A stretch of 64,000 nucleotides of DNA. Source: Gemmatimonadota bacterium (GTDB lineage: Bacteria > Gemmatimonadota > Gemmatimonadetes > Longimicrobiales > Gaopeijiaceae). The first letter of the stretch is position 1; every line of letters starts with the position of its first letter. The notes under the pieces were generated by a model. The model was given only the letters and a program-made list of their open reading frames with translations, did not search any database and was not told where the DNA came from. Shown one piece after another: positions 1-64,000 of this stretch. The stretch covers positions 2,944,001 through 3,008,000 of the forward strand of contig JAXHMG010000003.1 in the NCBI GenBank assembly GCA_034521595.1, given 5' to 3'. The position numbers were made by a program, and so were the translations under genes.

Positions 1-798
1 GCGCACGGCCGAGGCCAGGGCCTTTTTCTCGACCGTCGCGACCTTGTCGTTGTCCTTCGGGATGACCTGCTCGTAATTCGGGTACGTTCCCTCGATAAGA
101 CGCGTATAGATCTCGGTCTTCTCGCCCTGAAACCCGAGGTGGTTTCCACTGCGCGCCACCGTCAGCGTGTCGTCGTCTTTGAACAAGCGCTGCACTTGCT
201 GTAGCGCTCCGGGCGGCACGATGAAGTCCGCCGACGTCGTTCCCGTGTCCTCGACGGAGACGCTCATCCGAGCCAACCGGTGCCCGTTCGTCGCCACCAT
301 CCGCATCTCCCCGGCGCGGAGCTCCCAGAGCACACCATTCAGAATCGGGCGACTCTCTTCAGTCGACACGGCGAACGAGGTGTGGTGGATGAGGCGGCTC
401 AGATCGCTTCCCGTCACGGACAGGCCGGTCGAGAAATCGACTTCGGCCAGCTTCGGGAACTCCTCGGCCGGAAGGCCGTTCAGCTTGAAGCGGCTATGAC
501 CACAGTGAAGCTCGATCTGATCTCCCCGCGTCGAAACCTCCACCGACTGGTCCGGTAGCTCGCGTGTGATCTCCTGGAGCTTCTTACCGGGTGCCGTGAG
601 GCTTCCTTCCTCCTTCACGTCGGCGGGCACACGAACACGGACGGCGACATCGAGGTCCGTTCCGCTCATCCACACGCCTTCCGCATCGGCTTCGAAGAGG
701 ATGTTCGAAAGCACGGGCAAGGTCGTCTTTGACGGAATGCTTGCCGAAACCGCAGCAAGGCCATTGTGAAGATTTTGCCTGGTGATCGTGAAGTTCAT
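1..798 (-). CDS. dnaN: DNA polymerase III beta sliding clamp (partial, runs off window start)
   Basis: Manual translation from ATG at 798: MNFTITRQNLHNGLAAVSASIPSKTTLPVLSNILFEA...; later MVATNGHRL and GTYPNYEQVIP motifs; AGGAG RBS; lies downstream of dnaA. Confidence 0.97.
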   Translation of the reverse strand, partial: MNFTITRQNLHNGLAAVSASIPSKTTLPVLSNILFEADAEGVWMSGTDLDVAVRVRVPADVKEEGSLTAPGKKLQEITRELPDQSVEVSTRGDQIELHCGHSRFKLNGLPAEEFPKLAEVDFSTGLSVTGSDLSRLIHHTSFAVSTEESRPILNGVLWELRAGEMRMVATNGHRLARMSVSVEDTGTTSADFIVPPGALQQVQRLFKDDDTLTVARSGNHLGFQGEKTEIYTRLIEGTYPNYEQVIPKDNDKVATVEKKALASAVR

Positions 799-859
799 CG
801 AATCGTGGCTCCTGGCATATGGGTCGCCGGGATGGTGGAACACGGCTGGAGAGGGCGAA

Positions 860-1097
860 TCATCCACAGACCCTGGATACTATGTCTGTTCTCTTCATAA
901 AAACATAGTCGTAGTAGATGATGTGGATCTGTGGACGTTGGAGGTCGCTGAAGGTCGATCAGGCAATGATCACGAGGACCCGACGCTACTCGGGTAGGTC
1001 GGGAAAAGTCGGGGATAACTCGATGATCCCCACGATGGGGTCCTGGCCCGATGGGGAACAATGTGAAGAACGGACCTCATATCCACAGATCTCCACA
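860..1097. other. oriC: Replication origin oriC (dnaA-dnaN intergenic) with DnaA boxes, DnaA-trios and AT-rich tract
   Basis: DnaA-box variants TCATCCACA 860-868, TGTGGATCT 922-930, TGTGGACGT 930-938, CGGGGATAA 1010-1018, TGTGAAGAA 1062-1070, ATATCCACA 1079-1087; TAG-TCG-TAG-TAG at 906-917; AT-rich ~880-905. Confidence 0.85.
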
Positions 1098-1104
1098 CCG
1101 TTGT

Positions 1105-2517
1105 TCAGACTCCATGGCCGCTGCTTTCAGTGACCTCGCGGCGGGTGGACTCGACGTCTTTGCGGAAGGTCTCGTCGCGTTCCATCCGCTCCTCGACTTT
1201 CCGGATGGAATGGATGACGGTGGAGTGGTCGCGTCCCCCGAAGAGCTCGCCGATGCGGACCAGGGACATCCCGAGCAACTCTTTGATGAGGTACATCGCG
1301 ACCTGCCGAGGTACCGTGAGGTCTTTGGTGCGGCGCTTGGAAGCCAATGCGTCGGTGCGCACATGCCAGCGTCGGGCCACGGCATTCCGGATCGTCTCGG
1401 GGGCGTATGCCGGTTCGGATGCATCGGAGCGACCGAGCACGCCGCGCAGCGCGGTTCGAGCCAAGTCGAGCGTGATTTCCTGGTGGGTGAGGGAGGAGTA
1501 CGCGAGGAGCTTGATCACGGCACCTTCGAGCTCCCGGACGGACGAAGTACAGGAGGAAGCGATGAACTCGATGATCTCGTCGTCCATCGAGAGCCCGTCG
1601 TCGTCCGCTTTCTTCCGGAGAATCGCGATGCGGGTCTCGAAATCGGGGGGACGGAGATCCACGACCAGTCCCCATTCGAAGCGGGACACCAGGCGTTCCT
1701 CGAGCCGAGCCATCTCCTTCGGGGGACGGTCGCTGGTGAGGACGATCTGGCGCCGGGCATCGTAGAGGGCATTGAAGGTGTGGAAGAACTCTTCCTGGGT
1801 GCTCTCCTTCCCCTCGAGAAAATGGACATCGTCGACCAGGAGGAGATCCATGTCCCGGTATCGGCGCCGGAACTGCGATGTCCGTCCTTCCCGAATCGAG
1901 GCGACGAGCTCGTTCGTGAACTTCTCGGAAGAGATGTAGGCGATGCGGCTCTCGGGGTTCTGCTCCAGGAGGTGGTTCCCGATCGCGTGCATGAGGTGCG
2001 TCTTACCCAGGCCGACGCCACCGTAGAGAAAGAGCGGGTTGTACATCCGAGCGGGGGTGTCGGCGACGGCTCTGCACGCGGCCGCGGCGAGCTGATTGTT
2101 CGCTCCGACCACGAAACGATCGAACGTGTAGCGCTCGTTGAGGGGTGGGCGGGGAACGGCGGGTCGTGATGTGTCGCCGGCGGGTGCCTGGTTCGGTGCG
2201 GGAGCGGGCTGGTCGTGGCTGGATGCGGGAAGCTCGACCGAGGGGATGCTCAGCGGATCGGGTCGCGCGGCGGCACGGACGGAAACCTTCAGGGGGCGTC
2301 CGAGGACCTGTTCCGCGGCCGAATCGAGGATATGGCCGAATTTGTCCTCGAGCCATTCGACGTGGAACGGGTTCTGAGCTTCGATGATGAGCTCGTCCGC
2401 GGTCGTGGCGACCGCGGTAGCGCTGGCAATCCAGGTCTTGAAGCTGTGCTCGGGCACGGAGGCGCGCGCCACCTCCTGGATCTTTAGCCACAACTCGGGG
2501 GCGGTGAGCTCCATCAT
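1105..2517 (-). CDS. dnaA: Chromosomal replication initiator DnaA
   Basis: YNPLFLYGGVGLGKTHL Walker A, LLLVDDV Walker B, GGRDHSTVIHS DNA-binding signature. Confidence 0.99.
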   Translation of the reverse strand: MMELTAPELWLKIQEVARASVPEHSFKTWIASATAVATTADELIIEAQNPFHVEWLEDKFGHILDSAAEQVLGRPLKVSVRAAARPDPLSIPSVELPASSHDQPAPAPNQAPAGDTSRPAVPRPPLNERYTFDRFVVGANNQLAAAACRAVADTPARMYNPLFLYGGVGLGKTHLMHAIGNHLLEQNPESRIAYISSEKFTNELVASIREGRTSQFRRRYRDMDLLLVDDVHFLEGKESTQEEFFHTFNALYDARRQIVLTSDRPPKEMARLEERLVSRFEWGLVVDLRPPDFETRIAILRKKADDDGLSMDDEIIEFIASSCTSSVRELEGAVIKLLAYSSLTHQEITLDLARTALRGVLGRSDASEPAYAPETIRNAVARRWHVRTDALASKRRTKDLTVPRQVAMYLIKELLGMSLVRIGELFGGRDHSTVIHSIRKVEERMERDETFRKDVESTRREVTESSGHGV

Positions 2518-2684
2518 GACGCTCCCGGGAGGTCCCGGGGTTCGTGCGCACCCCGGGCCTCGGTGCCGATCCGAGGGCTCGAGATGGGGGGCGACGGGAG
2601 CATCAAAGGATGCGTGCTCGGCTTGAACGTGAGGGGCGGGGAAAGGTCTCCCGGTTGGGCCGGGCGCCGAAGCTATTCAGGGGA

Positions 2685-2693
2685 TGTGGAAAA
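2685..2693 (-). promoter_or_regulatory. DnaA box upstream of dnaA (possible autoregulation)
   Basis: TGTGGAAAA = TTTTCCACA on minus strand, in the dnaA-rpmH intergenic region. Confidence 0.6.
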
Positions 2694-2756
2694 GTCAAAG
2701 GGGCGTTTGGAAGCCCCGTGGTGAGGCCGAAGATCGAGTGAATGCCGGCTTCAACG

Positions 2757-2786
2757 TTGACGGTGTTCCGGCTGCTAGCTTATCTT
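2757..2786 (+). promoter_or_regulatory. Putative sigma70 promoter of the rpmH-rnpA operon
   Basis: TTGACG (2757-2762), 18 nt spacer, TATCTT (2781-2786). Confidence 0.55.
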
Positions 2787-2815
2787 TTCAAGCTCGTTTA
2801 GAAACGTGGCAATCC

Positions 2816-3364
2816 ATGGACCGGGCTGGGAGAGATGAAGCCGACATACAAGCCCCGCAACCGCAAGCGGGTCAACAAGCACGGGTTTCGTTCCCGCATG
2901 AAGACCCGGGGAGGCCGCCAGGCGCTCAACCGTCGTCGTCGTCGTGGGCGAGGTCGACTCGTGGTGAAGGTCGGCGGGAAGTAGTCGGCTTACCACCACC
3001 CCGTGGGGAGAGCTTCCCGCGGGAGGCACGTATCGTGCGCAGCCAGGATATACGCGGGCTGCTCGAGCGGGGGAAGCGCAGGAGGACGAAGAATCTTGAC
3101 GTCTTCTTCGCGGCTTCCCCCGCTTCGCGTTCCCGCATGGGGATCGTGGTTCCGAAGCACGGCCACCGGATCGTGGATCGCAATCGCTTGAAACGGAGAT
3201 TGCGGGAAATCGGACGGCGCGAGTTGCTTCCCGAGCTGGACGCCGGGAACGAGGCGATCGATGTGTTGGTGCGGGCCCGGCGGACGGCGTACCGGGCTGG
3301 ATACGAAGACTTGAAGCGAGAGTTGTCCGAGGCGTTGGAGACGATGTGGTCACGAAGCTCCTGA
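2816..3364 (+). CDS. rnpA: Ribonuclease P protein component (start uncertain: ATG 2816 overlapping rpmH, or GTG 3035)
   Basis: FPREARI...RMGIVVPKH...[12 protein letters not shown] (RNR motif); position between rpmH and yidD. Confidence 0.9.
2835..2984 (+). CDS. rpmH: 50S ribosomal protein L34
   Basis: Not in ORF track; manual translation [49 protein letters not shown]. Confidence 0.98.
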
Positions 3365-3687
3365 TCGGGTGCGTTCGGTTCTACCGGATGGCGATTTCGC
3401 CGTGGACACCTCCTTCGTGCCGGTACGTGCCCACCTGCTCCGGCTACGCGATCGAGGCGATCGAGGGATACGGCCCGCTCCGCGGCTCGTGGCTCGCGCT
3501 ACGACGCATCGCGCGCTGCCACCCGTGGGGTGGGAAGGGCTACGACCCCGTACCGTTACCGTACAGCGCCCACGACGGTGAAGTGGACGAGCCCGGCGGT
3601 GCCCGCGCAGCGACACAGTTAATCCGAGAGACCGCCCGGCCTGGACCGCAGGCGGACCCCCGTGACACGAGAATGACGACCCGATGA
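3346..3687 (+). CDS. yidD: Membrane protein insertion efficiency factor YidD
   Basis: FYRMAISP...[10 protein letters not shown]...[14 protein letters not shown]. Confidence 0.95.
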
Positions 3688-5444
3688 GAACCGAGATCCG
3701 TTTCCTGCTGGCCATCCTGTTGATGCTCGGCGTGCTCATCGGGACCAACTTGCTCTTCCCACCCGTGGTGCCGGAAGAGGAGCGCGAAGGCGTCGAGAAC
3801 GCGACCGACGCCGAGGACCCCGCGTCCGGTGCAGAGCCGGACGGAGGGGCCGCTCCAGCGGATCCGTCCACTGAGGAAGCGGCCGACACCGAGCCGGCCA
3901 TCACGCAACCTGCCGAGGAAGGGGCACCTGCGGCGGAGGCGGAGGGGCAGGCCGCGGCCGAGGGTCCGCCGGAGGAGATCGTGAGGGTGAGGGGGCCGCT
4001 CTTCCGGTACGAGTTCTCGACCCGCGGTGCGCGCATGGTGACGGCCGAGATGTCACAGTTCGAGGCGCTCAATCGGGACGGGCGGGTCGATTTGGTCCCG
4101 GAAGAGGTCGAGGGTTATTTCGGGCAGAAGCTCGTCGTCGGGGAGGACACGCTCGACCTCACGCGAGCGCCGTATCGGGTCGAGCCGAGTGAGGGGCTCG
4201 AGCTCACGGAGGGCGGCGAGCCGGAGACGCTACGGTTCTTCTACGCCCATCCGACGGGCTCGGTGACCCTCGAGCTCGCCTACACGTTCTATCCCGGCCA
4301 GTACCAGGTCGACGTGGAAGGACGCGTGGCGGGTCTCGACCGGCCCTTGCTGTTGACCGACGTGGGCGAAGGACTGGCGTACTCCGAGGCCGATTCGACG
4401 GGCGAAGCTCGGATGATGGCCTACGTCTACAACCACCTCCAGGACGGCATCGAGTCGACCAACCTGGATTCGGGGGAGCCGGGGGTGGTGGAAGGCCCAC
4501 TGCTGTGGACCGCGTTCCGCAGCAAGTTCTTCGTGATGGCGTTGCTCGCCGGCCGGGACGAGGCCACGATCGAAGAGAACGGTGAGTACCTGGGAGGGGT
4601 CCTGGTGAGCGAGAGCACCTTGCCCGACCGGGTCTCCGTGGCGGCGGCTCAGACGGTGCGGAACGGGGAAGTCGCGTACCGGCTCTTCATGGGGCCGCAG
4701 GAGTATGCGCGGCTGTCATCCCTCGGGCAGGGCATGGAGGAGGTCAACCCGTACGGGTGGCGTTTCTTCCGCCCGATCATCCGGCCGTTCGTGTCGATCA
4801 TCATGACGATCCTCGTGTTCTTCCACACGAACCTGGATCTCGGGTACGGCTGGGTGTTGATCCTCTTCGGCGTGCTCATGCGGGTGGTGTTGTTCCCGCT
4901 GAACCACAAGGCCATGAAGGCTCAGCTTCGCAACATGGCCGTGCAGCCGCTGGTGCAGGAGATCCAGACGAAGCACAAGGACAACCCGGAGAAGCTGCAG
5001 AAGGAGATGATGCGGCTCTACAAGGAGCATGGCTTCAACCCGTTCGCCGGTTGTTTGCCCATGCTTCTGCCGTGGCCGGTGTTGATCGCGCTCTTCTTCG
5101 TCTTCCAGAACACGATCGAGCTGCGTGGGGTGGAGTTCCTCTGGCTTCCGGACCTCTCGGCCAAGGATCCGCTCTTCATCCTCCCGGTCATTCTCGCCGG
5201 GTCGATGTTTCTCATGCAGTGGGTGAGCATGAAGTCTTTGGATCAGCCCAATCCGCAGATGAAGATGATGATGTGGATCATGCCGGGCATGATGCTCTTC
5301 ATCTTCCTGAACCTCGCGAGCGGGTTGAACCTCTACTACGCGACGGCGAACCTCGCGACGATCCCCCAGCAGGTCTGGATCGCCAGGGAGCGGCGGAAGA
5401 TCAAGGGGCGAGCACCGCCCACGCTGGACGACGACGGTGAATGA
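3684..5444 (+). CDS. yidC: Membrane protein insertase YidC
   Basis: N-terminal TM, periplasmic domain, [31 protein letters not shown]. Confidence 0.97.
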
Positions 5445-5460
5445 CGTCCGGTAGCAACCC

Positions 5461-6843
5461 ATGGACATCGATACCATCGCCGCGCTGTCCACCGCACCGG
5501 GGTTGGGTGCGATCGCGATCGTGCGGATCTCGGGTCCGGACGCCTTCCGGCTGTTCGAGACATTGGCGCCGGAAGAGGGGGGGGACCGGCCGAAGGCTCG
5601 GGTCGCGACGCTGGTAAAGCTGGTGGACCCCGACGAAGGGAACGTGCTGGACCATGCGTTGGTCACGTGCTTTCCGGGGCCGGACAGCTACACCGGCGAG
5701 GACGTGGTCGAGATCTCGTGCCACGGGGGTACGTTGGTCCCTCAGCTCGTGCTGGACGCGTGTCTGAGGGCCGGCGCGCGGGACGCGGAGCCGGGTGAGT
5801 TCACGCGACGGGCCTATCTGCACGGGCGCATGGACCTGGTGCAGGCCGAGGCCGTAGGGGACGTGATCCACGCCCGAAGCCGGGCGCTGCATCGTGCCGC
5901 GGTGGGACAGCTCGACCGGGGCCTGTCGGAGCGGGTGGGTGCTTTGCGGCGTGCGATGCTGGGGCTGGAAGCACAGCTCGCGCACCACATAGACTTTCCG
6001 GAGGAAGACGACCCCCCGGTGCCGTTGGAGGGCATCCGGGCCGAAGCGGAGGCGCTGGCGGGCCGGCTCGAGCATATGCTCGCGACGGCTCCGGAAGGCG
6101 AGCTGCTGCGGGAAGGGGCGCTGGTGGTGTTGGCCGGGTTGCCGAACGTGGGCAAGTCGTCGCTGTACAATGCGATGTTGGGGCGGGAACGCGCGATCGT
6201 CACGGAACAGCCCGGAACGACGCGAGACGCCCTCGAAGCGGAGATCGAGTTGGGGGGCTTCCCGTTCCGTGTCGTGGACACGGCGGGTCTGAGGGATACC
6301 GAGGAACGGATCGAGCGGCTCGGCATCGAGGTGACGCGGCGGTACCTGGACGGAGCCGATGTGATCCTCCTCTGCGTGGAAGCGGGAGGGGGAATGGGGG
6401 CGAGCGAGAAAGCCTTCCTCGAAGAGCATGCGGAGCGCAACGTGCTCGTGGTGGAGACGAAGGCCGATGCCGCGGCGCCAGGTGACGGGGACATGGGATC
6501 GCAGGCACCCGCATCGGCCGGGCAGGTGCCGATTCGGGTATCCGCGAAGACGGGCGAGGGATTGGACGCTCTTCGGGAAGGGCTGTTAGGGCTCGTCTTC
6601 GGTGGGCTCGTGAGCGCATCTCCGGAGGTGCCGGTGATCACGCGGAGACGGCACGCGCGTGCGCTCGGCGAGGCTCTCGAAGCCGTGCGGGAGTTCGGGA
6701 AGGCGTTGGATGCGGGCGTGCCGCCGGAGATGGCATCGGCGCACCTCCGGTCGGGGGAAAGCGCGCTGGAGGATGTGCTGGGCGTGATCTCGACGGACGA
6801 TGTGCTGGATGTGGTGTTCAGAGACTTCTGTGTGGGGAAATGA
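5461..6843 (+). CDS. mnmE: tRNA modification GTPase MnmE (TrmE)
   Basis: DTIAALST, GLPNVGKSS, PGTTRD, DTAG, C-terminal FCVGK. Confidence 0.98.
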   Translation: MDIDTIAALSTAPGLGAIAIVRISGPDAFRLFETLAPEEGGDRPKARVATLVKLVDPDEGNVLDHALVTCFPGPDSYTGEDVVEISCHGGTLVPQLVLDACLRAGARDAEPGEFTRRAYLHGRMDLVQAEAVGDVIHARSRALHRAAVGQLDRGLSERVGALRRAMLGLEAQLAHHIDFPEEDDPPVPLEGIRAEAEALAGRLEHMLATAPEGELLREGALVVLAGLPNVGKSSLYNAMLGRERAIVTEQPGTTRDALEAEIELGGFPFRVVDTAGLRDTEERIERLGIEVTRRYLDGADVILLCVEAGGGMGASEKAFLEEHAERNVLVVETKADAAAPGDGDMGSQAPASAGQVPIRVSAKTGEGLDALREGLLGLVFGGLVSASPEVPVITRRRHARALGEALEAVREFGKALDAGVPPEMASAHLRSGESALEDVLGVISTDDVLDVVFRDFCVGK

Positions 6844-7154
6844 TGAGCGGCACGGACGAAAGAGTCAGCGCGAAGCGGTTTCGGGTGGAGGGGGCGGTGC
6901 AGGGGGTTGGATTCCGATGGTGGACCAAAAAGATGGCCTCGGAAGGGGGTTTGGTCGGCTGGGTGAGGAACCGAGCGGACGGCTCCGTGGAGGTCAAGGC
7001 TCGGGGCAGGCCCGAGGCGGTGGAGCGGTTCGGCGAGGCGTTGCGCGAAGGACCTCCTCCGGCCCGCGTCGAGGCGGTTTACGAAGAGGACCTCGGTGAC
7101 GGTAACCGAGAGCACGCGGCGGAGTGGACCGACTTCTCGATCGAGCAGGGGTGA
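6840..7154 (+). CDS. acyP: Acylphosphatase
   Basis: [11 protein letters not shown] and [12 protein letters not shown] signatures. Confidence 0.93.
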
Positions 7155-7179
7155 GTCGGCTCACGTCCGAGGAGCGATT

Positions 7180-9060
7180 ATGCGCACGGAATATGATGTG
7201 ATCGTGATCGGCGGGGGACACGCCGGCACGGAAGCCGCGGCGGCAGCCGCGCGTTGTGGAGTGAGCACGTTGTTGGTCTCACCCGATCTGGCGCGCCTGG
7301 GTCAAATGAGCTGCAATCCGGCGATCGGTGGGGTGGCCAAGGGCGTGGTCGCTCGGGAGGTCGACGCGCTCGGTGGGGTCATGGGCCGCGCCACGGACGC
7401 ATCGAGGATGCAATTCCGCATGCTGAACCGCTCGAAGGGGCCGGCAGTATGGGGTCCGCGGGCCCAGTGCGACCGGCAGCGCTATCCGGTGGCCGTCCGC
7501 GCGGCGTTGGAGGAGTTGCCGGAGCTGGATCTCTTCGAGGAGATGGTGAACGACCTCCTCGCCGAGGACGGTCGCGTGGTCGGGATCCGAACGCGGGGTG
7601 GCTTGGAGTTTCGAGCGGAGACCGTCGTGGTCACGACCGGCACGTTCCTCCGCGGGAGGATCCACGTCGGTGGGAACGACGGCGTCGAGGCGGGGCGGGC
7701 CGGCGAAGGGCCGTCGGTCGAGCTCGCGGAAGGGTTGGAAGGACTCGGGCTGAGCGTCGCGCGGTTCAAGACCGGGACGCCGCCGCGTGTGGATGGACGC
7801 ACCGTGGATCTGAGCCGGCTGGAGCGGCAGGAGGGGGAACGGGGGGACTACCGGTTCTCCGCCTACACTCGTGAGTCTATTCCCGAGCAACGGCCGTGCT
7901 GGATCACCTGGGCCGATGAGGGACTGAAGCGGGTCGTGGCGGACAATCTGGAGCGGAGCGCGCTGTACGGGGGCGAGCTCGCGGGCCGCGGGCCGCGGTA
8001 CTGTCCGTCCATCGAGGACAAGGTGGTGCGGTTCCCTGATGCCCGCAGGCACCAGGTGTTCTTGGAACCGGAGGGGTTGGCCACACGGGAGCTCTATGTG
8101 AACGGCCTGTCGACTTCTCTACCCGCGGATGTTCAGCTCGCTTTTCTGCGCACGGTGCCTGGGCTCGAAGACGCGGTGATGACGAAGGTGGGGTATGCGA
8201 TCGAGTACGACTACTTTCCACCCCACCAACTTCGCCACACCCTCGAACTGAAGCGTGTGCCGGGCCTTTTTTTCGCAGGGCAGATCAACGGGACGACCGG
8301 CTACGAGGAAGCGGCTGGCCAGGGCGTCGTGGCCGGGATCAACGCCGCGCTTCGCGTGCGGGGGGAGGAGCCGTTCGTCCTGGAGCGGGACCAGGCGTAT
8401 ATCGGCGTGCTGATCGACGATCTGGTGACCCGGGGGGTCGACGAGCCGTATCGCCTCTTCACTTCCCGGGCGGAGTTCCGGTTGCTCTTGCGCCAGGACA
8501 ATGCGCCGCGTCGGCTCGGTACGCTGGCCCGAGACCGCGGGTTGTTGACTGGCGGCCAGGAAGAGGCGCTCCAGGAACGGCTGCGTGCGGAGGAACGGGT
8601 CGTCGTGTGGTTTCGCGACACGACCATCACGCCGGATGCGGCGGGGGATGTGCTCGAGGAAGCTGGATCGAACCCACTCCCTGAGCCCACGCGCGCCGTC
8701 GAGCTCCTGAAGCGCCCGCGCGTGAGCGCGAAGGACTTGGTCCGGATTGGTCCGGAGGCCCCGGACGATGTGGAGGCCGACGGCGTGCTCGCGGCGGTCG
8801 AGGTGGAGCTGAAATACGAGGGCTACGTCGCGCGTGAGCGGGAGCGAGCGGAGCGACTCAGGCGGCAGGCCGAGGTGGCGTTGCCGGAGGGTTTGCCGTA
8901 CGACGAAATGCCGAGCTTGTCCTATGAAGCGCGGGAAAAGCTGGCGAAGGTACGGCCCGGTACGTTGGCTCAAGCTGGCCGGATCCCCGGTGTGTCGCCG
9001 GCCGATTTGCAGAATCTGCTGTTGGAAGTGCGGCGAAGAGAGGGGACCGCGCGGGCCTGA
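7180..9060 (+). CDS. mnmG: tRNA uridine 5-carboxymethylaminomethyl modification enzyme MnmG (GidA)
   Basis: [57 protein letters not shown] before ATG 7180. Confidence 0.98.
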
Positions 9061-9084
9061 TCCAGGGTCGTGCATGCCCCTAAC

Positions 9085-9100
9085 CGTTTCACGTGAAACG
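9085..9100. promoter_or_regulatory. parS: parS centromere site 1
   Basis: Perfect 16-bp palindrome CGTTTCACGTGAAACG matching the parS consensus TGTTNCACGTGAAACA; near parAB. Confidence 0.92.
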
Positions 9101-9695
9101 GTGCCGGAGGGGCATGGGCGTGAGGGGCGAGCAGTGGGAAGCGGGGTGGCAAGCGGGGTAGCGCCTGGGTGGCGGCGGCCAGTAGCCGCCGCTCGGGGCT
9201 GAGGCGGGAGTCGGGAGAGGGGCTGGCACGGCAACGGTGCGCGTGGGGTCGGTAGCGAGGGTCACCTCCGCGCCGTTGCGACTACCAGCCCTTTCCTCTG
9301 TTGCGGGGGCGCGGTTGGGGCGGCCGGCGTCCCGGATTGCACACAGGACGGCGGTCGTGTGCGGCATGTGGGGATTGGGGCGTGTTGTGTTTCGTTCTTC
9401 GGGCCAGGGCTGACCCGAGGTCGTTGCTGTGCGGCGGGCATAAGTAGGTGGCGTCGGGCGTGGGGAGGTGGGGCGAGAGGCGCGCAGGACCCCGAAGGCG
9501 CCGGGCGAGGCAGGCGGGGTGCGGGTCCGTCAGCGCGAAGGTCGCTCGGGGCTCCCGCGGTGGCGGTGTGGGGTGCGCGTCAGAGCGCGGGGGAGTGGAG
9601 TCGCCGTGGCTGCGTCGGCGGCGGGGTGCCGGAGTCAGGGGCGCTCCGGCTGGTGGTGCGGGCGGCGGGTTGGGGACGGGCTGGAGAGGTGGGGG

Positions 9696-9711
9696 CGTTT
9701 CACGTGAAACA
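9696..9711. promoter_or_regulatory. parS: parS centromere site 2
   Basis: CGTTTCACGTGAAACA. Confidence 0.92.
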
Positions 9712-9775
9712 GGGGGCCGCATCGGGACGAGGGTCGTGCGGTCTATGTCTCGGGTCCAGACGGACAGCCTGGACT

Positions 9776-10270
9776 CTAACCCGACTGCCGTTCCAGAACG
9801 ATGTGGGCCGTCGCTTCCTCGACCGTGCCGTCTCGATTGAAGTCGAACTCGGTCGGGCCGTCGAGGATCACGCGGTCAGGGCCGTCGAACTCGAACGAGG
9901 ATGTCGCTGCCGCGGCGTCCTGGGGGTCGAGGCGCACCGACTCGCCGATCACACTCAACTGGCCGATTTCGACCTGTGGCGTCGGAAGATCCGGGAGCTC
10001 GAGGATCGCGGTGTATTGCCCGCTCGGCTGAACGTTGATGGTGAATGACCCACCCTCGGCGATGAGCTCGAACTCTGATTGCGGAGCTGCTGCGCTGGCT
10101 ACCCGGAACTCCTCGGCTTCCCAATCACCCACGAAGGGTTCCACGGAGGGGTCCGGCGCCACGGGATCAGCGGGATCCCCATCGCCGCAGGCCGCGGCCA
10201 TGGCCACGCACAGGAGCCAGCCCGGACGCGGCATCCGGGCCTTCGAGCGTTTCCTCCGTCGTGCCACCAC
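9776..10270 (-). CDS. Hypothetical lipoprotein (beta-rich, possibly lipocalin-like); start 10270 or 10234
   Basis: Basic N-terminus, hydrophobic stretch, lipobox AAA-C; FVGDW motif; DFNRDG Ca-binding-like motif. Confidence 0.75.
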   Translation of the reverse strand: MVARRRKRSKARMPRPGWLLCVAMAAACGDGDPADPVAPDPSVEPFVGDWEAEEFRVASAAAPQSEFELIAEGGSFTINVQPSGQYTAILELPDLPTPQVEIGQLSVIGESVRLDPQDAAAATSSFEFDGPDRVILDGPTEFDFNRDGTVEEATAHIVLERQSG

Positions 10271-10518
10271 CGTTCGTGACCTCACTCCGGTACTTCGGGG
10301 GTAGGGCGCCGATCTCGGCGCGGTGAGTCGGGGACGCCTCGGGGTCCGGGTGTGGCGGCCCGTGGCGCTCCCGACGCGGGCTACCAGGGCGAACTGCCCG
10401 GCTCGAACGTCGGCGGATTCCACGCTCCGGTCAAGTTATGCCTCGTTTCCGCATTCCGCATGCGCTCCGATCCCCTATATTGGAGACGCCGTGCCTCTAA
10501 CCTCCAGCTTTGGCCTGC

Positions 10519-11310
10519 ATGTCCCACGTCATCGCGATCGCAAACCAGAAGGGCGGAGTGGGCAAGACCACGACCGCGATCAACTTGGGCGCGTCTCTGG
10601 CGGTCGCCGAGAAGCGAACCCTCGTCGTGGATATCGACCCCCAGGGGAACGCGAGCAGCGGTTTTGGCATCACGGATCGCGCAAACCGAGCTACCGTCTA
10701 CGATGTTCTTGTCGGAGGTCGGGCGATCACGGATGCGATCGTGAGCGACGTACATCTGCCCGGTCTCGACGTGGTACCTTCCACACGAGACCTGGTCGGC
10801 GCCGAGATCGAGTTGGTCTCGACGCACAACCGCGAAGCCATCCTGCGGGGCGCTCTGCGCGACGTTCGCGAGGCATACGACTATATCCTCGTCGATTGCC
10901 CTCCCTCCCTCGGCCTCCTCACGCTGAACACGCTCACCGCGGCGGATTCCGTGCTGATCCCGATCCAGTGTGAGTTCTATGCCCTGGAGGGTCTGAGTCA
11001 GCTCCTGAACACGATCCGCCTCGTCCAACGGGGGCTGAATCCCCGCCTCGACATCGAAGGCGTCCTGCTCACGATGTACGACCGACGCCTGAACCTCTCC
11101 CGTCAGGTGGCTGACGAGGCGCGCGACTACTTCGGCGACAAGGTTTATCACGCCACGATTCCCAGAAACGTCCGGCTCGCGGAGGCGCCAAGCTTTGGCC
11201 AGCCGATCGTGCAGTACGACGTGCTGTCGACCGGCGCTGAGGCCTATCTCGCTTTGGCACAAGAGGTTATCTCGCGTCACCCGCAGACCGGGACGGAGGC
11301 TGCCTCATGA
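10519..11310 (+). CDS. parA: Chromosome partitioning ATPase ParA/Soj
   Basis: [41 protein letters not shown]. Confidence 0.98.
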
Positions 11311-12185
11311 CGGACAGGGCACGCTTGGGTAAGGGGCTCAGCGCCCTGATCGGTGAGTATCTCGATCCGGAGGCCGACGCCGCGGAAGTTCGGGCCTTGC
11401 CCTTGTCCGGCATCGTACCGAACCCGCTCCAGCCGCGGAGTGTGTTCACCGAGGAAGAGCTTTCCGACCTAGCCGCGTCGATCTCGGCCAATGGCTTGCT
11501 GCAGCCGCTCGTCGTCCGCCCCTCCCCGACAAAAGAGGGCAAGTGGGAGCTCATCGCCGGAGAGCGGCGGTTCCGGGCGGTGTCCATGCTCGGGTGGACG
11601 GAAGCGCCCGTCATCGTGCGGGACGCCTCCGATGAGACCCTCTTGGTCCTGGCTTTGGTCGAGAACTTGCAGCGTGAAGCCCTCACCGCGTTGGAGGAGG
11701 CCGAGGGTTACGTAGCGCTGACGGAGAAGTTCGGGATGAGCCATGCGGACATTGCCGAAGCGGTCGGCAAGGATCGGTCCACGGTCGCGAATATCGTGCG
11801 CTTGCTGAACCTCCCGCCCGTGGCGCGGCGGCTCCTCCAGGAGGGACAGATCGCTCCCGGGCACGCCCGCGCGCTCCTCTCCGTGGAGGACGCGGGCAAG
11901 GCGGGGGAGCTCGCTCGCCGGGCTGCGAAGGAAGGGTGGTCGGTCCGGGAAACGGAGAAGCGCGTTGGTGCCACCCGTCAGAAGAAGCCGCGGAAGCAGC
12001 CCGACCCCGATCCGGTGGTACAATCTCTGGAGGCGGTGCTGCGCGAGCATTTGGCGACCAGGGTGTCCGTGAAGCCATCGCGGAGCGGTGGCGGCACCAT
12101 CCAAATAGCCTACCATGACGACACCGATTTCGAACGCGTCTTCGAGCTGGTCACCGGGCGCGCGGCTACCGAAGTCGCCGGATGA
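11307..12185 (+). CDS. parB: Chromosome partitioning protein ParB/Spo0J
   Basis: [37 protein letters not shown]. Confidence 0.98.
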
Positions 12186-12973
12186 CTGATCGCAGGGAGG
12201 AGCGGCGGCTATCTGTCGTGATCGTGCCGCACGGGGGCCGCGAGAGCCGCACCTATCATCTTTCCTACCGGAGGCTCCGCTGGCTCACCTTCTCGGTGAC
12301 GATGATCGCCGTGCTCCTGGCGCTCATGGCGGGAAGCTGGTGGTACTTCGCTGCGCGGGCGTTTCGGGCCGGAGAGCTCGAGCGGCAGGTCGAGAGCATG
12401 GAAGGCGACCGCGAGCGCGTGGCCGCATTGGTGCAGCGCCTCGAAGCGATCGAGGGACAATACGACAACATCCGGCGGATGTTCGGCGCCACGGCCATTG
12501 ATCGACCTTCCGACGTATGGTTGCCTCCGAGTGGGTCCGCCCGCAGCGCCGGAACCGGCAGCGGTGAACGCCGTAGAGCCGGAGCGAGCCCGCCGTCGGT
12601 ATGGCCTTTGACTGAACGGGGGTTCGTCACTCAGGAGCTCCACGACGGGTTCGACGACGGGGGTCACCCCGGTCTCGATGTCGCGGTGCCGTCCGATTCC
12701 TACATCCGCGCCGCCGGCGGTGGCGTCGTAACGGACGTTGGCGAAGACGCGGTGTATGGGCGGTTCATCGTGATCGAGCACGGAGGAGGGTATACCAGCC
12801 TCTACGGTCACGCGTCCATGACGTTCGTGAGTCGTGGGCAAGAGGTCCGGGAGCGTGAGGTGGTGGCGCTCTCCGGGTCCACGGGGCGCTCGACCGGACC
12901 TCACCTGCATTTTGAAGTCCTCCTCGACGGAGAGCCGATCGACCCGCTTACCATGGTTGATCAGCCGTCGTAG
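12182..12973 (+). CDS. M23 family metallopeptidase with N-terminal TM/coiled coil
   Basis: HPGLD and HLH zinc motifs (STGPHLHFEV). Confidence 0.92.
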   Translation: MTDRREERRLSVVIVPHGGRESRTYHLSYRRLRWLTFSVTMIAVLLALMAGSWWYFAARAFRAGELERQVESMEGDRERVAALVQRLEAIEGQYDNIRRMFGATAIDRPSDVWLPPSGSARSAGTGSGERRRAGASPPSVWPLTERGFVTQELHDGFDDGGHPGLDVAVPSDSYIRAAGGGVVTDVGEDAVYGRFIVIEHGGGYTSLYGHASMTFVSRGQEVREREVVALSGSTGRSTGPHLHFEVLLDGEPIDPLTMVDQPS

Positions 12974-13018
12974 GATTGTCATCTTCACCGCCTTCCTCTC
13001 GCCAACGGAGCCGTTCGC

Positions 13019-13435
13019 ATGGCGCGTGATCGATCCAGTCAGGGTAGCGCTCCCGAGTCCGTCATTTCCATCATCGGACCGGGTATGAAGGTGGTCGGAG
13101 ACTGCGAAACCGACGGTACGTTGAGGGTGGAAGGTGCAGTGCAAGGCTCGGTCCACGCCGGTAAGGCCGTAGTGATCGGGAAGGACGGTCGCGTCATCGG
13201 GGACGTATCCACCCAAGACGCGGTCATTTCCGGTCGGGTCGAGGGGTCGGTGACCGCGCACTCTCGACTCGAGCTCCAGGCGACGTGCCGTATCGACGGA
13301 GAGGTGAACACGCCGCGGCTTCAGCTCGAAGAAGGGGCGGTGTTCAACGGGAGTGTCCAGATGGCTCAGGAATCCGCCGGGGGTGATTCGGCCGCTCCGT
13401 ACAAGAACTCGGATTCTGAAACCGAGAAGGATTAG
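13019..13435 (+). CDS. Bactofilin (polymer-forming cytoskeletal protein)
   Basis: SIIGPGMKVVGD..GTLRVEG.V.G repeated beta-helix motifs, GAVFNG. Confidence 0.93.
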   Translation: MARDRSSQGSAPESVISIIGPGMKVVGDCETDGTLRVEGAVQGSVHAGKAVVIGKDGRVIGDVSTQDAVISGRVEGSVTAHSRLELQATCRIDGEVNTPRLQLEEGAVFNGSVQMAQESAGGDSAAPYKNSDSETEKD

Positions 13436-13506
13436 GTGTGGCGGTGTCCCGGTCCGCCGGGGGGGACGCGATTCCGAGCGTGGAGTTCTCCCCAGCCTCG
13501 ATCTTT

Positions 13507-13640
13507 TGTGGGAAACATGTGATCCGGAATGGCCGGTGCGCCCACAAGATGTTGTGATTAGTTGTTTTGTGTGATTATGAGGCCTGTGGATAAGTCTGGC
13601 TGGGCCGGGTTTCTTTCCACCTTTCCACATCTTGTCCACT
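13507..13640. promoter_or_regulatory. Second DnaA-box cluster with AT-rich tract
   Basis: Perfect TGTGGATAA 13585-13593; TGTGGGAAA 13507-13515; CTTTCCACC 13613-13621; CTTTCCACA 13621-13629; TTGTCCACT 13632-13640; AT-rich ~13548-13580. Confidence 0.7.
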
Positions 13641-13730
13641 GCATCTGCGGCCTCCTGTGGTCTCCTGCGGGTGCGCCGTGGTCACCTCCAGCGTTCGTTT
13701 GCGATCTATTGATCCGGGGAAAGTCCTGAT

Positions 13731-14495
13731 ATGAAATTAGATTCTATCGTCGAATATATGGACGGTTTCCTGGGCGTGCGCGGACACCCCGATTACGCAC
13801 CGGCGATGAACGGCCTGCAAGTCGAGGGCCGGTCGGAGATCGCCCGAGTGGCGGCGGCCGTCGACACCTCGGTCGCGACCATTACCGCCGCGAAGGAGGC
13901 CGATGCTGATCTGCTTCTGGTGCACCACGGTCTGTTCTGGGGCGGATCCGCCCCCCTGACGGGCCCGCTGTTCCGAAGGGTCCGGACGCTCCTCGAGGGG
14001 GACGTGGCGCTTTATAGCTGTCACCTTCCCCTCGACGGTCACCCCGAGGTGGGTAACTGCGCCCTGCTCGCGAAGGAGCTCGGTCTGCGGACGGATGCGT
14101 CCACCCGCGTGGGTACCTACAAGGACACGCCGATCGGGTGGTGGGGCACGCTCCCCGAGCCGGGCGGGGTCGACGACCTCGCGCAACGCCTGCGTGACGT
14201 GGTGGACGGACCGGTGCACGTCATCCCGGGCGGCCCGGAGCGGGTGGAGCGGGTCGGTGTGGTGACCGGTGGCGGCGCGTCATTCGTACAGGAGGCCGCG
14301 CGCCTCGGCCTCGACGCGTTGGTCACGGGCGAGGGCGCGCACCACACCCACATCGATGCCATGGAGTGGGGAATCCACGTCCTGTTCGGGGGGCACTACG
14401 CCACTGAAACCTTCGGCGTGCGCGCGCTCGCGGAGCACGTCTCCGAGCGCTTCGGTCTCGACTGGATCTTCATCGATCGACCGACGGGCCTCTGA
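13731..14495 (+). CDS. Nif3-like dinuclear metal center protein (YbgI family)
   Basis: NGLQVEG, LLVHHGLFW, HLPLDGH, GHYATETFG. Confidence 0.95.
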   Translation: MKLDSIVEYMDGFLGVRGHPDYAPAMNGLQVEGRSEIARVAAAVDTSVATITAAKEADADLLLVHHGLFWGGSAPLTGPLFRRVRTLLEGDVALYSCHLPLDGHPEVGNCALLAKELGLRTDASTRVGTYKDTPIGWWGTLPEPGGVDDLAQRLRDVVDGPVHVIPGGPERVERVGVVTGGGASFVQEAARLGLDALVTGEGAHHTHIDAMEWGIHVLFGGHYATETFGVRALAEHVSERFGLDWIFIDRPTGL

Positions 14496-14653
14496 CCGTG
14501 CCGGGACGTTCCGGCCTGATCCGTTGCTGTGCCCTACGCGGCGCGGTACCATCCCCGGAGGAGTGTGTGCCCGGTTACCGGACCTCGGCTGATGCCACCG
14601 ATATGGGGTCCGGCGGCGCACAACTCGGACGAACCACCATGGAGTCAAGCTGA

Positions 14654-15463
14654 ATGAGCGCCAACGCATCGGGACCGTTTTGCCCCGAATGCCGCAAGCC
14701 CGCCACGGGTAACTTCTGTCAGAGCTGTGGCGCGAAGCTCGGCGGCCGCTTCTGCAGCCAATGTGGCGCGAAGCTCGGTCCTTCTGCCGCGTTTTGCAGC
14801 CAATGCGGCGCGAAGAACGATGTCGCGGGGCCTACGCACAAGGCGGCGGCCGCCGCCGTCGTGAGCGGCCAGAACTTGCCCTGGTGGATCGCCGGAGCCG
14901 CCATGTTCGCGCTCATCGTGGCCATAGGGGTTTCGATGGTCCAGCCGGGACCTGCACAGCCTCCGACCGCCGGCTCTTCCGAAGCTCCGACCGCCGCGCC
15001 GGGCCAGGGCGGAGCCGGAAACGTGGATCTCAGCTCGATGACCCCGCGCGAAGCGGCGGACCGGCTCTTCAACCGCGTCATGACGAGCGTGGAGCAGGGT
15101 GACACCGCCGCGGCGCAGGCCTTCGTGCCGATGGCCGTCGGCGCCTACGAGCGTGCCATGCCCCTCGATCACGACGGCCTGTTCCACCTTTCCCTTCTCC
15201 AGTACACGGCGCAGGACCTCGAAGGCGCGCTCGAGAGCGCTCTCGCCATTCTCGAAGAGGATCCGAACCACCTGCTGGGGCTCAGCGCCGCGGCCCGGGC
15301 CGCGCGAGATCTGGGGCGCACGGACGAGGCGCAGGAGCACTACGAGCGGATCCTCGAGGTCTACCCCGAAGAGTCCCAGCGTTCTCTGTCGGAGTACGAG
15401 TTACACGCGCGGATCATGACCACCGTCCAGGATTCGGCGGAGGCGTTTCTGCAGGGGCGTTGA
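14654..15463 (+). CDS. Double zinc-ribbon membrane protein with C-terminal TPR-like region
   Basis: Four CxxC motifs, one TM helix, helical TPR-like repeats. Confidence 0.8.
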   Translation: MSANASGPFCPECRKPATGNFCQSCGAKLGGRFCSQCGAKLGPSAAFCSQCGAKNDVAGPTHKAAAAAVVSGQNLPWWIAGAAMFALIVAIGVSMVQPGPAQPPTAGSSEAPTAAPGQGGAGNVDLSSMTPREAADRLFNRVMTSVEQGDTAAAQAFVPMAVGAYERAMPLDHDGLFHLSLLQYTAQDLEGALESALAILEEDPNHLLGLSAAARAARDLGRTDEAQEHYERILEVYPEESQRSLSEYELHARIMTTVQDSAEAFLQGR

Positions 15464-15476
15464 TGCCCCCGTAGAA

Positions 15477-16481
15477 ATGCCCAAAGCGATGCGTGTCTTC
15501 ATTACCGGTGCGAGTGGCCTGATCGGGTCGCACCTGGCTCGGGAGCTGATGGACACCGGGCACGAGGTCGTGGCGCTTTGTCGTGGCGGCTCCGATACGA
15601 GCTTCCTGGATCGTATCGGTTGCCGCATCGTCCGCGGAGACGTCCGCGCCGATCCCGGCAGGATGGTCCCGTCAATGGCCGGGTGCCATCAAGTCGTCCA
15701 CACCGCCGCCCAGGTCTACGCCGGTGGCTCCTGGCCGAAGGTCCGGGAGAGCAACGTGGACGGCACACGCAACGTCCTGACCGCCGCTCGACTTTCCGGG
15801 GCTGAGCACGTGGTGCACGTCTCGACCGTCGCCGTCTACGGTCGCGCCGCCCCGAAGACCGACGAGGACGCGCCGATCGATACCCCCATCCCGCCGGGTG
15901 ACCTCTATGCCCGCTCCAAGAGGGAGGCCGAAAAGGTGGCACGCGGCATCGAGGAACGCCGCGGCCTTCCGGTCACGGTCGTGCGCCCCGCCGCCGTCTA
16001 CGGCGAGCGCGACCGCCTCATGGTGCCCGCTCTCGTCTCCCTGATGCGATGGCCGGTGGTGGCCCTGCTCGGACCCGGACACAACACGCTTCCCGTCGTC
16101 TATGCCGGGAACGTGGCCACCGCCATCCGCCGCATCGTCGAGCAGGGTCGCGGGGGAAACACCTTCAACGTGTCCAGGGACCACCCCCTCACGCAGCGCG
16201 GCTTGTTCGACGGCCTCGCTCGGGGCCTGGGAAAGAAGCCGCGCTTCGTGTCGCTCCCGGCCGGCCTGGTGCGCGTGGGCGGCGGCCTCCTGGCTCGATT
16301 GGGTGTATCGGCACCGGGCGCTCAGCACCTCCCCCTCGAACGAGTCATCGAGCTCGGCCTCGGTGAGAACCCCTTCCCTTCCACGCGCATCCGGGAGACG
16401 CTTGGATGGGACCCCCCATACTTACACGAGGACGCGCTCCAGCGCACCGGCCGCTGGTTCCGCGAGCATCCCCCGAGGTGA
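15477..16481 (+). CDS. NAD-dependent epimerase/dehydratase (extended SDR)
   Basis: TGASGLIG Rossmann motif, YARSK catalytic motif, VRPAAVYG. Confidence 0.92.
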   Translation: MPKAMRVFITGASGLIGSHLARELMDTGHEVVALCRGGSDTSFLDRIGCRIVRGDVRADPGRMVPSMAGCHQVVHTAAQVYAGGSWPKVRESNVDGTRNVLTAARLSGAEHVVHVSTVAVYGRAAPKTDEDAPIDTPIPPGDLYARSKREAEKVARGIEERRGLPVTVVRPAAVYGERDRLMVPALVSLMRWPVVALLGPGHNTLPVVYAGNVATAIRRIVEQGRGGNTFNVSRDHPLTQRGLFDGLARGLGKKPRFVSLPAGLVRVGGGLLARLGVSAPGAQHLPLERVIELGLGENPFPSTRIRETLGWDPPYLHEDALQRTGRWFREHPPR

Positions 16482-16486
16482 CCGAG

Positions 16487-17275
16487 ATGAATGACTCAAC
16501 CGACCGAGGTCCGGAGGCCTCCAAGTCCCCGCGCTCTGGCCGCGGTCCCGGAAAAACGGAGGACGAGCGGCTTCTTGATGTCGAGAACGGTCTCTCGATC
16601 GGGATGGATGCGTGGCGCGTGTTCCGCATCATGGGCGAGTTCGTGGAGGGGTTCGAAACACTGTCCGAGCTCGGTCCCGCGGTTTCCATCTTCGGCTCCG
16701 CGCGCGCACGGGAAGGCGACATCCAGTACGAGCAGTGCGTGGAGACCGCGCGGCTCCTCGGTGAGGCGGGATACGCCGTGATCACGGGCGGGGGCCCCGG
16801 GCTCATGGAGGCCGCGAACAAGGGGGCCCGCCTCGCGGGGTCACCCTCGGTGGGGTGCACCATAGAGCTCCCGTTCGAGCAGAGCGGCAACGAGTACCTC
16901 GACGTCTCCGTGAACTTCCGCTACTTCTTCGTCCGCAAGACCATGTTCGTGAAGTACGCCCAGGCGTTCGTGATCTTTCCGGGCGGCTTCGGAACCATGG
17001 ACGAGCTGTTCGAATCCCTCACCCTGATCCAGACGGGCAAGATCAAGGATTTCCCGGTCGTCCTCGTCGGCACTGAGTACTTCGGTGGCCTCGTCGACTG
17101 GCTCCGGTCGACCGTTGCCGCGGAGGGAAAGGTCACTTCCGAAGACCTCGACTTGCTTCGCCTGACCGACGACCCCGCGGAAGCACGTGATCACATCCTG
17201 ACGCACAAAAAGCGATCGCGCGACCGCCGCCGGCACGGACGTCGCGCCACGGACCACCCGGGGCCGTCCTTGTAA
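16487..17275 (+). CDS. LOG family (TIGR00730-type) nucleotide phosphoribohydrolase
   Basis: SIFGSAR, TGGGPGLMEAAN, FPGGFGTMDE. Confidence 0.93.
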   Translation: MNDSTDRGPEASKSPRSGRGPGKTEDERLLDVENGLSIGMDAWRVFRIMGEFVEGFETLSELGPAVSIFGSARAREGDIQYEQCVETARLLGEAGYAVITGGGPGLMEAANKGARLAGSPSVGCTIELPFEQSGNEYLDVSVNFRYFFVRKTMFVKYAQAFVIFPGGFGTMDELFESLTLIQTGKIKDFPVVLVGTEYFGGLVDWLRSTVAAEGKVTSEDLDLLRLTDDPAEARDHILTHKKRSRDRRRHGRRATDHPGPSL

Positions 17276-17411
17276 CCGCGGCCGACCCACGGCTACCTTT
17301 TCTCGCCCGTCGGGCGCTCCGAAGCCTCCCGTCGCGGGCATCCAATCTCGCTAAAGATCCTTCCGTGCTGTGAGCGACTCCACGGTCTCGCGCAGCGGAG
17401 GTCAGACGACT

Positions 17412-18512
17412 GTGAGCAACACGACCGAACAGACTCCTCGCGGCTATGCTCCCGCCGGCAAGAACACCGGCCAGGTCAAACCGAAAGGGACGTCGCGCAT
17501 CCCGGCCCACGAAGGGCTCGATACCGTCAACATTCGCTCGAGAAAGCCGGAATGGCTGAAGGTTCGCTCTCCGGGCGGCTCGAACTACATGCGGCTCAAG
17601 AAGCTCATGCGCACCGAAGAGCTCCACACGGTGTGCGAGGAAGCCGGCTGCCCGAACATCGGAGAGTGTTGGGAGGCCGGCACCGCGACGTTCATGATTT
17701 TGGGAGACGTGTGCACCCGCGCCTGCAAGTACTGCGGGGTGGCCCACGGAATGCCCAGCAAGCTCGACACCGCCGAGCCGGCCCGGGTCGCACGCACCGT
17801 CCAGAACATGCAGCTCGAGCACGCCGTGATCACGAGCGTGAATCGTGACGAGCTCCCGGATGGCGGCGCCGGAATCTACGCCGAAACCATCCGTCTCATC
17901 CACGAGGCGGTGCCGGGCTGCTCCGTCGAAGTGCTGATCCCCGACTTCAAGGGCGACGAAGAGTCGCTCAAGGTCGTGATCGACGCCGAGCCGGCCATCC
18001 TCGGCCACAACCTCGAGACCGTCGAGCGCCTGCATCCCGACGTCCGTCCCGGAGGCCGGTACTGGCGCTCGATCTCCTTTCTCGGGGCGGTGAAGAAGCT
18101 CGATCCCGACATGCTCACCAAGACCGGGATCATCCTGGGAATGGGCGAGGAGCCCGACGAGATCCGTCAATCGATGGTGGACCTCCGTGAGGCTTCGGTG
18201 GACATCCTGACGCTCGGGCAGTATCTCCGTCCCTCGGAGATGCACATCCCGGTCGCTCGCTGGGTCACACCGGCCGAGTTCCTGGAGTGGAAGCGCATCG
18301 GCGAGGAGGAGCTCGGGTTCAGGCACGTCGAGGCCGGGCCGCTCGTCCGATCCAGCTATCACGCCAAGGAGCAGGCACGCGAGGTCGAAGCCGGCGGCCC
18401 CGGAGCTATTCAAGACGTGCTGGAAGCCGATGTCCTCGCACCCGCCGAGGTGGAGTTGGATCTAGTCCAGATCGACCTCGGTCGCCCCGGCCGACCCGAC
18501 AATGGAGACTGA
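17412..18512 (+). CDS. lipA: Lipoyl synthase (start GTG 17412 or 17370)
   Basis: CEEAGCPNIGEC and CTRACKYC clusters, RSSY motif; GGAGG RBS. Confidence 0.97.
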   Translation: MSNTTEQTPRGYAPAGKNTGQVKPKGTSRIPAHEGLDTVNIRSRKPEWLKVRSPGGSNYMRLKKLMRTEELHTVCEEAGCPNIGECWEAGTATFMILGDVCTRACKYCGVAHGMPSKLDTAEPARVARTVQNMQLEHAVITSVNRDELPDGGAGIYAETIRLIHEAVPGCSVEVLIPDFKGDEESLKVVIDAEPAILGHNLETVERLHPDVRPGGRYWRSISFLGAVKKLDPDMLTKTGIILGMGEEPDEIRQSMVDLREASVDILTLGQYLRPSEMHIPVARWVTPAEFLEWKRIGEEELGFRHVEAGPLVRSSYHAKEQAREVEAGGPGAIQDVLEADVLAPAEVELDLVQIDLGRPGRPDNGD

Positions 18513-18513
18513 G

Positions 18514-19608
18514 ATGGCCGAGACGAAAACTCGGAAGAAGAAGGGCAACGCGAAGGGAGGGGGGAAGCCATCGGGCGCGGCCCTTCTCGAGCAGCACGGG
18601 GTGGACGAAGCCCTGGCCCTCGACCTCCTCCGTGAGATGCTCCTCTATCGTCGTTTCGAGGAGAACGCCGAGGAGGCCTACGCGATCGGTAAGATCGGCG
18701 GCTTCTGCCATGTCCACATCGGGCAGGAAGCGGCCGCCGCCGGAGCCATCAAGCCGCTTCGAGACGACGATTACGTCGTCACCGCGTACCGTGAGCATAC
18801 CCAAGCCATCGCCAAGGGCGTCGATCCGAAGGCCGTCATGGCCGAGCTCTACGGGCGCACGGACGGCTCCTCGCGCGGAAAGGGCGGCTCCATGCACATC
18901 TACGGAGCCGAGTGTCGCTTCATGGGGGGCCACGGCATCGTCGGGGGTCAGGTCCCCCTCGGCGCCGGCATCGCCTGGAAGATCCGTTACAAGGAAGAGG
19001 ATTCCGTCGTCGTCTGCTTCATGGGTGACGCGGCGGTGAACCAGGGAGCGTTTCACGAAGCGATGAACCTCGCCGCGATCTGGTCGTTGCCCGCCATCTT
19101 CGTGGTCGAGAACAACGAGTACGGCATGGGCACGCACTTCAAGCGCGTCTCGGCGACGGAGGTCGTCGACCGCTCCGCCTCGTACGACATCCCCGCGATC
19201 TCGGTCAACGGGCAGGACGTGCTGGAGACGTACGCGCGCTTTCGGGATCTCGCCGAAGAGGTGCGGGGTGGAGGAGGTCCCAGGTTCGTCGATCTCCAGA
19301 CCTACCGCTTCCGTGGCCATTCGATGTCCGATCCGGTTTCGGGCACCTACCGATCGGCGGAGGAGGTGGAGGAGCGCAAGGAAAACGGCGATCCCATCAC
19401 CCTTCTTCGGGGCACGCTCTTCGACGCCGGGATTCTGGACCAGGATGGCCTCGAGGAGATCGACGGGGAGGTGCGGGGCCTCGTGGAGGAAGCCGCCGAC
19501 TTCGCGGACGCGTCGCCGAAGCCCGGGCCGGAGGAGCTGTACGAGCACGTCTGGGCGCAGGAAAATCACGGTAGGCTCTTCTTCGACCGACGGGAGCAGG
19601 CTCGTTAA
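18514..19608 (+). CDS. pdhA: Pyruvate dehydrogenase E1 alpha
   Basis: GKIGGFCH, GKGGSMH, GDAA..NQG...ENN TPP motif, YRFRGHSMSD. Confidence 0.96.
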   Translation: MAETKTRKKKGNAKGGGKPSGAALLEQHGVDEALALDLLREMLLYRRFEENAEEAYAIGKIGGFCHVHIGQEAAAAGAIKPLRDDDYVVTAYREHTQAIAKGVDPKAVMAELYGRTDGSSRGKGGSMHIYGAECRFMGGHGIVGGQVPLGAGIAWKIRYKEEDSVVVCFMGDAAVNQGAFHEAMNLAAIWSLPAIFVVENNEYGMGTHFKRVSATEVVDRSASYDIPAISVNGQDVLETYARFRDLAEEVRGGGGPRFVDLQTYRFRGHSMSDPVSGTYRSAEEVEERKENGDPITLLRGTLFDAGILDQDGLEEIDGEVRGLVEEAADFADASPKPGPEELYEHVWAQENHGRLFFDRREQAR

Positions 19609-20589
19609 ATGGCGGTCATGACTTATCGGGAAGCGCTCAACGAGGCGCTCGCTGAAGAAATGGAGCGGGACCCGGACATCTTCCTCATGGGCGAGGAGGT
19701 GGCCGAATACGAGGGTGCCTACAAGGTGACGAAGGGGCTGCTCGACACCTTCGGTGACCGGAGGGTGGTCGACTCGCCGATCAGTGAGCTCGGCTTTGCG
19801 GGGCTCGGCGTCGGTGCGGCGATGGCGGGGCTGAGGCCCGTCATCGAGTTCATGACGTTCAACTTCGCGTTCTTGGCGATCGACCAGGTCATCAACGGCG
19901 CGTCCAAGATGCACTACATGTCCGCAGGGCAGTTTCCGATGCCCATCGTCTTCCGGGGCCCGACCGGAGCGGCGCTACAGCTCTCCGCCCAGCATTCGCA
20001 GGCGTGCGAGACGTACTACACGCACGCTCCGGGCTGTAAGGTGGTCACCCCGGGGACCGCGGCGGATGCCAAGGGGCTTCTCAAGGCGTCGATCCGGGAC
20101 GACGATCCGGTCGCCTTCATGGAGGGCGAGCTGCTCTACAACCTCAAAGGAGAGGTTCCCGACGACGACGACTTCGTGATTCCGCTCGGCGTCGCGGACC
20201 TCAAGCGCGAAGGATCGGACGTCTCGATCATCACGCACGGTAAGATGGTCCACGTGGCCCTTCAGGCGGCTGCCACGCTCGAAAAGGACGGGATCGAAGC
20301 GGACGTGCTCGATCTCCGCACCATCCGGCCGCTCGATGTCGACGCGATTCTCGACACCGTGGCCAAGACGAACCGGGCCGTGTACGTCGAGGAGGGGTGG
20401 CCTTATGCCGGGACCGGCGCCCAGATCACGACCTTGATCCAGGAAGAGGCGTTCGATCATCTCGATGCGCCGCTTCTGCGCGTGAGCCAGGCCGACGTAC
20501 CGATGCCGTACGCGAAGAACCTCGAGAATCTGGCGAAGCCGTCCGCCGATCGAGTCGTCGACGCGTGCAACCGCGTCCTCTACCGCTGA
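19609..20589 (+). CDS. pdhB: Pyruvate dehydrogenase E1 beta
   Basis: GEEV..YEGAYKVT, DSPISE, EFMTFNF, AQHSQ. Confidence 0.96.
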   Translation: MAVMTYREALNEALAEEMERDPDIFLMGEEVAEYEGAYKVTKGLLDTFGDRRVVDSPISELGFAGLGVGAAMAGLRPVIEFMTFNFAFLAIDQVINGASKMHYMSAGQFPMPIVFRGPTGAALQLSAQHSQACETYYTHAPGCKVVTPGTAADAKGLLKASIRDDDPVAFMEGELLYNLKGEVPDDDDFVIPLGVADLKREGSDVSIITHGKMVHVALQAAATLEKDGIEADVLDLRTIRPLDVDAILDTVAKTNRAVYVEEGWPYAGTGAQITTLIQEEAFDHLDAPLLRVSQADVPMPYAKNLENLAKPSADRVVDACNRVLYR

Positions 20590-20644
20590 ATCCGTCCATC
20601 CAGTAACCGAGACGCCCGACCGGCGCCCGATCCGAGACAGAATC

Positions 20645-21955
20645 ATGGCAACGAAGGTCCACATGGAGGCCCTGAGCCCGACGATGGAAGAGGGCCAGCT
20701 CGTACGGTGGCTCAAGTCCGAAGGCGACGAGGTTTCCAACGGCGACATCATCGCCGAGATCGAAACCGACAAGGCCACGATGGAGCTCGTGGCGCGAGGC
20801 GACGGCGTGCTCCGCAAGATCTTCCTCGAGGAGGGAGGCACGGCCCCCGTGGGTGCCGTGATCGCGGCGATCGGCGGAGCCGACGAGGATGTCTCCGAGA
20901 TCGAAGGCGAAGCCGTGAGTGGGGGCGGAGGTGCCTCCGAGGCGGCTGCCGACGGCGCGTCCGAGGCCGACGAGGCCCCTGGTGAAGTGGCCGACGAGGA
21001 GGACGGGGCGGCGGCACCCGCCGCGGCGGAAGCCCCCGAGGCTCCGAAGAAGTCGGCCGAGGCGGCCGCGCCCGACTCGTCCGCAGCGCGGACCTCGAGC
21101 GGGCGGGTGAAGGCATCGCCCGTGGCGCGGCGGCTCGCCGAGGAAGCGGGCCTCGATATCGGCCGGATCCCGGGGTCTGGCCCCGGCGGCCGCGTGGTGA
21201 AGCGGGATATCGAGGAGGCTCGGGAGAAGGGCGTCGCCGCTCCGGCGACTGCGGCGCAGGCCGGGCCGGAATACGAGGACGTGCCCGTTTCCCAGATGCG
21301 AAAGACGATCGCGAAGCGGCTCGTCACCTCCATCGGTCCGGTGCCGACGTTCTACCTGACGATCGACGTCGACATGGGCCGTGTGCTCGAAGCCCGTCGG
21401 AGCGTGAACGGCATGCTCGAGGACGAGGGCCGAAAGGTCTCCATCAACGACTTCGTCCTGAAGGCGACGGCGGCCTCGCTGGCGCGTCACCCGGAGTGCA
21501 ACGCTCAGTGGCACGACGGCTTCATCCGTCGTTACAACGCGGTGCACCTCGGCGTGGCGGTGGCCATTGACGACGGGCTCATCACTCCGGTCGTCCGCAA
21601 CGCTCATCTCAAGGGCATCGCCGACATCAGCGAGGAGGTTCGCGAGTTGGCGGGCCGGGCGCGCGATAAGCAGCTTCAGCCGGACGAGTACACGGGCGCC
21701 ACGTTTTCGGTATCGAATCTCGGGATGTTCGGCATCCACGAGTTCACGGCCATCATCAATCCGCCCGAGGCCGGCATCCTCGCCGTCGGCGGGGTGGAAG
21801 AGACGCCGGTGGCGGTGGACGGCGAGGTCGTGGTGCGGCCGCGGATGCGCGTCACCATGAGCTGTGACCACCGGGTCATCGACGGCGCGCAGGGCTCGCG
21901 CTACCTCCAGACCCTGAAGCACATGCTCGAGGAGCCGGCGGCGATCCTCGTCTGA
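20645..21955 (+). CDS. pdhC: Pyruvate dehydrogenase E2 dihydrolipoamide acetyltransferase
   Basis: Lipoyl domain ETDKA, Ala-rich linker, PSBD GSGPGGR, DHRVIDG. Confidence 0.96.
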   Translation: MATKVHMEALSPTMEEGQLVRWLKSEGDEVSNGDIIAEIETDKATMELVARGDGVLRKIFLEEGGTAPVGAVIAAIGGADEDVSEIEGEAVSGGGGASEAAADGASEADEAPGEVADEEDGAAAPAAAEAPEAPKKSAEAAAPDSSAARTSSGRVKASPVARRLAEEAGLDIGRIPGSGPGGRVVKRDIEEAREKGVAAPATAAQAGPEYEDVPVSQMRKTIAKRLVTSIGPVPTFYLTIDVDMGRVLEARRSVNGMLEDEGRKVSINDFVLKATAASLARHPECNAQWHDGFIRRYNAVHLGVAVAIDDGLITPVVRNAHLKGIADISEEVRELAGRARDKQLQPDEYTGATFSVSNLGMFGIHEFTAIINPPEAGILAVGGVEETPVAVDGEVVVRPRMRVTMSCDHRVIDGAQGSRYLQTLKHMLEEPAAILV

Positions 21956-22067
21956 TCAGTGGGAGGGAGCATCCGCGGCTCCGCCGACATCGCTCGCGTG
22001 GAGCGGAAGATGCCCGTAGGTTGATCTTCCATTACTCGGAACAGGTTCTCAGCTCCGGGAGGTCGAT

Positions 22068-22808
22068 ATGGGCGGGCACAGATCACGTTGGCTCATCGCT
22101 TCGATGGCCGTTCTGGTCACGGGGTGCGGTGGAAGATCCTCGCAGCCGCCGGGCTTCGAATCGGTCGGTACCTCGGCGCCCACGGAAACGGCCGAGCTCA
22201 TGCTCCGCCACTACGATCACGCCCGCACGCTGAGCTCGGCCGCGATCTTCGGTGACGAGGGGCGTGCGCGCGCCTCGGCGACCGCGATACATGAAGAAGA
22301 CGATCTCGTGAGGGTCCCGGGAGATGCCGAGGACGAGTACCGAGCGTTCCAGGCTTCCGTGGCGTCCGTGGAGGAAGCCGACGGTCGTGAGGAGCTGGCA
22401 CGGTCGGCGGCCACGGTGGCGCGGGAGTGTGGGGATTGTCACCTGGCCTCCGGTCTGGGCCCCACCTTCAGCGTGGGTCGGCCGGACGAGGTCGTGACGC
22501 CCCGCGATCACCTTCGTGTGCTCGCCTGGGGATCGTCCCGGATGTGGGAGTCACTGGTCGGCGGTTCCGACCTCGCGTGGCGTGCCGGTGCCCGGGCTCT
22601 TTCGGGTGAGCTGCTCCGCGAGGAACTCTACGCGTCGCGTGTTTCCGACGCCGAGATCGATTCCGCCCGCGCCCTGAGCGAGCAGTTGCACGGCCTCGGG
22701 GTCGAGGCGCTCGCCACCTCCACGCGGAACGAACGTGCCCGGGTGCTGGGTGAGATCTGGGGAACCTGCTCCGCGTGTCACGAGCTCGTGGGGATCGGTC
22801 GCTCGTAG
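22068..22808 (+). CDS. Diheme c-type cytochrome lipoprotein (tandem class II/cytochrome c'-like)
   Basis: Lipobox LVTG-C; CGDCH and CSACH, each at the end of a helical repeat. Confidence 0.8.
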   Translation: MGGHRSRWLIASMAVLVTGCGGRSSQPPGFESVGTSAPTETAELMLRHYDHARTLSSAAIFGDEGRARASATAIHEEDDLVRVPGDAEDEYRAFQASVASVEEADGREELARSAATVARECGDCHLASGLGPTFSVGRPDEVVTPRDHLRVLAWGSSRMWESLVGGSDLAWRAGARALSGELLREELYASRVSDAEIDSARALSEQLHGLGVEALATSTRNERARVLGEIWGTCSACHELVGIGRS

Positions 22809-23914
22809 ATTCTCCAGCGGCGATACGGCTCGAGGCCCATGGCGTCGAGCGGGTCGACGAGCGAATGGTTGTCCGCGAGTACCCAGGAGGCTTCGGCCCC
22901 TTCGGCGCCGAGGTCGAGGGCACGGCGGGCCGCTTCGTGCGCGAAGAGCGGAAAGAGCCCGAGATTCCGGAACTCGGATCTGAGGCCGAGCAGGACTACG
23001 CGCCCGCGTAGGACCCGGGGGATGCCTCGCGACAGCCGTACGATGTTCCAGGGCCAAAGGCGGCCCGACGGCATTTCTCGGAGCACTTCGTTCACGTCGT
23101 GGGCGATCATCATGAATCCGACGGTTTCGCCGTTCGCTTCGGCGACGAAGGAGAACCCGTCGGCGAGCACGGCCTCGAGGTCCCGAGCGGTATGCCAGAA
23201 CTCCTCCCAGGTCGGGGGCACGAAACCCCAGTTTCCGTCCCACGCTTCCACGTAGAGCTCCAGGACGTTCCTGGCTTCTTGCTTCAGCTTCGTCACGTCC
23301 AGCTCACGGAAGGTGACCCCGCTCTTGCGGCGGGCCCGCTCCGCTAGCCGAGCAACGCGCTCCGGCACTGCGAGCCGGTCTCGCGCGGGAACCCAATACC
23401 CGAGAAGGTCCCGCACCGCGTCGTAGCCCGCGCTGTCCAGCAACGTCATGTAATACGGCGGATTCCACGGGGTCATGATCACGGGCCGGTGCTCGAAGCC
23501 GTCCACGAGGAGGCCGCACTCGTGATTCATGGAGGGATTCATCGGGCCCCGCACCCGGTCGCAGCCCCGCTCCGACAGCCATTCTTCCGCCGCTCGAAGC
23601 AGCGCGTCGGCCGCGTCCTGATCCTCTCCGCATTCGAAGAAGCCGAAAAAGCCGACCCGGTCACCGTGATGCGCGTTGTGCCGGCGGTTCTCGATGGCCG
23701 CGATCCGGCCTACCGGAGCACCGTCACGGTGCGCGATGAAGAGGGCCCGGTCGGCGTTGTCGTAGAAGGGGTTCTTCTTCCGGTTCAGCAGGTCACGGAC
23801 CGCCGCGCGCAGGGGCGGTACCCAGGGCGTGTCCCGGCCGGCCTGAACCGTCCACGCGACCTCGATGAATCGGGAGATGCCTCTCCACCCTTCCACCCGC
23901 TCGATTTCGATCAA
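22778..23914 (-). CDS. GNAT-fold N-acyltransferase, YghO/bacterial ceramide synthase-like
   Basis: WVPPL, VGRIAA, GFFGFFEC, RGPMNPSMNHECGLLVDGF, WNPPYY. Confidence 0.8.
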   Translation of the reverse strand: MIEIERVEGWRGISRFIEVAWTVQAGRDTPWVPPLRAAVRDLLNRKKNPFYDNADRALFIAHRDGAPVGRIAAIENRRHNAHHGDRVGFFGFFECGEDQDAADALLRAAEEWLSERGCDRVRGPMNPSMNHECGLLVDGFEHRPVIMTPWNPPYYMTLLDSAGYDAVRDLLGYWVPARDRLAVPERVARLAERARRKSGVTFRELDVTKLKQEARNVLELYVEAWDGNWGFVPPTWEEFWHTARDLEAVLADGFSFVAEANGETVGFMMIAHDVNEVLREMPSGRLWPWNIVRLSRGIPRVLRGRVVLLGLRSEFRNLGLFPLFAHEAARRALDLGAEGAEASWVLADNHSLVDPLDAMGLEPYRRWRIYERPIPTSS

Positions 23915-23994
23915 CCGCCGCCCTCCCAGGGTGAACCATGCGCGACACGGTGGTAGCGCAGTCTACGAAGTCGCGAGCCGTGGTAGAAGGCCGG

Positions 23995-25098
23995 TCACCA
24001 CGGTCGGGCGGACGCCGCGCGCTCGACGGCCTCGAGGTGTCGCGACGGGGCCTCGGCCACCCAGCTCCGGAAGGCCCTGACCGCATCCTTCGAAGGATAG
24101 GGTGAACGGTCCCAAAATGCATCCAGATCTCCGTATCCGCCGGCTCGCGCCGCGCCGTGCCGCACCGCGTCCCAGGCGTTCAAGCGTTGCTCGTACTGGC
24201 CGGCCGTGGGGACGGCGAGCACGGGCTTGCCCAGGTGGAACGCTTCGCAGATCGCTTCGAATCCCGCGGATCCGACGAACGCGTGGCACCGTCCCAGGTC
24301 CGTCAAGAAACGCTCCTGGTCGAGGTCTCGCACTTCGAGGCCCGGGCCGGGCTCCGTACGGAGCGCGTCTCGCCCCCCGTCGACATAGCACCGCACCGGA
24401 ACGTCCGGGCGCGTCCGCTGCCACCTGGCCAGGAGATCCCCGTAGCCGCTGTTGAGCGCGTACGCCAGGAGGAAGCCGTCATCTCGTCGTTCGACCGCGT
24501 CGAGGCCGGAGCGGAGCAGAGGGGGCATGAACTCCAGGCGCTCGGAAGGAACGCCCGGGCGCGGCCCGAACGAGAGCGCGAGGCGACTCCGCGTGCGCGC
24601 CGCGGTGGCCCGGGTCCAACCGAGCACGGCACGCTGCACCGGGGACGAGCCCGGGAGCGGATGCAGGTCCGGCTCCAGGAAGACGTAGTTGTGGGCCACG
24701 GCGACGGCGGGGACGGAGGTCTGGAAGAGGATACGCGACATCGCCGCCACGAGGTCGAGAAAGTTGACCACCAGGTCGAGGTCGGCGGTCCCCTGATGGA
24801 GGCGACGGGCGGCACGCGCGAACGCCGGCGCCCGCCGGACCGCGTCACGCAGCGTCGCGGCCGGCGAAGCCGCCAGTCCCCGGCGGTCCGGGACCTGAAC
24901 CGGAGCCGCGAAGGGCTCGACCGGCGCGGCGATGCCGTCTTCGAAATAGGAGGGGACCGAGCGGTACGGGCTCGTCCCGATCCAAACACGCGCCACCTCG
25001 TGGCCGGCCTCGCGCAAGATGCGCGCTAGAGCGAGAGCCTGGGTCATGTGCCCCCGTCCCTCGCCTTGGACGACGAACCCCACGCGCAGGGGCGTCAC
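23995..25098 (-). CDS. GT-B glycosyltransferase (MJ1255/VC2487-like)
   Basis: VQGEGRGHMTQA N-terminus, SAGFE..CEA..LGKP, GQYEQ..NA. Confidence 0.85.
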   Translation of the reverse strand: MTPLRVGFVVQGEGRGHMTQALALARILREAGHEVARVWIGTSPYRSVPSYFEDGIAAPVEPFAAPVQVPDRRGLAASPAATLRDAVRRAPAFARAARRLHQGTADLDLVVNFLDLVAAMSRILFQTSVPAVAVAHNYVFLEPDLHPLPGSSPVQRAVLGWTRATAARTRSRLALSFGPRPGVPSERLEFMPPLLRSGLDAVERRDDGFLLAYALNSGYGDLLARWQRTRPDVPVRCYVDGGRDALRTEPGPGLEVRDLDQERFLTDLGRCHAFVGSAGFEAICEAFHLGKPVLAVPTAGQYEQRLNAWDAVRHGAARAGGYGDLDAFWDRSPYPSKDAVRAFRSWVAEAPSRHLEAVERAASARPW

Positions 25099-25214
25099 CG
25101 TGGTTGCGCTCTCGTCACTTTACCCTCTCTCTTCCCGGCTCTACCTTCGTAGACTCCGATTTCCTTCGAACTTGTCGGGGCGACTCCGCCCCCTTCATCG
25201 AGAGAGGAACCCGC

Positions 25215-26627
25215 GTGGCTGGTAAGAATGGCGAGCATTTCGACCTGATCGTGATCGGTAGTGGTCCCGGCGGCTACGTCGCCGCCATCCGTGCCGCCCA
25301 ACTGGGCATGAAGGTCGCGTGCGTGGAGACCAAGCACCTCGGCGGCGTGTGCCTCAACATCGGGTGTATCCCGACGAAGGCGATGCTGACGAGCGCGCTC
25401 ATGGTCAACGAGATGAAAGAAGGGGAGCGGCACGGCATCGTCGCGAAGGATGTGACGTTCGACCTCGCGCCCGCTCAGGAGCGGAGCCGCAAGGTCGCCG
25501 AGCAGATGCGGAACGGAATCGGCTTCCTGTTCAAGAAGAACAAGGTGACGCACCTCGAGGGCTTCGGCCGGCTGAAGGGCAAGGGCAAGGTCGAAGTGGA
25601 GGCATCCGACGGCAAGCGGTCCGTGCACGACGCGGACAATATCATCGTCGCGACCGGGGCCCGTCCCCGTGAGCTTCCGGTGCTACCGATCGACGAGGAC
25701 CGCATCTGGTCATCGGATGGGGCTCTCATGCAGACGAAGGCGCCGGAATCCCTCCTGATCGTCGGAGCCGGGGCGATCGGTATGGAGTTCGCCGACGTTT
25801 ACGGCTCGTACGGCACCAAGGTGACGATCGTGGAAGCCCTCGACCGGATCCTTCCCCTCGAGGACGCCGAGGTCTCCAAGTTCATGGAGCGCACCTACAA
25901 GAAGCGCGGCATGGATATCTACACCGGTGCTCGCTTCGAGGAGGCCGACGTCAAGGACGACGGCGTCACCGTCACGTTCAAGGACGCGGACGGCGAGGCC
26001 CATACCATGGACGTGGACAACGTGCTCGCCGCGGTCGGGCGGGTTCCCAACTCACAGGATCTCGGACTCGAATCCGTCGGGGTCGGAGTCGACGACCGGG
26101 GCTTCATCAAGGTCGACGAGCACCTCCAGACCAACGTGACCGGCGTCTACGCGCTCGGCGACGTGGCCGGCAACCAGCTTCTCGCGCACAAGGCGATGCA
26201 CGAAGGGGTCGTCTGCGTCGAGCACATCGCGGGCGAGGGGCACGGAAGCGTGGATTACGAGAACGTGCCCAACTGCACGTATTGTCACCCCGAAGTCGCT
26301 TCCGTGGGATTGAGCGAGGAGCGAGCCAAGGAAGAGGGGTACGACATCGAAGTCGGGAAGATGCCCTGGGTGGGCATCGGCCGGGCGGTCGCTTCCGGGC
26401 ACTCCGACGGCTTCATCAAGGTGATCCGGGACAAGAAGTACTCCGAGGTGTTGGGTGCGCACATCGTAGGGCCGCACGCGACGGAGCTGATCGCGGAGTT
26501 CGTCCTCGGGCGCCATCTCGAGTCCACCGTAGAGGAGATCGAGAAGGCGATGCACCCGCACCCGACCCTGTCCGAAGGCGTCGCGGAAGGGGCGTTGGCG
26601 GCGCTGGGCCGGGCGATCCACATTTGA
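25215..26627 (+). CDS. lpdA: Dihydrolipoamide dehydrogenase (E3)
   Basis: GSGPGGYVAA, GGVCLNIGCIPTK, HPHPTLSE; GAGG RBS before GTG 25215. Confidence 0.97.
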   Translation: MAGKNGEHFDLIVIGSGPGGYVAAIRAAQLGMKVACVETKHLGGVCLNIGCIPTKAMLTSALMVNEMKEGERHGIVAKDVTFDLAPAQERSRKVAEQMRNGIGFLFKKNKVTHLEGFGRLKGKGKVEVEASDGKRSVHDADNIIVATGARPRELPVLPIDEDRIWSSDGALMQTKAPESLLIVGAGAIGMEFADVYGSYGTKVTIVEALDRILPLEDAEVSKFMERTYKKRGMDIYTGARFEEADVKDDGVTVTFKDADGEAHTMDVDNVLAAVGRVPNSQDLGLESVGVGVDDRGFIKVDEHLQTNVTGVYALGDVAGNQLLAHKAMHEGVVCVEHIAGEGHGSVDYENVPNCTYCHPEVASVGLSEERAKEEGYDIEVGKMPWVGIGRAVASGHSDGFIKVIRDKKYSEVLGAHIVGPHATELIAEFVLGRHLESTVEEIEKAMHPHPTLSEGVAEGALAALGRAIHI

Positions 26628-26628
26628 C

Positions 26629-27132
26629 GTGGACGACTTCGAAGTCGTGACCACGGCTCGGGAGCTCGACCAGCCGGCTCCACGGCCGTGGTCCGCGGAC
26701 CAAGAGGAGTCGCTGCGGCTCTGGATCGCGTTGGCCCGGTGTTACTCGAGCTTCGCGAAAGCCGTGTCGTGCAAGATCCAGGAATACGGCCTCACGACCC
26801 CACAGTTCGGTGTGCTCGAGGCCTTGTTCCACCTCGGGCCCCTCTCGTTGGGAGAGCTCGCCGAGAAGCTGCTCGTGACCGGCGGGAACGTGACCTACGT
26901 GATGGACCGGCTCGAACAGAGGGGCCTGGTCTACCGTGATCGTTCGGAAGGTGACCGGCGGGTCATCCAGGCCAAGCTCACCACGGCCGGAAGGGAGATG
27001 ATCTCTTCCGTCTTCCCCGGGCACGTGGAGTACGTGGAGCACCTCACGCGGCACCTGGAGCCGAACGAGCGCCGAGAGCTGCGAAGTCTTCTGAAGAAGC
27101 TCGGTCGAGGAATCGCCGAAGAAGAGTTGTAA
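26629..27132 (+). CDS. MarR family transcriptional regulator
   Basis: LT..QFGVL, GNVTYVMDRLE..GLV.R...DRR winged helix. Confidence 0.93.
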   Translation: MDDFEVVTTARELDQPAPRPWSADQEESLRLWIALARCYSSFAKAVSCKIQEYGLTTPQFGVLEALFHLGPLSLGELAEKLLVTGGNVTYVMDRLEQRGLVYRDRSEGDRRVIQAKLTTAGREMISSVFPGHVEYVEHLTRHLEPNERRELRSLLKKLGRGIAEEEL

Positions 27133-27169
27133 GAGGCTCGCCGACTCCCAGCCACGCCCGTGCGGGCTG

Positions 27170-28405
27170 CTAGGCCGGCTGGGGGTCGGCGGTGGCGGAT
27201 TCCAGCTCGATGCCCCGGATGCTCAGGATTCGCACGAGCGCCTCGCCGATCTTGTTGTTCGGAGTGGATGCGCCGGCCGTCAGGCCGAGCTCGAACGGAT
27301 CGTCCGGAAGCCAGCCCTCTTCGACGATCTCCTCCGCGGTCGGATCGAGCTCCGGCTTGTGCCGGATCGTGCCGCGCTCCACGTCGATGCACGACGCGTC
27401 CTCCACGTGGAACGTCGTGGTGTGCTGTCGGCAGAGGTGCGCGAGATGGTTCGTGTTCGACGAGTTGTAGCCGCCGATGACCAGCATGATGTGTGGCGGC
27501 TCTTGCATCATCTCGGCCACGGCGTCCTGCCGTTCCTGCGTCGCCGAGCAGATGGTTCCGAACGACCGGAAGTGCTCCGCGGCGTGCTCTTCCCCGAAGC
27601 GTTCGACCATCGCCTCGTGCACCTTCATGCCGATGGCGAGGGACTCTTTCGCCAGCATGGTCGTCTGGTTCGCGACACCGACTTTCCGGAGGTGCACGTC
27701 GGGGTCGAACCCCGGGGTGGCCTTCTTCTCGAAGTGCTTCATGAACGCCTCGCGGGAGAGGTGTCCGGGGCGCTCGGCGATGTAGTCGAAGACCAGCTTC
27801 GCCTCGTCCATGTCCCGCACGATGATGTAGGTCCCCCCTTCGTGCTCGTTGACCTGGGACGCCGTGGCACGGGACTCTTCGTGGGTGTACTTCCCGTGGA
27901 TCAGCGCCGTGAATCCGTCCTTGGCGTAGTTCTCGACCCGCTTCCAGACGTGGAGGACCGAACCGCAGGTCGTGTCGACCAGGATGCACCCGATGTTCCG
28001 CAGCGTGTCGAAGTCCTCGAGCGTGACGCCGAACGCGGGCAGGATGACCACGTCGTCCGGACCGATGTCCGAGAAATCGAAGGCACCGTCGTCGCCGGGA
28101 TAGATGAAGCGGATCCCCATCTCGGTCATCCGCTGGTTGACGTGCGGATTATGGATGATCTCGCCCACCAGGAAGATGCGCTTGTCCGGAAACTTGTGGA
28201 CGGTCTCGTACGCGTAGTCGACCGCCCGGTCGACGCCATAGCAGAATCCGAACTCCTGAGCGAGTCGGACGGTCACGTCTCCGAATTCGTCGCGGTATCC
28301 GCGGGAACGGATCCGCTCGACGAGGCCCGATTGGTATTCCGCGTCGATGAGCGGGCGGAGCTCCTTCTTGAGTCCGAACCCCTTGCGGAAGTAGGTCTGC
28401 TCCAT
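27170..28405 (-). CDS. ispH: 4-hydroxy-3-methylbut-2-enyl diphosphate reductase
   Basis: FGFCYGVDRA, IIHN, DTTC, TICSATQERQ, SSNT, TAGASTP. Confidence 0.96.
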   Translation of the reverse strand: MEQTYFRKGFGLKKELRPLIDAEYQSGLVERIRSRGYRDEFGDVTVRLAQEFGFCYGVDRAVDYAYETVHKFPDKRIFLVGEIIHNPHVNQRMTEMGIRFIYPGDDGAFDFSDIGPDDVVILPAFGVTLEDFDTLRNIGCILVDTTCGSVLHVWKRVENYAKDGFTALIHGKYTHEESRATASQVNEHEGGTYIIVRDMDEAKLVFDYIAERPGHLSREAFMKHFEKKATPGFDPDVHLRKVGVANQTTMLAKESLAIGMKVHEAMVERFGEEHAAEHFRSFGTICSATQERQDAVAEMMQEPPHIMLVIGGYNSSNTNHLAHLCRQHTTTFHVEDASCIDVERGTIRHKPELDPTAEEIVEEGWLPDDPFELGLTAGASTPNNKIGEALVRILSIRGIELESATADPQPA

Positions 28406-28551
28406 TCTGCGTCTCGCGTCGTGGCGGGAAGGTCATGGGGTGATGCGGGCGTACCCCGAGCCGGGGAGCCCGGTCCACCACCGTCAAAGTTGATCTCCGA
28501 TCGGCGGCCCCTCGACAGGAACTCGCGGGTCCACCTCCGGTAGCAGACACC

Positions 28552-29088
28552 ATGAGTCTCTTCGGTCGTTTGTTCGTTCTTTTCGTGCTCGTACCCGTCG
28601 TCGAGCTGGCGCTTCTCGTGCAGCTCGGCCGGGTGGTCGGGGTCCTCCCCACCGTCGCTCTGGTGCTGCTCACCGGGGTCGCGGGCGCCTGGCTGGCGCG
28701 CGCTGAAGGCACGCGCGTTCTCTTCGGCTTCCAGAACGAGCTGGCCGGGGGGCGGCTGCCCGAGCAGGCGCTCTTCGACGGGATCTGCATCCTGGTGGGT
28801 GGGGCCGTGCTGCTCACGCCGGGCATCCTGACCGACATTCTCGGCTTCGCGCTCCTCGTGCCGTTCACCCGGCGATGGATCCAGAAGCGCCTGCGGCGCG
28901 GTCTCGAGCGACGGATGGAGCAGGGCTCGATCCGGGTCGTGACGTTCGGGGGAAGCTCCGGCTTCGGCGGCTTCGCGGGAGGTGGCTTCGGTGGATGGGG
29001 ACCGGAGTCGCGGACCCCCGGAGAGCCGGACGAGTCCCTCGATCTCGATCCCCGCCAAGGGATCGAAGTGCCCTCGGACGAGCGTTGA
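28552..29088 (+). CDS. fxsA: FxsA family membrane protein
   Basis: LFVLVPVVEL...LLTPGILTD..G. Confidence 0.9.
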   Translation: MSLFGRLFVLFVLVPVVELALLVQLGRVVGVLPTVALVLLTGVAGAWLARAEGTRVLFGFQNELAGGRLPEQALFDGICILVGGAVLLTPGILTDILGFALLVPFTRRWIQKRLRRGLERRMEQGSIRVVTFGGSSGFGGFAGGGFGGWGPESRTPGEPDESLDLDPRQGIEVPSDER

Positions 29089-29184
29089 GGCTCTGACGCA
29101 ACCGTCGCATCCTTCCGGCGCAATCGGGCGTGGACCCGATAGCGGCACGGAGATAGCTTCGGGATCCGTCCAACCGAGAGGCTC

Positions 29185-30252
29185 ATGAACCACGACATTT
29201 CCTTCCTAGAACGGCTCCTCGACGCGCCCGGCCCCTCCGGCTTCGAGGTCCGCGCGGCGCGTGTGTGGCGCGAAGAGGCTCGGACGTTCGCCACCGACGT
29301 CGATGTCGACGTCAGCGGTAATTCATTCGCTACGGTCGCAGGCAGCGGGGGCACGCGCGTCATGCTCGCCGGCCACATCGACGAGATCGGCTTGCAGATC
29401 ACCCACGTGGACAAGGAGGGCTACCTCTACGTGGACGGTATCGGTGGGTGGGACCCGCAGGTGTTGGTGGGTCAGCGGGTCACGATCCTCGGACGCGCGG
29501 GAGACGTCACGGGCGTGGTGGGTAAGAAGGCCATCCACCTCATGACTCCGGAAGACCGGACACAGGCGTCCAAGATCAAGAACCTCTGGGTCGACGTCGG
29601 CGCCGCTTCCCGTGAGGAGGTGCTCGAGCTCGGAATCCGGGTCGGCGACCCTATGGTCATCGCTCAACCTATGACGCGTTTGGCCGGCGACCGCATCGCG
29701 AGCCGCGCGATCGATAACCGCATCGGCGCCTTCGTGGTACTCGAAGCTCTGCGCCTGCTTTCGGACGACGAACCGTTCGCGACCACGACGGCGGTCGCCA
29801 CGGTTCAGGAGGAGATCGGCCATGCGGGTGGTGGGGCGCGCACGAGCGCGTACCAGCTCGAGCCGGACGTGGCGCTCGTCGTCGACGTGACCTTCAGCAC
29901 GGACGTGCCCGACGTGGAGAAGAAGGAGCTCGGCGAGCACGAGCTCGGTGGAGGGCCGGTTCTGAGTCGGGGCTCCGCATCGCACAACGAGGTGTTCGAG
30001 GAGCTCGCCACGACCGCCGAGAAGGCAGGGATCCCCTTCACCATTCAGGCCTCTCCGTTGGCCACCCGCACCGACGCGGACGGCATCTATCTGACCCGCC
30101 GCGGCGTGCCGACCGCGGTGGTCTCGGTCCCCAACCGTTACATGCACTCGCCCAACGAAGTGGTGAGCGTTCGGGACGTCTTCAGCGCGGCCGAGCTGCT
30201 CGCCGCGTTCGTTCGAGCACTCGAGAAGGACACGGACTTCACCCCCCGCTGA
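29185..30252 (+). CDS. M42 family metallo-aminopeptidase
   Basis: GPSGFE, GHIDEIG, DNR, QEEIG, RYMHS. Confidence 0.94.
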   Translation: MNHDISFLERLLDAPGPSGFEVRAARVWREEARTFATDVDVDVSGNSFATVAGSGGTRVMLAGHIDEIGLQITHVDKEGYLYVDGIGGWDPQVLVGQRVTILGRAGDVTGVVGKKAIHLMTPEDRTQASKIKNLWVDVGAASREEVLELGIRVGDPMVIAQPMTRLAGDRIASRAIDNRIGAFVVLEALRLLSDDEPFATTTAVATVQEEIGHAGGGARTSAYQLEPDVALVVDVTFSTDVPDVEKKELGEHELGGGPVLSRGSASHNEVFEELATTAEKAGIPFTIQASPLATRTDADGIYLTRRGVPTAVVSVPNRYMHSPNEVVSVRDVFSAAELLAAFVRALEKDTDFTPR

Positions 30253-30260
30253 CCTTCGGG

Positions 30261-30294
30261 GGCGGGTGAGCCCACGATCGCGGGCTCACCCGCC
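30261..30294 (+). terminator. Strong hairpin after the M42 gene (terminator-like, no U-tract)
   Basis: GGCGGGTGAGCCC / GGGCTCACCCGCC perfect 13-bp stem, 8-nt loop. Confidence 0.6.
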
Positions 30295-30297
30295 ACG

Positions 30298-30326
30298 TTG
30301 ACGCCCCCTGGCGGTGCGTCTACCGT
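30298..30326 (+). promoter_or_regulatory. Putative sigma70 promoter for the GAF-MBL genes
   Basis: TTGACG, 17 nt spacer, TACCGT. Confidence 0.6.
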
Positions 30327-30456
30327 TCGGACCCCCGAGACCGGGACCGCGGAACGCTCTCACCCGGAGAGACGCCAGTCCGGGAACGCAGGATCTGTGG
30401 GAAGTCGACTTCGGGACCGCGCCGGAGTCGGTGGCACATTCTGACGGAAGCAACCG

Positions 30457-30924
30457 ATGGTCGAGGCAGGGAAGGTCATCAAGGAGTTGCAGGACATGCG
30501 CGACGACGGACATCTGTCCGACGCGCTCCTGCGGTACGCGATTCGGTCGATCGCCAAGTCCGACGACCGTTTCAGCTGGGTCGGCGCCTATCTCCTCGGA
30601 GAGGGCGAGCTCTGGCTCCACAACTACGTGGGTGAGCCCACCCAGCACGCCAAGATTCCGGTGGGTGAAGGGGTTTGCGGACGCGCGGTCGAGGAGCGCA
30701 CCAATCTGAACATTCCCGACGTGAGCGCGGAGGAAAACTACCTCGCGTGCTCGCCGGACGTGCAGAGCGAGCTGGTCGTGCTCATCCGTGCCGGCGACGA
30801 CGTCTTCGGACAGATCGACATCGATTCCGAGGAGGAAGCCGCGTTCACCGAGGACGACGAGATCGCTCTCATCGGGATCGCGGACAAGCTGGCGGAGCAG
30901 CTCGCCGCGGAGCGCCGCTCCTGA
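30457..30924 (+). CDS. Single GAF-domain protein (MsrC/YebR-like)
   Basis: WVGAYL, GEGVCG, NYLAC...SELVV, IDIDS. Confidence 0.88.
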   Translation: MVEAGKVIKELQDMRDDGHLSDALLRYAIRSIAKSDDRFSWVGAYLLGEGELWLHNYVGEPTQHAKIPVGEGVCGRAVEERTNLNIPDVSAEENYLACSPDVQSELVVLIRAGDDVFGQIDIDSEEEAAFTEDDEIALIGIADKLAEQLAAERRS

Positions 30925-31673
30925 CCGATCGGCTCCACTGCGTCAACGCCGGGAATACGAGCGCGTTCACGCTGGACGGGACGCGCACCTACCTGGTCGG
31001 TGCGCGCAGCGTCGCGGTGATCGATCCGGGCCCGGACGTGCATGAGCATGTTCGGGCCCTGGTCGTGGAGGTCCGGGAAGCCTCCGAAGTGTGCGTGCTG
31101 CTGACCCACGGGCACCCCGACCATTCGGCGGCCGCTCGGCCCCTCGCCGACCGCCTGGGAGCCGAGGTGCTGGGGCCGCCCCTGGACGGCGTGGTCGACC
31201 GGGTGTTGGACGACGGTGACCGGGTAGAGACCGACGCGGGCTCGCTGGTGGCGGTGCACACGCCCGGGCACACCGCCGACCATCTCTCCTATCACTGGCC
31301 CGAGGGCGACGGCCTCTTCGTGGGCGACCTGCTGCTCGGCCAGGGGGACACCACGTGGGTGGCGGAGTATCCGGGGTGCGTGGCGGACTATTTCGATTCG
31401 CTCGCCCGGGTGCGCTCGTTGCCGGTCGGGGTTCTCTATCCCTCGCACGGACCCCCGCTGAACGAGCCGAGCGAGGCCATCGACCGGTTCGAGCGGCACC
31501 GCAGAGATCGAGTCCGGCAGGTGGAGGCGGCGCTCGCCACGTTGCCGAGCGACGATGTCGACGAGCTTCTCGCCTTCGTCTACGGTGATTCGATCCCGCC
31601 GGGGTTGGAAGGTGCTGCCGCGCGGAGCCTGGGGGCGCTCGTCGACTATGTTAAGCAGTCCCGAGAGAGTTGA
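30921..31673 (+). CDS. Metallo-beta-lactamase fold hydrolase (probable CTG start)
   Basis: TLDGTRTYLVG, IDPGP, THGHPDH, TPGHT.DH, PSHG. Confidence 0.88.
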   Translation: MTDRLHCVNAGNTSAFTLDGTRTYLVGARSVAVIDPGPDVHEHVRALVVEVREASEVCVLLTHGHPDHSAAARPLADRLGAEVLGPPLDGVVDRVLDDGDRVETDAGSLVAVHTPGHTADHLSYHWPEGDGLFVGDLLLGQGDTTWVAEYPGCVADYFDSLARVRSLPVGVLYPSHGPPLNEPSEAIDRFERHRRDRVRQVEAALATLPSDDVDELLAFVYGDSIPPGLEGAAARSLGALVDYVKQSRES

Positions 31674-31716
31674 GCGGCGCGTTGCACCTGCGGCCCGCAG
31701 CGGGGTATCTCCGCTT

Positions 31717-33162
31717 ATGAGCGAGCCATTGAGCGCCGCGCTGGTCGCGCGGCTTCGTGAAACGGTGGGTTTCGATCACGTGATCGTCGACCCGGACCGT
31801 CTCTTCGTCTACGAGTCCGACGGGCTGACCCAGTACCGGGCCGCCCCGAAGGCGGTCGTGCTGCCGGCCACTACTGACGAGTTGGCCGCGGTCGTACGGC
31901 TGCTCGTCGCGGAGGGGGTCGCGGTCGTGCCGCGTGGAGCGGGGACGGGCCTGTCCGGGGGAGCCCTGCCCTCGGTCGACGGTGTCGTCGTCGGAACCGC
32001 GCGCATGAACCGCATCCTGTCCATCGATCCCGAGAATCGGCTGGCCCGGGTGCAGCCGGGGGTCGTGAACGGTCGGCTGACCGAGGCGACCCGGCCGCAC
32101 GGGCTGTACTATGCGCCCGACCCGTCATCACAGAGCACGTGCACGCTGGGCGGCAACGTGGCCGAGAACTCCGGGGGGCCCCATTGCCTCAAATACGGCG
32201 TCACCGGGCGGTACGTCACGGGACTCACGGTGGTCCTCGGCGACGGTGAGGTGCTGCGGTTGGGGGGCGCGGGGCGGGCGCCGGACGATGCGCTCGATCT
32301 GGTCGGACTCTTCGTGGGCTCGGAGGGCTGCTTCGGTATCGCGGCGGAGATCGAAGTGTCCCTGCTTCCGGTCAGCGAAGGGGTGCGGACCCTGCTCGGC
32401 ATCTTCGAAACCATGGAGGACGCCGGGCACGCCGTGACCGCGATCATCGGAGCCGGGATGCTGCCGGCCGCCCTCGAGATCGTCGACGCTGCCACCATCC
32501 GTGCGGTGGAGGCGAGCGTCTTCGCAGCCGGCTATCCGACCGACGCCGGTGCCGCGCTCGTCGTGGAGTTCGACGGGACCGAAGCCGGCCTCGATGCCGA
32601 CGTGGAGCGAGCGGCGACCTGCTGCCGCGAAGCGGGGGCTCGGGACGTGCAACGGGCGACGGACGAGGCGCACAGGCTAGCCCTCTGGAAGGGCCGAAAG
32701 AAGGCGTTCGGCGCCATGGGTCGGATCGCACCCGATCTCCTCGTGCAGGACGCGACGGTGCCCCGGACCCGCTTGCCGCAGGTGCTCGCGGGCGTTGCCG
32801 AGATCGGCCGGCGATACGGGCTCGAGATCGCGAACGTCTTCCACGCGGGAGACGGGAACCTACACCCGAACATCATCTTCGACCGGCAGGATCCGGACCA
32901 GCTTTCACGGGTCGAGGCGGCGTCGAAGGAGATCATGGCGCTCTGTGTCGAGGCGGGCGGAACGATCACGGGCGAGCACGGGGTGGGCGTCGACAAGCGA
33001 CAGTACATGCACCTCGTGCACGGGTCGGACGAGCTCGAAGCGATGGCCGACGTGAAGGCGGCGTTCGACCCGATGGGCCTCTTCAACCCCGGCAAGGTCC
33101 TGCCGGACGCCGAGCCACGCTCGAGCGGAGAGTCGGCGATGGTGACCGAGAGCGTCTCGTGA
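31717..33162 (+). CDS. glcD: Glycolate/D-2-hydroxyacid oxidase FAD subunit GlcD
   Basis: PRGAGTGLSGG, APDPSS, GGNVAENSGG, FHAGDGNLH, GEHGVG. Confidence 0.92.
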   Translation: MSEPLSAALVARLRETVGFDHVIVDPDRLFVYESDGLTQYRAAPKAVVLPATTDELAAVVRLLVAEGVAVVPRGAGTGLSGGALPSVDGVVVGTARMNRILSIDPENRLARVQPGVVNGRLTEATRPHGLYYAPDPSSQSTCTLGGNVAENSGGPHCLKYGVTGRYVTGLTVVLGDGEVLRLGGAGRAPDDALDLVGLFVGSEGCFGIAAEIEVSLLPVSEGVRTLLGIFETMEDAGHAVTAIIGAGMLPAALEIVDAATIRAVEASVFAAGYPTDAGAALVVEFDGTEAGLDADVERAATCCREAGARDVQRATDEAHRLALWKGRKKAFGAMGRIAPDLLVQDATVPRTRLPQVLAGVAEIGRRYGLEIANVFHAGDGNLHPNIIFDRQDPDQLSRVEAASKEIMALCVEAGGTITGEHGVGVDKRQYMHLVHGSDELEAMADVKAAFDPMGLFNPGKVLPDAEPRSSGESAMVTESVS

Positions 33163-34421
33163 GCACGCTCGCGGACGTGCTTCCCGTGGAGGCCCTCGAG
33201 GACGTCGGGAGCGCACCGGAGCTTCCGGGCGCCGACGCCACCGTCGACGCCTTCGTTCGGCCGCTCGACGTGGCCGAGGTGGCACGGGCCGTTCGCTGGG
33301 CTCTGGAGGACGGTCGGTGCGTGGTGCCCGTCGGCACGGGCCGACATTTGCACCGTATGGCCGTCCCTCGGCGCTGCGTGGTCCTATCGACATCACGCAT
33401 GCGCGGGGTCGAGACCTACGAGCCCGCGGATCTCACGCTCACGGCCGGGGCGGGCACGCCGATCGCCGAGCTCACCGAGGCCCTCGCACCGCACGACCAG
33501 TGGCTCCCGTTCGATCCGCCGGACGCGGAATCGCGCACCCTGGGTGGGCTCGTCGCTTCGGGGCTGTCCGGGCCGCTCGGCACGGGGTACGGAACGCTCC
33601 GCAACCACGTGCTGGGCGCGACGGTCGTGCGCGGGGACGGTCGCGCGCTGCGGCTCGGTGGCCGCGTGGTCAAGAACGTGGCGGGTTTCGACCTGTTGCG
33701 GCCGATGGTCGGGAGCCGGGGTGGATTGGGCGTGCTCACGTCGGTGTGTGTGCGGGTCTTTCCGGTGCCGCAGGCCGACCGCCTTCTCGTCGCCCGCGCG
33801 GATGATCCCGAGCAGCTCGTCGCGGCGGCACGTGCGGTCGCCACGGCTCCGCTCCTCCCGGCTTCCCTCGTGCTCGTCGCCGGTGTCGAGGGGCATGGTG
33901 GCGCGGCCGCCCTCCTCGTGCGACTGCACGGTGCTCGCGCGACGGTCGACGCGGATCAGGCGACCTTGGAGCGGTGCATCGGATCCGGGTTGGAGGTTCT
34001 CGAGGGAGAAGACGCGCGCGTTTTGGTCCGTGCGGCCAGGGACCACCCTGCCGCTTCCGGGATCGGGTTGGCCTCCGTCCTGCCGGCATGCCTGGGGCCG
34101 GCCCTCGAAGCCGTCCGTGCCTCCGTGGGCTCGGTGGACCTCGCGGCCGACGCGAGCGCGGGGTCGATCCGTTTCGCGTTTCCGGCGGAGGCTGCATCCG
34201 GGCTGGCTGGGCTTCGTGAGGCTCTCGAAGGGCTCGGCGGTTCCCTGGGCCTCGAACGCTTCCCGGCCGACCTCGAGCTTCGGCGTGAGGACGTGGTGAC
34301 GCCGCCGGGGCCGGGAGAGGTGGCGCTGGCCGAACGGGTGCGCGCGGCGTTCGATCCGTCCGGTGTGTACTGGCCGAGCACGTCGCGAGCCGCGAAGTCT
34401 TCCGTGGTGGGGGTCGGCTGA
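33159..34421 (+). CDS. glcE: Glycolate oxidase FAD subunit GlcE
   Basis: YEPADLT, GGRVVKNVAGFDL, AFDP. Confidence 0.88.
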   Translation: MSTLADVLPVEALEDVGSAPELPGADATVDAFVRPLDVAEVARAVRWALEDGRCVVPVGTGRHLHRMAVPRRCVVLSTSRMRGVETYEPADLTLTAGAGTPIAELTEALAPHDQWLPFDPPDAESRTLGGLVASGLSGPLGTGYGTLRNHVLGATVVRGDGRALRLGGRVVKNVAGFDLLRPMVGSRGGLGVLTSVCVRVFPVPQADRLLVARADDPEQLVAAARAVATAPLLPASLVLVAGVEGHGGAAALLVRLHGARATVDADQATLERCIGSGLEVLEGEDARVLVRAARDHPAASGIGLASVLPACLGPALEAVRASVGSVDLAADASAGSIRFAFPAEAASGLAGLREALEGLGGSLGLERFPADLELRREDVVTPPGPGEVALAERVRAAFDPSGVYWPSTSRAAKSSVVGVG

Positions 34422-34423
34422 CC

Positions 34424-35767
34424 GTGGCGCCCGCGACGCCCGCCCGCGATCCGGTGCAGACGCTCGAGACCGCGCTCTCGGCGCAACAGGACCGGCTGCT
34501 CCCCTGCGTCCACTGCGGCTTCTGTCTCCCGGCGTGTCCGACCTACACGCGGCTCGGCGACGAAGCGGATTCTCCGCGGGGCCGGCTGCACCTGATGCAA
34601 GCCGTCGTGGATGGTCGGTTGGATCCCGGAAGCGATGCGTTCCGGACGCATATCGATCGGTGTCTGGGTTGCCGCGCGTGTGAGCCCGTGTGCCCGTCCG
34701 GTGTCGAGTACGGAATCCTCCTCGAGCACGCCCGGGAGGCCTCGATCGCCGCGACGCCGCCGGATCTGCTCACACGGGGACTGCTCGCGATCATGGAGTC
34801 GCGCGTCCTGCGCGCCCTCTTCTTCACGGGGGGACGGGTGATGCGGGCGACGCGGCTCGCCGCGCTCGGTGCCCGTCTGCTCCCCGGTCGAGGCGTGTTG
34901 GGGAGCGCGCGGAGGGGCTTGGCGATGCTGGCCGGAAGCGTGCCGTGGCGCGTCCCGCGCTCCTCGCGCGGGCAGCCGGGGCGGGAGGCCGGGAGCAGCG
35001 AGGACGCCGGCGCCCGTCGAGGCACACGGGTCGGGGTCCTCACGGGGTGCGTGCAGGAGGGGCTCTACAAACGGGTGAACGACGCTACCGTGCGGGTCTT
35101 GGAGGCGAACGGGTTCGAGGTCGTGCAGGTCTCGGGGCAGTCCTGCTGTGGCGCCTTGCACGCGCACGCGGGCGGGCTGGGTGGCGCCAAGGAGCTGGCT
35201 CGGGAGAACATCGAAGCGTTCGAGCGGGCCGGTGTGGATGCCGTCGTGGTGAATGCGGCCGGGTGCGGGGCGAGCATGAAACAGTACGGTGTGCTGCTCG
35301 AAGACGATCCGGCTCATGCGGAGACCGCGGCCCGCTTCGCGGAGAAGGTCCGGGACGTGGACGAGCTCCTGGCCCTGGTGGGACCGCGTCGCGGAGCCGA
35401 GGTGCGCTGTCGCGTGGCGTACGACCATCCGTGTCACCTCCTGCACGCCCAGGGGATCCGCGATGCGCCCCTGCAGGTGTTGGCCGCGGTACCGGGATTG
35501 GAGGTGCAGCCGGTGGAGAACGCGGACGAGTGCTGTGGTGGCGCGGGCATCTACGGCATTACCCATCCCGACCTCGGAGGGCGCATCGGGGACGACAAAG
35601 TCCGGGCGGTCCAGGCCGCCGAGGCGGATGTGGTCGCCACTCCGAACCCGGGTTGCATGATGCAGATCGCCGCCGGGCTCCGCCTGAGCGGATCCTCGAC
35701 CGGAGTCGTGCACCCCGTCGAGCTACTGGACGAAAGCTACCGCAGAGCGGAGTACTACGAGCGATGA
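34424..35767 (+). CDS. glcF: Glycolate oxidase Fe-S subunit GlcF
   Basis: CVHCGFCLPACP, CLGCRACEPVCP, two CCG domains. Confidence 0.9.
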   Translation: MAPATPARDPVQTLETALSAQQDRLLPCVHCGFCLPACPTYTRLGDEADSPRGRLHLMQAVVDGRLDPGSDAFRTHIDRCLGCRACEPVCPSGVEYGILLEHAREASIAATPPDLLTRGLLAIMESRVLRALFFTGGRVMRATRLAALGARLLPGRGVLGSARRGLAMLAGSVPWRVPRSSRGQPGREAGSSEDAGARRGTRVGVLTGCVQEGLYKRVNDATVRVLEANGFEVVQVSGQSCCGALHAHAGGLGGAKELARENIEAFERAGVDAVVVNAAGCGASMKQYGVLLEDDPAHAETAARFAEKVRDVDELLALVGPRRGAEVRCRVAYDHPCHLLHAQGIRDAPLQVLAAVPGLEVQPVENADECCGGAGIYGITHPDLGGRIGDDKVRAVQAAEADVVATPNPGCMMQIAAGLRLSGSSTGVVHPVELLDESYRRAEYYER

Positions 35768-36387
35768 CCGAATCGAACCGAGAGACCCCGGGCCCCTCCG
35801 ATCTCGTATCCCTGGGAGTGGACCATCCGATTTGGAACCGGTTCTTCCATGTCGCGCCACTCATCGTCGTGGCGACCAAGGAACCGGACGGCACCTACGA
35901 CCTGGCGCCCAAGCACATGGCGGCGCCCATGGGTTGGGGCAATTTCTTCGGATTCGTCTGTACGCCCGCTCACGGCACGTACCGCAATATCGAGCGGGAA
36001 GGGGTGTTCACCGTCAGCTTCCCGCGCCCGTCCCAGGTGGTGACCGCCAGTCTCGCGGCGGCTCCGCGCTGCGAGGACGACGAGAAGCCCAGCCTGAGTC
36101 AGCTCCGGACTTTCCCCGCTCGCGAGGTCGAGGGGGTGCTCCTGGAGGACGCGTACCTCCATCTCGAGTGCGAGACGTTCCGTGTCATCGATGGCTTCGA
36201 CGAGAACAGCCTGATCACGGGACGGATCGTGGAGGCACATGTCTCCGAAAACGCGATTCGGCGAGCCGACGTGGACGACCGGGACACCGTCCTGCATGCC
36301 CCGCTCCTGGCATACCTCGCCCCGGGGCGCTACGCGGAGGTGGCCGAGACGTTCGCGTTCCCGTTCCACGCCGGAACGACCCGATGA
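35764..36387 (+). CDS. Flavin reductase-like FMN-binding protein
   Basis: PLIVVAT...DLAP, TYRNIEREGVFTVS, LEC...GRIV; ATGA overlap with glcF. Confidence 0.8.
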   Translation: MTESNRETPGPSDLVSLGVDHPIWNRFFHVAPLIVVATKEPDGTYDLAPKHMAAPMGWGNFFGFVCTPAHGTYRNIEREGVFTVSFPRPSQVVTASLAAAPRCEDDEKPSLSQLRTFPAREVEGVLLEDAYLHLECETFRVIDGFDENSLITGRIVEAHVSENAIRRADVDDRDTVLHAPLLAYLAPGRYAEVAETFAFPFHAGTTR

Positions 36388-37586
36388 CTCGGGCCGAACG
36401 GACGAGGCCTCCGGAGCAAGAGGTGGTCGAGCCGGGGCGTATGCTCGAGCACGTGCGAGGCTTGCGGAGCGAGTTCGTGGATTTCCTGAGCCGAATGGCG
36501 AGTCTGGAGTCGCCCACCGACGAGCCCGAGCGCCAGCGCCCGGTCCAGCGACTGATCGCGTCCGCCCTCGAAGATCTGGGCTACGAGATCCGCATGGTCC
36601 CGGGCCGGGGGACGGGAGGTCACCTCTACGCCCGACCTCGAGAGCGCGAGCACGGGAAGCACGCGCAGCTTCTCGTGGGACACACCGACACCGTCTGGCC
36701 CGTCGGCACGCTGGAAACCATGCCCGTGAGGGTGGACGGCGATCGGCTCCACGGACCGGGAACACTCGACATGAAGGGGGGGCTCACCCAGATCGTCTTC
36801 GCGCTGCGAGCGTTGCGGGAGCTCGGGATCCGCCCCGAGGTGACGCCGGTGGTGTTCGTGAACTCCGACGAAGAGGTCGGAAGCCCGGATTCGCGGCATC
36901 ACGTTCGCATGCTGGCGCGGCGCGCCTGTCGCGCCTTCGTGCTCGAGCCTGCGCTCGGCCCCGACGCCCGGGTGAAGACCGCCCGGAAAGGGATCGGCCG
37001 GTTCGAGGTGGCGATTCGAGGGCGCGCTTCGCATGCCGGGCTCGATCCGGGGGCCGGAGCCAGCGCGATCCTCGAGCTCTCGCACGTGATTCAACGGCTC
37101 CACGAGCTGAACGATCCGGAGCGGGGCACCACCGTGAACGTCGGCGTGATCGACGGGGGCATCCGACCGAACGTCGTGGCGGCCGCGGCCAAGGCCAGTG
37201 TCGATGCCCGGGTCCGCACCATGGAAGACGCGCGCGCTCTCGAAAGGGCCGTGAACGAGATCCGTGCGGCGACACCGGGCGTCGAGCTCGAGATCACGGG
37301 CGGGATCGCCGTTCCCCCGCTCGAACGGACCCCCCGGAACCGCGCTCTGTGGACCACGGCGCGGGCCGTAGGGGCGGAGCTGGGGTTCGACCTCGACGAG
37401 GGGATGGCCGGGGGTGGCTCGGACGGGAACACCACGAGCCAGTTCACGGCTACGCTCGACGGGCTCGGATGCGTGGGAGACGGCCCCCACGCGGTCCACG
37501 AGCACATCGAGATCGACCCCTCTCTGGAGCGCTGCGCCCTGTTGGCGCGGCTGCTGCTCACGCCGGCATCCGAGGAGAATGTATGA
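36384..37586 (+). CDS. M20 family metallopeptidase/amidohydrolase (carboxypeptidase G2-like)
   Basis: GHTDTV, DMKGG, DEE, GGSDG, HAVHE. Confidence 0.92.
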   Translation: MTRAERTRPPEQEVVEPGRMLEHVRGLRSEFVDFLSRMASLESPTDEPERQRPVQRLIASALEDLGYEIRMVPGRGTGGHLYARPREREHGKHAQLLVGHTDTVWPVGTLETMPVRVDGDRLHGPGTLDMKGGLTQIVFALRALRELGIRPEVTPVVFVNSDEEVGSPDSRHHVRMLARRACRAFVLEPALGPDARVKTARKGIGRFEVAIRGRASHAGLDPGAGASAILELSHVIQRLHELNDPERGTTVNVGVIDGGIRPNVVAAAAKASVDARVRTMEDARALERAVNEIRAATPGVELEITGGIAVPPLERTPRNRALWTTARAVGAELGFDLDEGMAGGGSDGNTTSQFTATLDGLGCVGDGPHAVHEHIEIDPSLERCALLARLLLTPASEENV

Positions 37587-38620
37587 CTATGACGGAGCGG
37601 ATGACGCTCGGTTCCGTGACGCGTATCGCCGACCTGGGGACGCCCCCGCTCGACATGGACCGGCTGCCCGTCGACGAGTGGCGCTTCGGCGACTACGTGG
37701 TCGCCGAGGTGCGTGCGGTGCCGCACGGCTCGGTGGGCGGCTTCGAGCTTCCGAATGGGCGTGGCGTCACGCCGATGAAGGGAGACCTGCTCGTCGGGGC
37801 TCTTTCGAGACGGTTCGCCACGCTCGAAGCGACGGGCTCCTTCGAGGCCGTGGGGGACGACGGGGTGATGCACCTACTCACCGACGCCGGATGCTTCGGC
37901 GCGCTCACGTCACGATCTCGGTTCTCTCCTCAGCTCCTCGAGGTCGAGTACCGGGGCCACGTGCTGGTCGACGGCCGGCGGACCACCATGCGGGACTGGG
38001 CCCGAGACCATTCCGGTGAGGACTTCGAGCTACCGGTGGTTCTCATCGTCGGGACGTCGATGTCGGCGGGCAAGACGCACGCGGGGCGGCTCGCGGTGCG
38101 GGCGCTCGCGGGGTCGGGGCACACCGTGGTGGCGGCCAAGCTGACGGGCGCGGGCCGACGGAAAGACGTCCTCGCGTTCGAAGACGCCGGAGCCGCGCAC
38201 GTGTTCGACTTCATGGACGCCGGGTTGCCCACGACGGTATGCCCGCCGGACGAATATCGGGACGCGACGGACGCGCTGCTCTCGAACATGGCCGTGCCCG
38301 GCGCGACCGTGGCGGTCATCGAGGCTGGGGCTTCCCCACTCGAGCCGTACAACGGGGCCACCCTGGTCGACCTGCTCGGGGACCGCGTCGTCTACACGAT
38401 CCTCTGCGCTTCCGACCCGTATGCCGTGGAGGGGATTCGGGTGGGCTGGGGGCGCGACTTCGACCTCGTGTCGGGGCCCGCGGCCAACACCGCCGCCGGG
38501 ATCCAGCTGGTCCGGAGCCTCACCTCCCTGCACGCCCTGGATCTCACCGACGAGGCGTCCGAGGACGAGCTGCGGCGACGGTTGGTGGATGCGTGCGGCT
38601 CCGGGCACGGGCCGGGATGA
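37583..38620 (+). CDS. DUF1611-like P-loop protein
   Basis: VGTSMSAGKT P-loop, AAKLTGAG, DFMDAGLPTT. Confidence 0.7.
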   Translation: MTMTERMTLGSVTRIADLGTPPLDMDRLPVDEWRFGDYVVAEVRAVPHGSVGGFELPNGRGVTPMKGDLLVGALSRRFATLEATGSFEAVGDDGVMHLLTDAGCFGALTSRSRFSPQLLEVEYRGHVLVDGRRTTMRDWARDHSGEDFELPVVLIVGTSMSAGKTHAGRLAVRALAGSGHTVVAAKLTGAGRRKDVLAFEDAGAAHVFDFMDAGLPTTVCPPDEYRDATDALLSNMAVPGATVAVIEAGASPLEPYNGATLVDLLGDRVVYTILCASDPYAVEGIRVGWGRDFDLVSGPAANTAAGIQLVRSLTSLHALDLTDEASEDELRRRLVDACGSGHGPG

Positions 38621-39537
38621 CGGAGGAGCACACCCTTCGCCACTTCGAGACGCTGGCGGACTACCGCGCGTGCGTCGCGCTCCAGGAGGAGATATGGGGC
38701 GCCGGGTTCTCGGAGCGGGTGCCGCTGGCCATCCTGAAAGTGGGCCAGTCCCTGGCCGGGGTCAGCGCCGGCGCGTTCACGCCTTCCGGTCGACTCGACG
38801 GCTTCGTTTTCGGACTCACGGGACTGGATGAAGACGGCGCGCCGGTGCACTGGTCGGATATGCTCGCGGTCCGACCGGGCGTGGCCGGCTCGGGGCTCGG
38901 CACCCGGTTGAAGGCATTCCAGCGCGACGCCCTGCTCGCGCGAGGAGTGTCCCGGATGCTCTGGACGTTCGACCCGCTGCGAGCCCGGAACGCCTACCTG
39001 AACCTCGGGAAGTTGGGAGCCGTCGTGCGCGAGTACCGCCGTGACATGTACGGCGACACGGACTCGGTGCTCCACCGTGGGATCGGAACGGACCGGTTCG
39101 TCACCAGTTGGGATCTCGATCACGAGCGCACCCGGGCGCGGCTCGCCCGGACGTTGGGTGAGGACGTGGGCGCCTCGGATGCGTCCGCGACGTTCCTGCC
39201 CGCTGCCGAGGCCGTGCCGCCCGCGCTGTCCGCGACCACCGACGGTGAGTTGCCTCGGCCGGGGTCACCGCGATTCGACCTGGACGGAACGCACGACCGG
39301 GTGGGCGTCGCGATCCCCGCGGACCTCGGCATGATTCTGGAGCGGGACCCGGACCTGGCCGCGAGCTGGCGAGAAGCCACGCGGTCCGTGTTCGTGCACT
39401 ATCTCGGGCGGCGGTTCGAAGTCCGAGAGCTGCTTCGCGGCCCGGTCGTCGCCACCTATGTGCTCGCACGGCGGAGCGCGCCGGACGAGCCGGGCGAAGG
39501 TGCGAAGCCCGCCACGGCTCCGGAAGACCGATTTTGA
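38617..39537 (+). CDS. GNAT acyltransferase (putative D-amino acid N-succinyltransferase)
   Basis: LQEEIWG, HWSDMLAV, G.G..LK..QR, WTFDPL.ARNA.LN..KLG, TDRF. Confidence 0.82.
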   Translation: MTEEHTLRHFETLADYRACVALQEEIWGAGFSERVPLAILKVGQSLAGVSAGAFTPSGRLDGFVFGLTGLDEDGAPVHWSDMLAVRPGVAGSGLGTRLKAFQRDALLARGVSRMLWTFDPLRARNAYLNLGKLGAVVREYRRDMYGDTDSVLHRGIGTDRFVTSWDLDHERTRARLARTLGEDVGASDASATFLPAAEAVPPALSATTDGELPRPGSPRFDLDGTHDRVGVAIPADLGMILERDPDLAASWREATRSVFVHYLGRRFEVRELLRGPVVATYVLARRSAPDEPGEGAKPATAPEDRF

Positions 39538-39565
39538 CCTCCACCATGACGGGAGCGCGACCTTC

Positions 39566-40675
39566 ATGAGAATCGAGCGTGCGGTGCTGCGGGAGCTTTC
39601 CATGCGGCTGCGCCAGAAGTTCGAGATCAGCAGTGGCGTGACCGACCAGCGAAGGGTCGTGTTGCTGACGCTTCAGGGCGAGGGGCTGGAGGGGTGGGGC
39701 GAATGTGTCGCGGGGGAGACGCCCGCGTACGCTTACGAAACGACCGACACGGCCTGGCACGTCCTCACCGAGCACATTCTGCCCGCGGTGGTGGGGCGGG
39801 ACGCCGCCGACCCGGAAGACATCCTCACCCCGGCCAGGTGGATCCGCGGCCATCGCATGGCGAAGGCGGCCGTCGAGATGGCGGGATGGGACCTCGCCGC
39901 GCGCGCCCTCGGCAGCTCTCTCGCGAGCGTGCTGGGTGGAAGCCGCGACGCGGTTCCCGTGGGGGTGAGCGTCGGTCTCCAGGAGACGGACGAGGCATTG
40001 ATCGAGCAGGTCGCCGAGTACGTCGGCGAGGGGTATGCCCGCGTGAAGGTGAAGATCAAGCCCGGGCGCGACGTGGAAATGCTCCGCGCCCTCCGTGCGC
40101 GTTTCCCGGAGCTGCCGGTGATGGCCGATGCGAACTCCGCCTACACGCTCGCGGATTCCGCGCGCCTCGAGGAGCTGGACGGGCTGGAGCTCACCATGAT
40201 CGAGCAGCCGCTCGGCTACGACGACTTCCTCCACCACGCGCGGCTTCAACGTGTGATCGAGACGCCGATCTGCCTCGATGAGTCCGTGTGCTCCGAAGGA
40301 GACCTGGAGCTCGCGCTGGAGCTCGGCAGCTGCCGGATCGTGAACATCAAGCCGGGCCGGGTCGGTGGGCTGGGCGTGAGCCGCCGGATCCACGACGCCA
40401 TGCGGGAACGGGGGCTGCCGGTGTGGTGCGGCGGCATGCTCGAGAGTGGTGTCGGTCGCGCGCACAACGTCGCCCTCGCCTCGCTCCCGGGCTTCACGCT
40501 CCCCGGCGACATCTCCGCGAGCCGGCGGTACTGGGAGCAAGACATCGTCCGTCCGGAGTTCGAGGTGCGGAGCGATGGGCACATGGCGGTGCCCACGGGT
40601 CCGGGCATCGGCGTGGAAGTCGACCTCGACCGGGTGAAAGCACTCACGGTGCGAGAAGCCGTGGTCGGCGGTTGA
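39566..40675 (+). CDS. menC: o-succinylbenzoate synthase / N-succinylamino acid racemase (NSAR/OSBS subfamily)
   Basis: Enolase superfamily KVK, DAN, EQP, DES, NIKPGRVGG, WCGGMLESG, PGDISAS. Confidence 0.9.
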   Translation: MRIERAVLRELSMRLRQKFEISSGVTDQRRVVLLTLQGEGLEGWGECVAGETPAYAYETTDTAWHVLTEHILPAVVGRDAADPEDILTPARWIRGHRMAKAAVEMAGWDLAARALGSSLASVLGGSRDAVPVGVSVGLQETDEALIEQVAEYVGEGYARVKVKIKPGRDVEMLRALRARFPELPVMADANSAYTLADSARLEELDGLELTMIEQPLGYDDFLHHARLQRVIETPICLDESVCSEGDLELALELGSCRIVNIKPGRVGGLGVSRRIHDAMRERGLPVWCGGMLESGVGRAHNVALASLPGFTLPGDISASRRYWEQDIVRPEFEVRSDGHMAVPTGPGIGVEVDLDRVKALTVREAVVGG

Positions 40676-40711
40676 CCGGAGCGCTGGTCGGTGTGCCGCC
40701 AAAACGGTGGC

Positions 40712-42478
40712 TCACCGGCCGAGCGGCCCGGTCGGCCGAATGCACCATGGGCAGTACCGCCAACCGGGCTCCAGGCGCTCCCCGCATGCGCAAGCTCTCG
40801 CGGTGCGCCCGCCACACTGCGGGCATGCGAGGGCCCCGACGGGCACGGCGCCGTCACAGGTCGCGCACGAGCGAGTGGCTCCATCCGCGGCGCCAATCAA
40901 CCGTGTGATTTCGTGGGGCGTCGTCAGACCCGACGCCACCGCCCGGCGTGCATCGGCATCCATGCCCACCATGCCTCCTTCGCGGGCAAGGTGTCGGACA
41001 CGGGCGGACGAGCCGTTTCCCGAGATTTCGTCCCGGAGCGGATCGGTGATGGAGAGGACCTGAAACACCCCGGTGCGTCCCGCGTGTCCGTCGCCACATT
41101 CGTCGCAGCCGACGGCACGACAACGGGGGCATGACCGTCGCACGAGGCGTTGCGCCACCACGCCGGACAAGCCCCCCGAAACCAGGAACGGAGGCACGCC
41201 CATGTCCAGCAGTCGGGTGACGGCTCCGGGCGCGTCGGTCGTGTGAATGGTCGAGAGCACCAGGTGGCCGGTTACCGCCGCCGTCATCGCGATCTCGGCG
41301 GTCTCCCGATCGCGAATCTCGCCGACCATGACGACATCCGGGTCCTGCCGGAGCACGGCTCGGAGCGCCTCGGGAAAGCCCAAGCCCGAACGCCGGTCGA
41401 CCTGGATCTGGCTGGAGCCCGGAAGCCGATATTCCACCGGGTCTTCGAGGGTGACGACGTTCAAGGTGTCCCGGTCGAGCTCCGACAGGGCGGCGAAGAG
41501 CGTGGTGCTCTTCCCGCTGCCGGTGGGGCCGGCCGACAACACGACCCCCTCACCGCGCGCGACCAATCTGCGGAGCTCCTTCAGATCCGCGGGACGCATG
41601 CCGAGCTCGTCCAGGCTGCACGGCGCCGCATCGGAGTCGAGGATGCGAACCACCGCCTTTTCGCCTCCATTGACCGGCAAGGTGCTGATGCGAAGCGTGA
41701 GGCGGCGGCCCCCGTGCGTCAGGGGGATCCGGCCGTCCTGGGCACGCCTCCGCACCGAGATGTCCATGCCCCCGAGCACCTTCACGCGCGAGAGCACCGC
41801 ACGACGCGCGGCGGCGGGAAGCTCGAGGGCCTGCCGCAGGATACCGTCGATTCGGAAGCGCACGCGGACGTCGTCGCCCATCTCCTCGATGTGGATGTCG
41901 CTCGCCCCGGCGTCCGCGGCGTCACGCAGTAGGCGGTCCACGAGGCGCACCACCGGCGCGGTGCGGGTGGCTCGCTCCAACTCCCCGTCCGGCACGACCG
42001 GTCGGTCCTTGAGCTCGTCGGGGAGCGATTCGACGAGCTCGGCGAGCCCGCCCCCGTACGCCGCTTCGATCCCGTCGAGCACGGCGTCCGCGGACGCCGC
42101 GACGGGCTGCACGCGGCGGCCGGTCTGGAACTGCAGGTCGTCGATGGCCGTGAGGTCGAGGGGATCGGCCATGCAGACGTCGAGCGTACGCGGCTGCGCC
42201 GCGACGGGGAGCACGCAGTGAGCACGAGCCAGAGCGGGACGGACCGCGCGCACCGCGTCGGGATCGGGGGACAGCGGGGGCGGACGGTAGGGGATGGCGA
42301 GCTGGGCGGCCAGGGCGCGGGCCACGTCTTCCGCGGTGACGAAGCCGGCTCCCACCAGAGCCTCACCGATACGCTCGCCCCGTTGCCGAGCCCCCTCTAG
42401 CGCCTCTTCGAGCTGCGCTTGCGTCAGGCGGCCGGTCTCCACGAGGAGCTGCCCCAGAATCTTCGGTCTCGTGCCCAT
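40712..42478 (-). CDS. GspE/PilB family secretion ATPase with MshEN-like N-terminus and C-terminal zinc ribbon
   Basis: GASDIH, GPTGSGKSTT, LEDPVE, LRQDPD, TGHLVLSTIH, tetracysteine motif, terminal CxxC pairs. Confidence 0.92.
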   Translation of the reverse strand: MGTRPKILGQLLVETGRLTQAQLEEALEGARQRGERIGEALVGAGFVTAEDVARALAAQLAIPYRPPPLSPDPDAVRAVRPALARAHCVLPVAAQPRTLDVCMADPLDLTAIDDLQFQTGRRVQPVAASADAVLDGIEAAYGGGLAELVESLPDELKDRPVVPDGELERATRTAPVVRLVDRLLRDAADAGASDIHIEEMGDDVRVRFRIDGILRQALELPAAARRAVLSRVKVLGGMDISVRRRAQDGRIPLTHGGRRLTLRISTLPVNGGEKAVVRILDSDAAPCSLDELGMRPADLKELRRLVARGEGVVLSAGPTGSGKSTTLFAALSELDRDTLNVVTLEDPVEYRLPGSSQIQVDRRSGLGFPEALRAVLRQDPDVVMVGEIRDRETAEIAMTAAVTGHLVLSTIHTTDAPGAVTRLLDMGVPPFLVSGGLSGVVAQRLVRRSCPRCRAVGCDECGDGHAGRTGVFQVLSITDPLRDEISGNGSSARVRHLAREGGMVGMDADARRAVASGLTTPHEITRLIGAADGATRSCATCDGAVPVGALACPQCGGRTARACACGERLEPGWRYCPWCIRPTGPLGR

Positions 42479-42539
42479 GCGTGAGGATGGCCCGGCGCAT
42501 TGGGCGGGCGGATGGCCGTTCGAGCCGGAAGCAGGGCGC

Positions 42540-43448
42540 TCAGGCTCCGAGGCATCTCCGCAGATACGGCGCTACGTCGCGCAGGTCGCGAAGCGCCGTC
42601 GCCTCTTCCCACCCCGGACCGGTCGCGAGGCCCAGCGCCGGGTTCCTCGTATGGCCCGCCCACACGTCCTCGAGATTCCCATGGTCGCTGGCAATGAAGA
42701 GAAGCGTGCCCCCAGCGAGGCTCTCCAGAACACCTTGAACGAATCGGTCGACCCGTTCGATCGCGGTCACCGCCGCGCTCATCTCGCGCGTGTGCCCGGC
42801 GGTATCCGTTCCGTAGTGGGCGTACAGGGTCAGGTCGTGATGGTTGGCGATCGCCGCGAGGTTGCGCCCCGCGTGCTCCGGCGTGACATCCGGTATTCCC
42901 GCACGGCCCAGGCGTTGCCGCCAGCCGTCGTTCACGATCTCGCTCGACACGGCCCGCCCCTGCTCCAGGGCTTCCTCGTGGCGATCGAGCAGGCCCGCGC
43001 CCCGCGCGGCGAGTGGCGGACCCGCGATCCGTCGGCTTCCGTTCGGTCCGGGCCATCCCCTGGGATACGCGTTCGCGAAGGCGGCGGCGCCTCCAGCCGT
43101 CGTCACCGCCCGAAGCACGCTTCGCTCCTCGACCAACGGTCTGAGCCGCACCGGGACCCACGGCCCGAAATGCCCACCGAAGAGCGTGCCCGCTTCGAGT
43201 CCGGTCAAAAGAGCGCTCTGCCCGGTCCCACTCTGCGGTGTTCCGTTCACCCCGAGTCCCGCGTCCAGCGGGAAGGCCGCTCCGTCGGGGCCGTGCCGGA
43301 CCGGTTCTTCCAGGTCGGGCGGCTCGCCGCCGAACAGGTGCGTGAGCGCGGGAGCACGCGCGCGCAGGAAGGGATTCCGCTCGGGATCGGAGGTGCCGAT
43401 TCCGACACCATCGAGGAATACGAAGAGGATGCGGGCGGGCCGTGCCAT
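42540..43448 (-). CDS. Alkaline phosphatase superfamily metalloenzyme (phosphoglycerate mutase-like)
   Basis: FLDGVGIG, PQSGTGQ, TDTAGH, SDHGN, HTRNP. Confidence 0.85.
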   Translation of the reverse strand: MARPARILFVFLDGVGIGTSDPERNPFLRARAPALTHLFGGEPPDLEEPVRHGPDGAAFPLDAGLGVNGTPQSGTGQSALLTGLEAGTLFGGHFGPWVPVRLRPLVEERSVLRAVTTAGGAAAFANAYPRGWPGPNGSRRIAGPPLAARGAGLLDRHEEALEQGRAVSSEIVNDGWRQRLGRAGIPDVTPEHAGRNLAAIANHHDLTLYAHYGTDTAGHTREMSAAVTAIERVDRFVQGVLESLAGGTLLFIASDHGNLEDVWAGHTRNPALGLATGPGWEEATALRDLRDVAPYLRRCLGA

Positions 43449-43488
43449 GGCGCGTGGGCCGGACCTCGCCGCGGAGCGGCGCTCCGGC

Positions 43489-44049
43489 CTACTCTCCCGG
43501 ACGGAGGTCCATGGTGATCTGGACCTGGATATGGCCCATGTCCGCGCGGTCTCTGAGCGCGTCCCGGATCCTGGGCTCCACCTTCTGGTACGCCGAGCGC
43601 ACGCCTTCCCTCAGCTCCTTGCGGAGCACCCGGAGCGCGTTCACGTCCGCGCGGCTGGTCTTGGTTTCCTTGCGGGCCTCGGCGATCTGGTAGGGGCGGA
43701 TCTCGAACGGCGTGACTCCGACGTCGTCGTGCCGGTCGTGATCCATGTAGTGGACCGAGATGCTCACGTCACCGCGGGCGTGATGGTGATGGATGTCGCC
43801 CACGGCCTGGAAACGCGATGCCAGCCGCCCGAGCTCGTTTCGTTGCGCGGCGTTGGTGTACGCCCGCTCGATGGTCGCGAAGACCCGCTTCATCCGTTCG
43901 GTGGTGGTCGCGTCGACATCGGGAATGTCCGTGTCGAGCTCACGACCGAGGGCCTGCCGGTCGGCGCTGTACTGGGCGCTTTCGGCGTCACGGTTCCTGG
44001 TCCGGTCGATGTTGTCGAGAATTCGGTCCGGGTTGGTTCGATAGCTCAT
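43489..44049 (-). CDS. Hypothetical protein (186 aa)
   Basis: MSYRTNPDRILDNIDR...; coding-like codon usage from ATG 44049; the longer upstream ORF extension looks spurious. Confidence 0.75.
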   Translation of the reverse strand: MSYRTNPDRILDNIDRTRNRDAESAQYSADRQALGRELDTDIPDVDATTTERMKRVFATIERAYTNAAQRNELGRLASRFQAVGDIHHHHARGDVSISVHYMDHDRHDDVGVTPFEIRPYQIAEARKETKTSRADVNALRVLRKELREGVRSAYQKVEPRIRDALRDRADMGHIQVQITMDLRPGE

Positions 44050-44367
44050 GGATCGCGGCGGCGCTGCGGGCTCGAGGAGCGGCCGAACTCGAGGCTCGAC
44101 CTCGCCCTTGACGATACACGGTCGGCATTCCTCGGCCAAGGGTGCTCCCTGTCCCACCGCCCACTCCCGTCCGGGCGCTCCGGCGCGCGCGAACGCCTCC
44201 GGGCCGTTGTTCTCGTGAGCGTTTTCCCTTGCGGAGGCGCCGTCCCCGTGATTCATTCCTTGGCTCCCGGGCTGCCGGAAGGCCTGCATTGTCGTCATCT
44301 TTCGACGCTTCCGCCGGGGCACACCGGGTCGCCCCCGTAAACCACACCATGCGCTGGAGAACTCCGC

Positions 44368-46245
44368 TTGAGCTCCGCCCGAGGTAAAATCACCGGGTTC
44401 GTGGTGGCCACGACGTCCGTGATCGCGGGTGTCTTCCATATGTACTCGGCCGGCGTTTCACCCTTCACTGCGTTGGTACAGCGACCCGTTCACCTCGGGT
44501 TGATGGCCATTCTCGGCTTCCTGGGCGTGGGGGTCCAGAAAGCCGTGACGAGCGACGAGAAGGCGACCCGCTTCACGCGAGCCGAGGCCGCTCTGGGCTG
44601 GGTGCTGGCGGGGCTCTCGGTGCTGGCGTGTGCGTACCTCGCGATCGAGAATAGGGAGCTCGTCGCCCGGTCGGGCAATCCGACGACGGCGGACCTCGCC
44701 TTCGGGGCTCTCCTCGTCGTGCTCGTTCTCGAGCTGACCCGCAGGGCGACCGGGTGGGGATTGGTGACCGTCTGTCTGCTGGCGCTCGGGTATAGCGCCG
44801 CCGGGCCGTACCTGCCGGGGATGCTCGCGCACCGGGGTTATCCGGCGACGCGGGTCGTCGAGCACCTCTACCTTTCCACGGAAGGGATTTGGGGCATTCC
44901 GTTGGGAGTGTCCGCCGATTTCGTCTACCTCTTCGTGCTGTTCGGCGCCGTGCTGGACGTGGCCGGCGGGGGGGCATTGCTCATCGCCCTGGCGAACAAG
45001 ATCGCGGGCCGCACCCGGGGCGGTCCGGCGAAGACGGCCGCCGTGGCGAGCGCGCTCATGGGTTCGCTCTCGGGGAGCGCGGTCGCGAACGTGGTGACCA
45101 CCGGCACGTTCACCATCCCGTTGATGAAGCGCGCCGGGTTCCGGCCCTTTTTCGCCGGAGCCATCGAGAGCGCCGCGAGCACCGGCGGACAGCTCATGCC
45201 GCCGGTCATGGGGGCGGGAGCGTTCATCCTCGCCACGTGGACGAACGTCCCGTATCTCGAAGTGGCCCTCGCGGCCGTGATCCCGGCGCTCCTCTACTAC
45301 GGAGCGCTGCTGGCGGCCATTCACTTCCGCGCGGCCCGGATGGGCATCGAGCCCGACAGGGAGCTCAACTCAGAGCGCGTGGTCGACCGGCTACACCTCC
45401 TTCTCCCGCTCGCCATCATCGTCCTGTTGCTCGGGATGGGCCGCTCACCGATGCGCGCGGCGTTCTGGGGCGTTGCCTCCGCGCTGATCATGGCCATCCT
45501 CCGTCCCGCCACGCGCCCGTCCAAGGGTGAGATGATCGAGATCATGGAGCGGGCGGGACGCGGTGCCGTCCAGGTCGCCGCGGCGTGTGCGGCGGCCGGC
45601 ATCGTGGTGGGGGTCGCGTCCCTCACCGGGATCGGGCTCCGCATGTCGGAGCTGATCATCACGCTGTCGGGTGGACACCTGCTCCCCGCGCTCGTATTGA
45701 CGGCGCTCGGCTCGGTCGTGCTGGGCATGGGGCTTCCGACCACGGCCGCGTACGTGGTTTTGGCCGCGCTGGGCGCTCCGGCGCTCGTCGAGTTGGGCGT
45801 GCCGATCCTCGCGGCGCACATGTTCATTTTCTACTTCGGCTGCATCTCCAACGTGACGCCGCCGGTATCCCTGGCGGCGTTCGCGGCGGCGGGCATCGCG
45901 GGCTCACCTCCCATCCGGACGGCGTTCACCGCGGCCGGGCTCGCCGGCGCCGGCTTCATCGTCCCGTTCATGTTCGTCTACGGGCCGGAGATCCTGCTCA
46001 TCGGTGAGCCGGTGGATATCGTGCACGCCGTCGTGACGGCATCGGTCGGTGTCCTCCTTCTCGCCACTTCGGTGGTCGGCTATGCACGTCGGCCGCTGGC
46101 GTGGTGGGAGCGGATCATTTCGTTCGGCGGTGCCATCTCACTCGTATATCCCCATCTTTTGACGGACGGGGTCGGCCTCGTGGTCGTTACGTATATCTTT
46201 CTCAAGTCCGAACGCGCTCGCCCGACGGAGGCAACAGCAACATGA
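44368..46245 (+). CDS. TRAP transporter fused 4TM/12TM permease
   Basis: EGIWGIP, GGPAK, SGSAVANVVTTGTFTIP, GMGLPT, TPPV. Confidence 0.95.
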   Translation: MSSARGKITGFVVATTSVIAGVFHMYSAGVSPFTALVQRPVHLGLMAILGFLGVGVQKAVTSDEKATRFTRAEAALGWVLAGLSVLACAYLAIENRELVARSGNPTTADLAFGALLVVLVLELTRRATGWGLVTVCLLALGYSAAGPYLPGMLAHRGYPATRVVEHLYLSTEGIWGIPLGVSADFVYLFVLFGAVLDVAGGGALLIALANKIAGRTRGGPAKTAAVASALMGSLSGSAVANVVTTGTFTIPLMKRAGFRPFFAGAIESAASTGGQLMPPVMGAGAFILATWTNVPYLEVALAAVIPALLYYGALLAAIHFRAARMGIEPDRELNSERVVDRLHLLLPLAIIVLLLGMGRSPMRAAFWGVASALIMAILRPATRPSKGEMIEIMERAGRGAVQVAAACAAAGIVVGVASLTGIGLRMSELIITLSGGHLLPALVLTALGSVVLGMGLPTTAAYVVLAALGAPALVELGVPILAAHMFIFYFGCISNVTPPVSLAAFAAAGIAGSPPIRTAFTAAGLAGAGFIVPFMFVYGPEILLIGEPVDIVHAVVTASVGVLLLATSVVGYARRPLAWWERIISFGGAISLVYPHLLTDGVGLVVVTYIFLKSERARPTEATAT

Positions 46246-47180
46246 AGTTTACATCGAGATTCCTGGTCGCCGCGCTCGCTCTCGCTACGCTGACGGGATG
46301 TGGAGACGGCGGAGAACGCCGTTTCTTCTCACTCGGCACGGCAGGCACGGGCGGCATCTACTATCCCCTCGGCGGCGCGATCGCGAGCCAGCTCTCGGTC
46401 GCCGACTCCGTGCGGCAGTACACGGCGGAGGTGAGCGGCGGCTCGGAAGAGAACGTCAGCCGGCTCGCCCAGGGGCAGATCGACCTGGCCATGACCATCG
46501 GCATGACGGCGTACCAGGGGTACCACGGGGAAGGCAGCTTCGAGACCCCGGTGGAGGATCTGCGCGCGTTGGCGCCACTCTACCCGAATGTGACGCACAT
46601 TCTGGTGCCGAGGGACTCTCCCGCGCAGACGGTGGCGGATTTCGAGGGCATGCGCGTTTCGGTCGGATCGGCCGGAAGCGGCACGGAGACCCTGTCCCAA
46701 CACGTCCTGGCGGCGCACGGCCTGACCTATGACGACATCAACGAACGCTTCCTCTCGTTCGCGGAGTCGTCCGCGGCGTTGCAGGACGGCGCGATCGACG
46801 CCGCGATCATCTCCGTGGGCTACCCCGCCGCCGCAGTGCTCGAGGTGACCACCACCACGCCCATCCGTCTCCTCCCCGTCGAGGAGGACGTGATCGACGC
46901 GATGCTCGAGGAGCATCCGTACTACAGCCACGGCGAGATACCGTCCGGGGCGTACCGCGGGATGGAAGAGACGATCAGCACGCTCGCGGTCATGAACTGG
47001 ATCGTGGGAAGGGAATCACTGGACCCCGAGATCGTCGAGATCCTGCTCGACATCATGGAGAACGATCGTGCCGCGCTGGAAGACGTGCACGACATGGCGA
47101 GCCAGATCGACCTGAGCCTGATGGGCAGCCCTCCGATTCCCCTTCATTCCGCCGCCCAGGCGTGGTTCGACGCTCGCTGA
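46242..47180 (+). CDS. TAXI family TRAP solute-binding lipoprotein
   Basis: Lipobox LTG-C, GTAGTGGIYYP, SVGSAGSGT, PLH. Confidence 0.94.
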   Translation: MKFTSRFLVAALALATLTGCGDGGERRFFSLGTAGTGGIYYPLGGAIASQLSVADSVRQYTAEVSGGSEENVSRLAQGQIDLAMTIGMTAYQGYHGEGSFETPVEDLRALAPLYPNVTHILVPRDSPAQTVADFEGMRVSVGSAGSGTETLSQHVLAAHGLTYDDINERFLSFAESSAALQDGAIDAAIISVGYPAAAVLEVTTTTPIRLLPVEEDVIDAMLEEHPYYSHGEIPSGAYRGMEETISTLAVMNWIVGRESLDPEIVEILLDIMENDRAALEDVHDMASQIDLSLMGSPPIPLHSAAQAWFDAR

Positions 47181-47218
47181 GCGACACGAGCGCACGCCTG
47201 CCGGCTACTGGACGAAAC

Positions 47219-50032
47219 GTGGCGAGCACAATACGTGAACAATGCGGGCGGCGAGCGGCTCTCGGGCTGCTCGCCGCCTCGATTCTCTGGCCCGCCGGGG
47301 CGGTCGCTCAGGACAAAGCCTCGCCCGACGACCACGCACCCGTGGCCGATACCGTGTCCGAAAAAGGTGCTCGCGTGGCGTCCGGCGGAGTCCAGCGGCG
47401 GACACCGGCGGACGCGCTCCACGCGGCCGCGCCGATGCCGGAGAGCTTGCGGATCGACGGGGTCATCGACGAGCCCGCGTGGGAGAACGCACGGGTCTTC
47501 ACGGACTTCGTTCAGGAGCAGCCCGTCGAGGGGGCACCGGTCGAGCACGAGACCGAAGTGCGCGTCCTCTTCGGCGACGGCGCGATCTGGGTCGCCGCGC
47601 GCATGTGGGACTCGGAGCCGGACCGCATCGTCGCGCAGCTCGACCGCCGGGACGACCGCGGCCAGTCCGACACGTTCAGCATGCACCTCGATCCCAACCT
47701 CGATGGGCTGACCGGCTACATGTTCGGCATCAGCGCTGCCAACGTGCAGCGTGACATGTACATGTACGATGACGACCAGCTCGACGGAGCTTGGGACGCG
47801 GTGTGGACGTCCAGCGTGCGGATCGACGATCAGGGCTGGACCGCCGAGTTCCGCATTCCCCTCTCCCAGATCCGCTACGAGGCTTCCGAGGAGCCTCAGG
47901 CGTGGGGAATCAATTTCTTTCGCGAGCGGAGCGCGAGCGCCGAGCGCAGCTACTACTCGCTGGTCTCCCAGCTTCGCCGGGGCCGGGTCAGCCAGATGGG
48001 CCGAATGGAAGGGGTCCGCGTCACGCGGCCTTCGCGCCGGCTCGAGGTGCTCCCCTACGCGGTGGCCAGCATGCACCGGGGGCCGGCCGAGCCGGGCGAT
48101 CCGTTCTTTTCCGGAAGCGCCGCGACGAGCCGTGTCGGTGCCGACGTGAGTTACGGGTTGGGGGCGGCCTTCACGCTCGACGCGACGGTCAATCCGGATT
48201 TCGGTCAGGTGGAGGCGGATCCCGCGGTGATCAACCTCTCCGCTTTCGAGACGTTCTTCGACGAGCAGCGTCCGTTCTTCGTGGAGGACGCCCGGATCTT
48301 CGACTTCGGGCTCTCGGGCGGGCGTAATCAGCTCTTCTACAGCCGACGCATCGGCCGTTCACCGAGCGGCGACGCGCCGGGTGACCCCACCTTCACGGAT
48401 ATCCCGGACAATACGTCCATCCTGGGTGCCGCCAAGCTCGCGGGCCGCACCTCGAGCGGGCTGTCCGTCGGAGTGCTCGGCGCGGTGACGGGTGCGGAAA
48501 CCGGTCGCTCGGCCTTCGAAGACGGCGCGCGGGAGGAGTTCCTCGTGGAGCCGCGTGCCGAGTACGGTGTGCTGAGCCTCGCGCAGGACTTCAACGGCGG
48601 AACCACGCAGATCCGAGGGATGGGGACGGCGATGCGCCGTGACCTGCCCGGGGACGGGGCGTTCGACTGGCTTCCGTCTTCCGCGTTCAACGGTGGGCTC
48701 CGCTTCGAGCATCAATGGAACGACCGGGAGTGGGCCCTCTGGGGATTCCTGGCCGGAAGCCACGTGCGTGGCGACGAGGAGGCCATCACCCGGATCCAGC
48801 GCGCGAGCAACCACTACTTCCAGAGGCCCGACGCCACGCGCTTCGCCCTCGACCCGACGGCCCGCTCGATGTCGGGCGCCGAGTGGCGTCTCCAGTTCGA
48901 GCGCCGGACTGGAGACCACTGGACGGGTGCGATCTGGGCGGCGGAGGTGACGAAAGGCTTCGAAATCAACGAAACCGGCTTCTCTGGCACCGCCGAGCGT
49001 GTGGATGGTGGTTTCCGCGTCGGCTATCGCGAGATCCAGCCCGGAGACCTCTTCCGGAACTACAACGTCACGTTCAGCACCTTCCACAACTGGAGCCACG
49101 AGGCGTTCGACGATACCTGGTCCCTCGATTCCTGGAAGAACGCACGCACCGGCGGCTCGTACAACGTGCGCGGGCACGCCGAGCTGCTGAACTACTGGGG
49201 GCTGCGCGCCAACGCCTCCTACCGTCCCCGGCAGATGAGCCGGTCGCGCACGCGGGGCGGACCCATGATGGTCGTGCCCGCCTCCACGAGCTTGCGCGTG
49301 AACGTCGACAGTGACCGCCGTAAGGCGGTGAGCTTCGGTACGAACATGGAGGTGAGCTCCGACCGCCGCGGCGACGGGGGGAGCTACCAGATCGGGGGCA
49401 ACCTGCGCGTCCGCCCGTCGAACAACGTCGAGGTATCGGTGAGCCCGCGGTTCGAGAGCTCGCGCTCGACGGACCAGTACGTCACCACCGTCCGGTCGGG
49501 CGATTTCGAGCCGACCTACGGGAACCGTTACCTCTTCGCCGACTTGGAGCGGCGCAGCTTCTCCATGGAAGGGCGCGTCAACTGGACGTTCACGCCCGAC
49601 GTCTCGCTCCAGGTGTTCGCGCAGCCGCTCCTCTCCTCGGGTGACTACGTACGGTACAAGCAGCTCGGGCGCGCCGAATCGTTCGACTTCGACGCCTTCG
49701 TGCCGGGCACCGGGCACGAAGTGGGCGGGGACGTACGCTGTGATGCCTCCATCTGTGAGCTCGACGGCACCCAGCACGTGGACTTCGACGGGGATGGCAC
49801 CGCGGACCATGCCTTCACCGATCGGGACTTCAACTTCCGGTCCCTCATCGGCAATGCGGTCTTGCGTTGGGAATACCGACCCGGGTCGACGGTCTTCTTC
49901 GTCTGGCAGCGCCAGCAATCTCAGCGAGCCGCGGTGGGCGACTTCGATCTTCGGCGCGATACCGATGCGCTCTTCGGCTTGCCCGCGGACAACCGATTCA
50001 TCATCAAGGTGAACTACTGGCTGGGGATCTAG
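47219..50032 (+). CDS. DUF5916 / CBM9-like outer-membrane protein
   Basis: IDG.IDE..W, WTAEFRIP, TVNPDFGQVEAD, LFYSRRIG, C-terminal KVNYW. Confidence 0.85.
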   Translation: MASTIREQCGRRAALGLLAASILWPAGAVAQDKASPDDHAPVADTVSEKGARVASGGVQRRTPADALHAAAPMPESLRIDGVIDEPAWENARVFTDFVQEQPVEGAPVEHETEVRVLFGDGAIWVAARMWDSEPDRIVAQLDRRDDRGQSDTFSMHLDPNLDGLTGYMFGISAANVQRDMYMYDDDQLDGAWDAVWTSSVRIDDQGWTAEFRIPLSQIRYEASEEPQAWGINFFRERSASAERSYYSLVSQLRRGRVSQMGRMEGVRVTRPSRRLEVLPYAVASMHRGPAEPGDPFFSGSAATSRVGADVSYGLGAAFTLDATVNPDFGQVEADPAVINLSAFETFFDEQRPFFVEDARIFDFGLSGGRNQLFYSRRIGRSPSGDAPGDPTFTDIPDNTSILGAAKLAGRTSSGLSVGVLGAVTGAETGRSAFEDGAREEFLVEPRAEYGVLSLAQDFNGGTTQIRGMGTAMRRDLPGDGAFDWLPSSAFNGGLRFEHQWNDREWALWGFLAGSHVRGDEEAITRIQRASNHYFQRPDATRFALDPTARSMSGAEWRLQFERRTGDHWTGAIWAAEVTKGFEINETGFSGTAERVDGGFRVGYREIQPGDLFRNYNVTFSTFHNWSHEAFDDTWSLDSWKNARTGGSYNVRGHAELLNYWGLRANASYRPRQMSRSRTRGGPMMVVPASTSLRVNVDSDRRKAVSFGTNMEVSSDRRGDGGSYQIGGNLRVRPSNNVEVSVSPRFESSRSTDQYVTTVRSGDFEPTYGNRYLFADLERRSFSMEGRVNWTFTPDVSLQVFAQPLLSSGDYVRYKQLGRAESFDFDAFVPGTGHEVGGDVRCDASICELDGTQHVDFDGDGTADHAFTDRDFNFRSLIGNAVLRWEYRPGSTVFFVWQRQQSQRAAVGDFDLRRDTDALFGLPADNRFIIKVNYWLGI

Positions 50033-50066
50033 TTCTCCAGAGCACACCCCGCATTGGATTCCGATC

Positions 50067-50165
50067 ATGGAAACCTTCGAGATCGTCGTGTTGGTCGTCG
50101 TCTTCTTCGGGTTCCTGGGGCTGATCGCCTATGCGGCGCGCCATGCGCGTTCCGGCGATGAGTGA
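50067..50165 (+). CDS. Small single-pass membrane protein (32 aa)
   Basis: Not in ORF track; METFEIVVLVVVFFGFLGLIAYAARHARSGDE*; fills the gap and overlaps the next start. Confidence 0.55.
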   Translation: METFEIVVLVVVFFGFLGLIAYAARHARSGDE

Positions 50166-51330
50166 CGCGGGACCCCTCACCTGCCGAAAGCCCGACTTCC
50201 GGCTCCGTCCGGGCGCACCGTACCTGAACTGCGCCTACATGGGACCGCTTCCCCGGGTCTCGGAAGAGGCGGGCGTCGGGGCGCTGGCTCGCAAGCGCCA
50301 CCCCACCGACATCACGCCCCCCGACGCCTTCTGGGAGAGCGATCGGGTCCGGGAGCGGTTCGCGGCATTGGTCGGCGTACACGACCCGATGCGCATCGCG
50401 ATCCACCCGGGCGTGTCCTACGGCGTGGCCACGGCCGCCCGGAACATCCCGGTCGAGCCCGGCCAGAACCTCGTGCTCACGCACGAGCAGTTTCCGGGCA
50501 ACGTCTATGCCTGGAGGCGGGTGGCGGCAGAGCGAGAGGCCGAGCTACGTGCGGTCGGGCCGGATGCGCCGGGCTCGCGCGGCGCCCGCTGGAACGAGCG
50601 GCTTCTGGAAGCCATCGACTCGGGCACGGCCGTCGTGGCCGTGCCCCACGTGCACTGGACGGATGGCACCCGCTTCGACCTGGAAGCGATCGGCCGGCGG
50701 TGCCGTGAAGTCGGCGCGGCGCTCGTCGTCGACGGCACGCAATCGGTGGGCGCGTTGCCCTTCGATGTCGCCGCGGTGCGACCCGACGCGCTCGTCTGCG
50801 CGGCGTACAAGTGGCTGCTGGGGCCGTACTCCGTCGCCTTCTCCTACTTCGGTCCCCGCTTCGACGACGGAACGCCGCTCGAGGAGACATGGATCGCCCG
50901 TGAGGACAGCCACGAGTTCCAACGCCTGGTGGAGTATCGTGACGGGTACGCGCCCGGGGCCGTTCGCTACGACGTGGCCGAGCGCTCGAACTTCTTTCTG
51001 CTCCCCATCGCCGAAGCCAGTCTGGATCTGCTGCACACGTGGAAGCCCGAGCGGATACAGGAGTACTGTTCGGCGCTCGTCACCCCGCTCGTCGACGAGG
51101 CCCGCGCGCTCGGGTTCGGCGTCGAGGAGCCGCGTTGGCGTGCGAGCCATCTGTTCGGATTGCGGATGCCTCCGGCCGTCGACCTCGGTGAGCTCCGGGA
51201 CCTGCTGGCCGCGCGGGACATCGCGGTGTCGCTTCGCGGCACCGCGCTCCGCGTCTCGCCGAACGTCTACAACGACGGGGGCGACGTGGAGGCGCTGTTG
51301 GAGGTGCTTCGGGAGGCGACGCGCGGCTGA
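50158..51330 (+). CDS. Class V PLP-dependent aminotransferase (cysteine desulfurase/isopenicillin epimerase-like)
   Basis: YLNCAYMGP, VDGTQSVG, AAYKWLLGP, LRVSPNVYN. Confidence 0.9.
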   Translation: MSDAGPLTCRKPDFRLRPGAPYLNCAYMGPLPRVSEEAGVGALARKRHPTDITPPDAFWESDRVRERFAALVGVHDPMRIAIHPGVSYGVATAARNIPVEPGQNLVLTHEQFPGNVYAWRRVAAEREAELRAVGPDAPGSRGARWNERLLEAIDSGTAVVAVPHVHWTDGTRFDLEAIGRRCREVGAALVVDGTQSVGALPFDVAAVRPDALVCAAYKWLLGPYSVAFSYFGPRFDDGTPLEETWIAREDSHEFQRLVEYRDGYAPGAVRYDVAERSNFFLLPIAEASLDLLHTWKPERIQEYCSALVTPLVDEARALGFGVEEPRWRASHLFGLRMPPAVDLGELRDLLAARDIAVSLRGTALRVSPNVYNDGGDVEALLEVLREATRG

Positions 51331-51386
51331 GGCGCTTTCTCGTGTTTGCGAGCGTGGCCATCCCGGCCAGCTCTACGCAAGAAGAA

Positions 51387-51971
51387 CTACCGCCCCACCC
51401 CCGAGCCGAACACGATCTCGGCCTGGTCCCCCTCACCGATGCCCCGCTCTTCGAACCAGCCCTGGCGCACTTCGAGCGCGAACATCGCGGGCGCGTTGCT
51501 CGGATAGGTCTCGGTCACCATGGGCTCCATCTGCACGATGTCGACGATCCTGTAGGACGGGTCCATGTAGGCGATATCGAGAGGTACGTAGGTGTTGGCC
51601 ATCCAGAAGGCCCGGACGTCGTTGTTCTGGAACACGAAGAGCATGCCGGTGCCGTCCGGAACTTCCTCCCGGTACATGAGGCCCTCCGAGCGTTCTTCCT
51701 CGGTGGCGGCGATCTCGGCCACGACCGTGTCGGCTCCGAAGATCACCCAGGCGCGTCCCGCGGGCGGCCGGCCACCGGCCGCGGGCGTGTCCGGGGCGGC
51801 ATCCGTCCCGGTGGTGGCTTCGGGCTCGTCCGTCGCCACCCGCGCGCCGTCGTTGACGGCGCCGTCGTCAGGCGCGGGACACCCCAGGATGAACGCCAGA
51901 AGCCCGATAACAAGCACCGAATGGTGCGATCGGCGCCTTCGCCCTCGTGTGGACCACTTGCTTTGGGTCAT
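51387..51971 (-). CDS. DUF192 family lipoprotein
   Basis: Lipobox ILG-C; GLMYR...GMLFVF..FWMANT..PLDI..ALEV. Confidence 0.88.
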   Translation of the reverse strand: MTQSKWSTRGRRRRSHHSVLVIGLLAFILGCPAPDDGAVNDGARVATDEPEATTGTDAAPDTPAAGGRPPAGRAWVIFGADTVVAEIAATEEERSEGLMYREEVPDGTGMLFVFQNNDVRAFWMANTYVPLDIAYMDPSYRIVDIVQMEPMVTETYPSNAPAMFALEVRQGWFEERGIGEGDQAEIVFGSGVGR

Positions 51972-52115
51972 GCTCACCCTCCCATTCGTGTACGGACGTG
52001 TGTAAGTTACGCCGCTTCGTGTCGGTTCCCAGGCCTTCGACTCGGGACCGTACGGTTGGACGAGGACGCGCCGCCGGACGGCTCGGGGTCGGAGATGGAG
52101 TTCGAGTACAGAACG

Positions 52116-52373
52116 ATGGTCGATCAGCAGCTCCTGGACATCCTCGTATGTCCCGAGACGAAGCAAGCCCTCCACATGGCGGACGCCGAGGTCCTCGAGC
52201 GTCTCAACGCGGCGATCCGTGAAGGGTCGGTAGCCGACCGCGGCGGCCGCAAGCTGGACGCGCCGGTGACCGAGGGGCTGATTCGCGAAGCCGGGGACGT
52301 GCTATATCCGATTCGGGACGACATCCCGATCATGCTCGTCGACCAAGCCATTCCACTACCTCAGAAGCCATGA
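52116..52373 (+). CDS. Trm112-like (UPF0434/YcaR) protein
   Basis: LLDILVCPETK...YPIRDDIPIML. Confidence 0.88.
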   Translation: MVDQQLLDILVCPETKQALHMADAEVLERLNAAIREGSVADRGGRKLDAPVTEGLIREAGDVLYPIRDDIPIMLVDQAIPLPQKP

Positions 52374-53011
52374 TGGGACGATTTCGCACCTTCCGCCTTT
52401 CGGCGCTCGCGGCCATGACAGGCGCCTTCGCCGCATGCGACGCCACGCCGCCGCCGGTGGGCATGGAACGGGGTGAGGAGCTCTACGAAACCTGCGTGCC
52501 GTGTCACGGAGAGATGGGTGACGGCAACGTCGACATCGCGGCTCCGACCATTGCCGGGCTCCCACAGTGGTACATCGAACAGCAACTCCTGAGCTTCCAG
52601 GAAGGCTGGCGCGGGGATCACCACGAGGATCTTCCCGGCCTCCGGATGCGGCCCATGGCGGTGTCCCTCACCCGGGACGGTGACATCGAGTCGGTCGCGG
52701 AGTACGTGGCGTCGCTGCCGGCGAACTACCCCGAGAGCACGCTCGACGGGAACGCCGGAGCGGGAGCCGAGCGGTACGAAGTGTGCGTAGCCTGTCACGG
52801 CGACGACGGCCGGGGCGATCAGTCGGTGATGTCGCCGCCCATCGTTCAGATGCACGACTGGTACATGCTGAATCAGATGCGCAACTTCAAGTCGGGCGCG
52901 CGCGGGGCCCACCCCGACGATACGTGGGGACAGACCATGCGCGTGAACACCGTGGCGCTCACGGAACAGGCGATGCGGGACGTGATCGCCTATGTGCAGA
53001 CGCTCAGGTAG
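52370..53011 (+). CDS. Diheme cytochrome c (c4-like) lipoprotein
   Basis: FAA-C lipobox, CVPCH and CVACH, duplicated class I domains with Met ligands. Confidence 0.9.
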   Translation: MMGRFRTFRLSALAAMTGAFAACDATPPPVGMERGEELYETCVPCHGEMGDGNVDIAAPTIAGLPQWYIEQQLLSFQEGWRGDHHEDLPGLRMRPMAVSLTRDGDIESVAEYVASLPANYPESTLDGNAGAGAERYEVCVACHGDDGRGDQSVMSPPIVQMHDWYMLNQMRNFKSGARGAHPDDTWGQTMRVNTVALTEQAMRDVIAYVQTLR

Positions 53012-53022
53012 CCGGAGACCCC

Positions 53023-53202
53023 ATGACCGACCATTCCATGCCCGAGACGGCTCCCAAGCTCACTCCCGAAGAGGAGGCGGCGTTCGCGCCGCCTTCGGAT
53101 GACGACAACCCGGCGATCGTGGACGCGAAGAAGGCGTTCGTGATCACGATCTGGAGCAGCCTGCTCTTCGTCGGGGTCGTCGTGGTGTTCGTCCTCCTGT
53201 GA
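53023..53202 (+). CDS. Small membrane protein (59 aa) in the oxidase operon
   Basis: GGAG RBS; acidic N-terminus plus one C-terminal TM helix. Confidence 0.7.
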   Translation: MTDHSMPETAPKLTPEEEAAFAPPSDDDNPAIVDAKKAFVITIWSSLLFVGVVVVFVLL

Positions 53203-53223
53203 TCCCGACACCCGCCTAGCAGA

Positions 53224-53901
53224 ATGATCGAGCGTTTCGTAGTACAGGCTTCGACCTACGCCAGCAGCATCGACGGCATCATCATGCTCGTCTTCGTGCT
53301 CGTCGGCTTCTGGTTCCTGGTCGCGGAGGGGGTCTTCTTCTGGCTCATCTGGAAGTTTCGGGAGCGTCCGGGGCAGAAGTCCCAGTACCTGACCGGTAAG
53401 GAGAAGCACGTAAAGCGATGGGTGACGATCCCCCACGCGCTCGTCCTCGTCTGCGACGTCTTCATCATCATCGGATCGGTCCGGGTGTGGTACGACGTGA
53501 AGCAGCAACTCCCGGAAGCGGACTCGACCGTCCGCGTCATCGGCCAGCAATGGGCGTGGACCTTCCAACACCCGGGTCCGGACAACACGCTCGACACGAG
53601 CGACGACATCTTCACCGTCGGGGATCTGCACGTCGAGGTCGACAAGACGTACCACTTCCGGCTCGAGTCACGGGACGTGGTGCACTCGTTCTCCGTGCCC
53701 GTGTTCCGGCTCAAGCAGGACGCGGTGCCCGGACGTGCCATCACGGGTTGGTTCCGACCCACGGAGACCGGCGAGTACGACGTCCAGTGCGCGGAGATCT
53801 GCGGCATCGGCCACGGGGTGATGGCCGCGCGCATCCACATCCAAGACGAGAATCAACACGCCGAGTGGGTCGCGGAGAACTCCACCTCCGCGGAACAGTA
53901 G
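53224..53901 (+). CDS. coxB: Heme-copper oxidase subunit II (CuA)
   Basis: Two TMs, GQQWAW, DVVHSF, CAEICGIGHGVM. Confidence 0.95.
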   Translation: MIERFVVQASTYASSIDGIIMLVFVLVGFWFLVAEGVFFWLIWKFRERPGQKSQYLTGKEKHVKRWVTIPHALVLVCDVFIIIGSVRVWYDVKQQLPEADSTVRVIGQQWAWTFQHPGPDNTLDTSDDIFTVGDLHVEVDKTYHFRLESRDVVHSFSVPVFRLKQDAVPGRAITGWFRPTETGEYDVQCAEICGIGHGVMAARIHIQDENQHAEWVAENSTSAEQ

Positions 53902-53915
53902 GCTAGGGGAAGCAG

Positions 53916-55631
53916 ATGGCTGACACCGCTGTCACGATCGAACAGGAACAGCACGAAGCCGGGGAGCACCACGGGCCCAGCGGCATCCTGAAGTACATCT
54001 GGTCCACGGACCACAAGATCATCGGGATGCAGTACATGTTCACGGGCATGTTCATGGCCGTGATCGGCGGCTTCATGGCGTACGTGTTCCGCATGCAGCT
54101 CGCCTTTCCCGGCATCGAGGTGCCGGGCTTCGGGCAGGTCTCACCCGGCGAGTACAACGCGCTGATCACGAACCACGGCTCGATCATGATCTTCTGGGTG
54201 GCGATGCCCGTGCTCATCGCCGCCTTCGGGAATTTCTTGATTCCGCTCATGATCGGCGCGGACGACATGGTGTTCCCGCGCATCAACCGCCTGTCGTATC
54301 AGATCTTCCTGTTGAGCGCGCTGATCTTGCTCGCCTCTCTGTTCGTGGAGGGCGGCGGCTTTGGCGGCGCGTGGACGGCGTACCCGCCGCTCTCGGCGTC
54401 GGGCGACTTCAATCAGACCAACATCGGGGCCACGATGTGGCTCATCGCGGTGGCGTTGGAGTTCGTCGCCTTCCTCCTCGGCGGCATCAACTTCATCGTC
54501 ACACTGATGAACTCGCGAGCGCCCGGGATGAAGGCTTACGACATCCCGCTCACGGCGTGGATGATCGTCGTCGCCAGCGTGCTCTTCATGCTCTCGGTCG
54601 GTCCCCTCATGGCCGGCGCGGTCATGCTCCTGTTCGACCAGACCATCGGCACCGGCTTCTTCGATCCCGCACGGGGCGGGGATCCGATTCTCTGGCAGCA
54701 CCTCTTCTGGTTCTTCGGGCACCCCGAGGTCTACGTGGTGCTCCTGCCGGCCATCGGCTTCGTGATCGACATCACCGCGACCTTCGCCCGGAAGAAGGTC
54801 TTCGGCTACAAGATCATGCTGTACACCGCGGTCGCGACGGCCGTGCTGAGCTTCTTCGTCTGGGCCCACCACCAGTTCGTGGCGGGCATCGACCCCCGCA
54901 TGGGGAACGTCTTCACCATCACGACCCTACTCATCTCCGTGCCCGTCGCGGAGCTGTTGTTCGTGATGATCGCGACACTCTACGGAGGCTCGATCAGGCT
55001 CACGGTGCCCATGCTCTGGGCGCTCGGCTTCATCGCCACGTTCCTCCTGGGCGGCGTGACCGGAATCTTCCTGGGCGCGAGTAGCGCGGACATCTACTTC
55101 CACGACACCTACTTCGTGTTGGCGCACTTCCACTACACGTTCTTCCCGATCGCCATCATCGGGACGTTCGCGGCGTTCACGTACTGGTTCCCGAAGATGT
55201 TCGGGAAGATGCTCGACGAGCGGATCGGCAAGATCCATTTCTGGGGCACCATCATCCCCTTCAACTTCATCTTCATCCCGCTCTTCATGTTGGGCGGGAT
55301 CGGCCAGCATCGCCGCATCTACAACTACCAGCACTTCCCCGACCTGGCCGAGCCGTACATGTACGCGCTTCGCCAGATCGCGACGATCTCGCTGGTGATC
55401 ATGCTCCTCTTCCAGGCATTCTTCTTCTACAACGTGATCAAGTCCTGGATCTCGGGTGAGAAGGCCGGAAAGAATCCGTGGAAGGCGAACACGCTCGAGT
55501 GGACGGCTCCCTCTCCGCCGCCGCACGGCAACTGGCCGCCGGAAGCGCTGCCCAAGGTCTACCGGGGCCCGTACGAGTACGGCCATCCGGATCGCGAAGA
55601 AGACTACTGGCCCCAGAACGAACCAGCCTGA
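53916..55631 (+). CDS. coxA: Heme-copper oxidase subunit I, A-family but lacking K-channel residues
   Basis: STDHK, NHG, WFFGHPEVY, WAHH, HDTYFVLAHFHY, HRRIY. Confidence 0.95.
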   Translation: MADTAVTIEQEQHEAGEHHGPSGILKYIWSTDHKIIGMQYMFTGMFMAVIGGFMAYVFRMQLAFPGIEVPGFGQVSPGEYNALITNHGSIMIFWVAMPVLIAAFGNFLIPLMIGADDMVFPRINRLSYQIFLLSALILLASLFVEGGGFGGAWTAYPPLSASGDFNQTNIGATMWLIAVALEFVAFLLGGINFIVTLMNSRAPGMKAYDIPLTAWMIVVASVLFMLSVGPLMAGAVMLLFDQTIGTGFFDPARGGDPILWQHLFWFFGHPEVYVVLLPAIGFVIDITATFARKKVFGYKIMLYTAVATAVLSFFVWAHHQFVAGIDPRMGNVFTITTLLISVPVAELLFVMIATLYGGSIRLTVPMLWALGFIATFLLGGVTGIFLGASSADIYFHDTYFVLAHFHYTFFPIAIIGTFAAFTYWFPKMFGKMLDERIGKIHFWGTIIPFNFIFIPLFMLGGIGQHRRIYNYQHFPDLAEPYMYALRQIATISLVIMLLFQAFFFYNVIKSWISGEKAGKNPWKANTLEWTAPSPPPHGNWPPEALPKVYRGPYEYGHPDREEDYWPQNEPA

Positions 55632-56209
55632 TGTCACACGCCAAGCCTATCGCCACGCTTCGTTCCGCCACGGGCATCCCCACCGGGCGCCTTGCGGTCT
55701 GGTGGGTCCTCGCCTCCGAAGTCGTTATCTTCGGAGGGCTCCTCGGAGCCTACCTGATGCACCGACTCGGGCATCCGGAGTGGGCGGACGCCGCTTCCCA
55801 CACCAACACCATGATTGGCACGATCAACACCTTCGTGCTGCTCACGTCCAGCTTCACCGCGGTCCTCGCGCACCAAGCCGCAGAGCGCGGCGACGGGAAG
55901 AAGGCTGCGAAGTTCCTGCTCCTCACCATCGGCGGCGCGCTCACTTTCGTGGCTGTAAAGAGCTACGAGTGGTGGTACGAGATCAGCAACGGGTACACGA
56001 TCACCGCCAACACCTTCTGGTCGTTCTACTACACGGTGGCGGGCCTGCACGCGCTGCACGTCATCGCCGGCGCTATCATCATGGGCGTGGTGGCGTTGGA
56101 TGCGTTTCGCGGCCGTGAGCTCCAGAGGGTCGAGCTCATCGGTATCTACTGGCACTTCGTCGACGTGGTCTGGATCTTCCTGTTCCCATTGCTCTACATC
56201 GCGAAGTAG
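55631..56209 (+). CDS. coxC: Heme-copper oxidase subunit III
   Basis: LASEVVIFG, NT.VLLTSS, GLHALHV, YWHFVDVVW. Confidence 0.93.
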   Translation: MSHAKPIATLRSATGIPTGRLAVWWVLASEVVIFGGLLGAYLMHRLGHPEWADAASHTNTMIGTINTFVLLTSSFTAVLAHQAAERGDGKKAAKFLLLTIGGALTFVAVKSYEWWYEISNGYTITANTFWSFYYTVAGLHALHVIAGAIIMGVVALDAFRGRELQRVELIGIYWHFVDVVWIFLFPLLYIAK

Positions 56210-56230
56210 ACCGAGGGTCGAGAGAGATAG

Positions 56231-56899
56231 ATGTCCGAACATCACGATGTGAACTACAAGAAGATCTACTTCACGCTGCTCGGCTTGCTGGTCGTGAGCG
56301 TGATCGGCCCGGAGTTCGGAATTCTCTGGGTCACCCTCGTGACGGCGTTCGGCGTGGCGATCGTCAAGGCGTACCTCGTCATCGAAAACTTCATGCATCT
56401 TCGGTGGGAGAAGAAGCTCATGAAGTGGATGCTGACGTCGTCCCTGGCGGTCATGGCCCTCATGTTCGTTGGCATCTCGCCCGACGTGATGAAGCACGAA
56501 GGGCGGAATTGGGTGAACGAGGCCGCGATCGCGGCGGTGGACAGGGGCATCGGAGGCGCGGCCGAAGAGGAGCCGACGGCCGTCGCCGAGGCCGAAGCCG
56601 AGCCCGGAGAGTTCAGCGCCGCTTCGACGTTCAACCAGGCGTGCGCCGCGTGCCACGGACAGGCAGGCGACGGGAACGGACCGGCGGGCGCCTCGCTCGA
56701 TCCCGCTCCCGCCGACTTCACGGATCCCGAGTTCTGGGCGGCGGAGGACCGCGACGAGGAGCGCATCCTCACGGTCATCCGTGACGGAGCCGCAGCCGTA
56801 GGGGGCTCGCCGCTCATGGTGGCATGGGGCAACAGCTACAACGAAGAGCAACTCCAGGCCCTCACCGACTACGTGATGGAGTTCCAGCCGGAGCAGTGA
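56231..56899 (+). CDS. Oxidase subunit IV fused to a C-terminal cytochrome c
   Basis: AIVKA....FMHL.WE subunit IV motif; CAACH...GDG.GP..LDPAPADF..M. Confidence 0.85.
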   Translation: MSEHHDVNYKKIYFTLLGLLVVSVIGPEFGILWVTLVTAFGVAIVKAYLVIENFMHLRWEKKLMKWMLTSSLAVMALMFVGISPDVMKHEGRNWVNEAAIAAVDRGIGGAAEEEPTAVAEAEAEPGEFSAASTFNQACAACHGQAGDGNGPAGASLDPAPADFTDPEFWAAEDRDEERILTVIRDGAAAVGGSPLMVAWGNSYNEEQLQALTDYVMEFQPEQ

Positions 56900-56952
56900 G
56901 TTCGGACCGGTCGGGGTCACGCGCCCCGCCACCGGTCCCACGAGGAGAGAAG

Positions 56953-57555
56953 ATGTCCGCACAGAGCGCCACCGCCGAATTCGATCGACGTCCGGAGCCG
57001 GTTCGAAGGGAGAAGGCCGTTTCCAACGGCGTGCTCGGGATGATCATGTTCATCTTCACCGAGGTCATGTTCTTCTCCGGGCTCATCTCGGCGCACACGA
57101 TCGTGCGCTCCCAGTCGGCCGGACAGATGTGGCCACCGTTCGGTCAGCCGCGGCTCCCGGTCGAGGAGACGGCCGTGAATACGGCCGCGCTCATGGCGAG
57201 CGGCCTCGTGCTCGTGCTTACCTGGCTCGCGTTCCGGCGGGACCCACAGCGGGCGCGCATACCGCTCCTCCTCGCGATCGGTCTGGGTGCCTTTTTCGTG
57301 CTCTTTCAGGGAGCCGAGTGGGTCGCGTTGCTCGGTGAAGGGCTCACCATAAGGTCGAGCACGTACGGCGCCTTTTTCTACCTGATCGTCGGGGCGCACG
57401 GCCTGCACGCGGTGGGGGCGCTCCTCGCCCTGGGCTGGACGTGGACGAGGCTCGACCGCGGCCGGCTTACCGCCGAGCAACTCGCCACCGTGTCCGCGTT
57501 CTGGTATTTTGTAGTACTGGTGTGGCCCGTGTTGTACTGGAGAGTATATCTATGA
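56953..57555 (+). CDS. Second subunit III-like protein (CoxC/NorE-like)
   Basis: FIFTEVMFF, NTAAL.ASG, GAHGLH, FWYFV; GAGGAG RBS. Confidence 0.85.
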   Translation: MSAQSATAEFDRRPEPVRREKAVSNGVLGMIMFIFTEVMFFSGLISAHTIVRSQSAGQMWPPFGQPRLPVEETAVNTAALMASGLVLVLTWLAFRRDPQRARIPLLLAIGLGAFFVLFQGAEWVALLGEGLTIRSSTYGAFFYLIVGAHGLHAVGALLALGWTWTRLDRGRLTAEQLATVSAFWYFVVLVWPVLYWRVYL

Positions 57556-57797
57556 GCAAGCTGACACCGATCTTCGCGCTCGCGCTCCTGCTTCTGGCGA
57601 TCTGGCCGGACGTGGCGCAGGCCTGTGCGGTCTGCTTCGACGCCACGGATGAAAACCGTCAGGCCTTCCTGGGCACGACGATCTTCCTGTCGCTCTTCCC
57701 GCTCGGCATGGTGGCGGGCGCCGGGCTCTGGGTGCGGAAGCGGTCGCAGGAGCTTAACGGGGAGGACGGGACCGTCTTCCGCGAGGACGCGGAGTAG
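57552..57797 (+). CDS. Small exported CxxC membrane protein (81 aa)
   Basis: Signal peptide ending AQA followed by CAVCF, one TM; ATGA overlap with the upstream gene. Confidence 0.75.
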   Translation: MSKLTPIFALALLLLAIWPDVAQACAVCFDATDENRQAFLGTTIFLSLFPLGMVAGAGLWVRKRSQELNGEDGTVFREDAE

Positions 57798-57818
57798 GGC
57801 GCACGTTCGGGACGGGAC

Positions 57819-57912
57819 TGGCGCGGAGCGCTCGCCGCCGCGCTGGGGTCGCCTGCCCACCCGCGCCACGCTCTCCGTGACCAACGGCGCTCCGGGCGAG
57901 CGCTCCGCGCCA
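57819..57912. repeat. 18-bp perfect inverted repeat with 58-nt spacer
   Basis: TGGCGCGGAGCGCTCGCC (57819-57836) / GGCGAGCGCTCCGCGCCA (57895-57912). Confidence 0.75.
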
Positions 57913-57974
57913 CCTCACGCTCTGCGGGGTCGCTGCTCGAGGCGCCTGGGCCTACCTCCATGACGTCGACCGGA

Positions 57975-58400
57975 ACGAACCCAGACCGGGACGTGCTAGT
58001 CGTTGTTCAGGGCCGGTGAGAAGACGACGATCGGACCTCCAGCGCCGCCGCGTCCATCTGTGGGTGGCCGGAAGTGTGGGCGATCCTCTTGTCGCACGGG
58101 TCCGCGTGTCCCGTGAACCACGACGACGACGCCTCCGATCCCCGCGTCACGAAGATTCGGTGGATAGTGCTCGCCGATCAGGCGCGAGAGCTCCGACCGG
58201 TTGCGGATCTTGGGCGCCACGGTGAACGGGCTGAACGTGGGACGTCGTTCCGCGCCTTGCCGTCACCCCTGGAGCCCGAGCGTTCGGTGGGCGGCGGTGG
58301 AAGCTCGTCCACGGGATAATCCGCGACCGAGGCGATGATGCCTCCCCATAGAACCGTCGCGTACGTGGCCTTGACCCGAGCTTGCGCGATGGGCTCGTTG
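57975..58400 (-). pseudogene. tonB: Decayed energy transducer TonB gene
   Basis: Fragments across different frames: ARVKATYATVLWGGII / PVDELPPPP / PTFSPFTVAPKIRN..YPPNLRDAGIGGV / SGHPQMDAAALEV / FSPALNND*HVPVWV. Confidence 0.75.
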
Positions 58401-58530
58401 AGGCGCTGCCACTGCCGGGCGAGGCGCCCGCTGCAGTGCGGAGCGGTAACGGAACGGGACGCCCCAAGGGAGCGAAGGGCAGCTGCGCCACCCACTCACC
58501 CGCCCCCACCCCAAAAGCCCACGCCCGCGC

Positions 58531-59823
58531 TCAGCCCGCCCGCTTCCGCTTGTTCCGCAGAAAATCCATCATGATGTGCTGCCCCAACGTCATCGTGCTG
58601 GTGAAGTACGCCTTCCCGCGCGCGATCTCCGAGACTTTCTGGACGAACTGCACCAGGTAGGGGTCCTGGGCCAGCATGAACGTGTTGATGAGGATGTCGG
58701 CCTTTCGGCATGCCCCGACTTCCTGGAAGGTGCGATTCAGGATGTGCGGGTCGAGTCCTCCCGAGTTCGTGTAGACTCGTCCGTCGGGCATCGTCATCGC
58801 GCTCGGCTTCCCGTCGGTGATCATGATGATCTGGCGCATGTCCTTCTTCTGCGCCATCAGGAGCCGCCGCGCCACTTCCAGCCCTTCCGCCGTGTTCGTG
58901 TGGTACGGACCGACCTGGGCCTTCGCGAGGTGCGAGAGCGGGATCTCTTCGGCTCGGTCTCCGAAGGTGACCACCTGGAGGGAGTCGCCCGGAAACTGGG
59001 TCCGGATCATGTGCGACATCGCGAGCGCGACCTTCTTGGCCGGCGCGAACCGATCCTCTCCGTACAGGACCATCGAGTGCGAGATGTCGAGCATCAGCAC
59101 CGTGGCGCAGGACGACCGGTACTCGGCCTGGTGCACCATGAGATCCCCGTAGTCGAGGTCGAGCGGCACCTCGAGGCCTTCGCGCGCGATCGCGTTCTTG
59201 AGCGTGGCGGGGATGTCGAGGTTCATGGTGTCGCCGAACTCGTAGGGACGGGACGCCGCCTCGGCCTCGATTCCCGTCGACAGGTGCGGCGTGTCGTGCT
59301 GGCCCGCGCTCGACTTCCCGATCGCCGACATCAGCTCTTTGAGGGAGCTGTGGCCCAGGAAGTCCATGCCCTTGCGGGTCAGGTTGAACTGGACGTTCTG
59401 CGCGGCCTCCTTGGCCTCGTCGATCTGGCCCTGGCCCGTGACATCGTACGTTTGACCGGGCATTTGGGGATTGCCCGTCTCCAGGTCGATGTAGCCTTCC
59501 TCGACCATCCGCTCCACGAGCTGGTCCAGAAGGTCGGCGATCTCCTTCTGGACGTCGGCGTCACCCTCGCCCTCTCCCCGGAGCTCGTCGATCATCTCAT
59601 CGGTGAGCTGCCCGCTCTCCATCAGGGCCTTCAGGAGCGCGTCCTTCAGAGAGTCGGTGGAGCTGGTGTCCTCCGTGCCCGACCAGCCCCAGAAGGGATG
59701 GAAGTGGGGCCCCCCGGCGAAGCCTCCGTCCATGAGGAAATCGGAGAGATGCTCGAGGAGCGACTCGAGGTTCAGGGCGTCGAGCCAGCGGCCCTTGTAC
59801 TTGGAGTACGTCGTGAAGCGCAT
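58531..59823 (-). CDS. VWA domain-containing protein
   Basis: LDISHS MIDAS, YHTNT, ITDGKP; RPYEFGD. Confidence 0.92.
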   Translation of the reverse strand: MRFTTYSKYKGRWLDALNLESLLEHLSDFLMDGGFAGGPHFHPFWGWSGTEDTSSTDSLKDALLKALMESGQLTDEMIDELRGEGEGDADVQKEIADLLDQLVERMVEEGYIDLETGNPQMPGQTYDVTGQGQIDEAKEAAQNVQFNLTRKGMDFLGHSSLKELMSAIGKSSAGQHDTPHLSTGIEAEAASRPYEFGDTMNLDIPATLKNAIAREGLEVPLDLDYGDLMVHQAEYRSSCATVLMLDISHSMVLYGEDRFAPAKKVALAMSHMIRTQFPGDSLQVVTFGDRAEEIPLSHLAKAQVGPYHTNTAEGLEVARRLLMAQKKDMRQIIMITDGKPSAMTMPDGRVYTNSGGLDPHILNRTFQEVGACRKADILINTFMLAQDPYLVQFVQKVSEIARGKAYFTSTMTLGQHIMMDFLRNKRKRAG

Positions 59824-59857
59824 GACACCATGCTACGTCTGTGGGTACCTTGCCATC

Positions 59858-60952
59858 ATGAATCCCGACCCCGACCGCCTGCGGGCGGACGTGCTCACGT
59901 TCTACGATCGCCGGAAGAGGGATCTCCCCTGGCGCGGAGAAGAAGACCCGTACCGGATCCTCGTCTCCGAGATCATGCTTCAGCAGACGCGGGTCGACAC
60001 CGTGCGTGGGTACTACGAGTCATGGCTCCAGCGGTTCCCCGACGTGGACGCGCTCGCCGCCGCGGACGAGGACGTCGTGCTCAAGGCCTGGGAGGGACTC
60101 GGCTACTATCGGCGGGCACGGAACCTCCATGCCGCGGCGCGCGTGGTCCGGGAGCGCTCGGGGGGTGAGTTGCCGGCGTCGGCGGCGGAGTTGCGCGCCC
60201 TGCCGGGCATAGGGGAGTACACGGCGGGGGCCGTGGCGAGCATCGCGTTCGGCGAAGCGGTTCCGGCGGTGGACGGGAATGTTCGCAGGGTGCTCTCGCG
60301 GTGGCACGACGTGGCCGAGCCCTCGCCGCGGTGGTTGCGGGACCGCGCCGCCGAGCTCGTCGATCGCGACCGCCCGGGCGACTGGAACCAGGCGCTCATG
60401 GAGCTCGGGGCGACCGTGTGCACCCCGAGGGAGCCGCGTTGTGGCGAGTGTCCGGTGGCTTGGGCCTGCGGGGCCCACGAGGCAGGGACGGTGCATGAGC
60501 GGCCGGCCCCCACCAAGAAGCAGGCTCCGCGCGAGGCCATCTTCGCCCTTTGCGTGCTCCGGACCACGGGTGGAGCGGTGCTCCTGCAGCGTCGTCCGGC
60601 CGGTGGCCTCCTCGGCGGGATGTGGACGCTCCCCGAGCGGGAAGTCGACGCGGCGGCCGACGCCGAGCAGGCCGCGTGCTCTCTGGGGCACGAGCTCCTC
60701 GGCGGGATGCGTGAGCCGTCGGACGGCGCTCTCCCGGGCGGCGTGTCGCTCACCGGTCCGACGCCCCTTCCTGAAGTCCGCCACCGATTCAGTCATATCG
60801 ACGCGACCTACGTGCCCTGGCGCATCGACGTGGAGCCCGGAGAGAATCCACTTTCCGCGCCCGGAGACCCGCCGTTCCACTGGGCTTCGCCCGCCGAGGT
60901 CGACGCGCTGGCCCTTCCCGTGGCGCAGCGCTCCGTGCTCGAACACCTCTGA
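59858..60952 (+). CDS. mutY: A/G-specific adenine glycosylase MutY
   Basis: [50 protein letters not shown].. C. Confidence 0.96.
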
Positions 60953-60972
60953 TATCAACCCGAGACCGTCCC

Positions 60973-61986
60973 ATGCGCATCGCCGTGTTCAGCACCAAGC
61001 CCTACGACCGCCGTGCCCTCGAGGAGGCGAACCTCGCCCACGGTCACGAGCTGGCGTTCTTCGAAACACGGCTCACGGCGGACACAGTCGCTCTCGCCGT
61101 CGGGTACGAGGCGATCTGTCCCTTCGTCAACGACCAAGTGACCGCGGAGGTCGTGGAAGAGCTGGCCCCCGAAGGGCTTCGTCTCATCACGCTTCGTTCG
61201 GCGGGCTTCAACCACGTCGATCTCGACGCCGCGGAGCGCCACGGCGTGACGGTGGCCAGGGTGCCTGCGTACTCGCCGCATGCCGTGGCGGAGCACGCCA
61301 TGGGTCTCGTGCTCACGCTGAGCCGTCACCTCCACCGTGCCCACGCCCGCGTCCGGGAGGGGAACTTCGCCCTCGACGGGCTCCTGGGCACGGACATTCA
61401 CGGGAAGGCCGTCGGCGTGGTGGGCACCGGGCGCATCGGGACCGTGTTCTGTCGCATCGTGGACGGTTTCGGATGTCGGGTGCTCGCCCACGATCCCTAT
61501 CCCAACGAGGCGGTGCGGGCTCTCGGAGCGGAGTACGTGTCGCTCGACCGGCTCCTCGAGGAGTCCGACATCGTGGCCCTCCACCTTCCGCTGACCCCGG
61601 AGACGCATCACCTCATCGACGGGCGGGCCATCGAACGCATGAAAGACGGGGTGACGCTGATCAACACCAGCCGTGGCGGGCTGGTGGACACGCCGGCCGT
61701 CATCAACGGCCTCAAGAGCGGGAAGATCGGGGCGTTGGGGCTGGACGTGTACGAGGAGGAGGCGGACCTCTTTTTCGAGGACCTCTCGGATACCGTCATC
61801 CAGGACGATGTCTTCGCTCGTCTGCTCACCTTCCCGAACGTCTTGGTGACGGGGCATCAGGGCTTCTTCACTGCGGAGGCTCTGGCCAACATCGCCGAGA
61901 CCACCCTCGCCAACGCATCCGCCTTCGTCTCGGGGGCGGCCGAGCTCCACCGTGTCACCCTCGCCGAGGTACAGGGCGAGCGTTAG
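60973..61986 (+). CDS. ldhA: D-2-hydroxyacid (D-lactate) dehydrogenase
   Basis: [42 protein letters not shown]. Confidence 0.92.
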
Positions 61987-62156
61987 CCGAACCGGCCCAC
62001 TGCGTGGTCCCCTCGTCCTTCGATGGAGCGGATCGCATCAGTCCGGACGCTCCCCGAAACGGAATGGCGGCGCTCCGGCCTTCGAGCCACCTTTCGTCGG
62101 GTGAGGTGGTCGCTCGGGCCGCCCGAGAGCGCACTCCGCAAAACCAGGAGCCCAGC

Positions 62157-64000
62157 ATGACGACACCAGACGCCGCGTCCACCGGATCACGGCCCGAGGA
62201 GTCCGAGTGGGTTCGACCCTTCACCGATCTCGGCATGGCGGACGTGCCCGAGGTCGGGGGGAAGAACGCTTCTCTCGGAGAAATGATCAGCGAGCTGGCC
62301 GAGGCGGGCATCCGGGTCCCGGAAGGATTCGCCACGACCGCCGCGGCCTATCGCGCCTTTCTGGAGCACAACGACCTGGGCCCGCGCCTTCGTGAGCTGC
62401 TCGCGAAGCTGGACGACGGCAGCGCGACGCTGGAGGACACGGGCCGGTCGGTTCGAGAAGCCATCCTCGGGGGAGAGCTGCAGCCGGAGCTGGTGCACGC
62501 CCTTCGCACGGCATACCGGACCCTCGAAGAGGAGACGCCCGGCGATGCGCCCGCCGTCGCGGTGCGGAGCAGCGCCACGGCCGAGGATCTCCCGGAGGCC
62601 AGCTTCGCCGGCCAGCAGGAGAGCTTCCTGAACGTGGTAGGGGAAGAGGCTCTGCTCGAAGCCTGCCTCCGGTGTTATGCGTCGCTCTTCACCGACCGCG
62701 CCATCTCGTACCGCGCGGGGCGCGACTTCGACCACCTCGACGTCGCCCTTTCGGTGGGCGTGCAGCGCATGATCCGCTCGGACCTCGCGGGAGCCGGCGT
62801 CCTCTTCACCCTCGATCCCGACAGCGGCTTCCCGCGCGTCATCGTCCTCAACGCCGCTTGGGGGTTGGGGGAGAGCGTGGTCAAGGGCACGGTGAATCCG
62901 GACCAGCACACGGTCTTCAAGCCGTTGCTCGATGACGGAGACGCACGGCCCATCCTCGAGCGCGTGGCGGGATCGAAAGAAGAAAAGGTGATCTACCGGT
63001 CCGGGGGCGGGTCGGAGAGCGTGCCTACCACGGAAGAGGAGCGCCGATCACTGGTGCTCGACGACGACGAGGTGCTCACCCTCGCGCGGTGGGGCGTGGA
63101 GATCGAACGTCACTACGGGCGCCCGATGGATATCGAATGGGCGAAGGACGGCGAGGACGGCCTGCTCTACATCGTCCAGGCACGACCGGAGACGGTCGAG
63201 GCCCGCAAGAAGCTGGGGGTGGTGGAGACTTTCACGCTGAAGGAGCGGCCCGATCCGCTCATCTCCGGGGTCGCGGTCGGCAATTCCATCGTCACGGCGA
63301 CCGCGTATCGGATCGAGAGTCCGTCCGAGCTCGCCAACTTCCCCGAAGGGGGCGTGCTCGTCGCGTCCCGCACCGACCCCGACTGGGGGCCCGGGTTGGC
63401 CCGGGCCGCGGGGGTCGTGACCGACCAGGGCGGCAGAACCAGCCACGCGGCCATCGTGAGCCGCGAGCTGGGGATCCCCGCCGTGGTCGGAACGGGAAGC
63501 GCGACGGAGGTCGTGCCACACGGGGAGGAAGTCACCCTCTCCTGCGCGGAGGGCGACCGGGGGCACGTGTATCCGGGCGCGCTGGACTTCGAGCGAACCG
63601 AGGTGGACCTCGAGAACATGCCCGAGCCCCGGACCCGGATCATGCTCAACGTGGGCAATCCGGAGGCCGCCTTCCGCTGGTGGCGCCTCCCCGCCCGGGG
63701 CATCGGCCTCGCTCGCATCGAGTTCGTGATCGGCGAGGTCATCCGCATCCATCCGCTCGCGCTCGTGCACCCCGAGCAGGTTCCGGAGGGCGCGGAGCGA
63801 GACGAGATCGAGCGGCTCCTCGCGGGTTGGGACGACCGGAGGGAGTACTTCGTGGACCTCCTGGCCCGTGGCATCGCTCGCCTCGCGGCGGCCGCCCACC
63901 CGCACCCGGCGGTCGTCCGCACCAGCGACTTCAAGTCGAACGAGTACGCTACGCTGCTCGGGGGCAGCGCGTTCGAGCCGGTCGAGGAAAACCCGATGAT
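62157..64000 (+). CDS. ppsA: Phosphoenolpyruvate synthase (partial, runs off window end)
   Basis: Manual translation: VGGKNASLGEM, AVRSSATAEDLP.ASFAGQQ, DIEWA, QARPETV, GGRTSHAAI, SDFKSNEY; AGGAG RBS. Confidence 0.96.
   Translation, partial: MTTPDAASTGSRPEESEWVRPFTDLGMADVPEVGGKNASLGEMISELAEAGIRVPEGFATTAAAYRAFLEHNDLGPRLRELLAKLDDGSATLEDTGRSVREAILGGELQPELVHALRTAYRTLEEETPGDAPAVAVRSSATAEDLPEASFAGQQESFLNVVGEEALLEACLRCYASLFTDRAISYRAGRDFDHLDVALSVGVQRMIRSDLAGAGVLFTLDPDSGFPRVIVLNAAWGLGESVVKGTVNPDQHTVFKPLLDDGDARPILERVAGSKEEKVIYRSGGGSESVPTTEEERRSLVLDDDEVLTLARWGVEIERHYGRPMDIEWAKDGEDGLLYIVQARPETVEARKKLGVVETFTLKERPDPLISGVAVGNSIVTATAYRIESPSELANFPEGGVLVASRTDPDWGPGLARAAGVVTDQGGRTSHAAIVSRELGIPAVVGTGSATEVVPHGEEVTLSCAEGDRGHVYPGALDFERTEVDLENMPEPRTRIMLNVGNPEAAFRWWRLPARGIGLARIEFVIGEVIRIHPLALVHPEQVPEGAERDEIERLLAGWDDRREYFVDLLARGIARLAAAAHPHPAVVRTSDFKSNEYATLLGGSAFEPVEENPM

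Follow-up and report, generated by a model that had tools for sequence, protein, structure and literature searches.

The window examined here (the whole stretch of DNA analysed, 64,000 nucleotides in length) encodes an aa3-type cytochrome c oxidase which belongs to a distinct A1-type sub-clade and looks like a working enzyme; it has no K-channel lysine, and its sequence predicts a K-channel cavity that is re-lined with polar residues rather than empty. In model A-family oxidases this lysine is treated as indispensable for the reduction of the active site. Here, a tightly conserved enzyme without it, which serves several closed genomes as their only oxidase, carries a small and defined set of replacements. 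The substitutions, their conservation, their channel-lining positions and the role of the enzyme as the sole oxidase of its genome were observed directly. With moderate confidence, we explain the whole as a functional aa3-type O2 reductase of this sub-clade, in which the re-lined K cavity and an altered D route would deliver the protons.

An A1-type cytochrome c oxidase, its cassette and its role

By its sequence, COX1 is assigned to the A family of the haem-copper oxidase superfamily. Its best PDB match, as found by phmmer, was the R. sphaeroides (R.s.) aa3 oxidase (1m56_A, E = 9e-122); the solved aa3 oxidases matched at E = 1e-122 to 1e-110, as against merely 1e-11 for B-family ba3. The six invariant histidines (H87, H406, H404, H269, H318 and H319, paired with R.s. 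H102, H421, H419, H284, H333 and H334), which comprise two ligands of haem a, one of haem a3 and three of CuB, are all present, as are the HD Mg site (H396-D397), the Arg pair (R466-R467) and, in COX2, the CuA ligands H154, C189, E191, C193, H197 and M200, which mark a cytochrome c rather than a quinol oxidase. The initial annotation of this DNA had listed the same ligands and sites by eye, and alignment and translation bore it out. A glutamate atop the D-channel in helix VI (E271) identifies the A1 type; the active-site tyrosine of the same helix (Y273) is retained, its covalent cross-link being predicted. The features are collected in Table 1.

Table 1. Features of the oxidase cassette, with positions in the window (R.s., R. 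sphaeroides residue or numbering)
Feature	Position	Strand	Evidence
First cassette gene, a c4-like dihaem cytochrome c (CxxCH motifs, residues 42 and 139)	52370..53011	+	Pfam Cytochrom_C, 77.6 bits
Small ORF (~59 aa, single helix) that separates the cytochrome c gene from COX2	53023..53202	+	No Pfam match; tblastn match in L003 only
COX2 (subunit II), complete CuA, no cytochrome c domain	53224..53901	+	225 aa; Pfam COX2, 62 bits
COX2 V63 codon, aligned with R.s. E101 (E78 in P. denitrificans)	53410..53412	+	phmmer against 1m56_B; V/I/L in 119/120
COX2 H71 codon ('PH' motif, TM2), clade-specific invariant	53434..53436	+	His in 120/120
A-family COX1 (subunit I) with GHPEVY, the A1-type motif, in helix VI	53916..55631	+	571 aa; Pfam COX1, 445 bits (cut-off 34.8 bits)
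Helix IV E182..A185-F186, replacing upper D-channel R.s. S197, S200, S201	54459..54473	+	Ungapped alignment; E/A/F in 119/119
E271-V-Y273: proton-shuttle Glu (R.s. E286) and cross-link Tyr (R.s. Y288)	54726..54734	+	Kept, 119/119 each
I284-D285, positions of R.s. S299 (K-channel Ser, lost) and H300	54765..54770	+	phmmer alignment, homologue counts
Helix VII polar ladder T304, T308, S312 (R.s. A319, I323, G327)	54825..54851	+	Inner face below CuB ligands H318/H319
Helix VIII S341..V344-A345-E346-L347..V350	54936..54965	+	Loss of T359, K362, S365; gain of S341 (at R.s. A356) and E346 (at R.s. I361)
COX3, first copy; start overlaps COX1 stop	55628..56209	+	Pfam COX3, 69.6 bits; also follows COX1 in the clade loci
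Prokaryotic COX4 fused to C-terminal monohaem cytochrome c (CAACH, residue 138)	56231..56899	+	Pfam COX4_pro and Cytochrome_CBB3
Second COX3-like gene (duplicated COX3, as in 'a-III'-type cassettes)	56950..57555	+	Pfam COX3, 80 bits; conserved
Small membrane ORF, 81 aa, CAVC motif after signal-like helix; last cassette gene	57552..57797	+	No Pfam match

Each of the 18 close loci that include this region (L003-L019, L021) has a counterpart of the dihaem cytochrome c gene upstream of COX2, and the dihaem cytochrome is the likely electron donor to CuA; for the small reading frame that follows its gene, there is weak evidence of a real gene. The operon contains two COX3 genes, as in the 'a-III' type, and both copies are conserved in the clade loci. 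The COX4-cytochrome c fusion had a full-length match in L003 and L004 only, the matches in the other clade loci covering 87-167 residues, and, of the 18 clade loci reaching beyond COX1 on its downstream side (L003-L017, L019-L021), 14 gave a tblastn match to the last reading frame. According to the source labels of the loci, the clade occurs in Gemmatimonadota, Myxococcota and further phyla on a conserved eight-gene cassette, and the cassette is apparently mobile. The crown-clade loci of this sample are MAGs without exception. Several of the COX1 homologues carry the source label 'cbb3-type'. COX2 and COX1 were also covered by RNA-library contigs of three metatranscriptome runs, most of them less than 95% alike (in run X6, 83 of 1011 were at least 99% alike), from which neither transcription nor its level can be read. 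The listed RNA-run pieces diverge from the window's sequence by about 7-19% and so stem from relatives. Runs with small word shares (X3-X21) are uninformative on habitat.

The source genome, which is 93% complete, contains two PF00115 matches. These are the window COX1 and the NorB of a separate, canonical cNOR cluster (NorC-NorB-NorQ), so that the search for a second canonical coxA, proposed in the initial annotation, returned only the latter, and the window enzyme is the sole A-type haem-copper oxidase of its genome. Cytochrome bd was not found in this 93% complete genome, and the haem A synthase CtaA and SCO1 are present. Among five closed genomes of the same family, the window-type enzyme was the only high-scoring haem-copper oxidase in all five, no other PF00115 match was seen in three, and cytochrome bd was found in none. 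Because it is the sole A-type oxidase, beside a separate cNOR, a haem A synthase and no bd, the window enzyme is read as an O2 reductase rather than an NO reductase, and it very probably reduces O2. On the grounds of conservation and of the role as only oxidase, a pseudogene or relic was also rejected. A literature search found no biochemical report on any clade member.

The initial annotation had entertained an altered chemistry at the binuclear centre, such as NO reduction, on the premise that NO reductases carry conserved glutamates; the window enzyme does have new buried glutamates, and weak NO-reductase side activity is known in A-family oxidases (PMC11214002). We nevertheless regard this reading as highly improbable. 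According to the same source, the new haem-copper NOR families all lack the active-site tyrosine, a loss which serves as their sequence criterion (PMC11214002); Tyr273 and the three CuB histidines are kept here, whereas in cNOR, qNOR, eNOR, bNOR, sNOR, gNOR and nNOR the tyrosine is absent and the B-site ligands are altered. E346 lies at the level of the lysine, and R.s. K362 is ~10-13 A from Y288 (PMC10341450), which argues against a metal ligand. The genomic evidence likewise speaks against NO reduction: a cNOR with NorQ is already encoded in the source genome, as is haem A synthase, and in three closed relatives the window-type enzyme is the only haem-copper oxidase, with no bd.

The K-channel positions in both subunits

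Residue counts were based on 120 homologues of at least 80% identity (119 for COX1, one hit of <540 aa being left out) and, as the canonical comparison set, on 77 K-containing representatives; the tree-based counts refer to 129 K-containing and 65 K-less sequences. In the phmmer alignment, the helix VIII segment avpTGIKif of 1m56_A was paired with svpVAELlf of the window enzyme, T359, G360, I361 and K362 corresponding to V344, A345, E346 and L347; R.s. S299 and H300 were paired with I284 and D285. A proper alignment might have returned the Thr and Lys of helix VIII, and it returned neither, in agreement with the initial reading by eye of T316 as Val, V318 as Glu, K319 as Leu and S255 as Ile in bovine numbering (T359V, I361E, K362L and S299I in R.s. 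numbering). Together with S365 (V350) and E101 of COX2 (V63), the entire canonical set of K362, T359 and S299 has become apolar, and the textbook K-channel of the A family is lacking. The accompanying premise that the lysine is nearly invariant in the A family, and its loss close to unheard of, proved wrong: among the nearest 50%-identity cluster representatives with a residue at this position, 92 of 147 have Lys and 55 another residue, and such losses have already been catalogued in print.

The changes in the two subunits are coordinated. In 57 loci with both subunits, the COX1 lysine and the COX2 glutamate occurred together in 41 and were both missing in 14; two loci had the glutamate without the lysine, and none the lysine without the glutamate. 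This co-occurrence, and the monophyly of the window COX1 clade in a single FastTree run (midpoint root, with a sample biased towards the neighbours of the query), sustain the suggestion made at the outset, a distinct subfamily in which two subunits changed in a coordinated way. Successive K-less sisters of the clade were found in the COX1 tree, Calescibacterium L023 (51% identity) among them. The COX2 H71 residue was present in 12 of 12 clade loci and in all nine same-family genomes, as compared with none of 41 K-containing loci. COX2 also carries E60 and H62 near V63. The claim that COX2 lacks the K-entrance glutamate is true at the canonical position, but E60, three residues upstream of V63 (W-6), is Glu in 120/120 close homologues. 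As a general, shifted entrance glutamate E60 was nonetheless discarded, since Glu was seen in merely three of nine same-family genomes (Asp in one, Asn in four, Lys in one).

The loss of the canonical residues is accompanied by the appearance of others. T304, S312, S341 and E346 were invariant among the close COX1 homologues (119/119 each) and T308 nearly so (118/119). Among the 77 K-containing representatives, the same residues were found in one (T304), 13 (S312), one (S341) and none (E346 and T308); the canonical residues there are Ala (62), Ser (14) or Thr (1) at position 304, Ile (77/77) at 308, and Gly (63) or Ser (13) at 312. Entropy periodicity placed T304, T308 and S312 on the low-entropy, conserved inner face of helix VII. 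The K-channel width has been defined by the Calpha distances A319-P358 and M316-K362, and corners of its volume have been set at G327, G324 and A356 (PMC10341450); of these published landmarks, A319, G327 and A356 are T304, S312 and S341 in the window COX1. The initial annotation had described the entire K channel as missing. While the canonical residues are indeed gone, the cavity does not appear empty: T304, T308, S312, S341 and E346 all fall on positions that line the R.s. K-channel, and the alignment thus predicts a cavity that is re-lined.

The conservation of E346 (119/119) shows that the substitution pattern did not arise by chance. Being located one residue before the lysine position (K-1), E346 would point ~100 degrees away from the Lys on the helix. 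Position 308 is Thr in none of the 129 K-containing sequences but in 33 of the 65 K-less ones, these 33 coming from at least three separate K-less clades of the tree; the pattern reads as convergence, with Thr308 gained repeatedly and in K-less lineages only. At the base of the clade, L017 (Puniceicoccaceae bacterium K14) carries Ile in place of E346 and Leu in place of T308 and yet keeps the cassette; E346 is consequently not indispensable to the whole lineage. Ile was also found at 308 in the same-family genome L089, and L022 and L023 are without E346, T304 and T308.

The D-channel and proton delivery

The D-channel had been described as intact, which holds for its entrance and Asn gate: D117, N106, N124, N192 and S127 (R.s. 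D132, N121, N139, N207 and S142) are kept in 119/119. It does not hold for the upper serines S197, S200 and S201, which line the D-channel (PMC10341450) and are replaced by Glu, Ala and Phe; the 77 K-containing representatives have no Glu at the first of these positions, and Ser in 64 and 67 at the other two. Where the lysine is gone, Ser/Thr tends to be gone from the S201 position too (51/65 K-less as against 6/129 K-containing sequences). Further changes were noted at the D entrance (D116 and R125 of COX1), at Q320 after the CuB ligands (Met in 73/77) and at Q464-H465 before the Arg pair (Met-Pro in the canonical enzymes).

In the mechanism that we propose, electrons would be handed from the c-type cytochromes of the cassette to the CuA of COX2, from there to haem a and on to the haem a3-CuB-Tyr273 centre, as in ordinary A-family enzymes. 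The K cavity, putatively re-lined by Thr304, Thr308 and Ser312 of helix VII and Ser341 and Glu346 of helix VIII, and perhaps with a contribution of COX2 His71 at the subunit interface, would offer a carboxylate/hydroxyl path for the protons that, in textbook enzymes, arrive by way of the Lys. A point against this path is that the acidic residue near the COX2 entrance, E60, varies within the family and so marks no entrance for it. Below Glu271, the serine ladder is replaced by Glu182 (with Ala185 and Phe186), and the D route probably runs from D117 through the Asn gate to E182 and E271, although the change of S201 to Phe could simply narrow the D-channel instead of rerouting it. In such an enzyme the new residues would conduct protons and pumping would be preserved.

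One alternative, already raised in the initial annotation, is a D-channel-only O2 reductase, in which the K cavity is functionally dead, a D-channel reinforced by Glu182 takes in every proton, chemical or pumped, and the role of the new Thr, Ser and Glu residues is structural. The complete conservation of the D132, N121, N139, N207 and S142 equivalents and of E271 (119/119), the new invariant Glu182 within the channel and the lack of E346 and T308 in L017 would all fit it. However, the upper D-channel has become less polar (S200A, S201F), and the Ser/Thr loss at S201 accompanies that of the lysine; five invariant polar residues lining the old K cavity are hard to account for as structural alone, and Thr308 arose repeatedly, solely in K-less lineages. 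We therefore consider it unlikely, and not the best reading of the data.

A second alternative, which we judge improbable, is a changed energy coupling, i.e. an O2 reductase that does not pump, pumps at a lower stoichiometry or moves another ion, with the remodelled residues at the entry, the top of the channel and the exit being adaptive, for example in saline habitats, and not a like-for-like substitute for the K path. The changes at D116, R125, Q320 and Q464-H465 are in line with it, as is the label of the best DNA holder of the window, a salt pan metagenome that is possibly the window's own source and not independent of it. Against it, the source labels of the clade's genomes span several phyla and habitats, no Na+ site is visible in the sequence, and a PF05896 search found no Na+-NQR. 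Na+-binding c rings have Ser/Thr after the Glu; the ATP synthase c subunit of this genome reads IEGAA, with neither at that place. With no NQR found and a c-subunit motif that is not of the Na+ type, the Na+ hypothesis is not supported.

Returning to the re-lined K cavity with an altered D route, we suggest tentatively, and at rather less than even confidence, that it could represent a third solution to proton delivery in the A family: a sole oxidase without the 'essential' lysine, both of whose inputs were rebuilt on buried carboxylates (Glu346 with Thr-Thr-Ser, and Glu182 under Glu271), carried between phyla on a mobile cassette and maybe following a different gating logic or pumping stoichiometry. 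Such an enzyme makes the role of the lysine, be it proton relay, charge compensation or gate, addressable by point mutations and structure, and provides a natural test of how protons are fed to oxygen in these oxidases. It is also a warning for annotation, as the name 'coxA' in Gemmatimonadota, Myxococcota and allied MAGs conceals functionally distinct sub-clades.

Comparison with known oxidases

With the canonical A1 aa3 oxidases (R. sphaeroides 1M56, P. denitrificans 1AR1), the window enzyme shares the 12-helix COX1, the metal ligands, the GHPEVY, HD and RR motifs, a CuA-bearing COX2, COX3, the D-entrance Asp and the Asn gate, at an identity of only about 40-45%. It differs in the apolar residues at K362, T359, S299, S365 and COX2 E101, in E/A/F at S197/S200/S201, and in the gain of T304, T308, S312, S341, E346, Q320, Q464/H465 and COX2 H71. 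The B-family ba3 enzymes have a single, Lys-free K-analogue input made of Ser, Thr and Tyr with a subunit II Glu; they are without a D-channel, whereas the window enzyme keeps the D entrance and E271, and their match to it is weak (E = 1e-11). A Lys-free helix VII ladder of hydroxyls with His/Tyr leading to the active site is shared with the 'KC' channel of the C family (cbb3), from which the window enzyme is set apart by the cross-link Tyr on helix VI, by a second subunit that carries CuA and is not a cytochrome c, and by its overall similarity to the A family.

The Acidithiobacillus-type 'rus operon' oxidase, classified as A2 and K-less, has likewise lost the COX1 Lys and the COX2 Glu together while its D-channel is kept (Degli Esposti et al., bioRxiv 2020, where Gemmatimonadetes MAG clusters with duplicated COX3 and other cytochromes c are also mentioned). 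In the published table, the rus-operon rows are A2 and keep Thr at P. denitrificans (P.d.) T351, where the window clade, with GHPEVY, has Val or Ile. The window cassette contained no cupredoxin or rusticyanin gene in an ORF and Pfam scan.

Also comparable are the K-less A1 COX1 proteins with a 'KC-channel' or 'modified' K-channel of Calescamantes HR19, Elusimicrobia, Halobacteriovorax and Methylacidiphilum (Degli Esposti et al. 2021, PMC8239418 Table_3). Like them, the window enzyme has a non-ionisable residue at P.d. K354 and has lost COX2 E78 (here L347 and COX2 V63, as in the 'KC-channel' definition of that table), and carries Ser/Thr on helix VII at some of the positions that correspond to the C-family channel. 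By our own mapping from Table_3, the columns of CcoN S240, S244, H247 (a C-family channel residue) and Y255, in V. cholerae numbering, hold G297, M301, T304 and S312 in the window COX1, two of the four being protonable. The Gemmatimonadota/Myxococcota crown clade is absent from Table_3, whose three Gemmatimonadetes rows have the canonical K, and the positions K-1 (Glu346) and S197 (Glu182) are untabulated there. Lys loss in A-family oxidases, that of the Calescamantes sister lineage included, has thus already been published (Degli Esposti et al. 2020/2021); what is new here, relative to that table, is the clade together with its two glutamates.

Gene cassette, family identity and activity

The 53224-55631 stretch comprises two plus-strand genes, COX2 and COX1, which form part of an eight-gene cassette (see table). 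Synteny of this cassette was complete across L003-L021, loci of the clade (close COX1 homologues sharing E346) and its relatives in named genomes; the COX4-cytochrome c fusion was matched over its full length in just L003 and L004, the nearest two loci, and over no more than 87-167 residues in the other clade loci. The last gene, kept across phyla, encodes two helices, the first of them signal-like, and a CAVC motif; it matched no Pfam family and may specify a Cu- or assembly-related small subunit.

Genes of the oxidase cassette (window coordinates)
Feature	Position	Strand	Basis
Dihaem cytochrome c	52370-53011		Pfam + translation
Small one-helix ORF	about 53023-53202		translation
COX2, 225 aa	53224-53901	+	Pfam + translation
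COX1, 571 aa	53916-55631	+	Pfam + translation
COX3	55628-56209		Pfam + translation
COX4-cytochrome c fusion (prokaryotic COX4, C-terminal monohaem cytochrome c)	56231-56899	+	Pfam + translation
Second COX3	56950-57555		Pfam + translation
Small CxxC membrane ORF, 81 aa	57552-57797	+	translation

Against Pfam COX1, the COX1 product reached 445 bits, and the solved structures closest to it were the aa3 oxidases of R. sphaeroides, P. denitrificans, mycobacteria and mitochondria (E = 1e-122 to 1e-110), while the match to B-family ba3 reached only about 1e-11. In the phmmer alignment to R. sphaeroides COX1 (1m56_A), which has no gaps through helices VI-VIII, GHPEVY is retained (E271, Y273); the six His ligands, H396-D397 and R466-R467 are all present, and the CuA ligand set of COX2 is complete (alignment to 1m56_B and translation). 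Several A-family subunits I (P0020, P0025, P0048, P0070 and others) are misnamed 'cbb3-type cytochrome c oxidase subunit I' in their source annotations, which would lead metabolic reconstructions astray.

The initial annotation had proposed NO reduction as one possible activity. In its active-site Tyr, its three CuB His and its CuA site the enzyme matches an O2-reducing cytochrome c oxidase; according to the accessible part of PMC11214002, haem-copper NO reductases are recognised in sequence by loss of this Tyr. PF00115 had exactly two matches in the window's genome (3 contigs, 93% complete), COX1 and a 454-aa NorB whose gene lies between those of a NorC-like cytochrome c and of a NorQ-like ATPase. 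At the NorB locus (L002; contig C3 of this genome, G000, about 1,630,644-1,634,870) the preceding NorC-like protein has 271 aa and, with its two CxxCH motifs, one cytochrome c domain more than usual, and the ATPase that follows is of the NorQ/CbbQ-like AAA type. Haem A synthase and SCO1 are present in the genome, and cytochrome bd was not found there. Five closed genomes of the same family have no A-type haem-copper oxidase other than the window-type enzyme; in three of these PF00115 has no second match, and cytochrome bd was found in none of the five. Being the sole candidate terminal oxidase, kept at 76-100% identity, the enzyme is most simply a working O2 reductase. With the Tyr and three CuB His kept, a separate NorB and no other A-type oxidase, the NO-reductase reading was not borne out; the enzyme is best read as an O2-reducing aa3-type oxidase and not a NO reductase.

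Loss and re-lining of the K-channel

In helix VIII, 'avpTGIKif' of R. sphaeroides (R.s.) is paired with 'svpVAELlf' (T359->V344, G360->A345, I361->E346, K362->L347); in addition, S299 is replaced by I284 and H300 by D285. As the alignment to 1m56_A brings back neither Thr nor Lys, the core of the original observation, including the Ile at S299, stands. A homologue set was built from the 120 best matches (80-100% identity), of which 119 were aligned and one, shorter than 540 aa, was left out. The loss is not a quirk of one sequence, since E346 and a Leu or Met at 347 are common to 119/119; clade-wide, the K region has turned from polar to apolar (S299->I/V, T359->I/V, K362->L/M, S365->V). In COX2, V63 occupies the R.s. 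E101 position, confirming the absence of the canonical K-entrance Glu; a Glu (E60) does lie three residues upstream in 120/120 close homologues. Across nine same-family genomes the E60 position holds Glu in 3, Asp in 1, Asn in 4 and Lys in 1, and two Myxococcota loci have the Glu at its canonical position.

The Lys itself is not nearly invariant, as had been assumed: of the 147 nearest representatives (50%-identity clusters) with a residue at this position, 92 carry K, and the other 55 have Q in 17 cases and mostly hydrophobic residues in the rest. The K-less members of a 194-sequence FastTree fall into 8 maximal clades. About 20 A-family sequences (P0162, P0169, P0194, P0196, P0206, P0212, P0214 and others) make up a separate clade in which the Lys position is occupied by Gln or His, the N207 position by Glu and the 308 position often by Thr; judging by these residues, it looks like another undescribed channel variant.

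When the 119 members were contrasted with 77 K-containing representatives, 102 positions had a residue fixed in 90% or more of the clade and shared by no more than 10% of canonical enzymes. At five positions where canonical enzymes have small or apolar residues, the clade has polar ones that are invariant or nearly so:

Polar positions gained in the K cavity
Residue	R.s. position	Clade	77 canonical enzymes
T304	A319	119/119	A 62, S 14, T 1
T308	I323	118/119	I 77
S312	G327	119/119	G 63, S 13
S341	A356	119/119	A 68, G 8, S 1
E346	I361	119/119	E 0

T304, T308 and S312 follow each other at i, i+4, i+8 on that buried, low-entropy side of helix VII which leads up to the CuB ligands H318 and H319. 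In the accessible part of an R. sphaeroides MD study (PMC10341450), K-channel width is given by the Calpha distances A319-P358 and M316-K362, and G324, G327 and A356 are corners of the channel volume; the new hydroxyls therefore fall on channel-lining positions of the solved structure. Thr at the 308 position was seen in 0/129 K-containing and 33/65 K-less sequences, the latter from three or more distinct K-less clades of the same tree, which is the pattern expected if Thr308 were to compensate for the Lys. COX2 H71, directly after the TM2 Pro and eight residues above the E101 position, is a further clade-specific invariant (120/120 homologues, 12/12 clade loci, 9/9 same-family genomes; 0/41 K-containing loci). 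The initial annotation regarded the entire K-channel as missing; the canonical residues are indeed gone, but these alignments suggest that the change is better stated as a K cavity re-lined with Thr/Thr/Ser/Ser/Glu.

D-channel changes and distribution

The D-channel had been described as intact. Its Asp and Asn residues and a serine are kept (D117, N106, N124, N192, S127; R.s. D132, N121, N139, N207, S142), but the upper serines S197/S200/S201, part of the channel lining in R. sphaeroides (accessible part of PMC10341450), have become E182/A185/F186 in 119/119 homologues. Among the 77 K-containing representatives there is no Glu at S197, and Ser is found at S200 in 64 and at S201 in 67. As read from these residues, the D-channel, too, has been remodelled, here around E182, the second of the new glutamates. 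Across the family, loss of Ser at the S201 position accompanies loss of the Lys (Ser/Thr in 123/129 K-containing vs 14/65 K-less sequences), and the two channels seem to co-evolve. Other clade-specific invariants, not part of either channel, are D116 and R125 at the D-channel mouth, Q320 after the CuB His pair (canonical Met) and Q464-H465 ahead of the Arg pair (Met-Pro in canonical enzymes); remodelling may extend to the proton exit side.

Among 151 Gemmatimonadota genomes sampled, members at 76% identity or above were confined to 10, all of the same family as the window; the tally includes the unpublished G055 and G095, both with canonical-type matches only. Nine same-family relatives all have AE[LM] and LEFVAF, and 8/9 the full T-T-S ladder. 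At 70% identity or above, the clade was found in MAGs labelled Gemmatimonadota/Longimicrobiales, Myxococcota (Polyangiales, Archangiaceae, Bradymonadia), Bdellovibrionaceae and Candidatus Eisenbacteria, and in isolate-labelled Puniceicoccaceae bacterium K14. A 70%-identical cassette copy in a MAG labelled Klebsiella pneumoniae (L007) is almost certainly a binning or labelling artefact.

In a single, midpoint-rooted FastTree run on a sample biased toward the query, the E346 crown was monophyletic. Its first sister is the K14 locus (L017; E182/F186 but Ile346, Leu308), followed by the aberrant P0263, P0121, a Calescibacterium locus and a deltaproteobacterial MAG, all K-less; the next is a K-containing clade of Acidobacteriota/Binatia/Gemmatimonadota type (support 0.958). 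From this succession, the likely order would be loss of the Lys and S201 with an acidic gain at 182, and later gain of E346, T304 and T308.

Comparison with published K-less oxidases

K-channel loss in A-family oxidases is already in print: the accessible text of Degli Esposti et al. (bioRxiv 10.1101/2020.03.01.968255) describes acidophilic Fe oxidisers, together with relatives, whose COX1 is hydrophobic at P. denitrificans K354 and whose COX2 has lost E78, and mentions MAG clusters from Gemmatimonadetes in which COX3 is duplicated. The Frontiers version (PMC8239418), in its accessible part, distinguishes 'modified', 'hybrid' and 'KC-channel' variants, with A1-type examples from Calescamantes HR19, Elusimicrobia, Halobacteriovorax and Methylacidiphilum. 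The three Gemmatimonadetes rows of its Table_3 all have the canonical K, and the K-1 and S197 positions are absent from the columns of that table. Our literature search found no description or characterisation of the clade, as an ordinary oxidase or otherwise, or of Glu346/Glu182; the bioRxiv supplements may hold more sequences. The initial observation was real and non-random, and its interpretation needs adjusting to an O2 reductase with a re-lined K cavity and a remodelled D-channel.

The Acidithiobacillus row of Table_3 keeps Thr at T351, whereas the window clade has lost it. In the C family (V. cholerae CcoN numbering), the columns of the channel residue H247 and of Y255 are those of T304 and S312, a mapping inferred from Table_3 (PMC8239418) and checked against the R. 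sphaeroides row 'G M A G'. The window enzyme is a well-defined new variant within an already reported phenomenon of K-channel loss.
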